In this document: positions 1-64,000 of the stretch, piece by piece
Layout of the letters: the number at the start of each line of letters is the position of its first letter
Position numbering within the stretch: the first letter of the stretch is position 1
DNA from: a virus
Lineage: Duplodnaviria > Heunggongvirae > Uroviricota > Caudoviricetes
Direction: 5' to 3' (one strand)
DNA length: 64,000 bases
Virus record (IMG/VR): IMGVR_UViG_3300013102_000004
Coordinates: 70,630-134,629 of that record
Translations under genes and position numbers: made by a program
The notes under the pieces: generated by a model
Database searches by the model: none
Seen by the model: the letters and a program-made list of their open reading frames with translations, nothing else
Told to the model about the DNA's origin: nothing

Positions 1-2662
1 AATCGTCATTACGATTAGTCGGTCTGTTGATACCCAGAGCTGTAGTTCTTTCTGCGTCAATAGTATAGAAGCTTGTGTTCTGCTCACCATTCCAGTAACC
101 AGGGAACATGCCGTTATAACCTACAGTGAATGTGCCTGGTGTCCAACCTGTTCTTCTGTTAATAGGATGATCAATGCGGTACTTGCTACTGTCTGCCCCG
201 CGCCCAGTTGCCTTATTAGTCTTGGCATCACGACGGAGCATGACCTTACCAGTGAACTTGTTTACGGAGTTAAGATTATATCCGTATACAGCCTTGGCCT
301 GGCGCTGCTTCAATTCCTCGTCACTGTGGATAACCTCACGGTAGTACTTCGGTGGACTTACAGTTGCATCCATCCAGTAGTATTCCTTACCCTCCCAAGC
401 GATTACCTCACCATTGATATTGGCCTTACCCTTGAATGGCCATGTGTAAGCATCCTCTTGACGAATCCAGAACTCATTCTCTTCTGCGTATGTCATCGGT
501 TGTACTAGCTTGGTAGCCATAAGTGTAATCGTGTCGTCAGACTGCCATACGATATCAGTCAAAAGCTGTTCGTTCAGAGGGTCTTTGGCCTTCTTTACCG
601 AACGTGGACGCCACTTGACCTTAACCTTGTTAGCTTCCTGATCCCAACGCTTCTCTAGTGAAGATAAGTTAGTTAGCTTCTCGGGGTTGTCCATATCTAC
701 CTGCCCGCGAATATCGTAGTCAGCTTCCTTGTAGCGTGTGATTTCCTCTTTGGTCATCATCTGCAATACATCGTACTCGTCAAAGTAGATTGCACACATG
801 GCTGTGTCAGCGATACTCTGCAATGTCTCCCAGACTGTCTCATCTGGCTTGTTGGCAAAGTAATCGACCAAAGGTGCTGTCAAAGCGTAGTCTTCACGCT
901 CTAGCGCGTAACGACCGAATCCAACGCTGTCACAAATCTGAGCAACCAAGACGTGAACTGGAATATTCTTTTCGTAAATCTCAGGACACGTGATGTTCTG
1001 CAAGAACTTGGCAGAGTCAAACAGGTTGATTTCGTAATCGAACTCTGACTGACGAGTCCAGTCGGAAGAGTACATTGTGAACATACGGACACCATATGGT
1101 TCTGTCTCTCCCTGATTTGACAAGTCGTACATCAAGTCAGCAGTGATCTTGGTGGAGCGTTCTACCGTATTCTTAAGTCTTTCAACACCATTGGCGATTG
1201 CTTCGGACTCAGACATTTGAAATGCGTTGTCCCAGTTGCTAATCTCGATCTTGCCTTCGTTGGCACTGATCTTTCCTATGATACGAGTGAAGTCTGCTTC
1301 ATCCATCGTCAAAGTAGCCGACAGACTAACCACACGGCTAGTAATGTCAAGCTGCTTTCTCGCTTCGAACTCAATGACCTCTGCTCTGGCATTAGACTTA
1401 CTTAGCTTGTGGATAGTGAATTCAATTGCTTTCACTTCTGCTGAGTAGTCTTGCTCGTCAGGGATATCTTCGCCTCTGAACCAAGTTCCGTCTCCGTTAC
1501 GGATATAAGTTAAGGAACCTGTCTTCAAGTCGATAGGAACAGGATCAGAAGGATTCAAAATTGTAACCCACTGCTCTGTACCTGAACTGTCACGAGTCAG
1601 GTAGCGAATTGTCATGCTTGTTGGACGTGGACCAATGTTCAATGTCAAGACAAGCTTATTCATACCTACCCAATCGTTGTAGTAGGTTCTGACTGTCGCC
1701 CCGGCCAAGTTGCCTGAAGCATCCGATACCTTATCAGACTTCCAGTACTTGTACTCAGAGTTCTCAGTACTTAACAAATAATATCTTGCTGGACGCGGTT
1801 GACCCTCACTGAAGATGTAGTTCTGTGGAGTCATAATGAACGCATCGTCGTTTCGACTGTTCAGTTCGTTGTAGTGGATGCCTGACAATGGTCTCATTGG
1901 CTGCACAATACTGTCTACAGAAAAGTATTCGCGCCATTCTGCCCATGCCTTCACCCCTGCATCTTCTGAATTAAACCCGATGATTTCAGGGTTGGCTCTT
2001 GGATCATCCTTGTAATCTGGATGAAAAGTAATGTCGGAATCTACTGGAATCGCTGTTTTGCCTGCTGCGATCATTGATGGACTCTGGTAACCAATCGAGA
2101 TACCCCACGCAATATTGATGTTGTGCAATAGAGTACGAACTAGGTACTTTCCGGCTGTTGGGAAAGTGTACGAACCTGATTCAGTGTATTGCTGAGGGTC
2201 CATCTCTCTACCACCGTAATGTGAAGTAACTTTTGTTCCGTTGATCCATAGCTCATGGCTGTCATCAGATGCAATCCAGAACTTCCACGTACCGGCCTCT
2301 TTCACGTCAAGGTAGAATGTCTGTTCGATTGTGAACCACTCGTAAGTAGCTGGATCGTAATCTCTATCGGGAACACCGTTCCAGTCAATGTTCGGAGTAT
2401 TTGAATACTGATTCCAGTTGACAGAACTGTGACTTAGAGTTTTCTTTAGTCTTCCAGGTGTGACAAAATTGGCAAAGGTAGCCGCTGTTGGGCCTCCCAT
2501 ACCTGTATTATCATAAACCTTCAAGATCGAACCGCGCTTAGCTGGATTAGCTAAGAACTTTGTGTTGTTCCAGTTCCATTCTGCCAGAACCTTCGGAACA
2601 CCAGTGATATCGTGATTCAATTCTTGCTCAGCAATATAAGCTGGATGCAAAGGCTTTTTCAT
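1..2662 (-). CDS. Large minor tail protein with PA14-like domain (3' end runs off window; absent from ORF track)
   Basis: ATG at 2662 in an ATGA overlap with the upstream stop, RBS GGAGG. The in-frame segment NIDWNGVPD...FTIEQTFYLDVKEAGTWKFWIASDDSHELWINGTKV is PA14-like. Follows tape measure and a small tail gene. Confidence 0.8.
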   Translation of the reverse strand, partial: MKKPLHPAYIAEQELNHDITGVPKVLAEWNWNNTKFLANPAKRGSILKVYDNTGMGGPTAATFANFVTPGRLKKTLSHSSVNWNQYSNTPNIDWNGVPDRDYDPATYEWFTIEQTFYLDVKEAGTWKFWIASDDSHELWINGTKVTSHYGGREMDPQQYTESGSYTFPTAGKYLVRTLLHNINIAWGISIGYQSPSMIAAGKTAIPVDSDITFHPDYKDDPRANPEIIGFNSEDAGVKAWAEWREYFSVDSIVQPMRPLSGIHYNELNSRNDDAFIMTPQNYIFSEGQPRPARYYLLSTENSEYKYWKSDKVSDASGNLAGATVRTYYNDWVGMNKLVLTLNIGPRPTSMTIRYLTRDSSGTEQWVTILNPSDPVPIDLKTGSLTYIRNGDGTWFRGEDIPDEQDYSAEVKAIEFTIHKLSKSNARAEVIEFEARKQLDITSRVVSLSATLTMDEADFTRIIGKISANEGKIEISNWDNAFQMSESEAIANGVERLKNTVERSTKITADLMYDLSNQGETEPYGVRMFTMYSSDWTRQSEFDYEINLFDSAKFLQNITCPEIYEKNIPVHVLVAQICDSVGFGRYALEREDYALTAPLVDYFANKPDETVWETLQSIADTAMCAIYFDEYDVLQMMTKEEITRYKEADYDIRGQVDMDNPEKLTNLSSLEKRWDQEANKVKVKWRPRSVKKAKDPLNEQLLTDIVWQSDDTITLMATKLVQPMTYAEENEFWIRQEDAYTWPFKGKANINGEVIAWEGKEYYWMDATVSPPKYYREVIHSDEELKQRQAKAVYGYNLNSVNKFTGKVMLRRDAKTNKATGRGADSSKYRIDHPINRRTGWTPGTFTVGYNGMFPGYWNGEQNTSFYTIDAERTTALGINRPTNRNDD

Positions 2663-3069
2663 ACCTCCACCAACTCAAGCTGCAACGTCCACAAGTCGCC
2701 AACTTCTGATTCTGTTCTCTTGACAACTGTGTATCCAAAACTACTAAACATAACTAAAACTCTTTCCGTCTCTCCGTCACCCATTGTGATTGTTAACCAA
2801 AACTCGCCTGGTGTTGATTTGTAAAATTCAAGCATTGACTCACCAGTCCAACCACCATCGACTGAACCCTCATCTTTACTAAATAAGTTTTCCCAACTTG
2901 CTGACCAAGTTCTTTTTTCCGCAACAATGTATCTACGCAAGGTTCCATTTACCATACGCTTTTCATTCATGATCTTTTCAGTAGATACGGAAAGTTCACT
3001 ACGACCCGCGTCAGTGACTTCCGTACCATTGAACTGAAAGATTGTATCAATTGGAAACCTGTAACTCAT
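2659..3069 (-). CDS. Minor/distal tail protein
   Basis: 136 aa directly after tape measure; ...RMVNGTLRRYIVAEKRTWSASWENL resembles Dit-like genes. Confidence 0.65.
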   Translation of the reverse strand: MSYRFPIDTIFQFNGTEVTDAGRSELSVSTEKIMNEKRMVNGTLRRYIVAEKRTWSASWENLFSKDEGSVDGGWTGESMLEFYKSTPGEFWLTITMGDGETERVLVMFSSFGYTVVKRTESEVGDLWTLQLELVEV

Positions 3070-6000
3070 CGAGTACCAAGCCTACGTTCCTTATCAATCT
3101 GATCCTGCTTTACCTGCTGCAAAATTGTCTTGCTCCATTCCTTAAGTCTATTATCCAAATCATCGACACCGATAATTGTGGCATCCTTAATTGTAACATT
3201 AATTTCGACATTAGACTCACTTGAGCGTGGCGCTGTAACAGCATTCTGCAAAGCAATGTTATCTGAGTGCAAAGCTGTCAAAATAGGATCGAAACCGACG
3301 ATACCCATATTGCTCATACCGCTTAGCATAGGGATAAGGTTCTCAAACGCTGTTGTCTGACGTGGACTTAGAACACGCTCTGGCTTTAGAGTGTTCTTCA
3401 TCATTGGTCCGATACCGTTTGCAATACCACCATCGTCATACCAGTTAGGGTAGTGAGAGTTCCAGAACGCCCATGCACCTACCGGGTCTTGACTGAATCC
3501 GTTGTTAGCTGCTGGACTTGTCGGAGAACCAATGTAACGAGCACCGTAAACTGCCTGCTGATATGGATCAGAAGTCTTTTGTCCACCAACAGTTGCCCAA
3601 GTTGTACTTAGGAACTGGAACAAACCGTAAGCGTCTGATGCTGGCCAAGCCGAAGCTGTTGGGTCCCAACTTGATTCGTGTGCAATCAACTGGTACAGAG
3701 CATCCCATTGACGACCTGTATCCCAACCTCTAGGCTTAACCGCTGCCTTTACAGCATCAACAACTGGACCATTGTAAGTACCCTTTTCAATGTCCTGACC
3801 TGCTCCACCATAGGAATAAACTGGTGCGAACTTAGCCATTGCATTGTCGCGGTACTTGTCAATACCCTTTGTTGTCCAGTTAGAATACTGAGGGAACTTT
3901 GCCTTGATATCATCACTAGCTACTGGTGCTACTGATCCACCACCTGAAGCTGCACCCTCACCCGGCTGAATTGGTCCATTAGAACGAGTGTGAACGTGAT
4001 CTTGGTGACCACTGTAGTCAGAAGCGAAGTAACTTCCATCGTCTCTTTGTCTACCGTGCCAACCAATCTTCTGACCAGTATTTGGGTTCATCCAAATGAT
4101 CTGCTCTAGAGTTGGTGTTCTCGGAGCAATGCCTAATAGATATTCAGCGAAGCCCTGCATTGCTGGAACTGAACCGGACCAGTCAATACCTCTGTTAAGA
4201 CGACCTGGGTTCGGAGCGTAACCTGGTTCGTTACGGTCTCCCTCCTGGTGACCTGGATATGTAGATGCCTGAACGCCCTTGGCGCTAGCAAGACTGTATA
4301 CCCAACCTGGGAATCCTGCTCCACCATAACTAATATTGGCACCGTTACGTAGACCATAACCACCACCGGCTCCACCAACATCAATATCTGGACCTCCACC
4401 CATACCGCTACCGCCGTATGTCTTGGCCTGCATCATGGCTTGTCCTGCTGCTAATGCTGCACGACTAACTAGAGCACCCATCATTGCGGCCTGGATTCCT
4501 CCACCGATTCCGGCTAGACCGTTACCAATTGGTCCACCAGCGTGGCGAATAATGACAGCTCTACCATCATTAACGGCCTTCATTGTTTCAGTACCGTAAG
4601 TCTCGTGTGCCTTACGACGAATCATGAACTCGCCCTGTTGAGCTAGAACATTTGTCTCGTCAGAACGCATCGGAGCATTCTTAGGAATACCTGCACGGTT
4701 GTTGTACTTGTCGTAACCTGATCCAACTGGACCACCGGCGTGACGTGTGAACGAACCATTACCGCGCTGACCGGCGTTACTATTCTGTGGAGTAGAAACA
4801 CCGCCACCACCGCCACCTCCGTCGCCTGGCATTTCACCTGTACGCAAGAAGTTATTGAATTCTGCACCGCTCATGTTGAACGCACCTCTTGAGATACCTT
4901 CTGCTACACGGTTACCGAATTCGTTCCACATAACGTCATTTGACATTTCAGCAGTAGCCTGACGTGTTCTGTTGATCAAGCTATCTTCAATTGTCTTGGC
5001 CCAGAAGTCACCCTTAGTCATCAACTGAACACCGTGATCGTTGTAAGCTCCCTGTACACGTCCCATGTGTGCTGCCAATTCGGCTTCATTCAAAGGAATC
5101 TGAGTACGCAAAGCTTCTAGCTCACGGTTAAGTGCTCTCTGATTAGCTGCGAAACTGATTTCGAAAGCAATGTTTTCGTCTTCCTGCTTACGCTGCAAGT
5201 ACTTCTGCTCTGCTGCTTGTTTAGCTGAAAGTTCCTCGTTGCGCATAGTAATACGCTCTTCCATTGCCTCCTGTTCCATCTGCTTCTGCTCTTCAAGACT
5301 CTTAAGACGAGCATCCTTCTCTTCATTGATAAGTTCAATAGCCTTGCTACGAGCCTTATCCTCGTCTTCTTTCTTGTAACCCTCTTCTGCGGCAACAGAT
5401 TCCGTGTTGTAGTCAGTTGATGTTTGGGCAGCATTCAGAGACAAACGAGCAACCTCATCAAGGTCACCGCCTGCCATAGCGATATTTGTGTCAATACCGA
5501 TCTGCATCAAAGACTGCAAGTACTTCAAACGACGAGATTCACGGTCAGCATTACGCTTACGCTGTGTCTCTAGGTCATCTTCAACCTTCTGCTGATCCTC
5601 AATTGCCTTAACACGATCATCGTAAGCCTTTGTCTCAGCTTCGATCTTGTTAGTCCAGTCCTTATCGAATTGCTTCTTCTCTGCCTCGTCGGCCTTGGAC
5701 TGAGCCTTCTTTTCTAGATCGTAACGTTCTGATAGAGCATCGGATGCTGCCTGTTGCATATCCTTGAAAGCTCTCTTCTGAGCATCGAATTGGATTTGAG
5801 CCTGAGCATCCATCTCGTCAAGAACATCGTTCCAAGCATTTGTCATAACCTGCTTACGCTGGTCTACAACATCTTGAACTGTCTTGTCAATCTGAGTACC
5901 ATCGTCCATTGTAATCTTGACGATTGCTTCCCAGTTACCGACCTTTCCACCGGCCAAAGTCTCTGTTAGCTCTTCTAGTTCACCGTTGGCGTCAACTGCC

Positions 6001-9000
6001 TGTCCGGTCATGGCTGCAATTTCTTCAGCAGACTTGACTGTTCTGTCACCTAGGTTCTTGGCTCCAAGAGCGGCCTTCATCTGTTCTACGTTCATATCTG
6101 CCAAACCGGCAGCACTACGGAACATGTTGATGACGCGTAGCTTCTCTTCGTCGTTTAGCTTCTCCCAAGCTGGACCCATTCTCGCAATTGTGCTGTTGAA
6201 TGAATTCATTGCCTGGTCATAATTCATAACCTGAGAAGCAGTATTAGAAGCCATAGCTACCATGCTTGAGCTAACATCATCGAACAATGGTGCTAGCATA
6301 TCGCTGCTATTGCCGAACTCACTCTTCATGTTGTTTAGCCACTCACGAATGATGTTCTGTTGGTAAGTCAGCAAGTCCTTTGTCTTGTTGTCTACTCCCT
6401 TCAGGCTATTGATATCTACGTTTAGTAGACCTCCCTTAGCTTCAATCTCCTTATTTACCTCAGGAGATAGCTTGGATAGGCTAGTAACCATATTCTTCTT
6501 GATACGGTCTGTGTACGCCTGGATGATTTGACCCGTTTGCTTTGGATCAGCACTCTGAAGCTCATTCAACATTTCATTCATTGTTGAAGCAAGCATTCCC
6601 TTAGCCTGCTGACTTAGCTGATTGTTGTCACCATTGGCAGGACCGAAACCGATACCGGCCATGATCTGTTGACCCATAGAGACAGTGTTGTTCGCACGAG
6701 AGCCGAAAAGATCGTCAACCTGCTTAGCAAGTGTTGCTGAAAGATCAGTTCCGTCAAGTCCGGTAGCTGTAACATTTGAGAACTCGATAATCATTTGCTT
6801 TTTGACCTTCGGGTTAATGTTTGCAGCATTTAACATAACTTCGATAGCTGTCTTAACCTCTTGTGCGTTAGCACCATCGGCAAACATCTTGACTGCTTCA
6901 CGCTCTAGAGTTCTACGAACGAAATCTAGATCATCGGCCTTGTCCTTCAAAGAGTCAATCAATGGACGCAAGTTCTCGTCATTCAGTGCTTCCTTAGTCA
7001 TAGACTTCATTGTGTCTACAACTTCACCAGCAGAGTTCTTTACCTGACCGAACTGAGTTCTGGTGTAGCCCAACATCTTTGACCAACCCTCAGTAGACTT
7101 GTTGATCTTCTCTTGAGCCTCTTGAGCCTTACGCTGGTCTGTTGTGACAAGACGGTAAATTCCGTATGCTGCTGCACCTGCTGCTGCAATTGCCAATAGT
7201 GGCCACATTGCTGCTGAAAGAGCTGCACCTACACCAGTTAACATACCTGTCATTGCAGGCATTGCGCTACCCAATACAAAGATTGCACCCTTGATTGCGA
7301 TACCGACCTTAGCGAACAAACCTGGCATAACCATTGCAAGAGTACCGGCTACCATCAATGCTGTGACGAATGTCTGCATTAGCTTGTTGTTACCGGCCAA
7401 AAGTGAACCAATGAAGCCCAAACCTACTGCGGCACCACCGATTCGGCTAACCTGGTCTCTCATCAAGTTGTTAGCTTCTGTCATACGAACGTTGTTGCGA
7501 TCCAAGCGTTCTGCTCTTAGACCATCTTGTCTTGCAAGTTCACGACCACCGTCGATACGTGCCTGAGCAATTCTGCGCTCTTCTACGAGAGCTGCGCGTG
7601 CGCCTGCATTGTTTGGTTGAGCACTGCTCATACCTGCTGCTGCTCTACGCTGTTGTTCAGACATACCACGCATTGGGTTGGCTGCTACGTTGCCAGAACC
7701 AGAAGAAACGAATGCTCTCTGCTCTGCTGTACGTACTCTATTGTAAAGTGCCGCATCCAATCTCGCCTGACGGGCAATACCTGGTGCTGCTACAACTGGC
7801 GCTGGTGCTGGAACTGGCGCTGCAAGTCTAGCTCCAAAAGCTGGATTAGTATTATTTGCTCTAGCTTCTGCTCTAGCCTGACGAGACTCAGGAACGTTGT
7901 TAAGCATGTTTCTGCGGTCCATTACTAGACCACCGTTACGGGCTGCTTGCTGCTGAGTACGTGTCAGACGACTGATTGCCTGAGACTGTGTGTTCATCGC
8001 TGAAGCAATTCTATTTGCGTTGCTTACAGCGGTATTAGTATTACGAGTAGATGTTGCAGACGCACTGGCACCGACTGTACGCATAGCTGCATAGCTAGCA
8101 TTTAGTCTTTCCATAGATGTAGCTAGACGTGTAGTAGCTCTGGCTTCTGCATCTCTCTGCAATTCCATTTGCTTAGCTTGTAATGCGGCAGCTCTCTGAG
8201 AACCCGACTGGAATAACGTTACTCCCTTCGCGCCCTTCATTCTAGCAATTAATGCTCCAAGCATACCGAATACAGTGATCAAACCACCCTTGATTAGGAA
8301 GAATGATGATAGAGCTAGCATCAATGGACCGAATGCGATAGCTGCGACTGCTGCTGCTTGACCAATCTTGACTAAGATATCTCCAATAGGACCGAGACGA
8401 TCAATGATTCCAGTGGCACCATTGTACACTAGCTTTACAAGATCAATGATTCCGCGAATTGCGCTAGTGATCTTTGGAAGAACCTTTTCACCGAACTTTT
8501 CAGCATACATCTGAATTTCGTTGATTGTCTTCTTGAACTGGTTAGAGGCAGACTGCATCTGGACTGCAACTTCTCTATTAGCTACAGACTTATTGTAATC
8601 TTCGAACTGCTTCTTATCCATAGCCATAATCTTGGCCATTTGCTCTGTAGGATTAGCAAGACCCTTGGTTAGAGTCATACCCTTGTTGAGCTGGTACTTA
8701 CCCCAAAGTGTTGCCGCAAACTTCTTTTGGTCAGATTCACTCCAATTCTGTACCTTCTGAATACGTCCGATTTCAGCAAGAATCTTTGTAACGTCACCAT
8801 TCATATCTTTGGTGATCTTACTTAGGCTCATACCGCCTGTCATATCACTGAATGTTTGTTCAAGAACCTTGGTAGGATTTACAAGACTGGCAAAACCTGA
8901 CTTTAGAGTGTTAGCACCTTCAACAGCGTCAATACCACCCTTGGTGAAGCTTTCAAGCAAGATACCAGCTTCTTTTACGTCACCGCCCCAAGACTTAACA

Positions 9001-9950
9001 ATCGAACCCATCTTAGGCAATGCATCCGAGAAGTCCTGAGCTGTAAGTGTAGAGCTGTTTTCGAATGTGTTAACAGTGTTAATCGCATCTTGTAGCTTCT
9101 CTCCCTCAAGGTCGAAAACAGTACGCAAAGTACTGATCATCTTCGTAGCTGAGTCAACAGATACATCACCAAGCAACATCAATCTTGCTGCGGCACTTGT
9201 CATGTAGTCTAGGTTCTTACCTGACTCACCCAAAGCGGCGAACGCTGATGCTAGATCAAATGTATCCTTTTGTGCTGTACCGTAATGCTGGTTTAGCTCT
9301 GCCGCTAGACCTCTGGCTGCTTCACGCAAATCTCCGAGACTAGCTTGTCCTGACGCTCCAACATCACCATAAACCTTGGCTAAGTTGGTAAGCTGCTTAT
9401 CTACCTGATAGAAGACTGCTGCTGATCCACCCGCGATTAATGCGAGAGGTGCTGTGATGGAAAGCATTGCCTGACGACCCATGAAAGCCATGTTCTTACC
9501 AGTGTCCATAACCTGACGACCGTAAGCCTTGGCTGCTGCACCGGCAGTTGCCCATTCGACAGCATTACGACGCAACCAACTTGATTGCGCCTGTAGCTCG
9601 GGTAGATTGATTCCAGTACGGAATCTCTGGCTACCCATTTTAGTTATATTGGCAAGACTAGCCTTTTGGAGTGCATTTTGGTACTCATACATCTTGTTGG
9701 TACCACGAACTGTTTCAAGGAACTCTTTCTGGCTAATCTTGCCTTTTTGGATTCGCTTAGTTAGTTCATCCATTTGCCCTAACGGTCCGCGTAGATTGAA
9801 ATCCATCATTGTTGGACCCTTTGTGCCACGACTTAGCACTGATGAAGACATTTTGTTCATCATCATTGATTGTGTTTGAAGTGCCTTCATTTCGGCATTC
9901 AAAGCTGCAATTTGTGCCTGCGCCTGCTTGGTTTGGGCATTGAATTGCAT
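3066..9950 (-). CDS. Tape measure protein with C-terminal cell-wall-lytic domains
   Basis: 2294 aa, Ala-rich helical repeats, central hydrophobic segments and a coiled coil; C-terminal HESSW..AYGLFQF (SLT-like) and YPGHQ..GIDW..DHVH motifs; lies downstream of the tail chaperones. Confidence 0.97.
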   Translation of the reverse strand: MQFNAQTKQAQAQIAALNAEMKALQTQSMMMNKMSSSVLSRGTKGPTMMDFNLRGPLGQMDELTKRIQKGKISQKEFLETVRGTNKMYEYQNALQKASLANITKMGSQRFRTGINLPELQAQSSWLRRNAVEWATAGAAAKAYGRQVMDTGKNMAFMGRQAMLSITAPLALIAGGSAAVFYQVDKQLTNLAKVYGDVGASGQASLGDLREAARGLAAELNQHYGTAQKDTFDLASAFAALGESGKNLDYMTSAAARLMLLGDVSVDSATKMISTLRTVFDLEGEKLQDAINTVNTFENSSTLTAQDFSDALPKMGSIVKSWGGDVKEAGILLESFTKGGIDAVEGANTLKSGFASLVNPTKVLEQTFSDMTGGMSLSKITKDMNGDVTKILAEIGRIQKVQNWSESDQKKFAATLWGKYQLNKGMTLTKGLANPTEQMAKIMAMDKKQFEDYNKSVANREVAVQMQSASNQFKKTINEIQMYAEKFGEKVLPKITSAIRGIIDLVKLVYNGATGIIDRLGPIGDILVKIGQAAAVAAIAFGPLMLALSSFFLIKGGLITVFGMLGALIARMKGAKGVTLFQSGSQRAAALQAKQMELQRDAEARATTRLATSMERLNASYAAMRTVGASASATSTRNTNTAVSNANRIASAMNTQSQAISRLTRTQQQAARNGGLVMDRRNMLNNVPESRQARAEARANNTNPAFGARLAAPVPAPAPVVAAPGIARQARLDAALYNRVRTAEQRAFVSSGSGNVAANPMRGMSEQQRRAAAGMSSAQPNNAGARAALVEERRIAQARIDGGRELARQDGLRAERLDRNNVRMTEANNLMRDQVSRIGGAAVGLGFIGSLLAGNNKLMQTFVTALMVAGTLAMVMPGLFAKVGIAIKGAIFVLGSAMPAMTGMLTGVGAALSAAMWPLLAIAAAGAAAYGIYRLVTTDQRKAQEAQEKINKSTEGWSKMLGYTRTQFGQVKNSAGEVVDTMKSMTKEALNDENLRPLIDSLKDKADDLDFVRRTLEREAVKMFADGANAQEVKTAIEVMLNAANINPKVKKQMIIEFSNVTATGLDGTDLSATLAKQVDDLFGSRANNTVSMGQQIMAGIGFGPANGDNNQLSQQAKGMLASTMNEMLNELQSADPKQTGQIIQAYTDRIKKNMVTSLSKLSPEVNKEIEAKGGLLNVDINSLKGVDNKTKDLLTYQQNIIREWLNNMKSEFGNSSDMLAPLFDDVSSSMVAMASNTASQVMNYDQAMNSFNSTIARMGPAWEKLNDEEKLRVINMFRSAAGLADMNVEQMKAALGAKNLGDRTVKSAEEIAAMTGQAVDANGELEELTETLAGGKVGNWEAIVKITMDDGTQIDKTVQDVVDQRKQVMTNAWNDVLDEMDAQAQIQFDAQKRAFKDMQQAASDALSERYDLEKKAQSKADEAEKKQFDKDWTNKIEAETKAYDDRVKAIEDQQKVEDDLETQRKRNADRESRRLKYLQSLMQIGIDTNIAMAGGDLDEVARLSLNAAQTSTDYNTESVAAEEGYKKEDEDKARSKAIELINEEKDARLKSLEEQKQMEQEAMEERITMRNEELSAKQAAEQKYLQRKQEDENIAFEISFAANQRALNRELEALRTQIPLNEAELAAHMGRVQGAYNDHGVQLMTKGDFWAKTIEDSLINRTRQATAEMSNDVMWNEFGNRVAEGISRGAFNMSGAEFNNFLRTGEMPGDGGGGGGGVSTPQNSNAGQRGNGSFTRHAGGPVGSGYDKYNNRAGIPKNAPMRSDETNVLAQQGEFMIRRKAHETYGTETMKAVNDGRAVIIRHAGGPIGNGLAGIGGGIQAAMMGALVSRAALAAGQAMMQAKTYGGSGMGGGPDIDVGGAGGGYGLRNGANISYGGAGFPGWVYSLASAKGVQASTYPGHQEGDRNEPGYAPNPGRLNRGIDWSGSVPAMQGFAEYLLGIAPRTPTLEQIIWMNPNTGQKIGWHGRQRDDGSYFASDYSGHQDHVHTRSNGPIQPGEGAASGGGSVAPVASDDIKAKFPQYSNWTTKGIDKYRDNAMAKFAPVYSYGGAGQDIEKGTYNGPVVDAVKAAVKPRGWDTGRQWDALYQLIAHESSWDPTASAWPASDAYGLFQFLSTTWATVGGQKTSDPYQQAVYGARYIGSPTSPAANNGFSQDPVGAWAFWNSHYPNWYDDGGIANGIGPMMKNTLKPERVLSPRQTTAFENLIPMLSGMSNMGIVGFDPILTALHSDNIALQNAVTAPRSSESNVEINVTIKDATIIGVDDLDNRLKEWSKTILQQVKQDQIDKERRLGTR

Positions 9951-9979
9951 GTTAACGGCAATTACTGAACTAGCTATTT

Positions 9980-10356
9980 TTACTCATCCTCTCCTGCATC
10001 AAACCCGAACCCTTCAAAAGGAGAAGATTTTTCCTGTGCTAATTCAGAATCAGCGGAAATGTCTCCGTTTGCGATTGCTGCTCGTCTCGCTGCGCGTGCT
10101 TTAATATCTTCGAAACTCGATGTTTTCAGTTCTGGAACATCGTCTTCGTCAGGGTCTTTCCAAGGGTCCATCTTTACTCCCTCTAGAGAAGCTTGAATGC
10201 ACGCTCGTTGTACTCCTGTTCTTGCTTTGCCATGAACAATCTGTGAAGTTCAGTCATCGTTAGGCTATCTTCCAAGTGATCTATACTAGTCCACTTACCC
10301 ATTTGAAAAACCTGTTCTTCCAGCTTGATCATAGATATATCATCAAGCCCTAGTCT
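9980..10356 (-). CDS. Tail assembly chaperone, frameshifted C-terminal extension (interrupted by TAG at 10183-10185)
   Basis: The -1 frame after GGGAAAA reads RLGLDDISMIKLEEQVFQMGKW...EYNERAFKLL*; the next -1 frame continues QASLEGVKMDPWKD...GFGFDAGEDE*. Confidence 0.75.
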
Positions 10357-10805
10357 TTTCCCTCATCGGCTTCGTCTTTATTACCAAGCTCCATTGAACC
10401 GGCAATTTCACAGACTCTAGCCATTGTAGGATAATCTAAGTGCTCTTCGACATAATCAATGTCGATTTCTGAAATCTTTTTCTTTCTAACATCTGTTACA
10501 CCCCATGCATTCAAGGCGATTACCGTGCCCTGTGCGAGAATGTCCAAGTATGTGTTTCCACCTTCAGCTTCTAGCTCTTCCTGAACGCGGTCATAAACCG
10601 TAGATTCGTCAAACAAAGGATTCTTCTTTTTAGCTTCCGCAACTTCATCTTCGATTCGCTTCTGAACTGCGCGCTGTTCCTTATCGTAATCCTTAAACAA
10701 GCCTGTCAAATTCTTAAGCTTTTTTATTGTAAGCTGCTTTGCTACAGTGCTGTCTTCGTTCTGGAACTCGATTACCTCTGAGTGGTAGTATTTCTTGTTA
10801 GCCAT
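10350..10805 (-). CDS. Tail assembly chaperone (short form)
   Basis: 151 aa between major tail and tape measure; ends GAG GGA AAA GAC TAG. Confidence 0.9.
   Translation of the reverse strand: MANKKYYHSEVIEFQNEDSTVAKQLTIKKLKNLTGLFKDYDKEQRAVQKRIEDEVAEAKKKNPLFDESTVYDRVQEELEAEGGNTYLDILAQGTVIALNAWGVTDVRKKKISEIDIDYVEEHLDYPTMARVCEIAGSMELGNKDEADEGKD
10356..10362 (-). other. Programmed -1 frameshift slippery site G GGA AAA
   Basis: In-frame GGGAAAA just before the chaperone stop; the classic actinophage chaperone slip site; the -1 frame stays open for about 57 codons. Confidence 0.85.
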
Positions 10806-10866
10806 TTGTTAAAGTGTTACCTTTCTGGTCGTTGTAAACATATATAAACTATATCACGTAGATAGC

Positions 10867-10904
10867 AAGAGAGGCAAATTAGATTGCTCTAATTTGCCTC
10901 TCTT
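10867..10904 (-). terminator. Hairpin after major tail gene
   Basis: 16-bp perfect IR AAGAGAGGCAAATTAG/CTAATTTGCCTCTCTT, weak U-tract. Confidence 0.7.
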
Positions 10905-10919
10905 ATAAGCTATTTGTTA

Positions 10920-11552
10920 TCAAGCGATCTTACGATCACGGATAACGCCGTAACCTGAACCAGTCTTGCTAGGATCAGGCAAGCAACGGAAGGAAACTGG
11001 AAGTGTAGTTGCTTCTGCCTTCTTTAGACCGTGTGTTGAAGCGTCAGTCTGAAGAACTCTACGAAGCAAGTAAACTCTTTCCTTTGTTACAAGGCTGTTG
11101 GTACGTGGACCTGGACCTACGAATGAAAGACTACGCTCGTGAGGGAACTCGTTTAGAGAACCACCGTCAAGACCAAGTTCAGATTCACCTGTTGCCAGAG
11201 TGTCACCGTCCCATGCTGAACCGGCAGTCTTCAAAGCTGTTGCCTTAAGACCCCATACGAACAAAAGGTTTTCAAGTGTAGCTTCAGTCAAAGTTGTCTT
11301 AACTGATACGGACTGCTTTGTCTTAAACAAAAGCGCCGCGTCAAGCAACTGGTCAACCTCTACGTCAGTGTACTCAGGTGAGTACTCAACCTCCACACCT
11401 TCCGATGTGAAGCCGATGTGCTTCCAACCCGCTGTTACGAACTGAGTTTCACTGGCTGGTTGCCCTGCTGTGAAAGTTGGAAGTGGAGAGCCTACTGGAC
11501 CGAAGTAAAGCGCTGCTGCACCCTGAATAATGTTATCTACTGTATATGCCAT
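10920..11552 (-). CDS. Major tail protein
   Basis: 210 aa, GFTSEGVEVEYSPEYTDVEVDQL motif, strong RBS AAAGGAG, upstream of chaperones. Confidence 0.92.
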   Translation of the reverse strand: MAYTVDNIIQGAAALYFGPVGSPLPTFTAGQPASETQFVTAGWKHIGFTSEGVEVEYSPEYTDVEVDQLLDAALLFKTKQSVSVKTTLTEATLENLLFVWGLKATALKTAGSAWDGDTLATGESELGLDGGSLNEFPHERSLSFVGPGPRTNSLVTKERVYLLRRVLQTDASTHGLKKAEATTLPVSFRCLPDPSKTGSGYGVIRDRKIA

Positions 11553-11683
11553 TTATTTCTTTGGAACTCCTTTCAAAAGTTATGTTTATACTCGTTACGA
11601 GTTGTTGCTAATTTTATTAGAACTAAATACGTGTTGTATCTTACCTGATATCAATTATATCAAAATAAGTAATTTTGCACAAA

Positions 11684-12217
11684 CTACGCACGCATTCCTT
11701 GTTGCACTCCCGGTTCTGAGATGATAGGCTTGACATACTCATATTCAATTTCGACTATGCCTCCGTATCTTCCCGCCTCCTGCTCTAGTGGCAATGGTCC
11801 TGCAACCTGTTCAAACTTGGTATGCAAGAAATGAAAAACCTTTTTGTCGTCCGGTTGTGCTGCATTCAATGCCTGAGCTGACCAGTCCGCGTGACTGAAC
11901 AAGTCTCTGATTGCATACATGATTTCAGCAACCTTCGCTGTCTTCGGACTGAAGATCGTGTATCTCAATGTCTCACAGTCGGAATAGACTTTGTTCTCTT
12001 CCTGGTTTAACTCAAAGTTATAGACGATGAATGCCGGTGCTCTTTCTGGTGTTGGACTAGAAGCGTCTTTCAGTTCCGGCGTTTGACCGGCTGGCGTCAT
12101 GCTTGGTTGTGCTTGTCCCTTAATGATAATGGTTTTGTCCATTACGCCTTCCACCTCTAAGAAGTTTCTGACGTATTCGTTCACTACCGAATAAGGGTTG
12201 TGTGAGTACTTACTCAT
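11684..12217 (-). CDS. Tail terminator / tail completion protein
   Basis: 177 aa immediately upstream of major tail; assigned by synteny. Confidence 0.6.
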   Translation of the reverse strand: MSKYSHNPYSVVNEYVRNFLEVEGVMDKTIIIKGQAQPSMTPAGQTPELKDASSPTPERAPAFIVYNFELNQEENKVYSDCETLRYTIFSPKTAKVAEIMYAIRDLFSHADWSAQALNAAQPDDKKVFHFLHTKFEQVAGPLPLEQEAGRYGGIVEIEYEYVKPIISEPGVQQGMRA

Positions 12218-13018
12218 TTATTTTCCCCTTCCGTGTCTTGTCATTTGCTTCTCAATAGCGGCAATCATTTCCTTGGCTCTACGTGTAGCCTCTGGTGTCT
12301 CGTCTCTATTGATCTGCGACTTGTAATTTTGTATACGTGTCTTAGCTGCTTTAACTCTCGCTGAACGTACCGCGAAACTTTCGCCCAAGAACTTGGCTAC
12401 ATCTTCCATATTTTCCTGACCGATGCTGCCCCACCACAAATTGAAAGCATTCTGGAAGTTGTTCTTGAACTTTCCCATACCCGCTGGCTGTGGTCCCGTT
12501 GGCTTCTTTGTGAAGATTAGATTGCCTTTAGGATTTTTCTTGGATACGCTTTGCCCAAGAGTCTCTTCATACACTAAGAATGTTTTCTTAGGCTTGATAG
12601 TTACTTCCTCCGCATTTTCAAGCATCCTGGCCTTTTTGATGAATACGTGTCTGGATACCTGCTTTTGAGTCTTCGGAGTCAAAGGAACCTTTCTACGAGA
12701 GTCAATGAATGTGACACCGACATAACGAGAGCTGTTGTTGCCCGTCATGAATGTCTTCCAAAGTCTCGTGCCGATACCCTGGTGTGTTGATCCCCATTCA
12801 AACATGTGCTGGACACCGATGCTGCTTGTGTTTGCATCGGTAGCTGCTTTACCTGCCATGAATTTGTTAAATGCTTTGTCAGATACATCAAATGAAGTCT
12901 TCATCAATGAGTTTGTGAGCGCACCCTTTCTGACCATCTCTGTAGCGATCCAGAGAGTCTTCAGGTGAACTCGTGCATCATATGTATCTACAACGCTCTC
13001 TAACTTAGGGGAAACCAC
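12218..13018 (-). CDS. Neck / tail completion protein (basic)
   Basis: 266 aa Lys/Arg-rich in head-tail block; assigned by synteny. Confidence 0.5.
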   Translation of the reverse strand: MVSPKLESVVDTYDARVHLKTLWIATEMVRKGALTNSLMKTSFDVSDKAFNKFMAGKAATDANTSSIGVQHMFEWGSTHQGIGTRLWKTFMTGNNSSRYVGVTFIDSRRKVPLTPKTQKQVSRHVFIKKARMLENAEEVTIKPKKTFLVYEETLGQSVSKKNPKGNLIFTKKPTGPQPAGMGKFKNNFQNAFNLWWGSIGQENMEDVAKFLGESFAVRSARVKAAKTRIQNYKSQINRDETPEATRRAKEMIAAIEKQMTRHGRGK

Positions 13019-13441
13019 TTAGTTTCTAACCTCTGATCGTGAAAGCGTCACTAGAAACTCACTTGGCTTGCCTGTCAAAGGATTAACGATTGGGGCGCAA
13101 CCGTCTACATCGAACATTGTTGGCAAACCATCTGATTCGTCATCTACCCATAGGACTAATCCAGTCTTGGCGTTTCTGACATTGGTTACTCTATCTCTTT
13201 TACCTAAAGCTGTACTAGCCTTCAATCGTGCGTAATCGAGATTCTTGTAAATGTCATCGAACGTTTCAGTTGAACCAGCACCACGAATACCGCCGCCCAA
13301 ATATGGGATAACAATACACTTTATGGTTCTGGTTTTTGTCCAGTGACGATCTGTCTCAAGTGACTCTGGATCGTAGGTATGGCTTTCTGTATATACGTCT
13401 GCGAGCATTGTGTAAGCTGCTGCGGCAAGGCATGACACCAT
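13019..13441 (-). CDS. Head-to-tail stopper
   Basis: 140 aa predicted beta-rich, follows adaptor; assigned by synteny. Confidence 0.6.
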   Translation of the reverse strand: MVSCLAAAAYTMLADVYTESHTYDPESLETDRHWTKTRTIKCIVIPYLGGGIRGAGSTETFDDIYKNLDYARLKASTALGKRDRVTNVRNAKTGLVLWVDDESDGLPTMFDVDGCAPIVNPLTGKPSEFLVTLSRSEVRN

Positions 13442-14323
13442 TTACACCACTCCGTACAAGAACAGACGATACGGTGCAAGAATTTGATCTGCAATTGGAT
13501 TTCCTGTGCTGTCAATGTATGCGTTGTCATGAAACTCGATACGCATATCGTTGTTACGAATGTTGTCGATATATCTTCTGCGGTACTCAATATCATCACA
13601 CAAGAATCCCTTGGCTAGCTCTAGGGCTGCCTGGTTAACTCCTGATGGAATAGTGCTGTATCCCCACAGACCTTCGACCGTGTAATTAGTGATTGCAGAC
13701 TTTCCGTGCAGGAATGATACTGTTCTATCTCTGTCTGGATTGTAAATAGCTTTACCCGAATCAGAAATGATGAACCCTGTTAAAGGTGACCACTGATTCG
13801 GGATTAGCTTTGATCCTACGTTGATTGCGCTAAGCTTCTCTAGGTTCTCATGCAGTTGTATGTTTCCTGCCTCGCCTTGTACGATCTGAGTGCCGAACCA
13901 GCTATTGAACGTCTGATTACAGTAGGACTCAATTACTTTACGCACATCTGTTTCAATGAATGTAAACGTCTGATAGTCTACTTCCATTCCTAGCCCAAGC
14001 ATGGCATTCAGTTCCTCGAAATCCATCAAGCGACGGGCAATATCATATGTCTTGTATTGCTCCATAACTCCGAAGTCTGGTAGCTCATACGTAATATTCA
14101 TAGCTGCGTAACGCTTGTGTTGCAATAGGTTCTGAGGAACGGGAATGTCGTACTCCCCGTTGTCAATCTCGTTAGCTGTCAAAACAGCCACTTCCAATAA
14201 ATCATTCTTGTCATTACCCGCCAATAATTGGACGGTCGGAGTTGCCAAAGGCAATGTTGGTCTGCCTTGAACTGCTGTAACGAGTCTGACTAGATTGGGT
14301 TCTGAGCTATATAGTTCTCTCAT
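13442..14323 (-). CDS. Head-to-tail adaptor
   Basis: 293 aa; IESYCNQTF, VEGLWGYSTIPSGVNQAALEL and TGNPIADQILAPYR motifs typical of gp15-like adaptors. Confidence 0.8.
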   Translation of the reverse strand: MRELYSSEPNLVRLVTAVQGRPTLPLATPTVQLLAGNDKNDLLEVAVLTANEIDNGEYDIPVPQNLLQHKRYAAMNITYELPDFGVMEQYKTYDIARRLMDFEELNAMLGLGMEVDYQTFTFIETDVRKVIESYCNQTFNSWFGTQIVQGEAGNIQLHENLEKLSAINVGSKLIPNQWSPLTGFIISDSGKAIYNPDRDRTVSFLHGKSAITNYTVEGLWGYSTIPSGVNQAALELAKGFLCDDIEYRRRYIDNIRNNDMRIEFHDNAYIDSTGNPIADQILAPYRLFLYGVV

Positions 14324-14709
14324 TTGTAGTAACTTTGAATTTCCTTTCGATTGGCGATATGAAATCCGCTGTACGCCTGGATCAATTCAATTGCATCATC
14401 TTTCGGCATAGGAACGAACTTACGCGTACCGGAAAATCTATAATCCTTCCAAACGAACACTGGATTCGTACGGGTCATACAGACAACTACGTCTCCCTCA
14501 ACTACCGGGTTTTCCTGATCCTCGTACTCTTTTACATCTAGCTTATTTTCTTTCTTCTCTTCGTAAGCCTTCAACTTACGATTGTCTATTCCGTGGCGAC
14601 CAAGCTCTAAAAGAAGTTCCTTTTTGTTTGCCTCATCAGGCACCGGAATCTGGAACTCCTCAAATACTTTCTTGACTTCTGCTACGCTTCGACTTGATAA
14701 TGCTTTCAT
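14320..14709 (-). CDS. Hypothetical virion-morphogenesis protein
   Basis: 129 aa, ATGA overlap with adaptor gene. Confidence 0.6.
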   Translation of the reverse strand: MKALSSRSVAEVKKVFEEFQIPVPDEANKKELLLELGRHGIDNRKLKAYEEKKENKLDVKEYEDQENPVVEGDVVVCMTRTNPVFVWKDYRFSGTRKFVPMPKDDAIELIQAYSGFHIANRKEIQSYYK

Positions 14710-14713
14710 AAAT

Positions 14714-15121
14714 CTATTTTACCTTAATCTCTCTTGTAGTTGCAACTGATCTTTGTAAATAAATTGCAGCACTAAGCAATAGTGCCTGATTGTCTTTGAA
14801 TAATCCTAGTCCGATATTACAGTCTCTACAGAGCACTCCCCGCCACTCTCCTGACTCGTGGTCATGATCAAGTTGTGGGCTTATTAGTTCTATTCCACAA
14901 ATCATGCAATCTGGACCGAAGTCTTCTAACATCTGTAGCCTGTCACGGCCTTTGAGTTTAATGATTTCACCGTTGTTCATTTCATAGTGACGAACATTAG
15001 TTTCCGCATGACCTCTTGGACAGACACCGCCCTGATTCACCCTTACGATGGTTACAGGGCCGCATATTTCACACTTAGCTTCTCTTTTCGCTAAATCTTT
15101 CTCGGATAATCTGTGTTGCAT
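14714..15121 (-). CDS. Endonuclease VII-family (His-Me finger) nuclease, possibly homing
   Basis: CEICG...CMICG...LDHDHESGEWRGVLCRDCNIGLG matches Endo VII DHDH...RGxLCxxCN. Confidence 0.9.
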   Translation of the reverse strand: MQHRLSEKDLAKREAKCEICGPVTIVRVNQGGVCPRGHAETNVRHYEMNNGEIIKLKGRDRLQMLEDFGPDCMICGIELISPQLDHDHESGEWRGVLCRDCNIGLGLFKDNQALLLSAAIYLQRSVATTREIKVK

Positions 15122-15141
15122 TTATCTATAATACCACGAAA

Positions 15142-15170
15142 GGCCCTTAGAGAGTTTATCTCTAAGGGCC
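15142..15170 (-). terminator. Rho-independent terminator after major capsid gene
   Basis: 11-bp IR GGCCCTTAGAG/CTCTAAGGGCC followed by TTT on the minus strand. Confidence 0.8.
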
Positions 15171-15185
15171 GATCATGTTAAAGAC

Positions 15186-16202
15186 TTACGCCTGGATAAC
15201 TGGGATGTTGTCGATGACAACAACAGCATCTAGGTTCTGCCATGCGATACCTACACGGAAGAACATTGTGTATTCAATGGTATCCTTCTTAACGCTGTAT
15301 TCGCGGTACAAACGAATATCTCTCTGTACACCCCAAATACGGTTGCTTGGCTTTGTTAGCTCAAGGTAAGAAGTTGTGTCATCACCAAGTGATGTACCAG
15401 TCTGGCTGTTGTACTCGTTGAAGTCCGTTGCGAACATTGGAACTTCACGGATAGCTACACCGAATGGACGTACTGGTGAATCACCGGCTGGACCCTGAGG
15501 ACCAGTTGCCTTGCCTAGTGCCTGTAGAACAATCTCGTTAGGGACGTTACCCATTTCAGACTGATTGAACATGTAATCCTGTAGCAACTGTGTAGAAGCA
15601 TAGAATCTCAAGTCATTTCTACGGCCATACTTCGGAGCTACTGCACTTAGAGCGCGGTGGAAGTCTGCTCTGTTAAGACCGACTGTTGGTCCACCAACGT
15701 GCTGAAGAACACGGCCACCGTTGATAGCCTGCTTGTGCCAACCATCGAATGTCTTCAATAGTGGATCAGAGCTAGTAGTGTCACCATTAATAGCCAAATC
15801 CTCCATATCCTGTCCGAACTGATTAGCGAACAAACGTGCTAGGTGCTGGTCAAGATTCTGACCCTCCACGTTATCTTCTAGGGACTCTGTTGAAAGTTCC
15901 CAGTCAAGACGAACCTTAGATGTACGGATTGAAACCTTGCTGAATGAAGGATGCACGTTCTTACCTGTGTCAATCGCTTCAAGTGCGCTACGTGCGATAC
16001 GTGCGCCAACAGCTACGGCTGTCCATTCCTCTTCTGGTGCGTTCATGATACGAGTTTCTGATTCCTTAGCTAGAACGGTTGCGTCCCAGGCGTAAGAAAT
16101 AAAGCTCTCGGCTTGCTTCTTTGAAAGAAAACCATCACCTGCTACGCCTGTTCCCAGGTTCGTAGAAGTAATAACCTTCTGTAAAATGCTTTCGTTACTC
16201 AC
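15186..16202 (-). CDS. Major capsid protein (HK97 fold)
   Basis: 338 aa, GTG start, RBS AAAGGAG; KVRLDWELSTESLEDNVEG...DLAINGD motif; downstream of protease. Confidence 0.93.
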   Translation of the reverse strand: MSNESILQKVITSTNLGTGVAGDGFLSKKQAESFISYAWDATVLAKESETRIMNAPEEEWTAVAVGARIARSALEAIDTGKNVHPSFSKVSIRTSKVRLDWELSTESLEDNVEGQNLDQHLARLFANQFGQDMEDLAINGDTTSSDPLLKTFDGWHKQAINGGRVLQHVGGPTVGLNRADFHRALSAVAPKYGRRNDLRFYASTQLLQDYMFNQSEMGNVPNEIVLQALGKATGPQGPAGDSPVRPFGVAIREVPMFATDFNEYNSQTGTSLGDDTTSYLELTKPSNRIWGVQRDIRLYREYSVKKDTIEYTMFFRVGIAWQNLDAVVVIDNIPVIQA

Positions 16203-16308
16203 TTATTTGAACTCCTTTCTAAAAGTTTATTTTGTGTTTTTTCATATAAGTGTTCGGGTAAGATACTCTTATACTGTCGTTCTATTTGTTCTTATTAAGT
16301 TTTTTTTA

Positions 16309-17415
16309 TTATGCGTATCTAGAAGAGAAAACGCCTAGGAAAGGCTCATCCTCTGTTGGCTCTAGTACTGGCTCATCTGTAGCATCCAAGCTCTTCTTAA
16401 TTGCTGAGTTGCTTGTCACTGCATCGAGACGCTTTTCAGTAGTCTTTAGACCCTCTTCAATAGAAGCGATCTTGGCCTTTAGCTCACTGATTGGTGCTTC
16501 GAATTGCTTCTGTGCATCCTCTAGTGAACTGAAACGAGAATCAAATTCCTTCTTAACTTCGTCAAGCTGTAGTGAAACAGTCTCTCCGACACTCTTTGCT
16601 ACGGACTCATTCTGACCCGCGATCTGAGCGCTAAGATTCGCTAGAACTTCTTCTAGTGAAGGCTTTGCTTCTGCCTTTGCTGGCTCTTCGGCTGGTGCCT
16701 CTTGAACCTCTTCTGCTACAGGCTCTACAACTGCCTCTTCGGTGTTTTCAACCTCTGAAACCTCTGCTGGGTCTGTGCTCTTGTTAATTTCTTCTGCCAT
16801 TTTTGGGAAATCTCCTTTCGTTTGGATTTCAAGTACCTTTTGAATAGTGCCATACAAACCCATCGGGTTTGCGACGGATTCATCTCCGTCCACTGACTTG
16901 TAAATTGTGTGAACATTAGCCAAGTGATTTGCTGGACTATCTACCAAGCTAAGCTCAGTAAGTTGATATTCCTTGATCACCTGTACAGTTTTTCCGATAT
17001 CTTCACGGTATTCTGGTTCTGTACGCTTTACTGCTCCACCGATACTGAAACCTGAAAGAGTGCCGTCAAGACACTTTTGCCAAACTCCCGGTTCTGAGTC
17101 AGATACCGCAACAGCGACCTGAATGCCTGAATATTCCTTTTGTGTTTCTGCGTCAAAATACGTAGCTGGTGCTAAGTCAACAACCTTGCCGACTGGACGT
17201 AGCTTATCGTGCATTAAACGCACATTACCTCTGAAGTTTTCGAATGCCTTCTGGCTTGCTTCAGCGGTGATAACATCATTAGTTAGATCAACATTATCAA
17301 GAGTTGCAAAACCAATAACTAAACGTTGGTGTTCTGCATCCTTTTGAATATCGACCGGTACATTTAGCTTATTAGCCTTATGACCACTATCTAAAAACTT
17401 CTGCATGTTACTCAT
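16309..17415 (-). CDS. Prohead protease with C-terminal scaffold-like domain
   Basis: GFATLDNVD..VRLMH..LSGFSIGG..ELSLVDSPAN (HK97-type protease); acidic/coiled-coil C-terminus. Confidence 0.9.
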   Translation of the reverse strand: MSNMQKFLDSGHKANKLNVPVDIQKDAEHQRLVIGFATLDNVDLTNDVITAEASQKAFENFRGNVRLMHDKLRPVGKVVDLAPATYFDAETQKEYSGIQVAVAVSDSEPGVWQKCLDGTLSGFSIGGAVKRTEPEYREDIGKTVQVIKEYQLTELSLVDSPANHLANVHTIYKSVDGDESVANPMGLYGTIQKVLEIQTKGDFPKMAEEINKSTDPAEVSEVENTEEAVVEPVAEEVQEAPAEEPAKAEAKPSLEEVLANLSAQIAGQNESVAKSVGETVSLQLDEVKKEFDSRFSSLEDAQKQFEAPISELKAKIASIEEGLKTTEKRLDAVTSNSAIKKSLDATDEPVLEPTEDEPFLGVFSSRYA

Positions 17416-17465
17416 TGTAAATTATTATACCATATCCCTTTCTAGTGACACAAATCAACAAATAA

Positions 17466-17858
17466 TTATTTTTCTTTCTTGAAATGTGTCCGTAAATTTG
17501 CGGATACAAAGATGCTATAAACTGCTACTCCACCCATGAGAATCCAAAGGTTTGCGTGCATATCTCCGAAGAATGCTAAGCCCGACATAACCGACCAAAG
17601 CACACCATTGATTGCCATTGGAAAACTCAGTTGTGATGGCTCTCCCCTTTTTTGAATAATCACTAAGATTGCACCGAGAACGAAACATGCTATTCCCCAC
17701 ACGAATCCAATGTCATAGAAGTTGAGATACGCTACAGGCTCAGTAGCACCCGGCAATAAAGCCCAAGCACCATACAGCACATTCAACGCTCCGAGAAGAA
17801 CGCAAAGGTGCGGATTGATTGGTGCTAGTAACGAGTCCCACAGATTTCTTTTAGCCAT
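17466..17858 (-). CDS. Membrane protein, about 4 TM helices (holin candidate)
   Basis: 130 aa, four hydrophobic stretches, basic C-terminus (RTHFKKEK). Confidence 0.5.
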   Translation of the reverse strand: MAKRNLWDSLLAPINPHLCVLLGALNVLYGAWALLPGATEPVAYLNFYDIGFVWGIACFVLGAILVIIQKRGEPSQLSFPMAINGVLWSVMSGLAFFGDMHANLWILMGGVAVYSIFVSANLRTHFKKEK

Positions 17859-17907
17859 TTTTATACCTATGTCTTATTATACTACATTTCGTATAGCTAA
17901 GCTAAGT

Positions 17908-17941
17908 AAAGGGCTAAGAGTTTGTTTTCTCTTAGCCCTTT
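17908..17941 (-). terminator. Terminator after portal
   Basis: 13-bp IR AAAGGGCTAAGAG/CTCTTAGCCCTTT. Confidence 0.75.
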
Positions 17942-17944
17942 AGC

Positions 17945-19723
17945 TTATTTCTGTTGTCTCCCCGAACCGGCTGAAGCTCTGGACTTCGTTGCTCCGGTTC
18001 CGTCAGTCTTGTTGGCACTTCTATCCGCATCACGCGTACGTGACTTGTTAGCTGTAGCCTTCTGAGCTGACGCTGCCTTACCTGCTGCTCCACCTGTGCT
18101 GGCGGCTGCTGCTGGCTTCGCTGCGGCTGTCGCCTTAGCTGCTGCTGCATTTGTCTTAGCTTGCTTCTCAGCGCTTGCCAACTGTTCCTTTTGTAGGCTT
18201 GCAGTTGATTCAAGTGCCTTGTCTGCCATAGACTTTGCGTCAACAGGCTCGTCACCCTTGCCGTCAGGACGTGGACCTTCGCCCAGTTCTGTACGAACTT
18301 CGTCAGGCAAAAGAGCACCCAAACGTAGGTAACGTTCGTGAATCTGTGACTTCTCGTTTTCGTCTGTAAGTGTGTACTCTGTAAATCTAAATACAAATAG
18401 ATCAGTAAGTTCACGGAAGACCTTGGCTAGCTTCTTTTCTAGAAGTCTTTGCTCCGGTCCACAGACTGTTTGCTTGAAAATCTTGTTGGCATCTCTAGAG
18501 TCACCAATACCAGTACCACCAGTCATACCAAGTCTATTGGCTGGAACACGGTGTCTCGCAAGGATATGCGAAGTGTTCTGGTTAACCCACTCTACGAAAC
18601 CGGCTTCCTGCTTTTTGGTCTCAATAGGGTGGAATTCAATCTCCGCGTTCACACTTGGCAACGGGATGATGACTGAACGGTGGTGCTTGCCCTGCTGTGT
18701 AGTCTCAAACATACGCAAAATGTCTTGGTAGACAGCCTTTGTGATGCTTGCACCCTTCACAGTGATGAAGTATCTAGGGATTGCCTTGTGCTCAAAGAAG
18801 TCAATGTTAAACTTGTTTGAGAACTCGATACCGGCGATATTATCAGTGGAACTGATGATTTCTGGGATACCGTAGTAGTTGTTTGTCGGACTGTAGTTCT
18901 TGTAGTGAATAATCTCGTTAGGCTGAGGATCAATACCGAACGGATCACGAGTCTTTTTGTCTCCGAAGTTACGGAAAAAGATCGGTTGATCGCCCTGATA
19001 CTGTACGAACCCATCACGAATTCTACGCACGCGCATGTGAACTGAGGGAATGTGACCGATGTAGCCAATTCTTCCGTCCTTGGTGCGAGAGATTTCGAAA
19101 TATCCATTTCCTGTAGTGAAACGGTCCTTCAATACCTTTGCGATAACTTCTTCAAAGCTATCCTGCTTATTCATCTTGTCAAGTGCGTCATCAAGAGCAA
19201 ACTTGTCATCAATCAAGTTCTCTTCCGTCTTGTTACGCTTTTCTTCGTCCTTGGCTGCTGCGCGCTGGCGAATCTTATCTGCCTTGCGGCTGTAATCCCA
19301 CCAATGCCCTAGTCCTGCAATGTTATCAATCTTAGCGTCTACCGATGCTGCGTGGATTGCGCTAGTCTCATATAACTTTGCTAGATACTCTTGACTGTAA
19401 GGAACTTCAACACAGCCTGTAATGCCGTACATTGAGAACTTGTCGCCCTCTACGTACTGCTTAGACCCTGCTGTTCCTTCCTCATTTTCATATGCCTTGA
19501 TCAGACGATTGTTTACCGCGTCAAGACGCTTGAATAAACGCTTAGTCAATGCCGCATTAGGCGTCTTGATAGCGCTTTCGTCAAACTTCTTTAAGAAAAT
19601 GTCAGTGCTGGCATCCTTGACGGACTCTTTAGTCTCCGTAAGAAGGAAAACCTTCTTAATTTCGGGAAGAACGTCCTCTACAGTGATTTCCTTTTCTGGA
19701 TCATTGTCTTCTAAGGTGAGCAT
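17945..19723 (-). CDS. Portal protein
   Basis: TTGNGYFEI..HIPSVHMRV..EIIHYKNYSPTNNYYGIP..ILARHRVP..GALLPDEVR (PBSX/HK97-like portal); start set at ATG 19723 with RBS GGAAGGA; Ala/Lys-rich tail. Confidence 0.93.
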   Translation of the reverse strand: MLTLEDNDPEKEITVEDVLPEIKKVFLLTETKESVKDASTDIFLKKFDESAIKTPNAALTKRLFKRLDAVNNRLIKAYENEEGTAGSKQYVEGDKFSMYGITGCVEVPYSQEYLAKLYETSAIHAASVDAKIDNIAGLGHWWDYSRKADKIRQRAAAKDEEKRNKTEENLIDDKFALDDALDKMNKQDSFEEVIAKVLKDRFTTGNGYFEISRTKDGRIGYIGHIPSVHMRVRRIRDGFVQYQGDQPIFFRNFGDKKTRDPFGIDPQPNEIIHYKNYSPTNNYYGIPEIISSTDNIAGIEFSNKFNIDFFEHKAIPRYFITVKGASITKAVYQDILRMFETTQQGKHHRSVIIPLPSVNAEIEFHPIETKKQEAGFVEWVNQNTSHILARHRVPANRLGMTGGTGIGDSRDANKIFKQTVCGPEQRLLEKKLAKVFRELTDLFVFRFTEYTLTDENEKSQIHERYLRLGALLPDEVRTELGEGPRPDGKGDEPVDAKSMADKALESTASLQKEQLASAEKQAKTNAAAAKATAAAKPAAAASTGGAAGKAASAQKATANKSRTRDADRSANKTDGTGATKSRASAGSGRQQK

Positions 19724-20000
19724 CTGGTGTCCTTCCGGCAAGCAATTCTGCCTCTTGCTCTTCGTATTCCTCGTCTGAAACCTTTAGAGCCTTTTCCCAT
19801 ACGGCTTGACCGTCAGAAAATCCCGCATCGGCAGCGGCACGTGCCATTGCTGCCATTACGGTAATGTCGCCTCTAAAGCCATTACAGCTGAGCATTCTTC
19901 GTTCTGTATCCGCGAGGTAATTTCCGTTCGGAAGTCTCCACAAGAAAACTCCGTAACCATCTTGTTCTTGAACTTTCATACCTGTACGTGTTAATTTCAT
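19701..20000 (-). CDS. Hypothetical protein upstream of portal
   Basis: 99 aa with extended -10 promoter 6 nt upstream of ATG. Confidence 0.7.
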   Translation of the reverse strand: MKLTRTGMKVQEQDGYGVFLWRLPNGNYLADTERRMLSCNGFRGDITVMAAMARAAADAGFSDGQAVWEKALKVSDEEYEEQEAELLAGRTPDAHLRRQ

Positions 20001-20024
20001 TAAGTTATTGTACCATACCTTTCT

Positions 20025-21536
20025 TTAGCTGTTCCATTGTACGATTACCGCTCCGACAGGTTCTCCTGCTGTTCCAGCATTTGGAGAAACACCATCAATT
20101 GGTTCGTCAATTAACTCAATTGCAGAGATAAATGTATTTCCTGCAAAAGTATTATATACGTAATACGCATCTGCTGCGGTATAGGCTACTGAACTAGCAC
20201 CTACACCCGCGATTGATGACGCTACATTCTTGTCTGCATTAATCGTTACCGAATCCAAGCCTGCTGGGTAAACGATTACTACATGATAAATCTGATTAGG
20301 AAGCATGTTTGCTAGTGAGCTTGGTTGCCCATTTACATACACAGTCGCCCCGGTCGTGTCGATCCACGTAGAGCTAGCCTGATTCAGTTCTCCCAGAAAC
20401 TCTAGTGTTCTGATCTGTTCTTCCTGAGCTGTCAAAGTTATACTGGCTTGTGTCATATCTGACTGATCAACATCGTAATAACCTGATCCGATCTTGCTTG
20501 GAATGTGCAGAGGTCCATCTACTGACAGATCAAAGAACGCAAGTGGGAAGTGAATTGATTCACTGCTTACTACGTCAATAAAGTAATCTGAGTCTGAGTC
20601 TGTCTGATGACGGAAGATGATGCTCGGGTAGTTCTGATAGAGATTGAGTGTCACCGGCAAACTGACCCATGTTGCACCCTGATCAATGCTGTACTCCACT
20701 GGGAATCCAGTTCTTCTATCTACTGACCAAATTGAGGTAGCTGTGCTTGACTGTACCGCCGCGTAAAAATATTCATTCTCGTAACTGAAGTCATTGTTCG
20801 TCAGTTCGTCAATACGTGGCTGACCCGCGTCATTCAAGTAGATGAACGATGCTGCTCCGTCTGGTCTTGGTACTGTATCGAGACGTTGTTGTCTGAACAG
20901 CTCAAAATATTCACGCGGTCTTGGCAATGTTCCGTCCAAACTGAATGCTATTTTGTCTACCAGCGTTACACCACCTGAACTACCCATGTTGAAGCTGCTC
21001 AGCGGCATTGCATCACCTTCGATGGTTACCGAGTCATTATTGAGCTGCATCGTGACAGTGTTACCGACTCTGTGCAAAGCGAAATAACTTACCTCTTCAA
21101 AGAAGATGATCTGCTTTTGCTCTAGAACTCCCTCCACCGGCCACGTCAGGGTGATCGTAGAGTTTGAATTCAGACGAACGCCGAAGTTGACGGTGCTTGA
21201 GATTCCGTATTCCTCTTCGTATTCTGGAATGTATTCCTCTACTGTGACCTCTGAGGTGAAAGAAATCAGATCAACATTTGACTGCTCTGGATACAGAACC
21301 ATACTGATTCCGAAGTCGGTGAATTCTGGACCTGTAATCTGACCGATATCAGACAATCTGACCGAACGTGAAGCATCCGAAACGATATTTCTATTCTTGA
21401 CTAGTGGATCATACGTAAAATTGATATCAGAAAAAGCACTATTGATCTGCCCTGTAATCGTGTTTCCAGAGGATTCTAGGGCAGACCAATATTGAGCTAG
21501 ATTGTAGTTTCTGATCTTTACGTCAAAATTCTTCAT
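20025..21536 (-). CDS. Putative virion structural protein (beta-rich, acidic)
   Basis: 503 aa, acidic and beta-rich, own promoter; function inferred only from position. Confidence 0.5.
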   Translation of the reverse strand: MKNFDVKIRNYNLAQYWSALESSGNTITGQINSAFSDINFTYDPLVKNRNIVSDASRSVRLSDIGQITGPEFTDFGISMVLYPEQSNVDLISFTSEVTVEEYIPEYEEEYGISSTVNFGVRLNSNSTITLTWPVEGVLEQKQIIFFEEVSYFALHRVGNTVTMQLNNDSVTIEGDAMPLSSFNMGSSGGVTLVDKIAFSLDGTLPRPREYFELFRQQRLDTVPRPDGAASFIYLNDAGQPRIDELTNNDFSYENEYFYAAVQSSTATSIWSVDRRTGFPVEYSIDQGATWVSLPVTLNLYQNYPSIIFRHQTDSDSDYFIDVVSSESIHFPLAFFDLSVDGPLHIPSKIGSGYYDVDQSDMTQASITLTAQEEQIRTLEFLGELNQASSTWIDTTGATVYVNGQPSSLANMLPNQIYHVVIVYPAGLDSVTINADKNVASSIAGVGASSVAYTAADAYYVYNTFAGNTFISAIELIDEPIDGVSPNAGTAGEPVGAVIVQWNS

Positions 21537-21556
21537 TATCTTCTACTATACCATAT

Positions 21557-21751
21557 TTAGTATGTATCCGAATACATTTCTGTGTAAGAATCAGGAATTG
21601 TAGTGCCTGGATCGACGTGAGGAACGAATTCTCTATCATTTCTCTCGTCACCCTTTTCGTCCCATCCTCTTGCCTTACGGTCATCGAGAATGCGTAACCA
21701 CTTACGGTCAAATCTTTCCTGTGCTGTCTCTTCTACGTACATAATGTTCAC
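21557..21751 (-). CDS. Hypothetical protein
   Basis: 64 aa filling the intergenic gap on the coding strand. Confidence 0.45.
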   Translation of the reverse strand: MNIMYVEETAQERFDRKWLRILDDRKARGWDEKGDERNDREFVPHVDPGTTIPDSYTEMYSDTY

Positions 21752-21754
21752 GAC

Positions 21755-23260
21755 TTATGCAAATCGTGGAAGGTCACCTTCAATCACACGCACTCTATCA
21801 ACAGTCATTACGTTGGTTGCTGCATTAGCACCCGACCATTGTGGAGAAATCTGAACCGTCAGCAATGAACCTGGCGAATCAATTTTCTTGGTTAGATACA
21901 ACCAGTGGAAACGATTACGAGTAGCTGATGAAATATCAACACGTCTCTGCGTACCTGATCCACCCTGATCCTTGACCAGCAGACCTACACCCGCGATTGT
22001 GTTGGTTGTCGGAACGAAAATTCTGATTCCAACAGTGATCAGCTTGCCGGATACTAGACCCTTGATTCCGAGAGATGCTGGTGTAGCTGAGAACTGAGCA
22101 AAACATGTACCTGTAGCGGTAGCTGTAAGCTTCATTCCGTATGTGCCAGTCTCGAAATTGGTTGTATCCTTTTCTGCTGTAACCTGAGTGAGGGTCCATC
22201 CTGTTGGAGGGGAACCATCTGTCCAGTCTGCGAATTCAGTATTAGGAATCAGTGATCTTGCTGGCTCCACGAAATACGATGGACGCTGAGCTGGGGAAGG
22301 TACTGCTCCTGTGTACTTCAAAGCCTTCATGACTGTATCTGCCCACAACTGAGAACCGTTAGGTGCTGGTGAATCTGCTGATGTTGTAGGGTGGATATTG
22401 TCAACCTTGGTGTACGCCTGAGCATTTCCTGTGTCAGTGAATGCCTGGTGAACGTCAATGAATCCGTATCCGTGACGAGCTGCCAAAGCCTGTAGCTCTG
22501 TAGCCTTGATATTCTGCCAAGTTTCACGTCCTGCTGTGTAGCTTGGATTCTGAGACATTAGAATAATGCCCGAGTCGGGGAAAATCTGGCTTAGCTCTTC
22601 AGTCAAGATCATCACGTTAGGTCTGAAACTAGCTCTTAGGTTCGGAGTAGTAACATCTAACATGTTGTGACTATGAGAGATAAAGATTGTGTCTGGTACG
22701 TCAGGCAATGACTCGTATGCCTGAGTGAAGCGTTCTCCAACGAAATGGAAAGTCGCAAAACCTGATACAGAACAGTTCCAATAGGTAAGTACTGGCGGTG
22801 TTGTGCCGGTTCCTGTCTGGATTGTCACTGCTGCATCGTATGTTCGGCTGGTATCGTTCCAAAGACGGTAATTGACTGTGTACTTAGGGAACTGAGCTGC
22901 TAGAGCCTGAGCTTCTAAGTAAATGTGTTCAAGCTGTTCGTTACCTGTTGAGTCACCAACGTACAATACTGTAGCTGAGTCAATACCTCTATTTAACTTA
23001 TTCAGTAGTCTACTGGCATTGGCTGCCGCCGAATTCTGGCCTAGTCCCAGATTAGTTACACTATTTGTAGTCGCCAATGGTGCGAAGATTGCGTTACCAA
23101 CCTCGTTTACACGAGCATCTACGGCTGTCTGGTCTATTGCTGAATCTAATTCTGTCTTAACTTCTTTGAGTGCCGCGTGGATAATCGTGTGATCATCAAT
23201 ATGTCCTGGCGAATTAGCAACCGGAACTTCTGGCAACTGACTTACATTGTCTAGTGTCAT
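21755..23260 (-). CDS. SGNH/GDSL esterase with C-terminal CBM-like domain (candidate tailspike)
   Basis: VLYVGDSTG (block I), ISHSHN, DNIHP (DxxH); C-terminal LIPNTEFADWTDGSPPTGW is CBM4/9-like. Confidence 0.75.
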   Translation of the reverse strand: MTLDNVSQLPEVPVANSPGHIDDHTIIHAALKEVKTELDSAIDQTAVDARVNEVGNAIFAPLATTNSVTNLGLGQNSAAANASRLLNKLNRGIDSATVLYVGDSTGNEQLEHIYLEAQALAAQFPKYTVNYRLWNDTSRTYDAAVTIQTGTGTTPPVLTYWNCSVSGFATFHFVGERFTQAYESLPDVPDTIFISHSHNMLDVTTPNLRASFRPNVMILTEELSQIFPDSGIILMSQNPSYTAGRETWQNIKATELQALAARHGYGFIDVHQAFTDTGNAQAYTKVDNIHPTTSADSPAPNGSQLWADTVMKALKYTGAVPSPAQRPSYFVEPARSLIPNTEFADWTDGSPPTGWTLTQVTAEKDTTNFETGTYGMKLTATATGTCFAQFSATPASLGIKGLVSGKLITVGIRIFVPTTNTIAGVGLLVKDQGGSGTQRRVDISSATRNRFHWLYLTKKIDSPGSLLTVQISPQWSGANAATNVMTVDRVRVIEGDLPRFA

Positions 23261-23296
23261 TATATGATTTTATCATACTTTGGTATGATAAATGCT

Positions 23297-25207
23297 TTAC
23301 GCATTCGCTCCCGTCGCATCTTTCCAGTTTGTTCCATCGGACCAAATTGGCTTGCCTAGAGTGGTATCAAAAATATTTGTACCTGTTCCGGCTGTTGCTG
23401 CTGAAGGTCTAGTTGCAGTAGTGTATGACTTGATCTGAAGTCCACCGTTTATCGTTGCTCTTCCGTCACTTCTACGAATTGTCAAGTAATCTGCAATCTT
23501 AGTTCCGTTGTCTCCGTAACCTGCAACCACGAAATTAGAACCGGCATTTGAACCTGACTCTGCATCTCCTGATGCTGCAACGTCCCAACGAGCACTGCTG
23601 GCTGTTAATGCCTGACCAATCTGTCTTCTAGAACCTGCTGCTCCGTTTACATCTGAACCACGAACGGTTCCTGAAGCTGTATTTGCACCTGCCCTTAAAC
23701 CGCTTGGCAAAATAAGCATAGACTGAATGATTGTGGAACCAAGCATTCTACGCTCGAAACTGGCACTGTCTGAAGCTGCTGTTCTGCGTGTACCAGAAAA
23801 TACGATGCCTGAATAATCCGGTGCTGTCGTACCATCTAGATACAACGGGTAGTTCGTTCTTGGAGTGCTTCTATTGTCGATAACCTTAACATCTGTAGCA
23901 TTGAATCCTGAGACGGTACCGGCTGCAATACCACCTGTACCAATACCAAAGTTCTGTGTTGTTGATGTATCTGGGATGACTGTTGTTCCGTCGTAATCGA
24001 ATTCAGAACCAGCATTGATAATCAGACCGTTACGAACCGTAATATCCTTCGATCCTGTGACTTGAATTCCACCCTTTGCACAGTCAATTAGAACAAAGTC
24101 ATTGATTTCAATGTTGCTTGCGTAGTCTGTTGGTGTTGTTCTGTTGTCACTTGGGTATCCACCAAATCTGATTCCGATACCACCTGAACCGTCTGGCTCA
24201 TCGGATGGACCTCTGCTTACACCATTAATGTAAACACCTGTGATCTTACCGTTCTTAGGACCGTTGTCCAGTACGATACCGCCCAATCCCGCATTCATAA
24301 TGCTGACATTAGAGATATTGAAGTTCTCCGGTCCCTTTCCTGCTGGACCATCTGTAGTCAAGAATCCCGATACCCAAACTCCGTAGAATGCTGGGTTGAT
24401 TGCGTACAAACCTGAAGCAATGACGGACTTGTTGCCACGACTAAACGAGAATCCGTTATCTGCCGATAGGACTGAAACAAGATTATGTGCAACGACGCGC
24501 TCACAGTAAATCCAACCAGGGTCCATTGTGTTTCTGAACTCAGAGTTAGTTACTTCTGCTGTTCCCGATACTCCTGAGAATATGAAGGGAAGTGTGCGTG
24601 AGCCATTGATCGCTACGTTGTTGATCTTGATGTTTTCAACCTTTGGGTAGGCTGGATTTGGTGTTGATCCGTCGTTTGCTGGGATTCTATCTCCACGGAA
24701 TGTGAAAGCCTGACTGAATCCCGGCGTTGGACTGAATACTCTAGCTCTGCGTGGTCCTGTAGCATCGTCCACAACAGTTCCCTTAACTGAAAAATCAGTG
24801 AATGTTAGGTTGGAACATGGTCCGCTTGTCCAGAATACCGAATCCACCTGATTGTTGGAAGCTGTTCCAGGAACAAAGATTTCGGTACTTCTTATTCCAT
24901 TTCCACTGACTTTCAGGCGAGAGCAACCATTCATGTTGATGCCTTGCTTGAAGACGTAATTACTAGCCTTCATTCTGACTTCTTTGATTCTGTTATCCTT
25001 TGCGTAAATAACAGCTCTCTGCACCATTTGGTGATCTGCGGTATCGGAACTCTGTCTGAAATCCTCTACGTCTACATATGATTGACCCTTATCCAGGTTT
25101 GTCTTAATTTCTTTTAAGGCTGCGTGAATAATCTCATGGTCCTTCGGATGACCAGGATCATTCTTAACTGGTCTCTCCGGTAATTGGCTTACGTTGTCTA
25201 GTGTCAT
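23297..25207 (-). CDS. Beta-helix (pectate-lyase-like) polysaccharide depolymerase / tailspike
   Basis: YVDVEDF..MVQRAV start, N/I/G-rich beta-helix periodicity, C-terminal FDTTLGKPIWSDGTNWKDATG fibre-type motif. Confidence 0.75.
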   Translation of the reverse strand: MTLDNVSQLPERPVKNDPGHPKDHEIIHAALKEIKTNLDKGQSYVDVEDFRQSSDTADHQMVQRAVIYAKDNRIKEVRMKASNYVFKQGINMNGCSRLKVSGNGIRSTEIFVPGTASNNQVDSVFWTSGPCSNLTFTDFSVKGTVVDDATGPRRARVFSPTPGFSQAFTFRGDRIPANDGSTPNPAYPKVENIKINNVAINGSRTLPFIFSGVSGTAEVTNSEFRNTMDPGWIYCERVVAHNLVSVLSADNGFSFSRGNKSVIASGLYAINPAFYGVWVSGFLTTDGPAGKGPENFNISNVSIMNAGLGGIVLDNGPKNGKITGVYINGVSRGPSDEPDGSGGIGIRFGGYPSDNRTTPTDYASNIEINDFVLIDCAKGGIQVTGSKDITVRNGLIINAGSEFDYDGTTVIPDTSTTQNFGIGTGGIAAGTVSGFNATDVKVIDNRSTPRTNYPLYLDGTTAPDYSGIVFSGTRRTAASDSASFERRMLGSTIIQSMLILPSGLRAGANTASGTVRGSDVNGAAGSRRQIGQALTASSARWDVAASGDAESGSNAGSNFVVAGYGDNGTKIADYLTIRRSDGRATINGGLQIKSYTTATRPSAATAGTGTNIFDTTLGKPIWSDGTNWKDATGANA

Positions 25208-25266
25208 AGTCCAATTTTATCATACTTTAGTACTAAAATTATTTAATGTTAACTGCTGTAGATACA

Positions 25267-25292
25267 CAGAAAGCACCTTTCGGGGCTTTCTG
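25267..25292 (-). terminator. Terminator between lysin and tailspike genes
   Basis: IR CAGAAAGC/GCTTTCTG with GC-rich loop. Confidence 0.65.
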
Positions 25293-25441
25293 CATTACCT
25301 AAGGTAGCGAAATTCAGGTATGCACTTCTGGTGGTGTGTAACGACACTGAGAGTCCTATTCACTCTCAGTCAGCAAGTCTCTAAACTGTAGACTCTAGAC
25401 CATGTTCGTAGGATTAGTACGCTGGACATACCTTAATTATA
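25267..25441 (-). ncRNA. Candidate ~165-nt small RNA (or 19-aa micropeptide transcript)
   Basis: TATAAT at 25441-25436, hairpins AGTCT/AGACT and ACTGAGAGT/ACTCTCAGT, own terminator. Confidence 0.35.
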
Positions 25442-26839
25442 CTACCCTGTTCTCTTAATGTCTACTCTCTTGCCGCTCAAAACCAAGTAGATATCATTTG
25501 TCTTTGTATCCTCTTCGATTGAACCTGCTTCGAAATTGGCACGACGCTTGCCGTCCTTTTCGACAACATCAGAGATTGGCATACCTAGGCGTCCATTTTC
25601 GTAACCTAGCTGACCATAAATCTTAAAGATTTCACCTGTGATCGCATTTGCATCCTTGGTGCTTGTCAGATTGTAAATTGCTCCGTTCTCAAACGACTGA
25701 ACGAATCCTCTACGATCCTGTGTCGCAACTGCTGTTCCGGTCGGATAGCCAAGCTTGGCTTCGTATCCCACGCGTGCGTATTCATCCCATATTGGACCGT
25801 ACAGAATTTCTTTTGCACCTGTCTTAGGACTGAAGTAGATGTGACCCTTTTTAAATCTCTGCAAGCGTCCTATGCCGTCTGGTGGTGTAATCTCGTCGGT
25901 CTCGGGGAATCCTAGAATTCCGTTCTCCCACTTCAATTCAGCCCAACGGCTACCGATGACACCATTCAATACGTAACCCTGCTTGTCAGCATCACTGTAA
26001 TAGATAGAGCCATTCTGGAACGCCTGAGCTTCACCACCATTGATCTTGATTGCGTCGGCAACTGGGTAACCCAAGAATCCGATTTCCCAACTGTTCAGTT
26101 CGAACTTTGGCCAAATATTTTTGTTAATTGTTCTAGCGCCAAAGTTTGGATGCCAGTAGATGTGACCGAACTCGTATTCCGCGAATTTTCCTACGCTGTC
26201 AGCACAAGGCAACTCGTCACCAACGGTGATCTTCTTTCCTAGCCAAGGGTTTTCACGATACTTAGCCTGAATTGCTGATTCCTTAGGCTTGTCGCCCTCG
26301 TTGTACCAGCGATTGACTTCACGTCCGAACCATGCAGCATCGAAACCTGCTGGGTCAATCTTTCCATCACGCTTATTGTAATCTCTGTGGAAAATCCAAC
26401 GATCTGCTGGAAGTCCTAAATCCTTAAGTAAAGCTGCTACAACCTTGGGGTAATTTGAGCGCTGTGCGTCTGTCCAGTCGTTGTAACCGTTTGACACGCC
26501 TTCAATTCCAATCGAGTAGTAATTTCCGTTGCCTTCTGGCGCTCCCCACATTGCAGGTCCGTAACCCGCGTGCCAACAGACACCCTGAGCGATAATATGT
26601 GGATTACCGTCTCTCTTTAGAACTAGCTGAGACAATGGACCTGGCAAATCTGATCGTCCGTCTCTAACTACTCTAATATCTCCTGACTCATTGCCACCGG
26701 CAGTATGATGCAACACTAAGAATTGTACTTTGACAATATCTCCGTGACCTCTATTACGCCAACCTGGCTCTTCTGTGTATTTGATCCCGAACTTCTGAAA
26801 AGCTTCTGGGTATCTTGTGTAATCTGCTATTTCAATCAT
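25442..26839 (-). CDS. Endolysin: Amidase_2 N-acetylmuramoyl-L-alanine amidase with LGFP repeats
   Basis: LHHTAGG, CWHAG, SIGIE, HRDY..KIDP; repeats FLGYP, ILGFP, KLGYP, RLGMP. Confidence 0.93.
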   Translation of the reverse strand: MIEIADYTRYPEAFQKFGIKYTEEPGWRNRGHGDIVKVQFLVLHHTAGGNESGDIRVVRDGRSDLPGPLSQLVLKRDGNPHIIAQGVCWHAGYGPAMWGAPEGNGNYYSIGIEGVSNGYNDWTDAQRSNYPKVVAALLKDLGLPADRWIFHRDYNKRDGKIDPAGFDAAWFGREVNRWYNEGDKPKESAIQAKYRENPWLGKKITVGDELPCADSVGKFAEYEFGHIYWHPNFGARTINKNIWPKFELNSWEIGFLGYPVADAIKINGGEAQAFQNGSIYYSDADKQGYVLNGVIGSRWAELKWENGILGFPETDEITPPDGIGRLQRFKKGHIYFSPKTGAKEILYGPIWDEYARVGYEAKLGYPTGTAVATQDRRGFVQSFENGAIYNLTSTKDANAITGEIFKIYGQLGYENGRLGMPISDVVEKDGKRRANFEAGSIEEDTKTNDIYLVLSGKRVDIKRTG

Positions 26840-26872
26840 TCCCTTTCTTTTGATTACTCTTATTATAGCAAA

Positions 26873-26902
26873 ATAGACCAGACTCCGTAGAATCTGGTCT
26901 AT
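26873..26902 (-). terminator. Terminator of nrd operon, abutting the lysin promoter
   Basis: 10-bp IR ATAGACCAGA/TCTGGTCTAT then TTT; TGCTATAAT follows. Confidence 0.8.
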
Positions 26903-26921
26903 CTGCTTTAACTATCCGAAT

Positions 26922-27017
26922 TTAGCCTTCGCAAGCTGTGCATTCGGAACCGTTCTCGATTGCGCAACTCTGTGTATCGAAACTAGTGTTACTCCAATCA
27001 ATGTTGAAATCGTCCAT
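26922..27017 (-). CDS. 31-aa Cys-rich peptide resembling the NrdA C-terminal redox tail (not in ORF track)
   Basis: MDDFNIDWSNTSFDTQSCAIENGSECTACEG*; AAGGAG RBS; in frame with nrdA, one codon after its TAA. Confidence 0.75.
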   Translation of the reverse strand: MDDFNIDWSNTSFDTQSCAIENGSECTACEG

Positions 27018-27020
27018 AAA

Positions 27021-28715
27021 TTATCTCTCCTTCTTTGTATTTTTAGAAGCCTGGATTCCTGCCTTGCTGCGCATGTAGTAAAGACCCTTTATGTACGGGT
27101 CAAGCATGGCTAGCTTGTGAATCTTGCTGATGTAGGCCGGAGACTCGTTAGCGTCAAAGAAAAGATTTAGCGATTGTCCCTGGTCAATAAATTTTTGTCG
27201 TTCAGATGCTTGTTCGATTATGGCCTCTTGATTAATCTCATAAGCTGTCTTGAATACTTCCTTCTCATGGTCAGACAACCAATCGACATTTTGAACCGAT
27301 CCTGAGTCATCAATTATCTCGTCAATTGTCTTCTGGTCGTACTTTCCACGTTCCTTCATAATGTCAATCAGGGTAGGGTTGATTCGTGCCATTTCTCCTG
27401 CTGCTGAGGACTGATTAAATACGTTTGCAACGATCGGCTCAATACCCTGACTGACTCCACCAACAAGTAACGCGGTGGACATTGTTGGAGCGACTGCCAT
27501 TAGGTGACTGTTACGTCTTCCCTTTGGTGCCCACTCTGCTGAACCAGCTTTTTCACCCATCCAAGACGAAGCCTCTTCTGCGTAACCTCTGATTCCAGAA
27601 AAGATAAACTTATTCAGATTTTGAGCCTCTTGCGAATCGAAAGGAATGCTCTTGGACTGCAATAGTGTGTGCCAACCCATGACGCCCAATCCAAGCGCTC
27701 TGCTCTTCTCTGTAAAACGAACTACCTTTTCCATACCCTTGACCTTGCTGCCACGATCTATCAAATCCTGAGCAATACAGTCAAGGAAAACTGTTGCGAT
27801 GAATACTAAGTCAGTACCCTTCCATTCGTCATACTTTGCTAAGTTAAGTGAACTAAGTACACAGCTAAAACTATGATCCGCGTCAGAGTGCAATGCAATC
27901 TCCGAACACAGATTAGAAGCCTTGACGCTCAATCCCTTTTCAGCATATCCGGCTGGATTCTGACGGTTCACCTTGTCAATGAACCAGAGATAACCCTTAC
28001 CTGTCACAGCGCGAGTCTTGAGAATCTTTTGGTAACGACGAATCGTATCCTTATCACCGGACTTTAGCTTGTCAATGAAATTATCTGTGATGTTCCAACC
28101 GACATTCAGCCCGTCTGGGTTGTTATAGAGATAATCAATGACTTCATCGAAATCATCGTGATCAGCCTCTAGATAGCCTGCCCAAGCGCCACGACGCGTA
28201 GAACCCTGGCTGGTGTCGTCCATATCTTGAACGAAGCCTTTGAATACCGGCAAAACTCCGTTAGCTTTTCCATTGTCGCCGTAAGCTGATCCTCGTGGGC
28301 GAATGTCGCCAAGATATCCACTAGTACCAAATCCTTGCTTTGTCAATACTGCTGATTCTAGACGTGAATCGTAGAATCCATAAATTGAATCTTCAATGTA
28401 GTTACCAGTACAGCTTACAGCCATACCGCGCTCTGTTCCTAGATTCGCAAGAACCGGAGTACTTGGACTTAGCCAACCGTTCCAGATTGCTTCAAAGAAC
28501 CTTTCTTCCCAGTCGATTTCGTCACCGTACAAGCGTACTGCTATTTCACCAGCCGCTTCGGCAATTCTTACATATCTATCTGCAAGGCTCTGCCCCGACT
28601 CAGCATACTTTAACTTAAACATCTGGTAGCCGGGTGTGATGTACCAATCAGGTACTTCTCCCTTTTCCTGAAGTTCTTTGCGTTCTGCCGAGATTTGCTC
28701 ATAAATGCTTGTCAT
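27021..28715 (-). CDS. nrdA: Class Ia ribonucleotide reductase alpha subunit (no ATP cone, no C-terminal CxxC)
   Basis: PSTP, VSC, SNLCSEI (N/C/E active site), SCVLSSLNL, APTMST, YYMRS. Confidence 0.95.
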   Translation of the reverse strand: MTSIYEQISAERKELQEKGEVPDWYITPGYQMFKLKYAESGQSLADRYVRIAEAAGEIAVRLYGDEIDWEERFFEAIWNGWLSPSTPVLANLGTERGMAVSCTGNYIEDSIYGFYDSRLESAVLTKQGFGTSGYLGDIRPRGSAYGDNGKANGVLPVFKGFVQDMDDTSQGSTRRGAWAGYLEADHDDFDEVIDYLYNNPDGLNVGWNITDNFIDKLKSGDKDTIRRYQKILKTRAVTGKGYLWFIDKVNRQNPAGYAEKGLSVKASNLCSEIALHSDADHSFSCVLSSLNLAKYDEWKGTDLVFIATVFLDCIAQDLIDRGSKVKGMEKVVRFTEKSRALGLGVMGWHTLLQSKSIPFDSQEAQNLNKFIFSGIRGYAEEASSWMGEKAGSAEWAPKGRRNSHLMAVAPTMSTALLVGGVSQGIEPIVANVFNQSSAAGEMARINPTLIDIMKERGKYDQKTIDEIIDDSGSVQNVDWLSDHEKEVFKTAYEINQEAIIEQASERQKFIDQGQSLNLFFDANESPAYISKIHKLAMLDPYIKGLYYMRSKAGIQASKNTKKER

Positions 28716-29713
28716 TAAAAAGTAAATCCTCCATCTTCTGTGTCTTCAAACGTAAATGCATTTTCATCCCAGTCTCGGTTGTACTCGGACTGCACTCCGT
28801 TGAAGAAGTCTCCGAACTGAGTGGAATTAATTCCCTTGTAGAACCATTCTGCTACTGGATTCTCATCAATCTCAAACTGGAAATTGATATCCAAGTTGTC
28901 AAGACACATATTGATACGTGACTTAACAAAAATCTCTAAGTCGTGCTGGTTCAGGCCGGGAATATCGCCCTTCTCAAAGATCATTTCAATGATTCGCTTT
29001 TCATGCTCAAATACTGCGTGGGCAGCTTCGACAATCTTCAAATCAAGAATTGCTTTTTGTGTGCTTGTCTGCTCTGATTCACTCTGCAATGTTCGGTACA
29101 ACCAAGCACCCGCTTGCGCGTGCAAGTTCTCGTCACGAACACTAAAGTTAATTCCTCTACAGACATTGTTCAACAGGTTCTTGCCCTGTGACTGAAATGA
29201 CTTCAGAAACGCAAAGCTAGAGTAAAGTACCGCACCTTCGAGCATACTGAACGTAGCCAAGCTGTAAAGCAAATCATCACTGTCTGCGGCGGCATTGACA
29301 AAATCAATACGTGCCTTCAGGTCTGGATCATCTGCATAACTAGAATAGAATTCATCTGTGTTCAGCAACATTGCTTCATTCAGCTTGTTGTAGAACGGAG
29401 CGTGGACATTGATTTCAAAGAAACCGAATGCATTGCTCATCATCTCAATATCAGGGCGTGGGAAGCTGTTCTTTACTTTACCGCCCCAATATTCGTTGCC
29501 TACTAGCAACTCATACAAAGTAAATAGCTTTAGAACTGTGATCACTCCGTGCTTTTCAGCTTCGGTCATGTTCACGCGTAAATCTTGTACATCTTTCTCA
29601 ACATTGATCTCATCTGGTGACCAGAACACGTCTCGCTGAGTCTTGGCAAACTTAACTGCCTCTGGGTAGTCAAAGGTATACGTATCCTTTGGTGTCGTAA
29701 TTCTCGGTGACAA
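28715..29713 (-). CDS. nrdB: Ribonucleotide reductase beta subunit (di-iron)
   Basis: FWSPDEI, EINVH..FY, LEG..LYSSF, RDENLH; TTG start with RBS AGGAG. Confidence 0.95.
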   Translation of the reverse strand: MSPRITTPKDTYTFDYPEAVKFAKTQRDVFWSPDEINVEKDVQDLRVNMTEAEKHGVITVLKLFTLYELLVGNEYWGGKVKNSFPRPDIEMMSNAFGFFEINVHAPFYNKLNEAMLLNTDEFYSSYADDPDLKARIDFVNAAADSDDLLYSLATFSMLEGAVLYSSFAFLKSFQSQGKNLLNNVCRGINFSVRDENLHAQAGAWLYRTLQSESEQTSTQKAILDLKIVEAAHAVFEHEKRIIEMIFEKGDIPGLNQHDLEIFVKSRINMCLDNLDINFQFEIDENPVAEWFYKGINSTQFGDFFNGVQSEYNRDWDENAFTFEDTEDGGFTF

Positions 29714-29839
29714 TTCTTCTCCTTTTTCTTATAATTTTTGCAGTGTTCACGGTGAAGAAGAGACAGTTATAGCCCTCTTTTTGTTTGAACTGGTTCTATC
29801 TATTATACGGCTTTGGGCTAAATAAGACAATCGTACTGT

Positions 29840-30826
29840 TTAGCTAAAACGCGGATCATCCACTATATGTTGGAAGGCTTCTCGTGTCAAACACAACCAG
29901 TCGTACTCTTCGTGCATCTCAAAACTATTCTTAAATGCCTTCAAAGCCTGGTTCTCAAAGTCATCGTAGCTTAGCTTGATCTTATCTACCAAATCTTCGA
30001 AATCTGGCTTGTAGACCTTGCCTGGATGCTCGTCTGGCCACGGTGATTGTACCAGTTCCGACTTGACTCCCAAATCATTTAAGTATTTGTGGTAGTGACA
30101 CCATGATTCTGTGCAAATTGTTGGAGTACCCTGAGCTAAGCTTTCCATAGGGATGAAGCCCCATCCTTCACCGTAACTTGGATATATGTTCACGTCAAAT
30201 CCATCAGTGAACCGAACCAGTTCGTCTGTTTCCATAGGCTTAGTGATCACCGACACATTTGGTAACTTGTCAGGAGATTGAACTACCCCATTCTGGTACC
30301 AGCGTACATGACTTCGTTGATACGCCTTAATTGTTAACGTAGCTTTGCTCGAATCATCCTTGAACGCCTCCCGGAAAGCTTCGAATCCCTCTTGAGTTCC
30401 TTTACGGCTAGCTGGTGCTCCCTGAATATAATATTTCAGTGGACCCGACCTCCGCTTCAATCTAGGCTTGTACATTTTCTCTATGCCGTGAGGGTATACC
30501 GTTTTGACGTTGTTGACACCGGCTGCTCTGTACACATCAGCGACCCAATCAGAGGTTGCCCAAACTTCATCGGCTGAATTGAACTTTTCAACCCAACCTT
30601 CGGGAAGTTCTGTTGACTCCCAAGGGCATAAAATTATTTGATATTGATTGTCTTTAGGGGTGAAGTAGTCAGGCTGCGCGAACGTAAATTCGACGAGTGC
30701 TAACGGAGTATTGAAATACACTTTGTGGCCAAGTTCCTTCAGAGCATTGACGATGCCCCAACCAGCTCTACCGAATCCGTTGTTCAGTGTGAAGTTGCTG
30801 TACGCAGTGTTGTAAGAAATGATCAT
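29840..30826 (-). CDS. Glycosyltransferase (GT4-like, GT-B fold)
   Basis: PWEST, YPHGI, RKG, YPSYGEGWGFIPMESLAQGTPTI (EgFG..lEA motif). Confidence 0.9.
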   Translation of the reverse strand: MIISYNTAYSNFTLNNGFGRAGWGIVNALKELGHKVYFNTPLALVEFTFAQPDYFTPKDNQYQIILCPWESTELPEGWVEKFNSADEVWATSDWVADVYRAAGVNNVKTVYPHGIEKMYKPRLKRRSGPLKYYIQGAPASRKGTQEGFEAFREAFKDDSSKATLTIKAYQRSHVRWYQNGVVQSPDKLPNVSVITKPMETDELVRFTDGFDVNIYPSYGEGWGFIPMESLAQGTPTICTESWCHYHKYLNDLGVKSELVQSPWPDEHPGKVYKPDFEDLVDKIKLSYDDFENQALKAFKNSFEMHEEYDWLCLTREAFQHIVDDPRFS

Positions 30827-30839
30827 GTTCAGTATTCTA

Positions 30840-31178
30840 TCATGTTCTCATCGTGCCGTCAGGCTTCAGTCTAAACGTCAAACCGTATACCTTCTTTGCT
30901 CCCGAACCAAATCCTGTATCGAACAACCAACCGTTCTCGAAAAGTAGATCAAGATGTTGCTGGACTTCTGGTGGACTGACCTTTATGATTCTTGATATGC
31001 TGTACGCACTGATTGCAGACAGTTGCATCTGAACCTTTCGCTGGTATGTGCAGGTAGATTCAATCACACTTGCAACAACCTTGGTAGTCATGCTTAGATC
31101 GGACCTGAACACCAAGTCACGCCACTTGTGGCGGCTGTAGACAGTTTCTAGATCATCTGGTTTACTTAACTCTGGCAT
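30840..31178 (-). CDS. Winged-helix DNA-binding protein
   Basis: LSMTTKVVA...SAYSISRIIKVSPPEVQQHLDLLFENGWL. Confidence 0.65.
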   Translation of the reverse strand: MPELSKPDDLETVYSRHKWRDLVFRSDLSMTTKVVASVIESTCTYQRKVQMQLSAISAYSISRIIKVSPPEVQQHLDLLFENGWLFDTGFGSGAKKVYGLTFRLKPDGTMRT

Positions 31179-31297
31179 CGTACTTCCTCATCACTCGACA
31201 GATCAGTATGACAGTCAGTAACTCATATTTCAAGTCCAACCAATCAGTGATCTTGCTCATATCACAATTGTATCAAGCTGGCAAGTTGTTGTCCAAC

Positions 31298-31326
31298 TTG
31301 ACAAACGAGATTCTGCTTACTAGACT
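31298..31326 (+). promoter_or_regulatory. SigA-type promoter of the rightward operon
   Basis: TTGACA-17-TAGACT; IR CAAGTTG/CAACTTG (31282-31300) overlaps the -35. Confidence 0.75.
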
Positions 31327-31467
31327 ATTTATGGGGTTTGTAAGTAAATTGTTTGAAATTAGGTTAAATTAACTACTCATTATTACTCTTTAACTACTCT
31401 TAATAACTTAAAGAATAGAAAAGAAAGATAAAGAGAGGTACTAATAAGAGATAAATTAAGGAAATTA

Positions 31468-31770
31468 GTGTTAAGAGAAGAATTAAAGACAGATATTGGT
31501 AAGAGAATGTTTGACTTCTCTCCTATCTCCAAAAATCATATACCTTCGGAAATTTTAAAAGAACTTATCCAAATTTATCTTAAAGAAATAGAACTTGATC
31601 TTGAATATGAAATAGAGTCAATTCACGTAGGTTCCCAAGTTCCCCCTATCTCTCGTATTATCACATTTTTTACAGAACCAGATATTTTGCTGTATACTAA
31701 GTGGAGAGGTGTCTTCTCTGTACATGGTTACGAAGCTCCTATAGTAGATTTTATTCCGAAAGAAAGTTAA
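31468..31770 (+). CDS. Hypothetical AT-rich ORF
   Basis: 100 aa with atypical composition; may be partly non-coding. Confidence 0.35.
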   Translation: MLREELKTDIGKRMFDFSPISKNHIPSEILKELIQIYLKEIELDLEYEIESIHVGSQVPPISRIITFFTEPDILLYTKWRGVFSVHGYEAPIVDFIPKES

Positions 31771-31773
31771 ATT

Positions 31774-31965
31774 ATGTTAATTACCATAGTCTCAATCCTA
31801 TTTGCTATCCTCTGTTTTGGATTGTTCGTGTTTGTTGTTCGTAAAGTCAAGGTCTGGCTAGATAAGCAGACCCCGGAAATTCTTCATCCTGACGAGTACT
31901 ACGAGAAATTACATAAAGATTTAGACAAACAGATTCATTCTCCCTATGAAAAGGATTTAAGTTAA
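31774..31965 (+). CDS. Small membrane protein
   Basis: N-terminal TM helix, TAATG overlap with next gene. Confidence 0.65.
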   Translation: MLITIVSILFAILCFGLFVFVVRKVKVWLDKQTPEILHPDEYYEKLHKDLDKQIHSPYEKDLS

Positions 31966-32765
31966 TGTGGTACCAAAATAGAGACACCCTTGACAGAATA
32001 TCAAGTGCTGGTGTTCACTCCTATGAGTCTGAATACGGAAATCCTATTGTTCGAATGAATGGTAATTTCTGGTTAGAGTGTGAAAAGGATGATGACGCCT
32101 TCACCCCACCGGCCCTGAGAACAGGAAACTGGGAGGCTTGGAATGCTGTTGCTATCATGAACGAACTTAAGGATTACGCTTGGTTCGTGGACGCAGGCGC
32201 AAACGTTGGTTACTACACCGTAATGGCTGCTGTGGCAAATGTTCCAGTGTTTTCCTATGAACCACACCCTGACGTATTCAAATTAATCGTACGGTCTCTC
32301 AGGCTGAACAACATTGAACCCTGGAATACAAACGTCAAGCTGCACAATTATGGTTTGGGGCGAGAATCTGGTAAGCTCGTGTTGCACGAGGTTGAAAACC
32401 ATACTGGTGCAAACAGTTTCGCCGGATCAGGAGACGGAATCGAAGTAGATGTTGTCACACTTGACCATTCGCTAGATCAACCGTACACTTCAGATGTAAA
32501 GCACGTCATCAAGGCAGACGTAGAAGGTTTCGAACGTGAAGTTTGGGACGGTGCAAAACAACTCAACGAGAACTGTGATACAGTATGGTTCGTTGAATGG
32601 GTACCTGTTCGCCACGGAGCGGACTACAACCGTGAATGGTTGAACGAGGTTATCCAATCCCACGATCTACAAATGGTCAATATGGACGGAAGTCTGAGGC
32701 CGGTAGGTGTGGAAGAAGCTCTTAATGTAGAGTTTGAAACAATCGTATTCCGTAAGAGGGTTTAA
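31965..32765 (+). CDS. FkbM-family SAM-dependent methyltransferase
   Basis: FVDAGANVGYY, YEPHP, VTLD, IKADVEGFEREV. Confidence 0.92.
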   Translation: MWYQNRDTLDRISSAGVHSYESEYGNPIVRMNGNFWLECEKDDDAFTPPALRTGNWEAWNAVAIMNELKDYAWFVDAGANVGYYTVMAAVANVPVFSYEPHPDVFKLIVRSLRLNNIEPWNTNVKLHNYGLGRESGKLVLHEVENHTGANSFAGSGDGIEVDVVTLDHSLDQPYTSDVKHVIKADVEGFEREVWDGAKQLNENCDTVWFVEWVPVRHGADYNREWLNEVIQSHDLQMVNMDGSLRPVGVEEALNVEFETIVFRKRV

Positions 32766-32766
32766 C

Positions 32767-32924
32767 ATGCCCTACTTCGGTGATCAGGAATCTTCCCTAT
32801 TGGAAGAGTGGTTGGCAGAAGCCGAACAAGAATATCTTTTAACTTCAGACGAGTTTCAAAAGAGTGTTGTTCGTGACAGAATACAAGACATAAAAGACGT
32901 TCTCTACCGTAGGGGACGACGCGG

Positions 32925-32928
<4 letters not shown>
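32767..32928 (+). CDS. Hypothetical protein
   Basis: 53 aa MPYFGDQESS..., RBS AAGAGG. Confidence 0.55.
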
Positions 32929-33598
<670 letters not shown>

Positions 33599-33599
33599 T

Positions 33600-34313
33600 T
33601 TGTCAGTAGATGTTAAGTTTTTCACCGACTCTGAAGTTCAGTTGATCAAGAGTAATTCAACTGATCAAGACGTGGCGCGTGCAGCTTGGGTATCTACACT
33701 TGGCGAAGAGGCAGTGGACTATGACTCATCACGACAGAATGGTTTAATTAACTATTTGATGCGTGATCGTCATGGTTCGCCGTTCGAACACGGTAGCTTT
33801 ACATTCTTTGTGAAGACACCGTTGTTCGTTCGGTCAGAGTTTCATCGTCACCGTGTAGGTTGGTCATATAATGAAGAGTCTGGTCGTTATAGCCAGATGA
33901 AGCCACACTTCTATACCATCCCTGAGGGCCGCAATCTTACCCAGTCTGGTAAGCCTGGACATTATCTTTTTGCTCCTGGTACAGCGGCACAGCATAACCT
34001 TACAAAGGGTATCCAGATCAACAGTTCCATTACTGCTTACTCTGAATATCAGGTATTGCTAGACGCGGGCGTAGCCAAAGAGGTTGCCCGTATGCATCTT
34101 CCGCTCAACCTTATGACGAGCTTCTATGCAACATGTAATTCCAGAAGTCTTATGCACTTTCTCGGATTGAGAACCAAGGATGACTCTGCAACCTTCCCTT
34201 CTAACCCACAATTCGAAATCAATTCGGTTGCAAGTAAGATGGAATATGAGTTCGCAAAGCAGATGCCTGTGACCTATCAAGCATGGCTGGACAACGGACG
34301 AGTAGCGCCTTGA
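33600..34313 (+). CDS. thyX: Flavin-dependent thymidylate synthase
   Basis: HGSPFEH, RHRVGWSYNEESGRY (RHRx7S), KEVARMHLP. Confidence 0.96.
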   Translation: MSVDVKFFTDSEVQLIKSNSTDQDVARAAWVSTLGEEAVDYDSSRQNGLINYLMRDRHGSPFEHGSFTFFVKTPLFVRSEFHRHRVGWSYNEESGRYSQMKPHFYTIPEGRNLTQSGKPGHYLFAPGTAAQHNLTKGIQINSSITAYSEYQVLLDAGVAKEVARMHLPLNLMTSFYATCNSRSLMHFLGLRTKDDSATFPSNPQFEINSVASKMEYEFAKQMPVTYQAWLDNGRVAP

Positions 34314-35326
34314 TAGACGTCAAAGCTGCTATACTTGATCTGTTGGCTAAGGTCAGCGGAAAGGCAAGGTACATCAATATGCAAAAAGTTAAAGACCTAA
34401 CTCCGGTCACGAAGTACGGAGTAGGCGGTACCGATTTAGGTATTCCTTTCACATTGGAAAATGGTTCGACAGGATACCTGTTCGGAGATACCTTCAGTTC
34501 GTTAATGCCGGGTGGTGCTAATTGGCGTAGTCCTGTAGCATTGCGCAGTCATGAACCTATTGAAAATGGTATCGAGTTTGATTCAGCTTATAAGTTAGCT
34601 GGCGAGGGACTAGCACCCGAAATTATCGCAAATCAGCACAACACAAGCGGTAATGGCGAGTTTACTATTATCCCTAACGACGGAATCAGCTTCCCTGAGA
34701 CCGGGCGTCAGATCATAAGTTATATGTCTGTGAGAAACTGGGACAACGGTACTTGGCGAACTAACAATACTGGTTTTGCTTACTCGGATAACGGCAACGA
34801 TTTCGTTAAGTTAAACTGGCAATGGAACAACAACTGGGCAGGCACAGATATCTTGCAGATGGTGTCGATGCAACGAGAAGGCAACTGGGTATACTTGCTC
34901 AGTACTTCAAACGGGCGACATTTGACAGATGGTTTGTACTTGCGTAGGGTTCCCTGGGACAAGATGTTCGATCCATTCGCTTACGAGCATTGGACTTGGA
35001 ACGGTACTTGGCAGTGGACTAAGAATTATAATTGGTTCTTTCATCCTATCCTTGCTGGTAGATTCGGAGAGCCTAGCTTGAGAAAGCTAAAGGATGGACG
35101 TTGGGTAATTAGCGTAATCGACGCAGCGAATGATAGACTCTCGTTGTACGATGCCCCAACAGTCACATCAGTATGGAACCACCGAACACTGATTTCGAAC
35201 ACATCTTCGGAATCCATATACGGAGGATTCGTACACCCCAATTCGACAAGCCAGTCATTACATGTAATACTGAGCAAGTGGAATGCAACCAAGTACGGTT
35301 GCGAACAGTGGAAAACTAGTTTGTAA
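34310..35326 (+). CDS. DUF4185-family protein (putative GH183 endo-D-arabinanase)
   Basis: GTDLGIP..YLFGDTF..WRSP..IPNDGI..YMSV..AYSD.NG..GEPSL..YGGFVHP; TTG start overlaps thyX stop (alternative ATG 34379). Confidence 0.8.
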   Translation: MIDVKAAILDLLAKVSGKARYINMQKVKDLTPVTKYGVGGTDLGIPFTLENGSTGYLFGDTFSSLMPGGANWRSPVALRSHEPIENGIEFDSAYKLAGEGLAPEIIANQHNTSGNGEFTIIPNDGISFPETGRQIISYMSVRNWDNGTWRTNNTGFAYSDNGNDFVKLNWQWNNNWAGTDILQMVSMQREGNWVYLLSTSNGRHLTDGLYLRRVPWDKMFDPFAYEHWTWNGTWQWTKNYNWFFHPILAGRFGEPSLRKLKDGRWVISVIDAANDRLSLYDAPTVTSVWNHRTLISNTSSESIYGGFVHPNSTSQSLHVILSKWNATKYGCEQWKTSL

Positions 35327-35331
35327 GAAAG

Positions 35332-35366
35332 TTGACAGAGAGTCTAGCAAGTGTTAGGCTCTCTGT
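35332..35366 (+). promoter_or_regulatory. SigA-type promoter within an inverted repeat
   Basis: TTGACA-17-TAGGCT; IR ACAGAGAG/CTCTCTGT. Confidence 0.7.
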
Positions 35367-35388
35367 TATACCAACCAAGGGAGTTCAC

Positions 35389-35583
35389 ATGGAAAACCGT
35401 AGCAGCCTTCAGTACATTGCAGATTTTTACGCTGGCGCACAGAAGACCACCCAACCTTCAACAAATTCCAAGGGCGTATTTGCACGCCGACAAGCAAAGT
35501 CACAGCCCAAGATGGGCAAGATGTGCCCCGCATGTGGTTTGATGCGCAGTCTTTCCGGCTCTTGCGACTGCAACACCTTTTAG
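35389..35583 (+). CDS. Small Zn-ribbon protein
   Basis: RBS AAGGGAG; C-terminal CPACG...CDC. Confidence 0.65.
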   Translation: MENRSSLQYIADFYAGAQKTTQPSTNSKGVFARRQAKSQPKMGKMCPACGLMRSLSGSCDCNTF

Positions 35584-35722
35584 ATTATCATGACTTGCAA
35601 ACACTGTGATAGAGAAATCAATTTTATTGAGTTCCATCAGGGCTTCTGGTTACATGACCACACCGGTAGAGTTCTCTGCACAAGCGGAGAAACAACCGCA
35701 ACTCCAAAACAAAGGATTACAA

Positions 35723-35917
35723 ATGATTCAGCTTCTTAACCGTCGTGTCAGCTTCAGCCTGTTCTATGTGCTGGAAATCTTTCTGTTCACCATTGTGCTT
35801 CTGGCCACCGGATCATTCTGGCTGGCGGTTATCGTTAACGCGGTTACAATCGTCATTTGGAACTTGAAGTTCCAGAATGCGGGACGACAGACCATCGAAT
35901 TCGAGGACGGTAAGTAA
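35723..35917 (+). CDS. Small membrane protein (2 TM)
   Basis: RBS AAAGGA; two hydrophobic segments. Confidence 0.6.
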   Translation: MIQLLNRRVSFSLFYVLEIFLFTIVLLATGSFWLAVIVNAVTIVIWNLKFQNAGRQTIEFEDGK

Positions 35918-36174
35918 TGGCAGCAGGATACGATGACATTGCTGAGTGGTTCGATTGGGGACTTTCGGCAGAAAAGGCTTACATGATCGTCTGGTGTGAC
36001 ATGTTTGATTACGATGACTATCCAGCATATTATGAAGACAAAGATGCAGCTCAGGCAGCCTTGGATTCTCCAAGCAGTATGCAGCGGGCAATGGAATGCT
36101 ACGATCTGAATTCCGATAGGGATACTCAGTTAGATAAGACTCGCGCTTGGGCACTAAAGAGGAACTACTCTTGA
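35917..36174 (+). CDS. Hypothetical protein
   Basis: 85 aa, acidic, coupled overlaps; AYMIVWCDMFDYDDYPAY. Confidence 0.7.
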   Translation: MAAGYDDIAEWFDWGLSAEKAYMIVWCDMFDYDDYPAYYEDKDAAQAALDSPSSMQRAMECYDLNSDRDTQLDKTRAWALKRNYS

Positions 36175-36764
36175 ATATCTTGCCTATTGAAGAGCAAAAG
36201 GCAATGCGTGAAAAAGATTGTTTTGATGACCGGAACATCGTAGAGGAATTTAAGGGTCTAGAGACCGAGACTATCAAGTCAATTATGAAATTACGCTCTA
36301 GTAACCTGGTCGTCATGTGCTCAAACGAAATCAAGGATTTCAATTGGGGTAGTGTGGTTCGCTCTGCAAATAGTTTTGGAGTCTCGGAGGTAGTTTTCAC
36401 CGGACGCAAGGCTTATAACCGTAGAGGTGCTGTCGGAGCGAACAACTACACTGATATTCAATATGTCCCAGACACTATCGAAGCTCTGACACATTATAAA
36501 GTTAATCTAGGTTATCGCCTGGTTGCTGTGGAATATGACGAGCGTTATCAGATGGAAAACTTGCAGACCTACGATTGGTCTGAGAAGTCTGTTATCATAT
36601 TCGGTGAAGAGGGTCGTAGCCTTACAGAAGAGATTCTTGATTTCTGTGATGACATTGTGTACGTTCCTATGTATGGCACAGTTCGAAGCCTGAATTTGGC
36701 AAGTTGCGCCACTGTGGTAATGTATGACTACGACACAAAGATGCGACAAACACCAACGTATTAA
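36171..36764 (+). CDS. SpoU/TrmH-family RNA 2'-O-methyltransferase
   Basis: NWGSVVRSANSFG, RRGAVGA, IIFGEEGRSL, YVPMYGTVRSLNLA (SPOUT knot); TTG start in TTGA overlap. Confidence 0.93.
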   Translation: MNILPIEEQKAMREKDCFDDRNIVEEFKGLETETIKSIMKLRSSNLVVMCSNEIKDFNWGSVVRSANSFGVSEVVFTGRKAYNRRGAVGANNYTDIQYVPDTIEALTHYKVNLGYRLVAVEYDERYQMENLQTYDWSEKSVIIFGEEGRSLTEEILDFCDDIVYVPMYGTVRSLNLASCATVVMYDYDTKMRQTPTY

Positions 36765-36778
36765 TGTATACTTAGAGT

Positions 36779-36898
36779 ATGGAAGACCCATACGAGGACG
36801 AAGAGGAATACGAGGATTGGTTTAATCCATTCCCCATGATAGTCTATGCAAAGCAAAAGACTTCCGTACATCTTTCTTCAATAACCCACAGACTATAG
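36779..36898 (+). CDS. Hypothetical acidic 39-aa peptide
   Basis: TATACT-6nt-ATG; MEDPYEDEEEYEDWFNPF... Confidence 0.4.
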   Translation: MEDPYEDEEEYEDWFNPFPMIVYAKQKTSVHLSSITHRL

Positions 36899-36910
36899 GA
36901 GTTAACTTAA

Positions 36911-37153
36911 ATGATGGCAGCTCGCCCAATCGTGGCGCGTACGAGTCGTGAAGACATTCTTCCCAACAGCATTACGAATGCAAAATGTGCAGCGTGCGGG
37001 AATGTTTTCAGTAACTCACGTAATTTTGATGCTCACCGCCGCTGGTCGGATGCCAAGCAGGAAAGCTACTGTGTAAATCCTGACACTGTAAAGCTTCAGC
37101 TCAGTGACAAGGGTCTGTGGATCACTGCCAGTGAATGGTTCAAGGAACAGTAG
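36911..37153 (+). CDS. Zn-binding protein with FDxHR motif
   Basis: CAACGNVF..NFDAHRR...CVNP; RBS AGGAG. Confidence 0.75.
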   Translation: MMAARPIVARTSREDILPNSITNAKCAACGNVFSNSRNFDAHRRWSDAKQESYCVNPDTVKLQLSDKGLWITASEWFKEQ

Positions 37154-37365
37154 TGGATAACGAAGACATTATTGAGTACTTGCAGATGCACAGTACTCAG
37201 CAGGAGCAGTTAATTGACATTCTGATGGTTCTTTTGAGCCTGTCAAGCCCTGAAGAGGCCGGGTTCCTGGATTATGCACACAACACGCGTAAAAAGTTTC
37301 TTAGTTCGTTAACTAAAGAGGAATACGCACAACTAAGAGGAGAATTTGAACGTGACAGTCGTTGA
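37153..37365 (+). CDS. Hypothetical protein
   Basis: GTG start overlapping upstream TAG. Confidence 0.55.
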   Translation: MDNEDIIEYLQMHSTQQEQLIDILMVLLSLSSPEEAGFLDYAHNTRKKFLSSLTKEEYAQLRGEFERDSR

Positions 37366-37519
37366 ACCTATTCTGGGAATCATCGGTTTTCTTGTTGTAG
37401 TTTATCTGGCAGCAAGAGTCATCATCTGGGGAATTGATAAGCTCTATGACCGATTCTTCGGAATCTGGGACGAGCCTATCTCGTTTGACGATGTTGAAGA
37501 GGGCGAAATTAGTGGCTGA
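37352..37519 (+). CDS. Small membrane protein
   Basis: 55 aa, RBS GAGGAG, TM segment ILGIIGFLVVVYLAA. Confidence 0.55.
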   Translation: MTVVEPILGIIGFLVVVYLAARVIIWGIDKLYDRFFGIWDEPISFDDVEEGEISG

Positions 37520-37670
37520 AAAGTACTCGGTTTTTATTTACCCTGACGCGGTAATCAACGGAAATCGCATTGACCGCAAGGAATTAGAGACGACTCTCTA
37601 TTCCAATGAGCGAAATTGCAAGTACGTCATCCCAACACGGAATATTCGATACATTAGAGAAAGTATTTAA
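37512..37670 (+). CDS. Hypothetical protein
   Basis: GTG start, RBS AGAGGG, TAATG overlap with ligase. Confidence 0.5.
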   Translation: MAEKYSVFIYPDAVINGNRIDRKELETTLYSNERNCKYVIPTRNIRYIRESI

Positions 37671-38218
37671 TGGAGTTTGTAGAGTACGGAAAGACGAATC
37701 GGTTATACCGAGATATAGTTATTACAGAAAAGATCGACGGCTCAAACTGTGTCATCGGAATTGACATTGAGAACCGCAGAATCTACGCTGGTAGTCGTAC
37801 TAAGTGGCTGAATAATGAGCAGGATCACTTCGGTTTTCACAAATGGGTTACCGAAAACTGCCACACTCTTTTCAATGATCTTGGACCGGGCTTGCATCGT
37901 GGCGAATGGTTTGGTCAGAAGATGCAGCGCAAGTACGGTATGGATCATAGAGAGTTTGCTTTATTCAATACCGATAAGTGGGGAAAGGTAGAATTTGAAA
38001 CCCCAAATTTACGCACAGTGCCTGTATTATATGAAGGAATCTTCTCTGAACATGCAATCATTGGTCGTCTTGATGAGTTGCGGGAATACGGTAGTGTTGC
38101 ATCACCGGGATTCATGAATCCCGAAGGTATTTGTATATTCCATACGCAAGCCAACATGGTGTTTAAAGTTTTGCTAGAGAACGATCAAATGTCCAAGACG
38201 GAGGCGGGTGTAAAGTGA
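37670..38218 (+). CDS. ATP-dependent RNA ligase (minimal Rnl2-like adenylation domain)
   Basis: TEKIDGSN (KxDG), GSRTKW, GEWFG, FALFN, PVLYEG, EGICI, FKV. Confidence 0.88.
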   Translation: MEFVEYGKTNRLYRDIVITEKIDGSNCVIGIDIENRRIYAGSRTKWLNNEQDHFGFHKWVTENCHTLFNDLGPGLHRGEWFGQKMQRKYGMDHREFALFNTDKWGKVEFETPNLRTVPVLYEGIFSEHAIIGRLDELREYGSVASPGFMNPEGICIFHTQANMVFKVLLENDQMSKTEAGVK

Positions 38219-38448
38219 AGACGATACTTATCGTACTAGCTCTTGCATTCGCGGGCACACTCATGGTAGGTTGTGGTTCAGAGAAATTCACACCGGATAG
38301 TGCGGAGCATGTTCCTGATATGGTAAATGTTCCAACGTACAAGGTTCACCTACAGAATGGTGGATATCTAACGTGTGTATACCTGACTCAAGCCGGTAAC
38401 TATGGTGGTACTGGTGGACCAACTTGTGATTGGAGCAAGGCAGAATGA
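38215..38448 (+). CDS. Small lipoprotein
   Basis: Signal peptide with lipobox-like MVGC. Confidence 0.65.
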   Translation: MKTILIVLALAFAGTLMVGCGSEKFTPDSAEHVPDMVNVPTYKVHLQNGGYLTCVYLTQAGNYGGTGGPTCDWSKAE

Positions 38449-39281
38449 TTGAGCTTTTTACAAGGGTCGGTAGGCGTCTGTGCGCTATTGATGCTGACGA
38501 ACATTTCATGCGCTTTCCTGGTGGAGAGTTGCATATGAAATCTGATGCTGATATGTTCAGCGGAGATGAAATTGCTTTGATCCGTGGGCATGTTGAGACT
38601 GACGATTTTATCAAGCTTGCCATGTGGTCAGAAGTTGTTGCTGATCAAAACGGTACTTCGTATGCGTACATCCCCTATTTGCCCGCTGCGCGTGCAGACA
38701 AGGGCGTTCCTCTGGGAGGTCAGATTTACGCTAATATGATCAACAGTGCAGATGTTGATTTGCTGTTTGCTACAGATGTTCATAGCCAGAAAGCAATTGA
38801 GTTCTACAGCGGCTTGCACAATTACAACGTGGATGATATTGTCGCAGATTATCTTATTTCTAACGGTCGTCGGTATGATGCAATTATTGCCCCTGATAAG
38901 GGAGCCGCCGAACGTGCGCGTATATTTGCGGAATACATGAAACTGCCAGTATTGCAGGCAGAAAAGGTGCGTAACCAGAACACTGGTGCATTGTCGGGTT
39001 TTAGTTGTACTGATGCTGAAGAGTTCGGAGCGGGACACTTTCTGATTTTCGATGATATTTGTGATGGTGGTGGAACCTTCAATGGTCTAGCCGATCAGAT
39101 CATGCAAGAGAATCAGAGGGCTAAACTGGATTTGTTTGTCACTCATGGCATCTTCAGCAAGGGAACGCGGGAGCTTGACAAGCGATTCATCAACATCTTT
39201 ACTACTGACACATGGTCTAAGTATTCAACCGGGAGTCAAGATATCATTCCAGTTGTCAACCAAGTTTTGAAAACTATTTAA
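38445..39281 (+). CDS. prs: PRPP-synthetase-like protein (Prs / NARP1 Adps-like)
   Basis: FPGGE, IPYLPAARAD, TDVHS, IAPDKGAAERA, LIFDDICDGGGTF, LFVTHGIFS. Confidence 0.9.
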   Translation: MIELFTRVGRRLCAIDADEHFMRFPGGELHMKSDADMFSGDEIALIRGHVETDDFIKLAMWSEVVADQNGTSYAYIPYLPAARADKGVPLGGQIYANMINSADVDLLFATDVHSQKAIEFYSGLHNYNVDDIVADYLISNGRRYDAIIAPDKGAAERARIFAEYMKLPVLQAEKVRNQNTGALSGFSCTDAEEFGAGHFLIFDDICDGGGTFNGLADQIMQENQRAKLDLFVTHGIFSKGTRELDKRFINIFTTDTWSKYSTGSQDIIPVVNQVLKTI

Positions 39282-39311
39282 GGAGCTATAATTCAGTTCA
39301 ATCCTATCGGG

Positions 39312-40748
39312 TTGATTGATGCTTACAAGTATGGACACGCAAAGCAGTATCCTGAGGGAACTGAGTTTGTTTACTCCAACTTCACCCCGCGTGGATCACG
39401 CATTGAGGGTATTGACGAGGTAGTCTTTTTGGGACTACAGGCGTTCATTGACGATCTAACTCAGTCCTACGAGGATGGGTTCTTCAGTCAAGATATTGAT
39501 CAAATTGTTGCCGAGTTCGAAAAGAATACGCTAGAGATTCTTGGACCGAACAACGTTGGCTCTGATCACTGGCGCAAGCTTCACAAGCTGGGTTACTTGC
39601 CACTTAAATTTAAGGCTCTTCCAGAAGGTACTTCTGTACCTCTGAAGGTTCCTGTATTTACTGTGGAAAATACCCACAAGGATTTCTACTGGTTGCCCAA
39701 CTACATTGAGTCTCTTTTGAGTGCTGCGATTTGGTTGCCGTGTACCAGTGCCACTACGGCCAAGCGTATGCGAAAGTTGCTTGACGAGTGGGCAATTAAG
39801 ACGACAGGCAGCAATGCCGGTGTAGAGTTCCAGGGCCATGATTTCAGTTTCCGTGGTATGGGTTCTCTTGAAGAGGCCGCTGCCAGTGGTGCGGGTCACC
39901 TTGCAAGTTTTGTTGGTTCTGATACCATCATTGCAAAGGAATGGATCAAGGAACACTACGGAGCAACAGAGCCGATTCTGTTGTCTGTGACTGCAACTGA
40001 GCACTCTGTAATGTGTGCCGGTGGTGATGGTCCGGGAGAGGAACAGGAAACCTATGCTCGTCTTATGCGTACTTATCCTTCTGGCATCTTGGCTGTGGTT
40101 TCTGATACGTGGGATTTGTGGAACGTCCTTACGGTCATTCTACCCAATCTCAAAGATCAGATCATGGCTCGGGATGGAAAGCTAGTTATCCGTCCTGATA
40201 GTGGAAACCCAGTTGATATTTTGTGTGGAACTGGTGGAGACACACCGGCAGGCAAGGGAGTTATCGAACTCCTATGGGACTTGCTTGGAGGTACGGTTAA
40301 TGAACAGGGATACAAGGTAATTGATTCTCACGGCGGCGCGATTTACGGCGACAGCATTACTTTTGATCGTGCTCATGATATTTGTAAGCGTCTTGCTGAT
40401 AAAGGATTCGCTAGTACAAATGTTGTGTTCGGCATTGGAAGCTACACGTACCGTTACGTCACGCGTGACACGTTCGGGTTTGCAATGAAGGCAACTGCTG
40501 TTACGATCAATGGCAAGGAACGTGCTATTTTCAAAGACCCAATCACTGATTCGGGTGAAAAGAAATCGGCTCGTGGTCGTATGGTAGTGCAGCGTAAAGA
40601 CGGAAAGCTGAAGCTTCTGGATAATCTTAATCTTGGAGAACAGCGTGCTTTGTCGGAGCACGATCAGCTAAGGCCTGTCTGGATTGACGGACAGTTCGTC
40701 CACAGGACAACTTTCGATACAATTCGTGAGCGAGTGGCTCGGTCGTAG
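39312..40748 (+). CDS. nadV: Nicotinamide phosphoribosyltransferase-like protein (NAMPT / NARP1 Namat-like)
   Basis: DAYKYGH, YSNFTPR, HDFSFRG, SFVGSDT, ATEHSVM, VSDTWD, IRPDSG, IYGDSI, FGIGS, KKSARG. Confidence 0.93.
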   Translation: MIDAYKYGHAKQYPEGTEFVYSNFTPRGSRIEGIDEVVFLGLQAFIDDLTQSYEDGFFSQDIDQIVAEFEKNTLEILGPNNVGSDHWRKLHKLGYLPLKFKALPEGTSVPLKVPVFTVENTHKDFYWLPNYIESLLSAAIWLPCTSATTAKRMRKLLDEWAIKTTGSNAGVEFQGHDFSFRGMGSLEEAAASGAGHLASFVGSDTIIAKEWIKEHYGATEPILLSVTATEHSVMCAGGDGPGEEQETYARLMRTYPSGILAVVSDTWDLWNVLTVILPNLKDQIMARDGKLVIRPDSGNPVDILCGTGGDTPAGKGVIELLWDLLGGTVNEQGYKVIDSHGGAIYGDSITFDRAHDICKRLADKGFASTNVVFGIGSYTYRYVTRDTFGFAMKATAVTINGKERAIFKDPITDSGEKKSARGRMVVQRKDGKLKLLDNLNLGEQRALSEHDQLRPVWIDGQFVHRTTFDTIRERVARS

Positions 40749-40755
40749 CACATTG

Positions 40756-40782
40756 GCGGGTATACAAGTGATACCCGCTTTT
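40756..40782 (+). terminator. Terminator after NAMPT
   Basis: GCGGGTAT/ATACCCGC followed by TTTT. Confidence 0.8.
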
Positions 40783-40798
40783 GTGTTATCATTGAGAG

Positions 40799-41158
40799 AT
40801 GAATAACGTAAGAGTAGTAACGCCAAACGGCGAAATCATCGGTGAGAAGATTCTCGAAACCGAATCCACAATTATCGTCAAGACTGAATCAGGTAGACTG
40901 TCTATTGACAAGACAAACGACGTATTGATATTTGATTATGTCGATCCCGCTAGCTATAGCAAGGGAACCATAGTCAAGATAGGCACGATTTACGGTGAAG
41001 CAGCTTATCTCAAAGCGCGTTCAAATACCTGGCGACTAGTCTGGCAATCCGAAGCTGACGCTAACGAAAACCTGACTATGACCGATACCTTCATGGCCAA
41101 CTCGGTCGTTCTGAGCTTCGATGATTTGTTGAAGCATTATGTTGACAACCCGGCATAG
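40799..41158 (+). CDS. Hypothetical protein
   Basis: 119 aa; TGTTATCAT-6-ATG promoter. Confidence 0.7.
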   Translation: MNNVRVVTPNGEIIGEKILETESTIIVKTESGRLSIDKTNDVLIFDYVDPASYSKGTIVKIGTIYGEAAYLKARSNTWRLVWQSEADANENLTMTDTFMANSVVLSFDDLLKHYVDNPA

Positions 41159-41176
41159 CTCTGATAAGTTCTAGTC

Positions 41177-41467
41177 ATGACCAAGCAAATAGAGAGGCTG
41201 CGCCAAGCCCACAGAGACCTCAAATTAGAACTGTCGTTTTTAGGCGGGCTGGTTGCAGGTAGCATGATCTGTCTGATACTGTGTGTCGTAACAGTCCAGT
41301 ACGTGATGTTCATCGTGTTCTTTGTGATTACTCTCATGCTGGGCATGGCATTGGCCGATGTATGGTTGGACAATGACGGTTCCAGTCGATTGGCAAAACG
41401 TAAACGAGACCTGGAAAGGGCAGAACGTGAAGACCGAAATCCGGGTGATGAGCTACAAGCTGGCTGA
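41177..41467 (+). CDS. Membrane protein (2 TM)
   Basis: Two hydrophobic helices, charged C-terminus. Confidence 0.7.
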   Translation: MTKQIERLRQAHRDLKLELSFLGGLVAGSMICLILCVVTVQYVMFIVFFVITLMLGMALADVWLDNDGSSRLAKRKRDLERAEREDRNPGDELQAG

Positions 41468-41705
41468 GAAACCAGCCAAGTCAGAACGTAAAGCTGATAT
41501 GTCCAGCTTCATCAACACAATAATTCACGATGCTTTCCGAAGAGGTGACAGCCTTAGCTTCAGGCACGTTGCTGATGTTGAAGAGGCTTTTTTCGACGCG
41601 GTTGACGATAATCTGATTCCGGTGCATATGACACATGAATTAGAATCTTTGATGAATGACCTGTATGACTATGCGACGGAGGTTGATAGAAGAAGATGCA
41701 GATAA
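41448..41705 (+). CDS. Hypothetical protein
   Basis: ATG in frame with ORF-track 41358 ORF. Confidence 0.55.
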   Translation: MSYKLAEKPAKSERKADMSSFINTIIHDAFRRGDSLSFRHVADVEEAFFDAVDDNLIPVHMTHELESLMNDLYDYATEVDRRRCR

Positions 41706-41802
41706 GAATAATGACTTACAAGGCACCGATCAAGCAGAGCTTTGCCGAGTACGCCCGCGATAAGCCTTGTGTTAAAACCACATTGCTCGGAGACTACTGT
41801 AG

Positions 41803-41988
41803 GTGTGCCAAGTGCAACCCAGAGTGATGACGTATTCAGAACCTCTGCCTATAGAGAAAAAGCAGAAGCTTGAAGAGCATGATGACCTATTCGAGGGCGT
41901 GTTTACTGGCATGTTCGACTACACACGAAATGACAGATACGAAGACCCGGCTACTGATTATTCGTGGATAAATTTCGAGAGACGATGA
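41803..41988 (+). CDS. Hypothetical protein
   Basis: 61 aa on the coding strand. Confidence 0.45.
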   Translation: MCQVQPRVMTYSEPLPIEKKQKLEEHDDLFEGVFTGMFDYTRNDRYEDPATDYSWINFERR

Positions 41989-42356
41989 CTGACATAAGAG
42001 TGATGGTCTATCAGGAAAGCATTCCCGCCGTTTCGGAAGATCATTTCGAACCGTCCGAGAAAAACAACGTACCTGACTTAACTAAACTCAGTAAGACCCA
42101 GATTGTAGAAGGCTTAACCGGCTGGTACTATACAGGTATGAGTAACAAGTGGGACGTAACGAAATACGTCTACAGTACTCAGGACGGTTCGATAGCGTTT
42201 TCGCACGCAGAGCAAGAAAAACTAATTAGAGACAACATGTGGAAGGCAGATCATAATTTATGGCAATCACCAGTGGCGCAATTGAAGGTAAGTCGCCGGA
42301 AGACAACAGCAGAGAAGAATCGGGACAACCCTTTGCTCAGAAAGACTTTCTCGTAG
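41985..42356 (+). CDS. Hypothetical protein
   Basis: ATGA overlap, 123 aa. Confidence 0.6.
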   Translation: MTDIRVMVYQESIPAVSEDHFEPSEKNNVPDLTKLSKTQIVEGLTGWYYTGMSNKWDVTKYVYSTQDGSIAFSHAEQEKLIRDNMWKADHNLWQSPVAQLKVSRRKTTAEKNRDNPLLRKTFS

Positions 42357-42473
42357 AATACGAGCAGATCATTCGCGGTAGCACCGTCGTACGCGCCGAA
42401 TCGGCAGCAGATGCTCACGGAAATTTCCATATGGCTACTGAAGGTCAAGTTGCTCTGAAGGTCATCAACATTC

Positions 42474-42689
42474 GTGAACTCTGAGCACAAGATGCGCTAC
42501 ATAGTCAGTGAAGACCCGCGCATACAGGTTAAAGTATACGAGCCTACGGGTGTGATCGGAACATGCGAAGCCTGCATCGAATGGCGGGTGGGTTCGGAGA
42601 AGCTTGCATTCAGTAACACAGTATTCAATTGGCTTTTGCAGGCGTGCCGGGTGCATCAGGAGAAACATGAAAAGCACAAAACCAGCTAA
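42474..42689 (+). CDS. Hypothetical Zn-binding protein
   Basis: CEAC...CRVH. Confidence 0.5.
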   Translation: MNSEHKMRYIVSEDPRIQVKVYEPTGVIGTCEACIEWRVGSEKLAFSNTVFNWLLQACRVHQEKHEKHKTS

Positions 42690-42831
42690 GATAATTAGTA
42701 CGTGGAAAAACTTACAGCAATTACGTATAGTTCTATGGACTCATGAAGACGGAATGCCGACGAATAGGGTGGCATTGACCGAGCAAGAACTAGAATTGTT
42801 AACCGGATTTATACGAGACCTAAAGGAATAA
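42667..42831 (+). CDS. Hypothetical protein
   Basis: RBS AGGAG, ends just before vWA gene. Confidence 0.5.
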   Translation: MKSTKPAKIISTWKNLQQLRIVLWTHEDGMPTNRVALTEQELELLTGFIRDLKE

Positions 42832-42832
42832 A

Positions 42833-43651
42833 ATGGGATTTTTCAGCAGCAAAAAGAGTCAGACTACAGCAGAGCTTGCAGCAGAATTTGGGCAGGCTCA
42901 GACACAGACACCGAGCATTGGTGCGGCCAAGACAGTAACACTACGTAAAGAAACGGGTGCTGCGGTCAGTCTGGATAAGATTCAGGCAATCAATAATGTC
43001 GATCTGACCAAGCGTTATCAGAAGGCCGGTTTTGCACTGTCGAAGTTCGGTATGGATGGTGCCCGAGCTAACGTAGTTATGTTATTGGATTTCTCTGGTA
43101 GCATGTACGGAGATTATCAGTCCGGTACTGTGCAGAAGATCGTGGAACGTGCTCTGGCATTCGCTGCCAATATTGACGATGACGGACAGATGCCGATCAT
43201 TCCGTTCGACAACACAATTCATCCTATTATCAATGCCGATCTGTCAAACTTCAGCGGTATCATCAATAGAGAATTGTTTGACGGGCGAAGCATGGGTGGC
43301 ACTCAAATGGCAGCACCGTTGCGACTTGTTAAGCAATTTGCTGAAGCAGCAGAAGACCCGATTTATTTGATCGTGGTCGGAGACGGCAGTCCGTGGGATG
43401 CAGAAGAAACAAAAAACGCCGTGATTGAGCTGGCAAATTATCCAGTGTTCATCAAGTTTCTTAGTGTACGTCCCGTCGATTTTCTGGACGAACTAGACGA
43501 TTTGGACGACAGTCAACGTTTGCTGGATAACGTGGATGCCAAGTCTATTCAGAATCCAGATAGTTTGACTGATATGGAACTGGCAGAAATCATGGCCGAC
43601 GAATGGCTTTCATGGACAGTTGCAGCAACAGCCAAGGGTGTGCTTAAATGA
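42833..43651 (+). CDS. vWA domain protein (TerF-C/Ter-stress type)
   Basis: LDFSGSM (MIDAS DxSxS), IDDDG..PF, MGGT, VVGDGSP, PVFIKF, LDELDDL..RLLDNVD. Confidence 0.88.
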   Translation: MGFFSSKKSQTTAELAAEFGQAQTQTPSIGAAKTVTLRKETGAAVSLDKIQAINNVDLTKRYQKAGFALSKFGMDGARANVVMLLDFSGSMYGDYQSGTVQKIVERALAFAANIDDDGQMPIIPFDNTIHPIINADLSNFSGIINRELFDGRSMGGTQMAAPLRLVKQFAEAAEDPIYLIVVGDGSPWDAEETKNAVIELANYPVFIKFLSVRPVDFLDELDDLDDSQRLLDNVDAKSIQNPDSLTDMELAEIMADEWLSWTVAATAKGVLK

Positions 43652-44022
43652 CCGCAGATAGAGATAAGTTAACCGACGAACTGGATATTGAGTATGCAGA
43701 TTATGCAATGGTTCTGGATAGAGGCGGTCACAGATTCAGTTTGACCACAGCAGAATTAGATGCTGTTCGCAAATGGATTCAGGAACATGTCAGTATAGAA
43801 ATGGTTCCGGTTGTCAAGATCAGCAAGCAGCCTAAGTCTGATACTATTGACGAGATTATGCGCAGTGGCAGAACGATGATGCCTCTGATTGATCCTGGAT
43901 TGAAGGTAACCAATTTGGATCATCCCGCGCAAAAAGAGACAGAGATTATTGTTAAGGCTAATAGAGGTGGCCCGACAATTGATCTGAGAGACAATGTTAG
44001 CAATATCTTTCAGGGACGTTAG
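43648..44022 (+). CDS. Hypothetical protein
   Basis: 124 aa, last gene of the plus-strand block. Confidence 0.65.
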   Translation: MTADRDKLTDELDIEYADYAMVLDRGGHRFSLTTAELDAVRKWIQEHVSIEMVPVVKISKQPKSDTIDEIMRSGRTMMPLIDPGLKVTNLDHPAQKETEIIVKANRGGPTIDLRDNVSNIFQGR

Positions 44023-44209
44023 AGAAGAGAATATTCAAAATTTCTCTTGATTACTGGTTTTCAAAATTGAACATTTTTCATAGTGTATATGATGTGTGCA
44101 TCGGGCACGAAAAATTTTCAATACAGTGCGCACATAGATTTGTCAACCGATTGTGAGATTCAACACAAAGAAAATCATGTGATATGAATCTCATAAAAAA
44201 ACTGAGAAA

Positions 44210-44262
44210 AAGCTTGACCTAAGGGAACTCATATGATCTAAAAATTCCCTTAGGTCAAGCTT
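44210..44262. repeat. Perfect 18-bp inverted repeat between convergent gene blocks
   Basis: AAGCTTGACCTAAGGGAA-17nt-TTCCCTTAGGTCAAGCTT. Confidence 0.95.
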
Positions 44263-44279
44263 AGGTTAGGCTTACATCA
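44261..44279. promoter_or_regulatory. IdeR/DtxR-like operator
   Basis: TTAGGTTAGGCTTACATCA, 17/19 to TWAGGTWAGSCTWACCTWA. Confidence 0.55.
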
Positions 44280-44342
44280 GTCCTACGATGATGCAGAGAA
44301 ACAGAACGAACAGAATGATCTTGCCTAGATTCAAAATTACGA

Positions 44343-44909
44343 TCATTCGGAATCACCGTGAGTTTCCATTGCTGCATCAATTTCGGATACGTCTCCGCCC
44401 GAATCAATTGCAACCGTTCGGTAGGCATCAAGGGTGCGAAGTAACCAAACGATCACTTCCTTTTGATCACTCTTGCTGTCCCACGAATAAACAAACTTCT
44501 GTTCTTCAATATCGAATCGAACAGAATGGATAGCACCATTGGCAGTAACTACCCGTAGCACTCGTGTGCTCTCAGGTGTCAACCCTAGGGCCTCTACGTA
44601 CTCCTCTGTACGTGGGCGACCTGTTCTACCCTGCATGACTGCATTCAACTGAGAGCGCAATACAGGTACCTCTACGGTACGGCGCGCATGATTCACCCTA
44701 CCGAGCCTATCCAACGGACGATGAAACACAGTTGCCACAGTGTCATCAGGTACAGCTACTTCGGGTGATCCTGCATCTAGCCATGCTTGCATGACTGACA
44801 TAGCAGTCTTACCGCGCCACAAGGGAGTGTCATTATTCTCGTTGTGAAAACGTCGTGCGTTGTGGATATCTTCGGGTGAAAAAGTTCGGGTTACCAGTGA
44901 TGCAGTCAT
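44343..44909 (-). CDS. Hypothetical early protein
   Basis: Start set at MTASLVTR with RBS GGAAAG. Confidence 0.7.
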   Translation of the reverse strand: MTASLVTRTFSPEDIHNARRFHNENNDTPLWRGKTAMSVMQAWLDAGSPEVAVPDDTVATVFHRPLDRLGRVNHARRTVEVPVLRSQLNAVMQGRTGRPRTEEYVEALGLTPESTRVLRVVTANGAIHSVRFDIEEQKFVYSWDSKSDQKEVIVWLLRTLDAYRTVAIDSGGDVSEIDAAMETHGDSE

Positions 44910-44997
44910 TTTTTCTTTCCTCTCAGTTGTTTTCATTTGGAGTAAATGAAAATCAGAAAGCATTCACCTCTATAGATAAATGCTTTCCTACTTTCAC

Positions 44998-45309
44998 TTA
45001 TTCGTTGTATTCAAGAATTGCCCAACCCTCTAATATGGTTGGTTCGAATTCTTTTATTCCCTCGTCATCGTTCTCCCACGAATTCGCTACCACTACGTAA
45101 ACACCCGGATGTTCTAGTAATGTGCGCTCTAGTCCACCACCGATGAATTCCGAATTGTGGTATTCGCCAAACACAACCCATTTATCGGAGATGACTTCGG
45201 ACTCAAAGAATTCGGGTGCGTGCAAATCGTTCCTATCAACGATCGAACCATCTTCCAGAATTTCGATCACATGGTCGAATTCCATACGGTCATTTAGATT
45301 CATTTTCAA
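44998..45309 (-). CDS. Hypothetical early protein (acidic)
   Basis: 103 aa, coupled to neighbour. Confidence 0.7.
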   Translation of the reverse strand: MKMNLNDRMEFDHVIEILEDGSIVDRNDLHAPEFFESEVISDKWVVFGEYHNSEFIGGGLERTLLEHPGVYVVVANSWENDDEGIKEFEPTILEGWAILEYNE

Positions 45310-45545
45310 TTTCCGTTCTTGTTTGTTTCCAGTGACGAGACAGAACCTAATGCCATGACCCTTGCAATATCAGCCATGACATAGTTCGGAACTTTTTCTA
45401 CCGCAATAGAGCGATTGTCAGAAGTGACTTCGATTAGCAATCGGTCCGATTCAACCCGAACAGTCCACGAGTACTTACCCGATATTCCAAGGGTAATTTC
45501 GATATTGTTCGGTCCGATCAAAGTATCCCTGTACGCGTGCATCAC
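45306..45545 (-). CDS. Hypothetical early protein
   Basis: 79 aa, ATGA overlaps. Confidence 0.65.
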   Translation of the reverse strand: MMHAYRDTLIGPNNIEITLGISGKYSWTVRVESDRLLIEVTSDNRSIAVEKVPNYVMADIARVMALGSVSSLETNKNGN

Positions 45546-45787
45546 TTAACCTCAATTTCGAATACGGTCACATTCTCGCAACCTGATACGTAGTAATGAA
45601 ATTCGATTTTGCCGTTCCCGAATTCGTCCCGATTGTCGCGGAAGATTCCATAACCCGGAGTCCGGTCTACCTTTTTCTTGAATTCACGTATCCAAGAATT
45701 CAGGGTTGATTTTGCGATTTCCTTCAGTTCGTAGGGTTGCGGTTTGTGCTGTCCGATTGCATGACTTTTGATGACTGTTACTCTCAT
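45542..45787 (-). CDS. Hypothetical early protein
   Basis: RBS GAGAGG before MRVTVIK. Confidence 0.65.
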   Translation of the reverse strand: MRVTVIKSHAIGQHKPQPYELKEIAKSTLNSWIREFKKKVDRTPGYGIFRDNRDEFGNGKIEFHYYVSGCENVTVFEIEVK

Positions 45788-45860
45788 GATTTTTCCTCTC
45801 ATAGACGAATGAACAAACAAGAACGAATAGGGAAATTACGCCCTATTCGAACTTACTTAG

Positions 45861-46259
45861 TCAGTCTTCGAAAATTTCGATTCCGTTGTTATCCTCCGCA
45901 CGGTATCCGTTTGACTCTAGTTCTGATTTGATTTCTTCGATCAAATCATCTAGTTCGTAGTCAACGTTCTCAGGGTCAAGGTAGAAATCTTTTACTTTTT
46001 CTTCCCAGGAATCATGCGGATGGGGAGCGTACTTATCCGCAAACCGAGCAAGAAAAAGATCATTTGATTCCTGACCCAACGAGCCATCCTGAGATTCGAT
46101 GGGTTCCAAATCACACTGAATCGCTCGGTAATGTCCGGGGTCGACTTCGAACAGGACACGCGCTGCATCATAAGAGCACTCTCCGAAGACAATCGGATCA
46201 TGCAATTCGTTGATGAAATCATCGGTGCGGTCATCGCGTCGAACATCGTTGTAAGTCAT
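45861..46259 (-). CDS. Hypothetical early protein (very acidic)
   Basis: 132 aa D/E-rich, RBS AAGGA. Confidence 0.7.
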   Translation of the reverse strand: MTYNDVRRDDRTDDFINELHDPIVFGECSYDAARVLFEVDPGHYRAIQCDLEPIESQDGSLGQESNDLFLARFADKYAPHPHDSWEEKVKDFYLDPENVDYELDDLIEEIKSELESNGYRAEDNNGIEIFED

Positions 46260-46348
46260 TTTTCTATTTCCTTCTGTAGAGTTCGGGTGATCTGATTATC
46301 GAAATAATCATTTGAACGGTTGCGAATTACTCGCAACCGAACAGACAA

Positions 46349-46588
46349 CTACTCGTGTTCGATCCAGAATGTAACCACTAGCGGTTTGTCATCGAGTTGA
46401 TCGAACTTACAGATCAACAAAGAATTCATAGAAAGAACAATTTCTTCCACTCGGTAGTCATCAGCAATAGAGCGAAATTCTCTTACTGCTGATTCGATTG
46501 TCTCGTGTTCTGCCTGATGTACTTGGACAGATTGAACAAAAGTTGTTTCGGTCGGTCCGGTCGTTTCAGTCATTTTGATGACAAACAT
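46349..46588 (-). CDS. Hypothetical early protein
   Basis: Start at MFVIKM just after the upstream stop. Confidence 0.6.
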   Translation of the reverse strand: MFVIKMTETTGPTETTFVQSVQVHQAEHETIESAVREFRSIADDYRVEEIVLSMNSLLICKFDQLDDKPLVVTFWIEHE

Positions 46589-46590
46589 TT

Positions 46591-46875
46591 TCAGTATCCT
46601 CTGATCGGGTGAATTTCGGACAATTGATAGAGCGTTACGCACACTGTCCGACTGTTGAGTGCTGATGACCATGTAACCCGAGATTCGTTCCTGTTGAAAT
46701 CGGAGACTTGGACGCCAGTCGGATAGTTCGGAGCAATCCACATATCCTGATGAATTGCTTTTTCGAATTCTTCGATTGCTTGCTGATCCGATTCGTAAAA
46801 ATCAATTCGAATCGTTTCCGAATTGAACGGTTTGCCGTTCTCATCGTGCCATTGTTCAAATCGTGTCAGATACAT
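46591..46875 (-). CDS. Hypothetical early protein
   Basis: RBS GAGAGG before MYLTRF. Confidence 0.65.
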   Translation of the reverse strand: MYLTRFEQWHDENGKPFNSETIRIDFYESDQQAIEEFEKAIHQDMWIAPNYPTGVQVSDFNRNESRVTWSSALNSRTVCVTLYQLSEIHPIRGY

Positions 46876-46886
46876 CAGTGATCCTC

Positions 46887-47141
46887 TCACTCAAAGAATA
46901 TTTCAAAAGAAATATTCTTATCCTCGTTGTGTCCTGTGGTCCGGTAGGCAGACTGTTCGATATGACCGATGTTTCCGTGAACGATTTTCCAAGAACCGCC
47001 CCAAACCATTACGGTTTCGCCGATTTTGTTCTGTACCCAATCGCCTACGGGTACCGAGCACTCGTGTTCGAATTCTTCCCGAAATTCCCGTTCTCTCTCA
47101 GTGCCAGAATCAAAAGTGATTCTAATTTCTGCCTGATACAT
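46887..47141 (-). CDS. Hypothetical early protein
   Basis: RBS GGAG-6-ATG (MYQAEI). Confidence 0.6.
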   Translation of the reverse strand: MYQAEIRITFDSGTEREREFREEFEHECSVPVGDWVQNKIGETVMVWGGSWKIVHGNIGHIEQSAYRTTGHNEDKNISFEIFFE

Positions 47142-47143
47142 AA

Positions 47144-47398
47144 CTAGCTCCAATTCCATTGAATCTGGACTGATTCGTTTTTGTTGCTGATCGTAATGGT
47201 TTGGCAAGTAGGCGACTCCGACCGACTGATCAGAACCTCACTTGAGCCATACCGTGTGAAATCGCGGATCGCGTTGTGAATCGCGGCAGAGAAATAATTC
47301 TCCGATTTGGTTCGTTCGTGTTCGGAGAATTCGGTACGAACAACTAGAGGGTTGCCGTTGTTGAATTCGTTTCGATGGATTGATTCGATGGTGAACAT
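47144..47398 (-). CDS. Hypothetical early protein
   Basis: 84 aa, tightly packed. Confidence 0.65.
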   Translation of the reverse strand: MFTIESIHRNEFNNGNPLVVRTEFSEHERTKSENYFSAAIHNAIRDFTRYGSSEVLISRSESPTCQTITISNKNESVQIQWNWS

Positions 47399-47400
47399 TT

Positions 47401-47640
47401 TCAGAAGCTCCCACGTGAGATCGAAATTGCTCGCTGGAAATCAGCCAGATTGTTTCCGATTGTCAGATCATCCAAAATCGGGTTAGCGGGCCGATTTGCT
47501 TTCTTTGTGAAATTCGGAGCAACTGTGTCGGTTGCTTTTACGAGTGTGATTCGGTCGGTTGTCTTGTTGAAAGCAATTGCCAAATTGCAAGCAACCCGAA
47601 CGGGTGAACTTAGGTTGTACTGATTTGCTGTAACGATCAT
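47401..47640 (-). CDS. Hypothetical early protein (first gene of block)
   Basis: 79 aa, RBS GAAGGA. Confidence 0.65.
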   Translation of the reverse strand: MIVTANQYNLSSPVRVACNLAIAFNKTTDRITLVKATDTVAPNFTKKANRPANPILDDLTIGNNLADFQRAISISRGSF

Positions 47641-47674
47641 TTTCGTTTCCTTCTGTTCGATGGGTTAGTGCTCG

Positions 47675-47736
47675 TCCGACTAGAGCGATTTGAACGCTTG
47701 TATCTCACCCGATACTGATGTGAGCTTGCTAGTCGG
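47675..47736 (-). ncRNA. D-armless tRNA-like structure
   Basis: CCGACUAG/CUAGUCGG stem, CUCAC/GUGAG stem, AGCG-UUCAAAU-CGCU T-arm. Confidence 0.5.
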
Positions 47737-47956
47737 TTGTCGTGTTCCCTGTGGAATTATCTAGGGCTGTTACTTCCCTAGGGGCTGTGTGGCATCCACC
47801 ACTCGCAATACTGCTACCCGTCAAAATTTCTCTGTCTGCCTCCACTTGCGCGAGACTTCGAAATTTTCTTTTGCGCCGTTCTTCTGGCACAACAAAAATT
47901 TACCACACCCGATTTTCGACCCTAAGGGATATATAGGTATACCCGTTTGTAAACAT

Positions 47957-48160
47957 GCAGGTCAGAGCGTTTCTCGTCGGCCATTCCGTACCGATTTAAC
48001 TTAAATCTGATTCCATAACAGAATGGTAACAGTGTATAACCGCTGGTCAAAAGGTTGCATAGTCTAACGATAGTCTCAATATGTGAGATTTTGCTATGTT
48101 ACTCGCAAGTAATATGACCGTTAGAATCAATTCTAGTTTTGCATCGTTGCTGGTCAGAGG
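47957..48160 (+). repeat. Three GC(A/T)GGTCA(G/A)AG-like motifs (fourth copy at 56891)
   Basis: 47957 GCAGGTCAGAGC, 48042 GCTGGTCAAAAG, 48149 GCTGGTCAGAGG. Confidence 0.7.
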
Positions 48161-48198
48161 CTTAGTTGAATTGCTAACTATCGGTAGAATGAATTCTA
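48122..48198. repeat. Pair of palindromes TAGAAT-NN-ATTCTA
   Basis: 48122-48135 and 48185-48198, 63 bp apart. Confidence 0.8.
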
Positions 48199-48392
48199 GT
48201 TCTGCCTGTTTTGGCGGGTACAGAGCAATTCTGTTATCTAGTTGTGACCTACTGGCTTATTTGAGTTCTGTCATCTGCCTATACCCAAACATCAAATAGT
48301 TTCGTCACTTGACGTAATAGATCATTTCATTAGCTAACGAAACAATTACATACAGTAATTACTTAATGTCATTAGCAGCACAAAGAGTATAG

Positions 48393-48577
48393 ATAGGCTT
48401 GCCTTACTTGAACGAGAATTCATATTAGGTTAGGTATAGCTTACTTGAATCTGATTTCAGGTTAGGATGACCTTACTTAGGTTTGGCTAATTTGAGGCGG
48501 GATTCAACTAAGGATAGGCTACCCTAACAAAGCATACCCTCACTTAGTCTACCCTTACTTAGGCAAGGCTTACCTTT
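48393..48577. promoter_or_regulatory. Tandem array of about 7 IdeR/DtxR-like 19-bp boxes
   Basis: Starts 48393 (14/19), 48430 (15), 48462 (14), 48477 (15), 48509 (17), 48544 (14), 48559 (17); hand-scored against TWAGGTWAGSCTWACCTWA. Confidence 0.6.
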
Positions 48578-48614
48578 CTCTATAGAGAATGATATAACTT
48601 ATTTGGTTTTGTAC

Positions 48615-48799
48615 CCATTAAGCGTCATTAAGTATTAGCCCTGGTGGGAGCTTAGACATTAAGTTAAGACTTTTGTAGGCCCCGGCCGGGTTTTCAAAAA
48701 ACATTAAGTTTTGACGTTTTATGGTGAATTTCGGACATTTTAAGTTAAATATGTATGAAAAAGGCTTGTTTTCGAGTAAAAAACAGACATTAAGTTAAG
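48615..48799 (+). repeat. CATTAAG(TTAAG) direct repeats around a CCCGGCCGGG palindrome
   Basis: GACATTAAGTTAAG at 48655 and 48786; ACATTAAGTT at 48701; variants near 48616, 48626, 48734; palindrome 48680-48689. Confidence 0.8.
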
Positions 48800-49237
48800 C
48801 AACCTCAAAACTATTACATCTGTACTAGAAATCACGGCTATGAATGTTCAGTATTTCATATGACTACACCGATATGGCGTACACATGTTCATTTTAACGA
48901 ACATTCATACATTAAGTATAGTATTTGATGAACATCAGTACCCATCTCTGTCTCTTTACGGTTCTCTATTTGCTTTGCATACACGAATACCCTACAAAGA
49001 AATACACAGACATTCTACATACACTTCTATATGCTTTATCTCTATACTTCTCTATAGTGTAATCACTGTATACACACCGCGCAAAAATGCTACGCAGTCT
49101 TTGTTCGTCTTGTATTCAGTCGCCTCTGGATCATCTCATACATCATTGTATCTACCTCATCGAACACTTTGTGATCAAACATGCAGTCATATGCAATCAG
49201 CATTGACTCTAGTTCCTGCACGCTGAATCTATCCACT

Positions 49238-49504
49238 CTATTCACCCTCTCTTATCAGTTCTGACAGCCTATCATTATGCCAATGCCACTTGGCCTTCTC
49301 GATACGTCTTGAAGCCTTAGAAATGCTCTCCTGCCATGTTTTATCCCAGTACTCCGCAAGACCGACTTCAATCTCATCAGCATCACCATCAATGTAGTAA
49401 TCAGTAAAGACCTGACTGTACCACATTGGTTGACTTAGCTTGCCTACTTCTCTACGACGTGCCTTACATATCTCTATTCTAATTTGCATCGTGCCAATAC
49501 ACAC
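49238..49504 (-). CDS. Hypothetical protein
   Basis: 88 aa on the coding strand. Confidence 0.55.
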   Translation of the reverse strand: MCIGTMQIRIEICKARRREVGKLSQPMWYSQVFTDYYIDGDADEIEVGLAEYWDKTWQESISKASRRIEKAKWHWHNDRLSELIREGE

Positions 49505-49733
49505 TATCTTCCCACTCGGAGTTCAGTACTTCTGACCATCTCAGACCATCATCTACTGTATAGATATTGTTAAACCAGTTAGGGCATTCTCCGTCTTGTG
49601 TTGTATAGATGAACCAATCGTCATCCGTTGGACGATACCGCACCGCGAAAAATACGTACTGATCGTTCTGCACAGTAATGTCATACACTTGCTGAATAAG
49701 TTCTTGGGTAAACATTGGAATTTTCATGCTCAT
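49479..49733 (-). CDS. Hypothetical protein
   Basis: 84 aa aromatic/acidic. Confidence 0.6.
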   Translation of the reverse strand: MSMKIPMFTQELIQQVYDITVQNDQYVFFAVRYRPTDDDWFIYTTQDGECPNWFNNIYTVDDGLRWSEVLNSEWEDSVYWHDAN

Positions 49734-49971
49734 CTTTCTTGCTGAATATTTGTTGGCTTGTTTTTCCTGCTGAAAAATCTGCTGGATTTTTATTGCTGGA
49801 AATTTTGCTGAATATTTAGTTGGCTCAGATTTTCTGCTGAAAATTCATGCTCAATCTTTTTCCTGCTGAGAAATCACAACCGGACCATTTTTCGACTGCC
49901 ATAATTCCTGCTGGCGTTTTAGCCTATCACGACGTTGCTTTTTCTTTTTCTCGTCAGTCTGTACAATGCTG
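49690..49971. repeat. Degenerate TGCTG repeats with A/T tracts
   Basis: 10 TGCTG copies; TTGCTGAATATTT(A)GTTGGCT occurs twice. Confidence 0.75.
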
Positions 49972-50002
49972 GCTGAAGATTCGAGCTGACCCTTTTTACC
50001 GC

Positions 50003-50191
50003 TCATCCTCGTGTATCCAAACTGAAGTCATCTGGGTTTCGTAATGTACTGATCTGAGTTTCTACATGATCTGGAATTTGATTCTTGTCAATCCAGTCTT
50101 CTATCTCTTGTTCAGTTTCAAACGGTCCCCATGATCTATAGATGGTGATGTACCAGCTTGGATCAGGGATTGGGACTGTAACGATGAACAT
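50003..50191 (-). CDS. Hypothetical protein
   Basis: 62 aa; WGPFETEQE motif. Confidence 0.6.
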   Translation of the reverse strand: MFIVTVPIPDPSWYITIYRSWGPFETEQEIEDWIDKNQIPDHVETQISTLRNPDDFSLDTRG

Positions 50192-50193
50192 GC

Positions 50194-50370
50194 TCAGAAT
50201 CCGATCTGATGAATGACAGCCATTGGAAATTCGTCTTTAAGCTCAGTCATCAGCTCTTTAGCATAGTCCTGAGTGTTGACCAAGTTTGCTTCTATTCTGC
50301 AACCATTTTCGATAAGGTCAACGTAGAACAGACCACTTACTGACTTTCCTGCTTCGATTATGTACCGCAT
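50194..50370 (-). CDS. Hypothetical protein (not in ORF track)
   Basis: 58 aa MRYIIEAGKSVSGLFYVDLI... Confidence 0.5.
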   Translation of the reverse strand: MRYIIEAGKSVSGLFYVDLIENGCRIEANLVNTQDYAKELMTELKDEFPMAVIHQIGF

Positions 50371-50581
50371 AGTTGTATATACACCATTCCTGCTAGAAAA
50401 GCTATTGCTAGCATTATTGTTAAAGCATTACGTACCCCGCGAAAAACCGGATTCACCATGACCTTGACCACTTCCACTCTTTACCACAGCTACAGTAATA
50501 CAATCTGTTGAAGATTGTGTCATACGTAGGAATCTCATAGTAACTTAACTTATGTCCCAGCAACCTATGCCATGTAATCAT

Positions 50582-51007
50582 CTAGCACATCTCCGATACA
50601 TCTTGTAGATTCTTTTGATAGCATTCCATCACCTGTTGCTGCTGAGCCACCTGACCCCATACGAGCAACACGAACAAACCTACCACTCCCACGGTTGATC
50701 CCACGCATACCCACATGTATTCCCAATCAATTTGACGCTTTGGCTTGTAGCCTGCATCACGATCAATTTCCCATTGGTGTGGTGTACGCTTCATCGGCTT
50801 GCTACGCTCTCGTCCAGAACAGCAATCCATTTGCTCATAACGCTGAGCATACTGGTCATCGTCGGCAAACGTGTCTTCTCGATTAGGGTTTCCTGACACG
50901 TAATATGGCCTAGGATTAATTTTCTTGGTCTGATACTGCTTGACTGTGCGTACCGGCTTATTTCGTGGATCAATGAAGCTGGCAGGTTCGCTGCACTTAT
51001 TGCACAT
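50582..51007 (-). CDS. Hypothetical membrane protein
   Basis: C-terminal TM helix, N-terminal CxxC. Confidence 0.5.
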   Translation of the reverse strand: MCNKCSEPASFIDPRNKPVRTVKQYQTKKINPRPYYVSGNPNREDTFADDDQYAQRYEQMDCCSGRERSKPMKRTPHQWEIDRDAGYKPKRQIDWEYMWVCVGSTVGVVGLFVLLVWGQVAQQQQVMECYQKNLQDVSEMC

Positions 51008-51148
51008 TCTTATTCTTTCTAGGCTTCAGGTCAGCATCTCTGCTCTTGCATGATCGACAGATGTACATTAGCACATCACAACCAGCAATGAAACGTCTGC
51101 TGGCAATTCGTTCGGTGTCTGATCCACTACACTCAGAACACATGAAAT

Positions 51149-51442
51149 TCATTTGCTTGACCAGCTATTCTCACCAATGTAACCATGAGAAATGTCTTCA
51201 TATGTCACTGTGGTAGTTGTCTTTTTCTCAGTCCGATACACGATCTTAGCATCGAACTTACCCCACTCACGTTCAAGCTTCAGTAAATCATCCTGTACCG
51301 CGTTTTTGAGGTCTGCATATGGTCCCCAATGACTTGATGGATTAAGCGTCTCGTTTGTCCACTCAGTACCGATCAAACGCTTCTGTCCTGAGTCCAGAGT
51401 GATTTCGGCAATGACTCTACTAACTGATTTAACTTTTCTCAC
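51149..51442 (-). CDS. Hypothetical protein
   Basis: 97 aa, GTGA overlap. Confidence 0.6.
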   Translation of the reverse strand: MRKVKSVSRVIAEITLDSGQKRLIGTEWTNETLNPSSHWGPYADLKNAVQDDLLKLEREWGKFDAKIVYRTEKKTTTTVTYEDISHGYIGENSWSSK

Positions 51443-51687
51443 TGTACCTCCAAACTGACTACGAACACGGTATCTCCAATGTCCAAACGTCCCTTGCTTA
51501 CGTACTGCTCTTCTGTCAAGCAGAATCCACTCCTACCGAATCGTGGCAAGTAGTTGGCATTGTAGTCGCTGATCAACATCTCACGAACCACTGCTTCGGC
51601 TTCAAGCGGATCGGAGTATGCCTCTTCAGGAATAAAGATTGCCTGCTCAGAGTGTCGGTCTTCGATTGCTACAATGTAAACATTCAT
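51439..51687 (-). CDS. Hypothetical protein
   Basis: 82 aa, coupled. Confidence 0.6.
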   Translation of the reverse strand: MNVYIVAIEDRHSEQAIFIPEEAYSDPLEAEAVVREMLISDYNANYLPRFGRSGFCLTEEQYVSKGRLDIGDTVFVVSLEVQ

Positions 51688-51881
51688 TTCTTGATCCCCA
51701 ATTCGTATACTTGACCGAATGCGCCGAACGTCTTACTCGCACGCACAGAGCTTTTCTTGGCCTTCTCTTTGTCAGTGAACAGTGTAGCACGCTCTAGGCT
51801 GGTTTTGATCGGATTTTTACCAGGTACGTCATCTTCCCAGGCAAGAAAGCCATTCTTGTACTTGACTACATATGCTGACAT
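51684..51881 (-). CDS. Hypothetical protein
   Basis: 65 aa, RBS AGGAG, after promoter. Confidence 0.65.
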   Translation of the reverse strand: MSAYVVKYKNGFLAWEDDVPGKNPIKTSLERATLFTDKEKAKKSSVRASKTFGAFGQVYELGIKK

Positions 51882-51917
51882 GCCGACTCCTATGCTGGAA
51901 ATTTGTCTGGATACAAA

Positions 51918-51949
51918 ACAACCCTAGCTTTTTGGGCTAGGGTTGTCAA
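51918..51949 (-). promoter_or_regulatory. Overlapping terminator hairpin and SigA promoter
   Basis: TTGACA-17-TAGGGT within 11-bp IR ACAACCCTAGC/GCTAGGGTTGT followed by TTTT. Confidence 0.75.
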
Positions 51950-51952
51950 GTG

Positions 51953-52159
51953 TTAGATTTCTATGTGATAACCAGCACTTTTGCACTCACGACAAAACAT
52001 AATATAGCTATATGGATTGTTTGCTACCACTGCTTGGTCTGCTGGATCACCAGAACGGTATATCTCATCACCACATGATTGACACTCAAGAATTAGATCA
52101 GGTTCATACATCTTCAGCTTCCTGTTCCGGCAAGTCTTCATCGTACAACAAGCCTTCAA
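51953..52159 (-). CDS. Small Zn-finger protein
   Basis: CQSCG...CRECK; true start probably MYEPDL. Confidence 0.55.
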   Translation of the reverse strand: MKACCTMKTCRNRKLKMYEPDLILECQSCGDEIYRSGDPADQAVVANNPYSYIMFCRECKSAGYHIEI

Positions 52160-52252
52160 GCATCCAGCCGTATTTGTCTAGACACTCCTGGTATCCGTCT
52201 CTACGACCACGAGCATACACATACGAATCTCTTAGCTGTTGGACTGTCAGTT

Positions 52253-52477
52253 TCATCGCTTTAGCTCACGAATCTTCTCAACACATTCTTCTAGAGTATA
52301 GACCTGTGCTCCCCATTGGCAACCTAATTCCCAACTAATAGCCTGTTGCCACTCGTATGCGTGAGTCTCTTTCTCACGTGCCCGCTCCTCTTTTTCAACC
52401 ATTTTGGCTTGATCGGCACGACCACGCTCATACTCCTGAGCTAATGCTTCCTTGATCACATCATCTAGATACGTCAT
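52253..52477 (-). CDS. Hypothetical protein
   Basis: 74 aa, coupled. Confidence 0.6.
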   Translation of the reverse strand: MTYLDDVIKEALAQEYERGRADQAKMVEKEERAREKETHAYEWQQAISWELGCQWGAQVYTLEECVEKIRELKR

Positions 52478-52680
52478 CGCTTCAACCTAAACAATTTGAC
52501 TGCACCTTTGATCACGCCCATGAAGATAAGCACAATAGGCCAAACCAGACCCCAAACGAAAGCAAGAGCTACTGCACTCTCAGGATCATCGTAGTCTATC
52601 GCATACAGCTTTTTGCTTACTACTATCCAGAAGATCAGGAATCCCAGAAAGTAGAGTCCTCCGATAATTGCTGGTGTCAT
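52474..52680 (-). CDS. Small membrane protein (2 TM)
   Basis: Two hydrophobic helices, WGLVWP. Confidence 0.7.
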   Translation of the reverse strand: MTPAIIGGLYFLGFLIFWIVVSKKLYAIDYDDPESAVALAFVWGLVWPIVLIFMGVIKGAVKLFRLKR

Positions 52681-52883
52681 ACTGAACCACTTTCATCAAT
52701 TGGTACGATCTTGCCAAGAGGGCCGATCCTATTCTTTAAGATAAGTCCATCATCGGTTACAATCATCAAAGCCTCATGAACCCACTTGCTCGAAACAAGT
52801 ATGTCCGTGAATGACTCCACAGGGGCGGGAGTGCTAATAGTGATTGGTGCCCTATCTGACATAATAAGGGTAATTCTAGACAT
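52677..52883 (-). CDS. Hypothetical protein
   Basis: 68 aa, coupled. Confidence 0.55.
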   Translation of the reverse strand: MSRITLIMSDRAPITISTPAPVESFTDILVSSKWVHEALMIVTDDGLILKNRIGPLGKIVPIDESGSV

Positions 52884-53230
52884 TAATATGTGCCGCCTCT
52901 ATCGTCATGGTCATAGTCCCAACCTTCTCGTGGATCACGTTCGGGACTATCATTATAGTTATACATTTGCGAATAGTCCGGTTCTTCATCAGGACCATCA
53001 TAACCTAAGTTAAGTGTTGTAGGCTTGTACATGTATGGCTGTGGCATAATAGCCTGCTTCAAACCCTGATAGGCATCAGATTCAGTACGCGGGGAGTACT
53101 TCTCAATCAGTTTGTCTATTTGCTTGCGAAGCTCTTTTAGCTCTGCAACAAGCTCTGCACTCACCCGTTTGATTCCTTCAAGTGATGATCTATCCACATT
53201 TTCCCGCTGGTTTTGTAGCCACACGAGCAC
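52883..53230 (-). CDS. Hypothetical protein
   Basis: 115 aa, coiled coil plus acidic tail. Confidence 0.6.
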   Translation of the reverse strand: MLVWLQNQRENVDRSSLEGIKRVSAELVAELKELRKQIDKLIEKYSPRTESDAYQGLKQAIMPQPYMYKPTTLNLGYDGPDEEPDYSQMYNYNDSPERDPREGWDYDHDDRGGTY

Positions 53231-53660
53231 TGATACATCGTTGCCTGATCATCGTACGGGTGTGGCCACCAGTTTTCAAGTTTATGCATCATACGAAAAC
53301 ATTCTTCGTCTGAACATGATCATCCAACCACAAACGCAATGCTTCTGCTTCATCGGCAGTAAGCCGAAAACCCGAACCTGTAGGGCCTGAAAGCCTCATC
53401 TGGTTGTTTTCAACCATCTGAATGCTTACTGAATCGCTTAATGTCCACTTGTAGCTCAATGTAATCTCCTAGGTGTTGATAGGAATCGTCTAAGCACTCT
53501 TAGCCAACGCTTCACTTGAACAATCCGTTCTTTGCCATGTGCTCTGAAACACGGTGATATAAATCCATTGCTTTAGCACCCTCTTCCGGCTGATCCTGTT
53601 TATACAGAGTTTCAGCCAAGTCAGATACTCCTAAAAAGATAATGTTCCAGTCGGCCTTGC

Positions 53661-54602
53661 TCAGCTCCATAGTCCCCGATGCCTTGCCTGCTTGAATGCA
53701 ACCAGACTCTTAGTGAGCTTGGTCCTGTCATTGCTGAACCTGAACCTATCAGAAAGACTGTCTGCAAACAACTCAGTGATCACAGAAGCATCCTTATCCG
53801 AATCGCTATTCAACAAGCCAATCTGATTGATCAGTACCGCCCAACGATGATCAGCATTCTTTTCTTCCTTATTTAAGATTAGGCCAATAGCTCTAACCTT
53901 GGCGTAGCTAGACACAGATGCAAACTCTGGCAGCATGATCCTCATCAAACCTGTCTCTTTCAAAAATGACAGGCCAAGGTCCACATTGTCAGACAGAAGC
54001 AACTTATCAAGCTCTTGTGCCCAACGCTCACGACTCACAGTCATCAGCTCATGCTTCAGAGTGTAAATGTCATCCATCAGATCAGCATTAATGTCAAATG
54101 CTAACTGAGTGGCAAGACGAACAGCCCTGAGCATACGCAATGGGTCTTCAGAAATACGGTCAGAACCTCGTCCCACAGGCATGATTTCCCGATTGTTAAG
54201 AGAGTTCTTACCTTCAAATGGATCAATAAGATCACCATCGAAGTTCTGAGCAATTGCGTTCATGGTGAAGTCACGACGTGATAGGTCAGCAACCAGACTC
54301 TCTGTGTACTGAACCTCAGGCTTACGATCACCCGGCACGTACAGCTCAGTACGGAACGTTGTAATCTCAATGTCTTCACCCTGAGACTTGAAACCGATTG
54401 TGCCAAAACGCTTTCCGGCAAGGTGTGGTTTCTTACCTGCCTTGCGTACTGCTGCTTCAATGTCATCAGGCAACATTGGTGTGCAGAAATCAAAGTCTTT
54501 TACTGGGCGTCCGAGAATGTTATCACGAACTGAACCACCGACCAAGTAGCCTTCGCCACCAAGGATTTCGCTCACTTCGTTCATCAACGGTGCTGATATC
54601 AT
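53661..54602 (-). CDS. cca: tRNA nucleotidyltransferase (class II CCA-adding enzyme)
   Basis: YLVGGSVRD..KDFDF (DxD), EITTFR, DLSRRDFTMNAIA, EDPLRMLRAVR. Confidence 0.92.
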   Translation of the reverse strand: MISAPLMNEVSEILGGEGYLVGGSVRDNILGRPVKDFDFCTPMLPDDIEAAVRKAGKKPHLAGKRFGTIGFKSQGEDIEITTFRTELYVPGDRKPEVQYTESLVADLSRRDFTMNAIAQNFDGDLIDPFEGKNSLNNREIMPVGRGSDRISEDPLRMLRAVRLATQLAFDINADLMDDIYTLKHELMTVSRERWAQELDKLLLSDNVDLGLSFLKETGLMRIMLPEFASVSSYAKVRAIGLILNKEEKNADHRWAVLINQIGLLNSDSDKDASVITELFADSLSDRFRFSNDRTKLTKSLVAFKQARHRGLWS

Positions 54603-54831
54603 CTTCTATTTCCTCTCGTGGGGCCATACCTGTACCGAAACATTCAGGACAGTCTATCACTTGCAAGGGACGACCGGTTGGGTACCAGGAATCATACTCC
54701 AAAATATTTGGTGCATCATTCCTGATATCCCAATCCCGATCAATCCAGAACCAGACTCTACCACGAGACATACAGTACAAGCAACGACCGTGACGACGCA
54801 TTAAGTCTTCAAGCGTACCTATTGCTGCCAT
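54523..54831 (-). CDS. Small Zn-finger protein (CxxCxxxG pair)
   Basis: CLYCMSRG...CPECFGTG. Confidence 0.55.
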   Translation of the reverse strand: MAAIGTLEDLMRRHGRCLYCMSRGRVWFWIDRDWDIRNDAPNILEYDSWYPTGRPLQVIDCPECFGTGMAPREEIEDDISTVDERSERNPWWRRLLGRWFSS

Positions 54832-54836
54832 TTAAC

Positions 54837-55268
54837 TTATTTCGCTGGCTTAGGTGCTGCTGGCTTGGGGGCAGGTGGTTTAGGTGGTGATGCTGGCTTA
54901 GGCTTATTAACATCAACCTTTGGTGTATCTACCTTGGGTTGCTGTGTTTTAGGCGCTGGTGCCTGTGTGGTGGGCTTTGGTGGTGTTCCTGTTGGCATCG
55001 GTGCCGTTGTCTTAGGTGCTACCGTAGCAGTCTTCACTGACTTCGGCGGTGCCTGAGTAGGAACAATGTAATACGTCCTATTGTTTTGAACGTATGTACC
55101 CAATCCGTAATTGAAGAACGGATCGTACTGACCATTGAAGTAATGCTGTCCCCAACTGTTATTGTAATTGTTATTGGGCTTAGAACCACAACCTGTCAGG
55201 AATGCTACGATCAGGATCGCCAACACGATTCCAACAACAAACCATTTCAAATTAAACTGAGTCTTCAT
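54837..55268 (-). CDS. Lipoprotein with Pro/Lys/Thr-rich tail
   Basis: Lipobox LTGC, N/Y-rich segment, PKP repeats. Confidence 0.75.
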   Translation of the reverse strand: MKTQFNLKWFVVGIVLAILIVAFLTGCGSKPNNNYNNSWGQHYFNGQYDPFFNYGLGTYVQNNRTYYIVPTQAPPKSVKTATVAPKTTAPMPTGTPPKPTTQAPAPKTQQPKVDTPKVDVNKPKPASPPKPPAPKPAAPKPAK

Positions 55269-55852
55269 CAGAAATTCAATTCCTCATCGTCCAGATCAGC
55301 TCCAAGGCCAATCTCGTCTTCGTAACGGCGCAACTTATTCAGTGCTGATTTACCGTCAAGGCTACGCAACCAGCCCTCAAAGCTGGGATTGCACAAACAT
55401 GCAGGGCTACGAGACTCACGAATCAAAGTGATTGCTTCATCTGCTGTCCTGCCCTTCAGCATCAGGCTACGTGCCGCAACCAAAGAGCTACGATTCAAGC
55501 CTGCCTGGCAATGTACCAGAGTTGGACCCTGTTCGACAAACTCATTGACCTTGGCGGCAAGCTCGTCCACCTGATCAAATACCTGAGACTCAGAGTCGTA
55601 CATCTTGAACTGAATGTGGTTCTCTTCGCTGAGATTGTGCTTGTACTCTTCCCAAGGGTATAGAGATACTACATGCTTAATGAAATCAGGGAGAACCAAT
55701 TTGTTTTGACACCCGCCCTGCCAGAGGTTGCCCTCAATCTGGCTGATGAACGGTACGTCAAACGGTGTGCGTCCGTGATATGCGATACCACTCATACGCT
55801 GAATCTGAGGATCGAAATTGATATCAATCCTGGTTGGATCAATGCTGGTCAT
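55268..55852 (-). CDS. Dual-specificity (Cys-based) phosphatase
   Basis: LVHCQAGLNRS (HCx5R), MYDSE acid loop. Confidence 0.9.
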   Translation of the reverse strand: MTSIDPTRIDINFDPQIQRMSGIAYHGRTPFDVPFISQIEGNLWQGGCQNKLVLPDFIKHVVSLYPWEEYKHNLSEENHIQFKMYDSESQVFDQVDELAAKVNEFVEQGPTLVHCQAGLNRSSLVAARSLMLKGRTADEAITLIRESRSPACLCNPSFEGWLRSLDGKSALNKLRRYEDEIGLGADLDDEELNF

Positions 55853-56337
55853 TCTGTGCCTTCCGTTGGCTTATCAGGTGCGTAGGTCCACAGTTCAAGA
55901 TCAACCGGACCATCAGCGTAGAACTTTTCGAACATGGCTTTCATCGTGGACCATTCAAGACCACCGACACCACACCCTATCTGAGGCAGTGCAATCTTTC
56001 CAAAATCATTGGTCTTGGAGAAGATCACAGCCTGATTCAGGGCATGATTCGTCCATGCGTACTGTGCGTTGGGACCAGGCAAATCCTGGCTGAACAGGTT
56101 CGCAATGACCTTACCTGTTCCATCGTAGAAGTCGTTGGTCCAAATTGCTGCTGTGCCAACCAACCGCTCCGTTGGTAGCGTAGCACACAATTCCTTGTAG
56201 TAGTCGTGCATTTCGGGATACTGATCCCTGAACTGTACAGCAATACCAGATGCCATTGCTCCCTTGGTATTGACTCCGTGTCCGATGATATGTGCATCGG
56301 TAGTAAAGATATTGCCTGTCTTGAGCGTGATCGCCAT
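55849..56337 (-). CDS. Macrodomain protein (ADP-ribose hydrolase/binder)
   Basis: GNIF..IGHGVN..GAMASGIAVQF..IANLFSQ..IALPQIGCGVGGLEW. Confidence 0.9.
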   Translation of the reverse strand: MAITLKTGNIFTTDAHIIGHGVNTKGAMASGIAVQFRDQYPEMHDYYKELCATLPTERLVGTAAIWTNDFYDGTGKVIANLFSQDLPGPNAQYAWTNHALNQAVIFSKTNDFGKIALPQIGCGVGGLEWSTMKAMFEKFYADGPVDLELWTYAPDKPTEGTE

Positions 56338-56372
56338 GATGTTATTTCATTTCTGTTGATGGGTGTCTGAAA

Positions 56373-56408
56373 AGTGGGAGGGCCAACCTGTAGTCGAACC
56401 CTCCCACT
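56373..56408 (-). terminator. Terminator
   Basis: 10-bp IR AGTGGGAGGG/CCCTCCCACT followed by TTT. Confidence 0.7.
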
Positions 56409-56443
56409 ACTTATGAGAGATAGCCTGAGAAAGCAAGCTAATT

Positions 56444-56782
56444 CTACCCCTCATCCTCCGACGCGTCTTCCACATCCTCTTCAGGAATCTCGTTGCCGTC
56501 TTCGTCAACAGGCACGCCCATTGCGAAAGCTGACGAATCTTCCTTGAAGACGTAGCGCCATTCCATATTGCTGATCACGTCCACCTTGGCGCTTGGCAAC
56601 TGTTCTGCCATTGCGTTGGCCATTGCCTGTTCAACTGCTTCCTTGACCAGTTCAAGCCTACGTGCGTGAACCTTTCCTCCCGGTCGGAAAGATGCAACAA
56701 TGTCGAGATGCAAATCACGACGGTAGAGTTCCGGCTTGGCTTCTGTTGCTGTGGTGTCCGTGTTGTCTGCTGCTGTAGTCAT
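56444..56782 (-). CDS. Hypothetical protein with own promoter
   Basis: 112 aa, RBS GAAAGG; TTGACG-18-TAACTT at 56863-56834. Confidence 0.7.
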   Translation of the reverse strand: MTTAADNTDTTATEAKPELYRRDLHLDIVASFRPGGKVHARRLELVKEAVEQAMANAMAEQLPSAKVDVISNMEWRYVFKEDSSAFAMGVPVDEDGNEIPEEDVEDASEDEG

Positions 56783-57243
56783 TGTCTTGCCTTTCTGGTT
56801 GGTTACTTAGTTGGTGTCGGTTTGACAATTTCTAAGTTACGCCGAATGGCAAGCATACGTCAAGTAACAGTTCTATAACGTAGAGTATTCGCTGGTCAGA
56901 GCAACACTATCATGAACTTACATCGTTGTCATTTCGTGGTCTCAGTAGGTGAGCACCGCATAGAGAACAGATTTCAAGTACGAACTCCGGGCTATCTGGT
57001 TGATCTGCTGGTTCATACGTTACTTCATGCTCACATGCTGCATGTTTAAAGGTCTGAGTAGTAATAACCATCTACTCTGCTCCTGCTCGTGGTGCGTGAG
57101 CTGCAAGAACAGCACTGAACTCTGCCTCTGACAACACAGGACCAACTTCGTAGTCAATACCGTCTTCATAGTGGAAGATGAAACCAACGAATGGTCCCTG
57201 TACTCCGTCAGATTGTGGCAGTTCATGCCTGACTGTGCTGACG

Positions 57244-57603
57244 CTACTGATCTGTGCCATTACTTATCCTTACATGCTCTTTGAATGGACCTTCGAACCC
57301 TACATAACCGCAATAGCAGTAGAAGTTCTTGGTGCTTTCCTTGTAGGCGTACCAATCGTGTACTTCTACATCATCATTAGTAGTTACCTCTTCGGGTTCC
57401 GGCGTGAATACCCAACTGAAATCATCGAATTCAACCTTCCCGATACGTTCTCTTCCCCGATAGATGGTGACTTCACCAATGTTCATATCAGTTCCGATGC
57501 TGTCTGCAACTGCATTCTCATCGTATGGAAAGACAATATCAATTTTCTGCAAGGCTTCGGTGACTTCGTTCAGGAATGAGAGTGCCTTCTGATCGTAATA
57601 CAT
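57244..57603 (-). CDS. Hypothetical protein
   Basis: 119 aa, RBS AGGA, C-terminal CYC..H. Confidence 0.6.
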   Translation of the reverse strand: MYYDQKALSFLNEVTEALQKIDIVFPYDENAVADSIGTDMNIGEVTIYRGRERIGKVEFDDFSWVFTPEPEEVTTNDDVEVHDWYAYKESTKNFYCYCGYVGFEGPFKEHVRISNGTDQ

Positions 57604-57694
57604 GATTTCCTATCTGAAAGTTGTTGTGGCTAACTGGAATACAGGACTACAAGCATTACGATTGCTACGATCATAATCAATATCCATAATGCTG

Positions 57695-57928
57695 TCATGT
57701 TCTGAATCCGTAGCAACTGTCACCGAGCATGTATCCACCGGCTGACTCACACGATTCTCTGAAGTTCTGTGCGCTCTGGTACGAACCAGTGACTACGAGA
57801 ACGACTCCGACAATCATAATGATAACTCCCATTGCAATGGCAGGCCAACCTATATCTATCCCGCCGCATGTGAGAGCGAACCCAGCAAGAATGAAGATTA
57901 TGCCTGCTGTAACTAAAATCCAAACCAT
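57695..57928 (-). CDS. Small membrane protein (2 TM)
   Basis: Two TM helices, CESAGG..C. Confidence 0.7.
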   Translation of the reverse strand: MVWILVTAGIIFILAGFALTCGGIDIGWPAIAMGVIIMIVGVVLVVTGSYQSAQNFRESCESAGGYMLGDSCYGFRT

Positions 57929-58061
57929 TTCTGTCCTATGTTTCTATTGTGTTAACGGCGTGTTAACTTGGGCCAAGGCTTAGCTTCATATACGATGTTT
58001 CCGGCATTATCCGTCTCATCGAACGTGCTAAGCCTATAAAAGATATATACCAATCCAAGCA

Positions 58062-58364
58062 TTATGTCCAAGGTACTACCGTTTCATCTGGGAAGTATCG
58101 GTTGATCATTCCTTGAATCCATTCGTAGCCAACAGGATTGGCGGTTAGCATCTTGACCTCTTTTGGAAAGTATTCGTTCTCGATGATCCACAGTACCACA
58201 CGTCGGGTAGTGTCATCTCCACCAAGGTCATGATCAAATGCTACTGCCTCAAACTCTACGTTCCGCATTTTCCACAGTTCCAGATAAGCAAGTGCTTCAC
58301 TGCTGTTCTCACACCATAGCCAATTGTCCGGTGCGACACGAATATCATCAATCCACATACGCAT
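58062..58364 (-). CDS. Cyclic-phosphate-processing receiver-domain protein
   Basis: MWIDDIR.AP..W...AFDHDLG...TANPVG. Confidence 0.82.
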   Translation of the reverse strand: MRMWIDDIRVAPDNWLWCENSSEALAYLELWKMRNVEFEAVAFDHDLGGDDTTRRVVLWIIENEYFPKEVKMLTANPVGYEWIQGMINRYFPDETVVPWT

Positions 58365-58519
58365 ATTACTTACTCAACTTCTGTGCTAGAGCCAGTTCGG
58401 CTTCTGCTTGATGACGAATTTGTTCTACCGTAACAGACTTGATTCCTTTTTCTTCAAGTCGTTCCACATAGGCTAGCAGACCAACACTACTCAGAAAAAG
58501 TATTTGACTTTGAGTAAGA

Positions 58520-58777
58520 CTATTTTCCGAATTCATGAGTGTTCATCCTGCCTGGCGAGAATGGAAGTCGCTCTACCTTGACTACATAGTTCTTGTCAAA
58601 CCATGCTGCGTCCTGGTGAAAGTCAGTCTGGATTTTGACTTTCTTTTTTATGTCTACGATCTTTCCTGAAGTCATTCCGGTCCAACTACGATGACAGATT
58701 ACATAGTCACCGACTGCCAGTTCCACCTTACGAGTATCAAGAATTGGTGCTGGCTGTGCATCTAACGGGTTTGTCAT
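58520..58777 (-). CDS. Hypothetical SH3-like protein
   Basis: LAVGDYV..GKIVDI..VKI. Confidence 0.55.
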   Translation of the reverse strand: MTNPLDAQPAPILDTRKVELAVGDYVICHRSWTGMTSGKIVDIKKKVKIQTDFHQDAAWFDKNYVVKVERLPFSPGRMNTHEFGK

Positions 58778-59013
58778 TTGTCCTCAAATAAGTAAAACGA
58801 GAGAATATCTGAATCATCCTCACGCTCGGGTACAGCTTTGTAACCGATCTTCTTTCCTACTTTACGCACTAAATCAATAACTAATGCGTCTTGGTTCTCC
58901 GGGATTTCCATATCAACTCTGTGCTCACCATTGCTGATTGCTCTCACAATCATATAGTTGGTGTCCAGAATGAAGTCAACAATGGATTGATCCAGCCTAT
59001 CGGCCACGACCAT
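58774..59013 (-). CDS. Hypothetical protein
   Basis: 79 aa, coupled. Confidence 0.55.
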   Translation of the reverse strand: MVVADRLDQSIVDFILDTNYMIVRAISNGEHRVDMEIPENQDALVIDLVRKVGKKIGYKAVPEREDDSDILSFYLFEDK

Positions 59014-59194
59014 ATGTCTTCCAAGAGTACATTGAATGACTGTCCCAAGCCTTACGCTTAGGAACGTCTGTCTTTCCTACCCAGTTAAGTACGGTACTGG
59101 GACTGCAACGCAAGGTTGCCGCAATGTTATCAGAACTCATGCCTGCTGCATAGAGGTTGACTGCCATTTCCTTGCGACTTTCTTTTACTGCCAT
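58997..59194 (-). CDS. Helix-turn-helix DNA-binding protein
   Basis: NLYAAGMSSDNIAATLRCSPSTVLNWV. Confidence 0.8.
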   Translation of the reverse strand: MAVKESRKEMAVNLYAAGMSSDNIAATLRCSPSTVLNWVGKTDVPKRKAWDSHSMYSWKTYGRGR

Positions 59195-59269
59195 TTTTGT
59201 TTTAGTCCTTTGTGTATAGATCGAAGTCTAGTTCGATAGAGATTGAGAGGTTGTCTTGCTCGTCAGCGT

Positions 59270-59530
59270 CTAGAGGATTGCGCTGCATCGTGGACTCACT
59301 TCTGCTTTCGCTATTGCATCTTTCAATGTGAGACCTGGAATCATTTCCATCAGGTGGCGGCTGGCGGAATCTACACACACTACGTATGCCGCATTGCTAC
59401 CTGGTGTTACTGGTTCTGGCTTATCTTGGAACGAATTGTATACAATGGCTGCAAGTATCGCTGCAACTATTCCTACCAGAACTCCTATCCGTACCGGACT
59501 ATGCCCGATACCTAAGAACATTTCCTTCAC
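59270..59530 (-). CDS. Small membrane protein
   Basis: Single TM helix, two Cys. Confidence 0.55.
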   Translation of the reverse strand: MKEMFLGIGHSPVRIGVLVGIVAAILAAIVYNSFQDKPEPVTPGSNAAYVVCVDSASRHLMEMIPGLTLKDAIAKAEVSPRCSAIL

Positions 59531-59554
59531 TTACTTCTACTTCCATTGGTGTAA

Positions 59555-59836
59555 TTACACGGTGATCCGTGAAAATTTGTTGGGTTCCCCATGACCAACA
59601 TGAATCTGACCGCAAGTGCAATCATCGTATGGACGTAGATTTCGCTTGAACAGTTTGTCGTCAGGTCGTGAGTCAATGTACTCCCATGCCGCATTAGCAT
59701 CAGAGTAGACTTTCTTGTGCGGATTCTTGCATGTTTTTGTTGGATTCTGGCGACTGAATGCCCGCTCATGCTTCACTGAGCAAAAGTCTGTACCGTTTGG
59801 TGTGAAGACATTCTGGCATTTCTTGCAACGGTTCAT
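59555..59836 (-). CDS. Cys/His-rich Zn-binding protein
   Basis: CKKC..FCS..H, C..PHKK.Y, CTCG..H. Confidence 0.65.
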   Translation of the reverse strand: MNRCKKCQNVFTPNGTDFCSVKHERAFSRQNPTKTCKNPHKKVYSDANAAWEYIDSRPDDKLFKRNLRPYDDCTCGQIHVGHGEPNKFSRITV

Positions 59837-59845
59837 TCTATTTCC

Positions 59846-60055
59846 TCACTTGTAGAGTAGGGTGATCAGTTCGCCATTTCTTCTAAGAGCATATCCGATG
59901 CTCTCTCCTAAGTCAATTCTCTCAACATCGTTGATGATTGCCTTGATGATGTACTTCATAACGTGCTCAATTGCCTGGCTATGAAGTGAGTATTCATTAA
60001 ACTCTTGATGCAGAATAACATCTTTGGACTGGTAGTGCGTAATTTCGAGGATCAC
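59846..60055 (-). CDS. Hypothetical protein
   Basis: 69 aa on the coding strand. Confidence 0.5.
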   Translation of the reverse strand: MILEITHYQSKDVILHQEFNEYSLHSQAIEHVMKYIIKAIINDVERIDLGESIGYALRRNGELITLLYK

Positions 60056-60323
60056 CTAAAGGCTCCAATGGTAGATGACTGCAAGAACCATGACACAAGC
60101 TGAGGCGATCATACCAGGTAAAACCCAACTGTACAAGAAGTTAGCAATGAACCTCATTTGACGCCCTTCCAGTGAATGCCAATGGTCAGCCTAGTCTCGA
60201 TAGGAATAAACTGAGACTCGGGAATTTCGGATAATAGCTGTCTGTAGATGGGAGTACCAGAGAGAACTCCGGGATGGAATGTCTCAAGCAGAGTGTCGAA
60301 TTCAAAGAGGTTCATGTTCGCTC

Positions 60324-60376
60324 CTAAGTCGGTGGCTGTTAGAACTAAATCTACATCACCACCGACCTAGTGTCAA
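60324..60376 (-). promoter_or_regulatory. SigA-type promoter within an inverted repeat
   Basis: TTGACA-17-TAGATT; IR CTAGGTCGGTGG/CCACCGACTTAG. Confidence 0.7.
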
Positions 60377-61002
60377 CCCTTTGGCTTGATCTGCTTCCAG
60401 TTGTCATCGAACTCAGGCAGAGGCTTGCCATTCATCATTGCATCAGCAATTAACTTTTCGGCTTTAGCTTTAGCTGCCTCTTCCCGGCGCTCTCCAATTG
60501 CTTTCAGCTCAGCATCCACCAATTCCTGAATCTTCGGTGGTGTGATAATCTCCTGCTTATTCTTTTTCACTTCTGGTTGACGAGCATGAACCATGATGCC
60601 TAGATTCTCCTGCATCGGGTGATTGGGAGTTGCACGTGCCAGCTTAGCCACAGGCTTGAGCTTACGCTTGGATTTGCGGTCAAGATGCACGTATTCGCCT
60701 GCACGCATTTGGTCGTACTCATACGCTGCAAGGTCTCGATACAGCAACAGTATGCCTGCCATTCCCCAATATGGCAAGCCAATCAGCAAGAATGGAATGA
60801 TCATGACAAAGTAAAACACATGAACGAAGATACCCAGTGCGATTCCACCAGCCATAGTCAATAAGCTTAACGCACTAAGAAAGTTACAGATTTCAACCCT
60901 GTAAAGATAAAGGGTTTGAATGCCGATTGCGTGCTTCCAATAGAACGGAACACGATCGGAGAGTTTGCTGTCATACGCGGGTCGCCGGAATTCACTTCTC
61001 AT
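60373..61002 (-). CDS. Membrane protein (2 TM) with basic C-terminal domain
   Basis: 209 aa, hydrophobic hairpin. Confidence 0.7.
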   Translation of the reverse strand: MRSEFRRPAYDSKLSDRVPFYWKHAIGIQTLYLYRVEICNFLSALSLLTMAGGIALGIFVHVFYFVMIIPFLLIGLPYWGMAGILLLYRDLAAYEYDQMRAGEYVHLDRKSKRKLKPVAKLARATPNHPMQENLGIMVHARQPEVKKNKQEIITPPKIQELVDAELKAIGERREEAAKAKAEKLIADAMMNGKPLPEFDDNWKQIKPKG

Positions 61003-61243
61003 CGTCTTGACTTTCTATTTGTGCCATTAGCCCATGTACAGCTATCTGACTGATTAAATTGATTGTCACGTCTAGCAAAGCTTCTGCCTGCTGCTCATTC
61101 AGCAGATACAAACGTTGCCCAGCGAACTGCAATCCGTTAAAGACTACAGCCCACTCATCCTCACTCAGTGTTGCTGTTCTGCCAGATACCATAATAATCC
61201 TGCTTGTACCCAGCAGACTCAAGTTGCTCTTCCAACTCCGCAA
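60992..61243 (-). CDS. Hypothetical protein
   Basis: True start probably MVSGRTATL; overlaps next ORF. Confidence 0.4.
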   Translation of the reverse strand: MRSWKSNLSLLGTSRIIMVSGRTATLSEDEWAVVFNGLQFAGQRLYLLNEQQAEALLDVTINLISQIAVHGLMAQIESQDDEK

Positions 61244-61367
61244 TGCGAAGAATCACAGCGTTCTGCTTTGCCTGAGCACCCGAAGACCATGCCCCACCCT
61301 CGTAATGCATCTCTGCAAGCAAGTTCTTCTGGTCAATCCACTCATCTATGATCTGAGTTGCATCCAT
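61161..61367 (-). CDS. Hypothetical protein
   Basis: 68 aa, RBS AAGGGG. Confidence 0.6.
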   Translation of the reverse strand: MDATQIIDEWIDQKNLLAEMHYEGGAWSSGAQAKQNAVILRIAELEEQLESAGYKQDYYGIWQNSNTE

Positions 61368-61398
61368 TACGTTCCCCTTCGTTGTAGTTGATGCAAGC

Positions 61399-61650
61399 CT
61401 AATCTAGTTTGTACTTTCTGTCAAGCAATCTTTCCATCAGGTCTAATTCGTCTACCTGAATCTCCCAGTAGCTCAAGATACCGTTCTTGACGATTAGCTG
61501 CAAGTCTGACGTTCCCTCAATGTACTCAGCCACAACAGCTTCGTCAACCGGGCTGGCAGTTGTTCTCAAATGAGATATGTATTTTCCCAATCGAAAGCTC
61601 AGTTCACCATACAGGTTAAGTAAATCTACTATCTGTTCGTAATCTTCCAT
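61399..61650 (-). CDS. Hypothetical protein
   Basis: Start set at MEDYEQ after RBS AAGGAAG. Confidence 0.55.
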   Translation of the reverse strand: MEDYEQIVDLLNLYGELSFRLGKYISHLRTTASPVDEAVVAEYIEGTSDLQLIVKNGILSYWEIQVDELDLMERLLDRKYKLD

Positions 61651-61745
61651 TTTTCTCTTCCTTATAGATACAACAGCGGCGGGCACCGAGTAGAACCATT
61701 CCGGTGCCCGCACTTGATGCGGTTCTGCGCTGTCGTATTGGGTGA

Positions 61746-62087
61746 CTATTCGTCAATTTCCCATGCGATTTTAGCTTCTGAAATCCAATGTTGTAGCTGA
61801 TCGACAAGAGCCTGAGCATTCTGAAGGTTCAGGTGTGCTGTAGCATCCTTTGTTTCACCCTGGTTCTCAATGTGACTTCCTGCTGTGTCAACATTGAGCC
61901 ATACATGTGGACCCATTGCTGCACTAGAACCATAGATTCTAGTCTTTGTGCCGTAGGTGCAAGTGATGGGAGTGTACTGGACAAACCCACGTTCACTGTA
62001 TGTTACTGCTACATCTTCGCTCATCTGATTACCTCTGTTCTCGTGTCTGTCACGTTTTGTGCATACACATTCTGAAGTTTTGCCCAA
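61746..62087 (-). CDS. Hypothetical conserved-looking actinophage protein
   Basis: SERGF..Y.PI..TYG..RIYGSSAAMGPHVWL..AHLNL; true start probably MSEDVAV. Confidence 0.65.
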   Translation of the reverse strand: MGKTSECVCTKRDRHENRGNQMSEDVAVTYSERGFVQYTPITCTYGTKTRIYGSSAAMGPHVWLNVDTAGSHIENQGETKDATAHLNLQNAQALVDQLQHWISEAKIAWEIDE

Positions 62088-62626
62088 TTGACAAGATCGC
62101 CAATCATTTGCTTCTCGTCATCCTTGTACAGCACACTAAACATAACTTTGTTCTGATACCAGGTTCTTGACTCAAGACTGTTTTCAAAGATTACCGAACG
62201 GCTCTTGCTACCAATTTCGACGTTCGTGCTGTCATTGACCAAGGCGACTCTCAGAACGATATCGTCTTTAACGTCTAGATGATAATGGATGCGTTTGCGT
62301 GGTACCTTACGATAAGCTACATGCCAACTGTGTCCTGCTGGTGGCTTGACCTGCTTGAGCTTATCCACAAGATATTCTTTGGGATAGAAGCTGAAGCCAT
62401 AGTTTTCTTGCTTGGGCGGTGGTGCTGGCTTTGGAGTTACCGTTTTCTTATTCAGATCAGAGACGTAGACGATTGATTCATCTTCTACGATCTTCCATTC
62501 GTTCAGGTTCGGGTGTTCGAATTCAACCTGCACCGGCCTTGATTTAGGTGCTGTAGGACGACACGCTAGCCAGATCAGTAGCACAAGGAATAGGAATATA
62601 GCTACTCCTGCTAGTGCATATATCAA
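62021..62626 (-). CDS. N-terminally membrane-anchored protein (paralogue of 63235-63807)
   Basis: TM helix; DDIVLRVALV and QMIGDLVNWA. Confidence 0.7.
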   Translation of the reverse strand: MIYALAGVAIFLFLVLLIWLACRPTAPKSRPVQVEFEHPNLNEWKIVEDESIVYVSDLNKKTVTPKPAPPPKQENYGFSFYPKEYLVDKLKQVKPPAGHSWHVAYRKVPRKRIHYHLDVKDDIVLRVALVNDSTNVEIGSKSRSVIFENSLESRTWYQNKVMFSVLYKDDEKQMIGDLVNWAKLQNVYAQNVTDTRTEVIR

Positions 62627-62835
62627 CTTACCTCCACGATTTTGTAGCTGAGACTGCGTAGTCCCTTGCTGATTTTGAATTCATGACGTTCAACGACCAT
62701 CTCGAAATCACCTTCGTTGATGAATCGGTCACGCAAACAAACAAGAACGTATTCTGCCTGCTCTAGCGTCAGTGGTTCGATATTAACCGAGTGCTTACGA
62801 GCGTTGATTCCGGTTCGCTGTACGTTGTACGGCAT
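62623..62835 (-). CDS. Hypothetical protein
   Basis: 70 aa, RBS AGGAG. Confidence 0.6.
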   Translation of the reverse strand: MPYNVQRTGINARKHSVNIEPLTLEQAEYVLVCLRDRFINEGDFEMVVERHEFKISKGLRSLSYKIVEVS

Positions 62836-62843
62836 TTTGTCTC

Positions 62844-63287
62844 CTACAGTTGTGGGTACGTTTGTTCGAATCGTACCACATGGATGCCTTGCTTTTCTGC
62901 GTAGTCAGCACATTGTGTCGCACCTGGTGACTGATTCAGAATGAATGCTAGCACAATGTCTGGCTGCTTCTCTATCATAGCAATATTACGTAGCATACCT
63001 GCACGCTTGCCGTACTTTTTCCAGTGTTCATCTGTTACCGGGAAATCTTTAACCTTGATGTTCAGTCCCGCTTCATGCACACGATCACCGGCCCATAGGC
63101 TAGCAATGGTGTCCAATCCACGAGCTGCACCATGCAACAAATAGAAATCGTCTGAATTGCGGTAATACAATGTATCTAGCGCATTCCAGACGACCCTAGT
63201 GTCTTTCCAGTCTCTACTTCCCGTTACGAGAAGCTTATACAATCTGAACCACCGGCTCAGGCGGGCAGTACTCGTATTCGTACTCAT
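62844..63287 (-). CDS. SLOG-superfamily protein (YspA-related/DUF2493)
   Basis: LLVTGSRDW..LHGAARGLD..AGMLRNIAMI..VLAF..SPGA. Confidence 0.85.
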   Translation of the reverse strand: MSTNTSTARLSRWFRLYKLLVTGSRDWKDTRVVWNALDTLYYRNSDDFYLLHGAARGLDTIASLWAGDRVHEAGLNIKVKDFPVTDEHWKKYGKRAGMLRNIAMIEKQPDIVLAFILNQSPGATQCADYAEKQGIHVVRFEQTYPQL

Positions 63288-63807
63288 CCTGGCAATTACC
63301 AGCCCACTCAGTAATCTCAGTGATCATCTGATTCTGGCAAGCCTTAGCACCGTTACGATGACGAACAGTCTCGCTCACGAATGCTTTCTTATAGGTGAAG
63401 TACGTCTTCAGATGCTCATCGTAGTAGCGTGTCAGGTTGAAGACAACCTCCGCAATCGGATCAGTGTTGCGTACGTCAATAAACTTAATGCGTAGCATAC
63501 TGTCATTGCGATCTACCTTGACCTTTCCGTTCTCGTCATTCAGAACTTCACCGGCAATGTCCACGCTGATATCCCAACGAGTGTTCATCAACCTCTGTGG
63601 ACGATTGGGGAAACTGTTCTTCACCTTGGCGAGAATGTCAATGTCGTGACCGTACGTTTCCACGTCAATCTTTTTGACAATGACGATTGGTTGATCCACA
63701 GACTTTGCAGTCCGCTTATTCTTGATGACATTCCATATGAAATTGCCTAGCTTCACGCCTCCGACGAAAACCAGTATGGATACGAATGCAATCAGAACCC
63801 AAATCAT
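63235..63807 (-). CDS. N-terminally membrane-anchored protein
   Basis: TM helix; NDSMLRIKFI and QMITEITEWA. Confidence 0.7.
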   Translation of the reverse strand: MIWVLIAFVSILVFVGGVKLGNFIWNVIKNKRTAKSVDQPIVIVKKIDVETYGHDIDILAKVKNSFPNRPQRLMNTRWDISVDIAGEVLNDENGKVKVDRNDSMLRIKFIDVRNTDPIAEVVFNLTRYYDEHLKTYFTYKKAFVSETVRHRNGAKACQNQMITEITEWAGNCQDEYEYEYCPPEPVVQIV

Positions 63808-64000
63808 GTTCTACCTTTCGATTGTGTCTGGTTGGCCGTTCCAACCTTCTGCCTGAACTATATCATACGGTCCAGACGACATTAAAACTTCAAACTCTCC
63901 TGATAGATACTTATCAAATATCTCATAGGGATCAGTGCTATCGTACCCTGTCGTGTAGGCAATGCTGCCAATCTGCAAGTATACTGCATCATTGATCTTT

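What the first reader, a model, noticed from the sequence alone, without database searches (positions are those of the whole stretch)
26922..27023. RNR redox tail split off as a separate 31-aa gene
Seen: NrdA ends YYMRSKAGIQASKNTKKER* with no C-terminal cysteines. One codon later, in the same frame and behind an AAGGAG SD formed by NrdA's last codons, is MDDFNIDWSNTSFDTQSCAIENGSECTACEG*, followed by the operon terminator. Known: class I NrdA needs a flexible C-terminal Cys pair to carry electrons from thioredoxin/glutaredoxin to the active-site disulfide. From recollection, related enzymes end …QASK…ECxACEG. Inference: the swinging arm has become a diffusible trans-acting redox peptide, or is joined by TAA readthrough; no redoxin gene is visible in this window.
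Basis: partly seen in the sequence, partly recalled or inferred. Interest (0 to 1): 0.82.

Follow-up and report, generated by a model that had tools for sequence, protein, structure and literature searches.

The report
Detached redox tail of ribonucleotide reductase
In this Rhodococcus phage and a whole clade of actinobacterial phages and bacteria, the cysteine-bearing tail that normally recharges the DNA-precursor enzyme ribonucleotide reductase is made as a separate, conserved peptide of about 30 residues, contradicting the textbook statement that every class I enzyme carries this tail itself.

Summary
NrdA (28715..27021, minus strand, 564 aa) ends ...QASKNTKKER-TAA with no C-terminal cysteines. 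One codon later, behind an AAGGAG, a 31-codon ORF (27017..26922) ends ...CAIENGSECTACEG and is followed by a strong hairpin.

It is neither a sequencing error nor a readthrough signal.
- All 38 tailless relatives with downstream DNA carry such an ORF: 6 phage loci and 32 Actinomycetota loci, mostly Nocardioides.
- Each ORF has its own start codon, nearly always behind a Shine-Dalgarno-like motif. It lies in any of the three frames, -4 to +92 nt from the nrdA stop.
- None of 65 fused relatives (ending ...QASKGECxACEG) has a comparable separate gene.
- The split forms are one clade nested inside class Id (NrdAi) enzymes.
- The peptide is under purifying selection (dN/dS about 0.2).
- It has gained two features that fused tails lack: an acidic Trp/Phe motif and an invariant third cysteine.

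The best reading is a non-covalent, trans-acting redox tail. No binding or activity data exist.

I found no paper describing this for class I. The nearest precedent is the split class II NrdJa/NrdJb.

This scan has already reported the same clade from another genome (e1-5417937), and analogous splits in other lineages.

The parts
28715..29713 (-). nrdB, the radical-generating small subunit (332 aa, TTG start). It ends ...EYNRDWDENAFTFEDTEDGGFTF.
   Evidence: Pfam PF00268, E = 7e-46. The best solved relatives are class Id beta subunits: 8DQ3, 6CWO and 5OLK.
27021..28715 (-). nrdA, the class Id (NrdAi-type) catalytic subunit. It is 564 aa and tailless, ending ...QASKNTKKER with no C-terminal Cys pair. 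The three conserved Cys, C102, C270 (in NLCSE) and C285, are retained.
   Evidence: Pfam PF02867 (7e-82) and PF00317. The best solved relatives are 6DQW and 6DQX, the class Id alpha subunits, at E = 1e-111 and 1e-107.
27021..27023 (-). TAA stop of nrdA.
   Evidence: It is also present in NiceHouse and in an independent metagenome contig.
27027..27032 (-). AAGGAG Shine-Dalgarno sequence for the peptide gene, built from the last sense codons of nrdA, 9 nt upstream of the ATG.
   Evidence: An equivalent SD-like motif precedes the peptide start in nearly all related loci.
26922..27017 (-). 31-codon gene for the detached redox-tail peptide MDDFNIDWSNTSFDTQSCAIENGSECTACEG. It has an acidic aromatic N-terminal half, an invariant third Cys (C18), and the C-terminal ECxACEG of fused class Id tails (C26, C29).
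   Evidence: the alignments, conservation next to all 38 tailless relatives, dN/dS about 0.2, and 74 stand-alone database peptides with the same ending.
26867..26907 (-). Hairpin of 13-14 bp with a UACG loop, followed by UUUU. It is the probable intrinsic terminator closing the nrdB-nrdA-peptide operon.
   Evidence: Folding the 71-nt stretch 26925-26855 that contains the hairpin gave -29.3 kcal/mol, z = -6.8, with 0 of 200 shuffles as stable. NiceHouse keeps the stem through paired changes. The simple terminator scan missed it because the T-run has only 4 T.

Best explanation
The window carries a three-gene operon, nrdB-nrdA-tail peptide, for a class Id ribonucleotide reductase. The redox-active C-terminal tail of this enzyme has been detached from the catalytic subunit and is translated as an independent peptide of about 30 residues.

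Shown:
- NrdA keeps its three conserved cysteines but ends in a short basic stub without cysteines.
- The next gene has its own SD and ATG. It ends with the same ECxACEG that terminates fused relatives.
- This arrangement defines one clade of actinobacterial phages and Actinomycetota, and the peptide evolves under purifying selection.

Inferred:
- After each turnover the peptide's CxxC reduces the active-site disulfide by thiol-disulfide exchange. A thioredoxin-type redoxin then re-reduces the peptide, exactly as the tethered tail does in other class I enzymes.
- The peptide is strongly acidic (net charge -7 to -13). Its conserved aromatic motif (IDW / LTWDDW) is absent from fused tails. Together these probably replace the lost covalent tether by docking on NrdA, perhaps against its basic C-terminal stub.
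- The role of the invariant third cysteine is unknown.
For: (1) Anatomy is as described.

(2) Fused versus split forms.
- Of the 120 best NrdA homologues, 58 end ...QASK(G/D)ECxACEG and 62 do not end in a CxxC motif (one of them, P0094, has an aberrant 664-aa end).
- All 38 tailless loci with downstream DNA have a small ORF ending C-x5-7-C-x2-C-E-G directly after nrdA.
- None of 65 fused loci has a comparable separate gene. Two had other downstream CxxC ORFs, and the L035 oddity is listed under Noticed in passing.

(3) The gene is separate.
- The ORF lies in frame 0, 1 or 2 relative to nrdA in 10, 10 and 18 loci.
- The gap to the nrdA stop is -4 to +92 nt.
- Each has its own start codon, nearly always behind an SD-like motif.

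(4) Purifying selection.
- Pooled dN/dS is 0.20 over the last 22 codons.
- All 22 third positions vary, against 12-13 first and second positions.
- Window versus NiceHouse: 7 synonymous and 2 conservative changes.
- An independent contig shows 2 synonymous changes only.

(5) Single origin. The split sequences form one clade (SH-aLRT 99) nested among fused class Id sequences.

(6) All 34 unique peptides have exactly 3 Cys and almost no Lys or Arg. The NrdA stub is basic (mean +2.6 over the last 10 residues, against -1.7 in fused forms).

(7) An exhaustive profile search of 1.84 billion representatives found only small stand-alone peptides plus three unrelated repeat proteins.

(8) The cellular copies sit in ordinary chromosomal contexts as nrdB-nrdA-peptide.

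(9) The phage encodes a thioredoxin-fold CQPC protein that could be the electron donor.

(10) There is a precedent for a detached tail that mediates thiol-disulfide exchange: NrdJb of the split class II RNR of P. aeruginosa (PMC4520616).
Against: - No experiment or expression data show that the peptide is made, binds NrdA or transfers electrons.
- The peptide differs from a simple cut-off tail. It has a third invariant Cys and about 20 extra residues, so it may do something more than, or other than, tail chemistry.
- No conserved partner cysteine was found in split-clade NrdA, and clade-specific NrdA residues could not be told apart from shared ancestry, so no docking surface was identified.
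- These bacteria also have a class II RNR, so the class Id enzyme is not demonstrably essential.
Confidence: 0.8

Rival explanations
1. Programmed TAA readthrough (or another recoding event) joins the 31 residues to NrdA, restoring a normal tethered tail. The separate ORF is only apparent.
For: In this window, and in NiceHouse, Weasels2 and 8 other loci, the peptide ORF is in frame with nrdA. Here only one sense codon separates the stop from the ATG.
Against: - 28 of 38 related loci have the ORF out of frame.
- Peregrin and Grayson overlap as TAATG.
- Trina has two consecutive stops and a 24-nt spacer in another frame.
- Gaps reach 92 nt.
- All three stop codons occur at the junction.
- Every ORF has a start codon, nearly always behind an SD-like motif.
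- No conserved readthrough context exists across the clade.
Confidence: 0.03
2. The ORF is a decaying remnant. A nonsense mutation cut off the tail, and NrdA is now reduced directly by a redoxin or small thiol, or is inactive.
For: Some class II RNRs with no C-terminal cysteines have been proposed to use small-molecule reductants (10.1101/2022.04.23.489257). The bacteria carrying the split form also have a class II RNR.
Against: - The peptide is retained next to every tailless NrdA across phages and several actinobacterial families.
- dN/dS is about 0.2.
- The ORF has a start codon and usually an SD-like motif in varied junctions.
- It has gained conserved features, a Trp motif and a third Cys.
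- A remnant would not keep its reading frame after being shifted into other frames relative to nrdA.
Confidence: 0.04
3. The peptide is a precursor of a ribosomally synthesised, modified peptide (lanthipeptide-like), with an FxLD-type leader and a Ser/Thr/Cys-rich core. It merely happens to sit next to nrdA.
For: - One source names the Lentzea pudingi copy 'FxLD family lantipeptide'.
- The window peptide has DFNID and Lentzea has DFAID, both resembling the class I lanthipeptide leader box (own knowledge).
- The C-terminal half holds Ser, Thr and three Cys.
Against: - No member of the peptide alignment hits any NCBIfam model, lanthipeptide or otherwise, at E <= 10, apart from one chance hit to an epimerase. 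There is no Pfam hit either.
- No dehydratase, cyclase or LanM genes occur among the neighbours in the phage or cellular loci.
- The F-x-(L/I)-D box is absent from most Nocardioides copies (AIDDLTWDDW).
- The last seven residues equal the fused NrdA tail, and linkage to tailless nrdA is absolute.
Confidence: 0.02
4. The peptide is chiefly a regulator or metal-binding factor of the RNR. It might act as an Sml1-like inhibitor, or as a Cys3 metal site that delivers or senses Mn/Fe/Zn, rather than as the electron-carrying tail.
For: - The third invariant cysteine and the extra acidic aromatic segment are not needed for classical tail chemistry and are absent from fused tails.
- In the window the segment DFNIDWSNTSF resembles the NrdB tail segment EYNRDWDENAF, which would allow competition with NrdB.
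Against: - The resemblance to the NrdB tail does not hold in the cellular members (NrdB ...EYNRNIGETEF against peptide ...IDDLTWDDW).
- NrdA has lost its own Cys pair yet keeps the active-site pair, so a reductant relay is still needed.
- The exact ECxACEG ending is the part most strongly conserved.
Confidence: 0.1

Closest known systems
Tethered C-terminal redox tail of class I RNR alpha subunits, specifically the fused tail of class Id (NrdAi) enzymes ending ...QASKGECxACEG (for example relatives of F. johnsoniae and A. ureae alpha, PDB 6DQX and 6DQW)
   Same: It has the same terminal motif (E/D)-C-x-(A/V)-C-E-G at the extreme C-terminus. It belongs to the same enzyme family and operon (nrdB-nrdA). 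It presumably has the same role in shuttling electrons from a redoxin to the active-site cysteine pair.
   Different: It is not covalently attached. It is encoded by its own gene, with its own SD and start codon. It is about 20 residues longer than the fused tail, with an acidic Trp/Phe motif and an invariant third Cys that fused tails lack. The literature states that all class I RNRs carry the pair in NrdA (PMC6187632).
Split class II RNR NrdJa/NrdJb of Pseudomonas aeruginosa (Crona et al. 2015, PMC4520616)
   Same: The catalytic polypeptide lacks the C-terminal cysteines. A second polypeptide, encoded directly downstream, carries them. It was shown to mediate thiol-disulfide exchange and to bind the catalytic subunit non-covalently with Kd 54-690 nM.
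   Different: It belongs to class II (B12-dependent), not class I. Per Burnim et al., NrdJb contains folded IscU-like and zinc-finger domains, whereas this is a 28-50-residue peptide predicted to be disordered. The two splits are independent evolutionary events.
In-trans action of the yeast Rnr1 CX2C tail across the R1 dimer (own knowledge: Zhang et al. 2007 PNAS; not retrieved here)
   Same: It shows that a tail need not belong to the same polypeptide as the active site it reduces.
   Different: In yeast the tail is still covalently part of a neighbouring alpha subunit. Here it is a free gene product.

Membership tests
Class I RNR catalytic subunit, class Id / NrdAi type | Ribonucleotide reductase barrel and all-alpha domains | tested here: met
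   PF02867 at 7e-82 and PF00317 at 1e-9.
Class I RNR catalytic subunit, class Id / NrdAi type | Closest to characterised class Id alpha subunits; minimal length of about 565 aa; no ATP cone | tested here: met
   The best PDB matches are 6DQW and 6DQX, E = 1e-111 and 1e-107. The length is 564 aa, against the published NrdAi median of 564. No ATP-cone Pfam hit was found.
Class I RNR catalytic subunit, class Id / NrdAi type | Conserved active-site cysteines (thiyl-radical Cys and the redox pair) | tested here: met
   C102, C270 (in NLCSE) and C285 are invariant in split and fused relatives. Their equivalence to E. coli C225/C439/C462 comes from established knowledge, not a structural superposition here.
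Class I RNR catalytic subunit, class Id / NrdAi type | Adjacent class Id-type NrdB | tested here: met
   PF00268. The best PDB matches are class Id beta subunits 8DQ3, 6CWO, 5OLK and 6SF4. The metal cofactor was not tested.
Class I RNR catalytic subunit, class Id / NrdAi type | C-terminal redox-active Cys pair within NrdA, stated for all class I RNRs (PMC6187632) | tested here: not met
   There is no Cys in the last 40 residues of NrdA. The pair lies on the downstream 31-aa gene product.
RNR redox tail (functional module) | CxxC (or Cx4C) at the extreme C-terminus, matching the tail of the nearest fused relatives | tested here: met
   The peptide ends ECTACEG, and fused relatives end ECxACEG.
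RNR redox tail (functional module) | Flexible or disordered segment | tested here: inconclusive
   In an AlphaFold2 model of the read-through fusion, residues 555-597 have pLDDT of about 34. This is compatible with disorder but is not proof.
RNR redox tail (functional module) | Thiol-disulfide exchange with the active-site pair and with thioredoxin, glutaredoxin or NrdH | not testable with these tools
   This needs an enzyme assay. A candidate donor, the thioredoxin-fold CQPC ORF, exists in the phage genome.
Split RNR of the NrdJa/NrdJb kind | The Cys pair lies on a separate polypeptide encoded directly downstream of the catalytic subunit | tested here: met
Split RNR of the NrdJa/NrdJb kind | Class II enzyme, with a folded NrdJb domain (IscU-like plus zinc finger, per 10.1101/2022.04.23.489257) | tested here: not met
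   The enzyme is class I. The partner is 28-50 aa, has no Pfam or NCBIfam domain and scores low pLDDT.
Lanthipeptide precursor (FxLD family) | Match to a curated precursor model and neighbouring modification enzymes | tested here: not met
   None of 21 peptides hits any lanthipeptide NCBIfam model at E <= 10. No Lan-type genes occur in the neighbourhoods examined.
Programmed stop-codon readthrough | The downstream ORF is in frame with the upstream gene across relatives | tested here: not met
   It is in frame in only 10 of 38 related loci. The frame distribution 0/1/2 is 10/10/18.

The most novel reading that the evidence does not exclude
The detached tail is more than a severed arm. It has become a free, exchangeable electron-carrier micropeptide with its own docking motif and a third cysteine. 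It cycles between a redoxin and NrdA as a co-substrate-like subunit. RNR activity could then be set by peptide supply or redox state. A phage could use its own peptide (and its own thioredoxin-like protein) to run its RNR independently of the host thiol systems. This would be a new kind of RNR component: a 30-residue third subunit of a class I enzyme.
Probability: 0.2. Interest if true: 0.85.

Novelty: new variant of a known kind. Interest (0 to 1): 0.68.

Why it matters
The RNR literature treats the C-terminal cysteine pair as an integral part of every class I catalytic subunit (PMC6187632).

A natural clade in which the pair is a separately encoded peptide of about 30 residues matters for four reasons.
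- It shows that covalent tethering is dispensable.
- It gives a ready-made system to study tail docking and electron relay with a synthesisable peptide and Cys variants.
- It explains why these NrdA sequences look truncated in databases.
- It flags a conserved micro-gene that annotation often misses or labels 'hypothetical'. It is unannotated in Weasels2 and not called in Nocardioides potassii, and once carries the name 'FxLD family lantipeptide', which the family searches here do not support.

It also suggests that some RNRs classed as lacking a redox tail should be re-examined for nearby micro-ORFs.

Within this scan the phenomenon has now been seen repeatedly in independent lineages. That raises its generality but lowers the novelty of this particular window.

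Tried and rejected
- **Complex prediction of NrdA plus peptide.** The score was 0.07 against a mark of 0.32. This gives no verdict and is not evidence either way.
- **AlphaFold2 of the natural read-through fusion (TAA read as Q), with 39 aligned rows.** The core is confident (mean pLDDT 84.5) but the tail, residues 555-597, scores about 34. No docked conformation was suggested and no site could be named.
- **A covalent tether through a new conserved Cys in split-clade NrdA.** None was found. Position 159 is Cys in 60% of split sequences but Lys in the window.
- **Mimicry of the NrdB C-terminal tail.** It looks suggestive in the window (DFNIDWSNTSF against EYNRDWDENAF) but is not conserved in the cellular members, so I dropped it as a general explanation.
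- **Specificity-determining positions.** Many clade-specific residues appeared, but they could not be separated from shared ancestry.
- **Simple terminator scan.** It did not list the hairpin after the peptide gene because the T-run has only 4 T. Folding shows a strong hairpin.
- **First peptide search.** I repeated it with a 45-aa member placed first.
- **Literature searches and reading.** I found no description of a detached class I tail. Rose et al. 2019 on class Id alpha structures is not held in the library, so I could not check whether it mentions tailless members.
- **RNA evidence.** A soil metatranscriptome contig covers only 27123-27273, inside nrdA, at depth 2. This is not evidence of expression of the peptide.
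- **Three long hits in the profile search (P0196-P0198).** They are unrelated TIG/PKD/lactonase repeat proteins.
Full report
**What is in the window**

The window belongs to a phage genome of 136 kb with direct terminal repeats. It is 94.5% identical over the queried 651-bp nrdA-peptide stretch to Rhodococcus phage NiceHouse (Trinavirus, actinophage cluster CE).

On the minus strand lie, in order:
- nrdB (29713..28715, 332 aa);
- nrdA (28715..27021, 564 aa);
- a 31-codon ORF (27017..26922);
- a strong hairpin;
- the lysin A gene (26839..25442).

NrdA ends ...YYMRSKAGIQASKNTKKER-TAA. One TTT codon later, 9 nt behind AAGGAG, comes ATG, which opens MDDFNIDWSNTSFDTQSCAIENGSECTACEG-TAA.

The stop is not an assembly error.
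- NiceHouse has TAA-TAT-ATG at the same place.
- An independent wastewater-metagenome contig covers the junction at about 10x depth. It keeps TAA, TTT and ATG, and differs in the peptide ORF only at two synonymous third positions: Ile20 ATC to ATT and Glu21 GAG to GAA.

**Which enzyme this is**

NrdA has the RNR barrel and all-alpha domains. It is closest to the two solved class Id catalytic subunits, 6DQW and 6DQX (E = 1e-111 and 1e-107). NrdB is closest to class Id beta subunits (8DQ3, 6CWO, 5OLK).

The length of 564 aa equals the published median of the NrdAi clade (10.1101/2022.04.23.489257).

Three cysteines, C102, C270 (in NLCSE) and C285, are invariant in all relatives. By established knowledge of class I RNRs these are the redox pair and the thiyl-radical cysteine. 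The enzyme should therefore still form an active-site disulfide at each turnover, and that disulfide must be reduced.

**Fused and split relatives**

Among the 120 best homologues, 58 end ...QASK(G/D)ECxACEG. The other 62 do not end in CxxC; 61 of these stop a few basic residues after QASK.

I fetched DNA around relatives from genomes and viral contigs and from annotated phages.

All 38 tailless loci with downstream sequence have a small ORF directly after nrdA ending C-x5-7-C-x2-C-E-G. They comprise:
- 5 Rhodococcus phage loci (NiceHouse, Weasels2 in two copies of its record, Peregrin and Grayson; Trina, checked separately, has the same gene);
- one further viral contig;
- 32 Actinomycetota loci: Nocardioides, Lentzea, Phycicoccus, Segeticoccus, Marmoricola and a Nanopelagicales MAG.

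None of the 65 fused loci has a comparable separate gene. One odd duplicate sits at a contig end (L035).

**It is a gene of its own, not readthrough**

- The ORF lies in frame 0, 1 or 2 relative to nrdA in 10, 10 and 18 loci.
- The distance from the nrdA stop to its start ranges from -4 to +92 nt.
- All three stop codons are used.
- Each ORF has an ATG or GTG, nearly always behind an SD-like motif.
- Among the close phage relatives alone there are three different junctions. The window and NiceHouse have TAA-NNN-ATG in frame. Trina has TAATAA plus 24 nt in another frame. Peregrin and Grayson have a TAATG overlap.

The in-frame layout of this window is thus one of several equivalent solutions. 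Readthrough cannot be the general mechanism.

**Selection and origin**

Over the last 22 codons of 34 distinct DNA sequences, all 22 third positions vary, against 12-13 first and second positions. Pooled dN/dS is 0.20.

I built a maximum-likelihood tree of 96 NrdA sequences with the last 25 residues removed. It puts all split sequences, plus one truncated row, in one clade (SH-aLRT 99). That clade is sister to a small fused clade and nested among fused class Id sequences. The phage sequences branch at its base. One split event therefore suffices.

The cellular copies are not in prophages. They sit as nrdB-nrdA-peptide among ordinary chromosomal genes. The five genomes checked also hold a longer RNR, with an open frame of about 950-1050 aa, probably class II.

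**What the peptide looks like**

The 34 unique peptides are 28-50 aa long. Each has exactly three Cys and almost no Lys or Arg, with a net charge of -7 to -13.

The alignment shows three parts:
- a variable, often Thr-rich N-terminus;
- a conserved acidic aromatic motif (phages: D-F-N-I-D-W or L-E-F-D-F; bacteria: I-D-D-L-T-W-D-D-W);
- C-(A/S)-I-E-N-G-x-(D/E)-C-x-(A/V)-C-E-G.

Only the last seven residues exist in fused tails. The first Cys and the aromatic motif are additions.

The tailless NrdA stub is basic (mean +2.6 over its last ten residues, against -1.7 in fused forms).

The family has no Pfam or NCBIfam model. In a database of 5.8 billion proteins it appears as about 70 clusters, where named mostly called 'hypothetical protein'. 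One Lentzea copy is named 'FxLD family lantipeptide'.

A profile search of 1.84 billion representatives found only small stand-alone proteins and three unrelated repeat proteins. No NrdA carrying the long form of the tail turned up.

**Mechanism**

The most economical reading is that the peptide does what the tethered tail does. Its CxxC reduces the C102-C285 disulfide and is then re-reduced by a thioredoxin-type protein. Tethering is replaced by non-covalent docking through the acidic aromatic segment.

The steps shown are:
- loss of the pair from NrdA;
- retention of the active-site cysteines;
- a separately initiated, conserved and selected gene carrying the exact tail motif;
- strict co-occurrence of the two.

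The steps inferred are translation in vivo, binding, electron transfer, and the roles of the Trp motif and the third Cys.

A candidate donor is encoded elsewhere in the phage: an 88-aa thioredoxin-fold ORF with CQPC. No glutaredoxin-family match was found.

My attempts at structural support failed. They are listed under Tried and rejected only.

**Comparison with what is known**

The literature I could read states that all class I RNRs carry the redox pair in NrdA (PMC6187632). It treats RNRs without terminal cysteines as possibly using small-molecule reductants.

The nearest documented system is the split class II RNR of P. aeruginosa. There NrdJb, encoded downstream of NrdJa, carries the cysteines, binds NrdJa with Kd 54-690 nM, and is needed in vivo for thiol-disulfide exchange (PMC4520616). 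That partner has folded IscU-like and zinc-finger domains, and the enzyme is of another class.

I found no paper on a detached class I tail. The library is incomplete, and Rose et al. 2019 could not be read.

**Earlier notes of this scan**

After I had reached the above, a look-up showed that the scan had already reported the same actinophage/Actinomycetota clade from another genome (e1-5417937). It had also reported analogous detached tails in Saccharibacteria, Microbacteriaceae and other lineages (e1-4302560, e1-4130274, e1-5245331 and others).

These are AI notes, not independent evidence. My results agree with the first. I did not test the others.

**Verdict**

The 'separate trans-acting redox peptide' reading is well supported genetically and is plausible mechanistically. 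The readthrough alternative is rejected.

It is a new variant of a known kind: a class I RNR whose redox tail is a micro-protein. It appears undescribed in the literature I could search, but it is already known to this scan.

Noticed in passing
G000:C1:17248-17484 (outside the window; locus L131): The phage encodes an 88-aa thioredoxin-fold protein with a CQPC active-site motif (PF00085, 25 bits). It is a candidate electron donor for the detached tail. No glutaredoxin-family match was found in the genome.
   Followed up: partly
L035 (Propionibacteriaceae MAG contig, 1616 bp), last ~130 nt: A fused NrdA ending ...SSGECVACHA is followed in frame by a second short ORF, ...MNKENLTFGECVACHA, which repeats the tail. 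It could be an intermediate or duplicated tail, or an assembly artefact at a contig end.
   Followed up: no
P0188 (Lentzea pudingi 50-aa peptide; L008:4686-4838): One public source names this RNR-tail peptide 'FxLD family lantipeptide'. No NCBIfam model matches it, and no lanthipeptide enzymes are nearby. It is probably a misannotation triggered by the DFAID motif and the Cys-rich end.
   Followed up: partly
L003/L055 (Weasels2) 2985-3077; L132 (Nocardioides potassii) just after 9689: The tail-peptide gene is not annotated in the Weasels2 record and is not called in the N. potassii assembly, although the ORF with SD and ATG is present. This is a systematically under-annotated micro-gene.
   Followed up: yes
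NrdB C-termini, window 28718-28850 and loci L006-L042: Class Id NrdB tails normally read ...EYNR(D/N)W(D/N)E..F.W. In the cellular split clade the Trp is lost (...EYNRNIGETEFSF), while the new peptide carries W-D-D-W. The phages keep the Trp in both. Whether the two changes are linked is unknown.
   Followed up: partly
window 26840-26870 (minus strand), just after the hairpin: A TATAAT lies immediately downstream of the terminator hairpin (...UUUUGCUAUAAUAAG) and upstream of lysin A. NiceHouse and Trina have the same arrangement. It may be a compact terminator-promoter junction.
   Followed up: no
window 29840-30826 (-): A GT4-type glycosyltransferase-like gene lies directly upstream of the RNR operon. 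Its weak hits include the 'GT4 in conflict systems' family, below Pfam cut-offs. It is annotated as glycosyltransferase in relatives.
   Followed up: no

What the first reader, a model, noticed from the sequence alone, without database searches (positions are those of the whole stretch)
48393..48577. Array of iron-repressor (IdeR/DtxR)-like operators in the probable first-injected DNA
Seen: about seven 19-bp imperfect palindromes within 185 bp, the best being TAAGGATAGGCTACCCTAA (48509) and TTAGGCAAGGCTTACCTTT (48559), each 17/19 to TWAGGTWAGSCTWACCTWA. Some overlap at 15-bp offsets, and another 17/19 copy marks the other end of the early block (44261). Known: that consensus is the Fe2+-dependent IdeR/DtxR box controlling siderophore and iron uptake in Corynebacteriales, whose own aerobic RNR is typically the Mn-capable class Ib, whereas this phage encodes a di-iron class Ia RNR. 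Inference: (a) a DNA sponge titrating IdeR to derepress iron uptake as genomes replicate, or (b) an iron sensor gating early transcription. Alternative: packaging or repeat-boundary signals that merely resemble the box, as with T7's CCTAAAG arrays.
Basis: partly seen in the sequence, partly recalled or inferred. Interest (0 to 1): 0.87.

Follow-up and report, generated by a model that had tools for sequence, protein, structure and literature searches.

The report
Host iron-repressor sites in phage end
A large lytic Rhodococcus-type phage carries, in the non-coding leader of its terminal repeat, a dense cluster of DNA sites that look just like the binding sites of its host's iron-sensing repressor IdeR, so the phage probably loads or soaks up that host regulator, which published work on these phages does not describe.

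Summary
Window 48388-48577 holds seven distinct IdeR/DtxR-type 19-bp boxes, and an eighth lies at 44261.

- **Statistics.** A matrix built from 24 Corynebacterium glutamicum DtxR sites gives 7 hits of at least 14 bits in the 136-kb genome, against 0.5 expected. All 7 lie in these two spots.
- **Host and location.** The phage is a relative of Rhodococcus phages NiceHouse and Trina. By synteny, window ~44092-48811 is a ~4.7-kb direct terminal repeat that the assembly collapsed. The array sits about 235 bp inside the predicted left end, upstream of the promoter-like sites of the small-gene operon. The eighth box lies after that operon's last gene.
- **Relatives.** NiceHouse, Trina, Dorin and Francesca carry such boxes only in their terminal repeats, the first one 283-296 bp from the left end. 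The three Weaselvirus relatives have none. Unrelated metagenomic phage contigs carry longer arrays with a 20-bp period.
- **Binder.** No box-bearing phage encodes a DtxR-type domain above threshold.

I put host IdeR binding at about 0.65. Whether the selected function is titration of IdeR, iron-dependent activation or anti-silencing of the early operon, or an end-related role is untested.

This scan already reported the same phenomenon in phage Trina. I found no paper describing it.

The parts
48388..48411 (.). iron box 1, scoring in two registers 5 bp apart (48388 and 48393)
   Evidence: PWM 13.0 and 15.4 bits; 4 and 5 mismatches to the consensus
48425..48448 (.). iron box 2, two registers (48425 and 48430)
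   Evidence: PWM 12.4 and 14.7 bits
48457..48480 (.). iron box 3, two registers (48457 and 48462)
   Evidence: PWM 15.0 and 12.0 bits
48477..48495 (.). iron box 4, 20 bp after box 3
   Evidence: PWM 14.0 bits
48509..48527 (.). iron box 5, 17/19 to the consensus
   Evidence: PWM 20.4 bits
48544..48562 (.). iron box 6, overlapping box 7 by 4 bp
   Evidence: PWM 12.9 bits
48559..48577 (.). iron box 7, 17/19 to the consensus
   Evidence: PWM 20.6 bits, the best in the genome
44261..44279 (.). iron box 8, between the stop of the last terminal-repeat gene (44343) and its terminator hairpin
   Evidence: PWM 18.7 bits; 17/19
44210..44262 (-). perfect 18-bp inverted repeat followed by a T run on the minus strand: likely terminator of the terminal-repeat operon. 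Its upstream arm overlaps box 8 by two bases and holds a weak box-like copy at 44250
   Evidence: sequence read directly
48408..48507 (.). three copies of a second palindrome, TTGAA-N5/6-TTCAA (48408-48422, 48445-48459, 48492-48507), each abutting a box. Together they form the 36-nt composite repeat D1
   Evidence: the same palindrome abuts boxes in NiceHouse and Trina
48616..48794 (-). five CTTAATG repeats (minus strand) between the predicted physical left end and the array. A sixth lies at 48910, outside the predicted repeat
   Evidence: five or six such repeats occupy the first 250 bp of NiceHouse and Trina
48023..48243 (-). promoter-like sites for the small-gene operon: AACTAGAAT or AACTAGATA units at 48130-48138, 48193-48201 and 48235-48243, plus TTGACC-16-TACCAT at 48050-48023
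   Evidence: consensus matches only
44092..48811 (-). predicted direct terminal repeat (~4.7 kb), collapsed to one copy in the assembly. It holds the leader and about ten small minus-strand genes
   Evidence: synteny with NiceHouse genes 1-9 and alignment of both repeat boundaries; not verified by reads

Best explanation
The boxes are working binding sites for the host's iron-dependent regulator IdeR in its Fe2+ form, with two dimers per 19-bp box. They are packed into the non-coding leader of the phage's direct terminal repeat, and one more lies behind the last gene of that repeat. Each virion DNA carries two copies of the repeat and the DNA replicates to many copies. The eight sites per repeat would therefore soon outnumber the host's own iron boxes and draw IdeR-Fe away from the chromosome. 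That would derepress siderophore and iron-uptake genes and lower IdeR-activated iron storage, giving more usable iron during infection.

Shown: the sites exist, are far beyond chance, match a matrix of verified DtxR sites as well as real sites do, and recur in relatives only in their terminal repeats. They are not accompanied by a phage DtxR-type protein. Inferred: IdeR binding (about 0.65), and titration as the selected effect (about half of that).
For: - PWM and consensus enrichment confined to two spots.
- The pattern is the true iron box of Actinomycetota. All listed matches but one lay in that phylum. Reverse-pattern controls found none in 401 genomes. Flanking genes are DesA-type decarboxylases, siderophore-binding proteins, HtaA, SIP, FecCD, IucA/IucC and FTR1.
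- The nearest phages infect Rhodococcus.
- The boxes do not overlap any predicted promoter; the nearest is at least 190 bp away. One box lies downstream of the operon, so classical operator function is unlikely.
- Box number changes fast through tandem 20-bp duplication: Trina has 5+3, NiceHouse 3+2. Unrelated phage contigs L175, L177 and L195 have 15, 10 and 9 hits of at least 12 bits. This pattern is expected if number matters.
- One repeat copy holds 8 sites of at least 12 bits. Of the 24 C. glutamicum regulon sites used, 17 reach that score in leave-one-out scoring.
- A 5-Mb Nocardioides genome has only 3 sites with at most 2 mismatches, the same number as this phage.
- No DtxR N-terminal domain above cut-off in this phage, NiceHouse, Trina or Dorin.
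Against: - No binding or expression data exist.
- Dorin and Francesca keep only one strong box, which is a weak sponge.
- The first box sits 283-296 bp from the physical left end in four isolates (about 235 bp by alignment here). A pure decoy has no need for a fixed position.
- Boxes are often fused to a second conserved palindrome, which suggests a defined nucleoprotein complex with another factor.
- The three Weaselvirus relatives have similar promoter-like units but no boxes, so the element is dispensable.
Confidence: 0.35

Rival explanations
1. Same binder (host IdeR-Fe2+), but the selected function acts in cis. The array upstream of the early promoters, and the box behind the operon, load IdeR so as to activate or de-silence the terminal-repeat operon when iron is sufficient. 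The model is M. tuberculosis bfrB, where four IdeR boxes upstream of the promoter relieve repression by the AT-binding silencer Lsr2. The phage would thus read host iron status and protect its AT-rich leader from Lsr2.
For: [quoted passage not shown]
- The leader has 36.9% G+C, and its 2-kb bin is the lowest of the window, in a phage whose relatives infect hosts far richer in G+C. That is the kind of DNA Lsr2 binds.
- The array lies upstream of three or four promoter-like units.
- The position relative to the left end is conserved in four isolates.
- The boxes bracket the operon in this phage and in Trina.
- The last gene of the operon (44343-44963) is homologous to Dorin gp7, which is annotated as an Lsr2-like DNA-bridging protein.
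Against: - The boxes are 190-350 bp from the predicted promoters, whereas at bfrB they abut the -35 region.
- The promoter calls are consensus matches only, and fewer than in shuffles.
- Weaselvirus relatives manage without boxes.
- Pfam gives no Lsr2 hit for the 206-aa protein.
Confidence: 0.28
2. The boxes are bound not by IdeR but by a phage-encoded or other host protein. They serve the genome ends: marking the terminal-repeat boundaries for terminase and repeat duplication, protecting the ends, or acting as a replication origin. On this view the likeness to the iron box is convergence or mimicry.
For: - In all five box-bearing phages the boxes occur only inside the terminal repeat.
- They lie at a nearly fixed distance from the left end. 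In Trina they lie 26 bp from the right boundary, and here about 170 bp from the predicted right boundary.
- They are fused to a second palindrome of unknown binder.
- In L177 and L195 the arrays are followed by GATC palindromes and a very AT-rich stretch, which looks origin-like.
Against: - A 19-bp match to the iron box that scores as high as real DtxR sites, repeated in more than 30 copies across related and unrelated phages, is hard to obtain by convergence.
- NiceHouse, Dorin and Francesca have no box at the right boundary.
- Weaselvirus phages have the same genome type but no boxes.
- The only DtxR-like phage hit (30840-31178, 19.5 bits against a cut-off of 26) has a variable putative recognition helix. 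It is also present in Weasels2, which has no boxes. Its homologues in NiceHouse, Trina and Dorin do not hit the family at all.
- The CTTAATG repeats next to the end are better candidates for end signals.
Confidence: 0.2
3. The boxes are relics without function, for example picked up from host DNA or spread by replication slippage.
For: Their number and spacing vary widely between relatives, and a whole sister genus lacks them.
Against: - They persist at the same place in phages whose portal proteins are only 43-52% identical, while the surrounding DNA is no longer alignable.
- They keep high PWM scores despite turnover.
- The G+C content of the array (40%) is that of the phage, not of host DNA.
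Confidence: 0.05

Closest known systems
IdeR/DtxR iron-box operators of Actinobacteria (consensus TTAGGTTAGSCTAACCTAA), including the DtxR operator at the tox promoter of corynephage beta
   Same: The same 19-bp palindrome made of four CCTAA-type pentamers. The best phage boxes score 18.7-20.6 bits on a matrix of verified C. glutamicum sites. In both cases a phage-borne site is read by a host iron repressor; for tox the site is listed as DIP0222 in PMC1382209 Table 2.
   Different: The tox operator is a single site overlapping one promoter of a temperate phage's toxin gene. Here there are eight sites in a lytic phage, in a terminal repeat, overlapping no predicted promoter, and one lies downstream of the operon.
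Four tandem IdeR boxes upstream of M. tuberculosis bfrB (IdeR relieves Lsr2 repression)
   Same: Several boxes clustered upstream of a promoter in DNA that is AT-rich for its context (PMC10317159).
   Different: At bfrB the boxes abut or overlap the -35 region. Here the nearest promoter-like site is at least 190 bp away, and the arrays in relatives are longer (up to 5 boxes at an exact 20-bp period, and 9-15 PWM hits of at least 12 bits (overlapping registers counted) in metagenomic phage contigs).
Iron-box arrays in both terminal-repeat copies of Rhodococcus phage Trina
   Same: The same motif, the same place in the genome (about 290 bp from the left end, and at the right edge of the repeat) and the same second palindrome. 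I re-derived the Trina sites myself.
   Different: In this phage the spacing is irregular (15-50 bp) instead of the 20-bp and 37-bp periods of Trina. The right-hand cluster is reduced to one strong box next to a terminator hairpin.
Repeat arrays next to the terminal repeats of T7-type phages, and the repeat-rich injection-stop region of T5 (from my own knowledge, not tested here)
   Same: Short repeated protein-binding-like motifs lie close to the boundaries of a direct terminal repeat that carries the earliest genes.
   Different: Those repeats are phage-specific sequences. These match a known host regulator's operator. No two-step injection is known for these Rhodococcus phages.

Membership tests
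IdeR/DtxR iron-box operator | 19-bp palindrome close to TTAGGTTAGSCTAACCTAA, scoring like verified sites | tested here: met
   Eight distinct sites score 12.9-20.6 bits on a matrix of 24 verified C. glutamicum sites, whose own leave-one-out range is 5.2-19.2 bits.
IdeR/DtxR iron-box operator | Four CCTAA/TTAGG-type pentamers in 5-bp register, so that two dimers fit | tested here: inconclusive
   Pentamer density is the genome maximum. However, only boxes 5, 7 and 8 keep three or four good pentamers. Several others score in two registers 5 bp apart.
IdeR/DtxR iron-box operator | The host encodes IdeR and uses this box at iron genes | tested here: inconclusive
   Shown for Actinomycetota in general. 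The host is inferred only from relatives.
IdeR/DtxR iron-box operator | Metal-dependent binding by the regulator | not testable with these tools
   Needs EMSA, footprinting or ChIP.
IdeR/DtxR iron-box operator | Site overlaps a promoter (repression) or lies just upstream of the -35 region (activation) | tested here: not met
   No predicted promoter lies within 48388-48577, and the nearest is at least 190 bp away. Box 8 lies after the last gene. Promoter prediction is weak evidence.
Transcription-factor decoy (sponge) array | Many high-quality sites, free of promoters, on a high-copy replicon, in numbers comparable to the regulon | tested here: met
   Eight sites per repeat copy, against 17 of 24 regulon sites at the same score, and none overlaps a predicted promoter. 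Copy number during infection is assumed, not measured.
Transcription-factor decoy (sponge) array | Measurable derepression of the regulon when the array is present | not testable with these tools
   Needs RNA-seq or reporter assays.
Terminal-repeat boundary or packaging signal | The same motif at or next to both repeat boundaries in all relatives, bound by terminase | tested here: inconclusive
   At the left end the boxes are always 235-296 bp inside the repeat. At the right boundary they occur only in Trina and this phage, not in NiceHouse, Dorin or Francesca.
Replication-origin iterons | Direct repeats next to an AT-rich unwinding element and an initiator gene | tested here: not met
   The units are palindromes rather than direct iterons, and Tandem Repeats Finder reports no array here. 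The neighbouring genes have no recognised initiator family.

The most novel reading that the evidence does not exclude
A lytic phage uses the host's iron sensor as a licensing factor. IdeR-Fe2+, loaded on arrays that bracket the terminal-repeat operon together with an unknown protein on the adjoining TTGAAT-N4-ATTCAA palindrome, would keep the silencer Lsr2 off the first-expressed genes. Infection would then proceed only in iron-replete cells, and the same arrays would later drain IdeR from the chromosome.
Probability: 0.2. Interest if true: 0.85.

Novelty: new variant of a known kind. Interest (0 to 1): 0.68.

Why it matters
Host-regulator operators on phage DNA are known mainly as single sites that control morons of temperate phages, such as tox under DtxR and stx1 under Fur. 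Dense arrays of a global metal regulator's sites in the terminal repeat of virulent phages would be a different strategy: either titrating a host master regulator or sensing host iron status at the first moment of infection.

The idea is directly testable with the isolated phages NiceHouse and Trina on Rhodococcus erythropolis. The element recurs in unrelated uncultivated actinophages, so it may be widespread. It could also explain how AT-rich phages of GC-rich actinobacteria cope with Lsr2-type silencing.

Tried and rejected
- **Reads.** They rest on synteny.
- **Host genus.** A sample of 401 Actinomycetes genomes came without names. I therefore could not build a Rhodococcus-specific matrix and used the C. 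glutamicum regulon instead.
- **IMG/VR relatives.** The portal search found none. A left-end 20-mer found none. The tandem-box pattern found only Trina itself. Exact single boxes occur in only 38 of 2.9 million viral contigs, mostly unrelated to this phage.
- **Phage-encoded DtxR-like reader.** The 112-aa winged-helix candidate (30840-31178) is below the Pfam cut-off. Its putative recognition helix is not conserved, it is present in Weasels2, which has no boxes, and its relatives include repeat domains of giant proteins. Rejected as the likely reader.
- **Terminal-repeat proteins.** The proteins tested gave no Pfam family and only PHROGs of unknown function.
- **Homologues for walking to further repeats.** Protein 46591-46890 had only two homologues, on short contigs.
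- **RNA and tandem repeats.** No Rfam family matches 43900-49400. No tandem array in the strict sense lies within 48388-48577.
- **End overlap.** The 123-bp end overlap of the record looks like an assembly circularisation, not the biological repeat.

Full report
**What is there.** The finding lies in an 835-bp stretch without long open frames (window 48051-48884, 36.9% G+C), between two blocks of small minus-strand genes. Seven lie in 48388-48577 and two in 44250-44279. In the whole 136-kb genome only two further four-mismatch hits exist. Shuffles that keep neighbouring-base frequencies give means of 0, 0.125 and 1.57 hits at up to 2, 3 and 4 mismatches, against 3, 5 and 11 observed.

**Independent test of the motif.**
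- I took 24 C. glutamicum DtxR sites with expression evidence from Brune et al. 2006 (PMC1382209, Table 1) and built a symmetric weight matrix.
- Leave-one-out scores of those real sites range from 5.2 to 19.2 bits.
- The phage genome has 12 positions of at least 12 bits (simulations 1.9) and 7 of at least 14 bits (simulations 0.5). Ten of the 12 lie in the array, one at 44261 and one, probably by chance, at 35063.
- Merging hits in registers 5 bp apart gives eight distinct sites. The best score 20.6 (48559), 20.4 (48509) and 18.7 bits (44261).
- The IdeR pentamers T[AT]AGG and CCT[AT]A reach 10 per 200 bp here, the maximum of the genome (mean 0.48, sd 0.79).

**The pattern is the real iron box.**
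All 120 but one were from Actinomycetota.
- In 401 sampled Actinomycetes genomes, 26 have an exact match, at most four each, and the reversed control pattern has none.
- Genes flanking the boxes in 60 of these loci include 19 DesA-type PLP decarboxylases, 7 siderophore-binding proteins, 5 HtaA and 3 siderophore-interacting proteins. FecCD, IucA/IucC, FTR1 and a DtxR gene also occur.
- The IdeR review PMC10317159 gives the consensus TTAGGTTAGSCTAACCTAA, with two dimers per box and each subunit on one CCTAA repeat.

**Which phage, and where in its genome.**
- The window is bases 70630-134629 of a 136,446-bp IMG/VR record. Its 123-bp end overlap looks like assembly circularisation.
- The portal protein is 81% identical to that of Rhodococcus phage NiceHouse. 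It is 52% identical to Trina, 45% to Weasels2 and 43% to Dorin and Francesca.
- NiceHouse and Trina are virulent siphophages of cluster CE with direct terminal repeats. The published description does not mention IdeR or iron (PMC13313380).
- NiceHouse genes 1-10 are repeated as genes 282-291, giving a 5,291-bp repeat that starts with 1.6 kb of non-coding leader.
- Our minus-strand genes from 47890 down to 44343 are syntenic with NiceHouse genes 1-9 (up to 95% identity). The genes beyond 49238 match NiceHouse genes 280 and 275, which lie just outside the repeat.
- NiceHouse bases 15-37 align with the reverse strand of window 48800-48776. The NiceHouse repeat end at 5291 maps to about window 44092.
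- The predicted terminal repeat is therefore about 44092-48811, collapsed to one copy in the assembly.

**Layout, read on the minus strand from the predicted left end.**
1. Five CTTAATG repeats (48794-48616).
2. A TCTCTATAGAGA palindrome (48577-48588).
3. The seven boxes (48577-48388).
4. Three AACTAGAAT or AACTAGATA units and a TTGACC-16-TACCAT site, which look like promoters (48243-48023).
5. About ten small genes.
6. The stop of the last gene at 44343.
7. Box 8 (44279-44261).
8. A perfect 18-bp hairpin with a T run (44262-44210), probably the operon terminator.

No predicted promoter overlaps a box.

**Relatives.** Whole-record scans at up to three mismatches, and the matrix applied to the left ends (first 5.8-12 kb), gave these results:

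| Phage | Boxes |
|---|---|
| NiceHouse | 283, 303, 323 (20-bp period), 384, 547 |
| Trina | 296-376 (five at a 20-bp period); 2742, 2779, 2816 (37-bp period), ending 26 bp before the repeat's right end |
| Dorin | One near-perfect box at 285 (24.2 bits) |
| Francesca | One near-perfect box at 284 (one mismatch) |
| Weasels2, Peregrin, Grayson (Weaselvirus) | None |
| Streptomyces phage Gilson | None |

- In every box-bearing phage the consensus scan of the whole record finds boxes only in the two copies of the terminal repeat.
- The surrounding DNA is barely alignable between these phages, so the boxes persist through sequence turnover.
- Weasels2 keeps promoter-like units related to ours in its leader, but no boxes.

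**Beyond this group.**
- A pattern for two boxes at a 20-bp period finds low-G+C metagenome contigs with 15 (L175), 10 (L177, first box at 287) and 9 (L195) matrix hits of at least 12 bits.
- These contigs encode PHROG phage families. They share no detectable protein with our phage.
- High-G+C, apparently bacterial, contigs in the same scan have mostly two to five such hits (seven on one 14.6-kb stretch).

**Who binds.**
- The Pfam DtxR DNA-binding domain is not found above cut-off in this phage, NiceHouse, Trina or Dorin.
- The best sub-threshold hit here is a 112-aa winged-helix candidate at 30840-31178 (19.5 bits against a cut-off of 26).
- It has homologues in nine Rhodococcus phages, including Weasels2, Peregrin and Grayson, which lack boxes.
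- Its putative recognition helix varies between phages that share the same box.
- Its wider family includes repeat domains in giant proteins.
- The same motif in unrelated phages also points to a host protein that is conserved across Actinobacteria.
- I put binding by host IdeR, or a close DtxR-family paralogue, at about 0.65.

**What it does (inference).**
- *Titration (0.35).* The sites avoid predicted promoters, and one lies after the operon. Their number expands by tandem duplication. One repeat copy holds about half as many good sites as the C. glutamicum regulon set used here. With two repeat copies per virion DNA and many replicating genomes, titration of IdeR-Fe would follow almost automatically from binding. 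I rank this first.
- *Control in cis (0.28).* IdeR-activated genes typically have several boxes. At M. tuberculosis bfrB, four upstream boxes let IdeR displace the silencer Lsr2. The leader is the most AT-rich part of the window. The boxes bracket the operon here and in Trina. The operon's last gene is homologous to a Dorin protein annotated as Lsr2-like. Against this, the boxes are 190 bp or more from the predicted promoters, and the Weaselvirus relatives do without them.
- *End-related role with another binder (0.2).* The nearly fixed distance from the left end, and a second palindrome (TTGAAT-N4-ATTCAA) fused to many boxes in this phage, NiceHouse and Trina, argue for a defined complex. This keeps an end-related or architectural role with another binder alive.
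- *Relic without function (0.05).*

The phage RNR alpha subunit matches the NrdE-prime family (TIGR02510, 610 bits against a cut-off of 602). The beta subunit matches no class-specific model above cut-off. The 'di-iron class Ia' premise is therefore not established.

**Prior knowledge.**
- Full-text searches for IdeR or DtxR iron boxes in lytic phages or terminal repeats returned nothing relevant.
- The nearest published parallels are the single DtxR operator of the corynephage beta tox gene and the tandem boxes of bfrB.
- This scan has already followed up the same phenomenon in phage Trina (e1-5384328 and e1-5384329).
- The present window adds a third Trinavirus-like genome with irregular spacing. 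It also adds the comparison across eight isolated phages, the matrix test and the unrelated metagenomic arrays.

Noticed in passing
window 48616-48910: The heptamer CTTAATG (minus strand) occurs six times within 300 bp next to the predicted physical left end; a seventh copy of the motif, on the plus strand, lies at 48362. The window holds 15 copies of the motif in all, both orientations counted. NiceHouse and Trina have five or six copies in their first 250 bp, and Dorin two. These are candidates for terminase or end-recognition signals.
   Followed up: partly
window 48408-48422, 48445-48459, 48492-48507; NiceHouse 344-549; Trina 449-509 and 2693-2843: A second palindrome, (C)TTGAAT-N4-ATTCAA(G), abuts many iron boxes in three phages but not in Dorin. 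Its binder is unknown. Its arms resemble the HspR inverted repeat, from my memory, but the spacing differs.
   Followed up: partly
window 44210-44262: A perfect 18-bp inverted repeat with a T run on the minus strand, probably the terminator of the terminal-repeat operon. Its arms contain CCTAAGG and overlap box 8 by two bases. Trina has a comparable hairpin just before its right-hand box array.
   Followed up: partly
window 48130-48243: Three tandem promoter-like units, CAnAACTAGAAT or CAnAACTAGATA, lie on the minus strand, each inside a palindromic TAGAAT-N-ATTCTA element. Related GACCTGCA units occur in the Weasels2 leader.
   Followed up: no
window 30840-31178 (minus strand): A 112-aa winged-helix-like protein is the first gene of the long leftward operon. 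It has 25 homologues among 1.8 billion representatives, including proteins of 2889 and 4551 aa that carry the domain 16 and 9 times.
   Followed up: partly
window 44343-44963 (minus strand): A 206-aa protein encoded in the terminal repeat is homologous to Dorin gp7 (29% identity over 147 aa), which is annotated as an Lsr2-like DNA-bridging protein. Dorin gp7 shows two TRGR/TRCR motifs; ours has WRGK at the matching place. It has no Pfam or NCBIfam hit.
   Followed up: partly
L175:1-420, L177:287-430, L195:1576-1700: Phage contigs from metagenome Ga0079226 carry 9-15 PWM hits of at least 12 bits (overlapping registers counted), in L177 and L195 at an exact 20-bp period. The arrays are followed by GATCTAGATC-type palindromes and, in L177 and L195, a very AT-rich stretch. 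A minor-tail-protein gene lies nearby.
   Followed up: partly
L012, L017, L031, L044 (also L019, L034): IMG/VR contigs of about 45% G+C carry two iron boxes 84-85 bp apart, exact or with one mismatch. This is a recurrent pair in phages not detectably related to this one.
   Followed up: no
G000 1-123 and 136324-136446: The 'direct terminal repeat' of the IMG/VR record is a 123-bp exact overlap, probably from circular assembly. The biological repeat (about 4.7 kb by synteny) is collapsed, so the true genome would be about 141 kb.
   Followed up: partly
window 27021-28715 (minus strand): The RNR alpha subunit is of the NrdE-prime type (TIGR02510, just above cut-off). The beta subunit reaches no class-specific cut-off.
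   Followed up: partly
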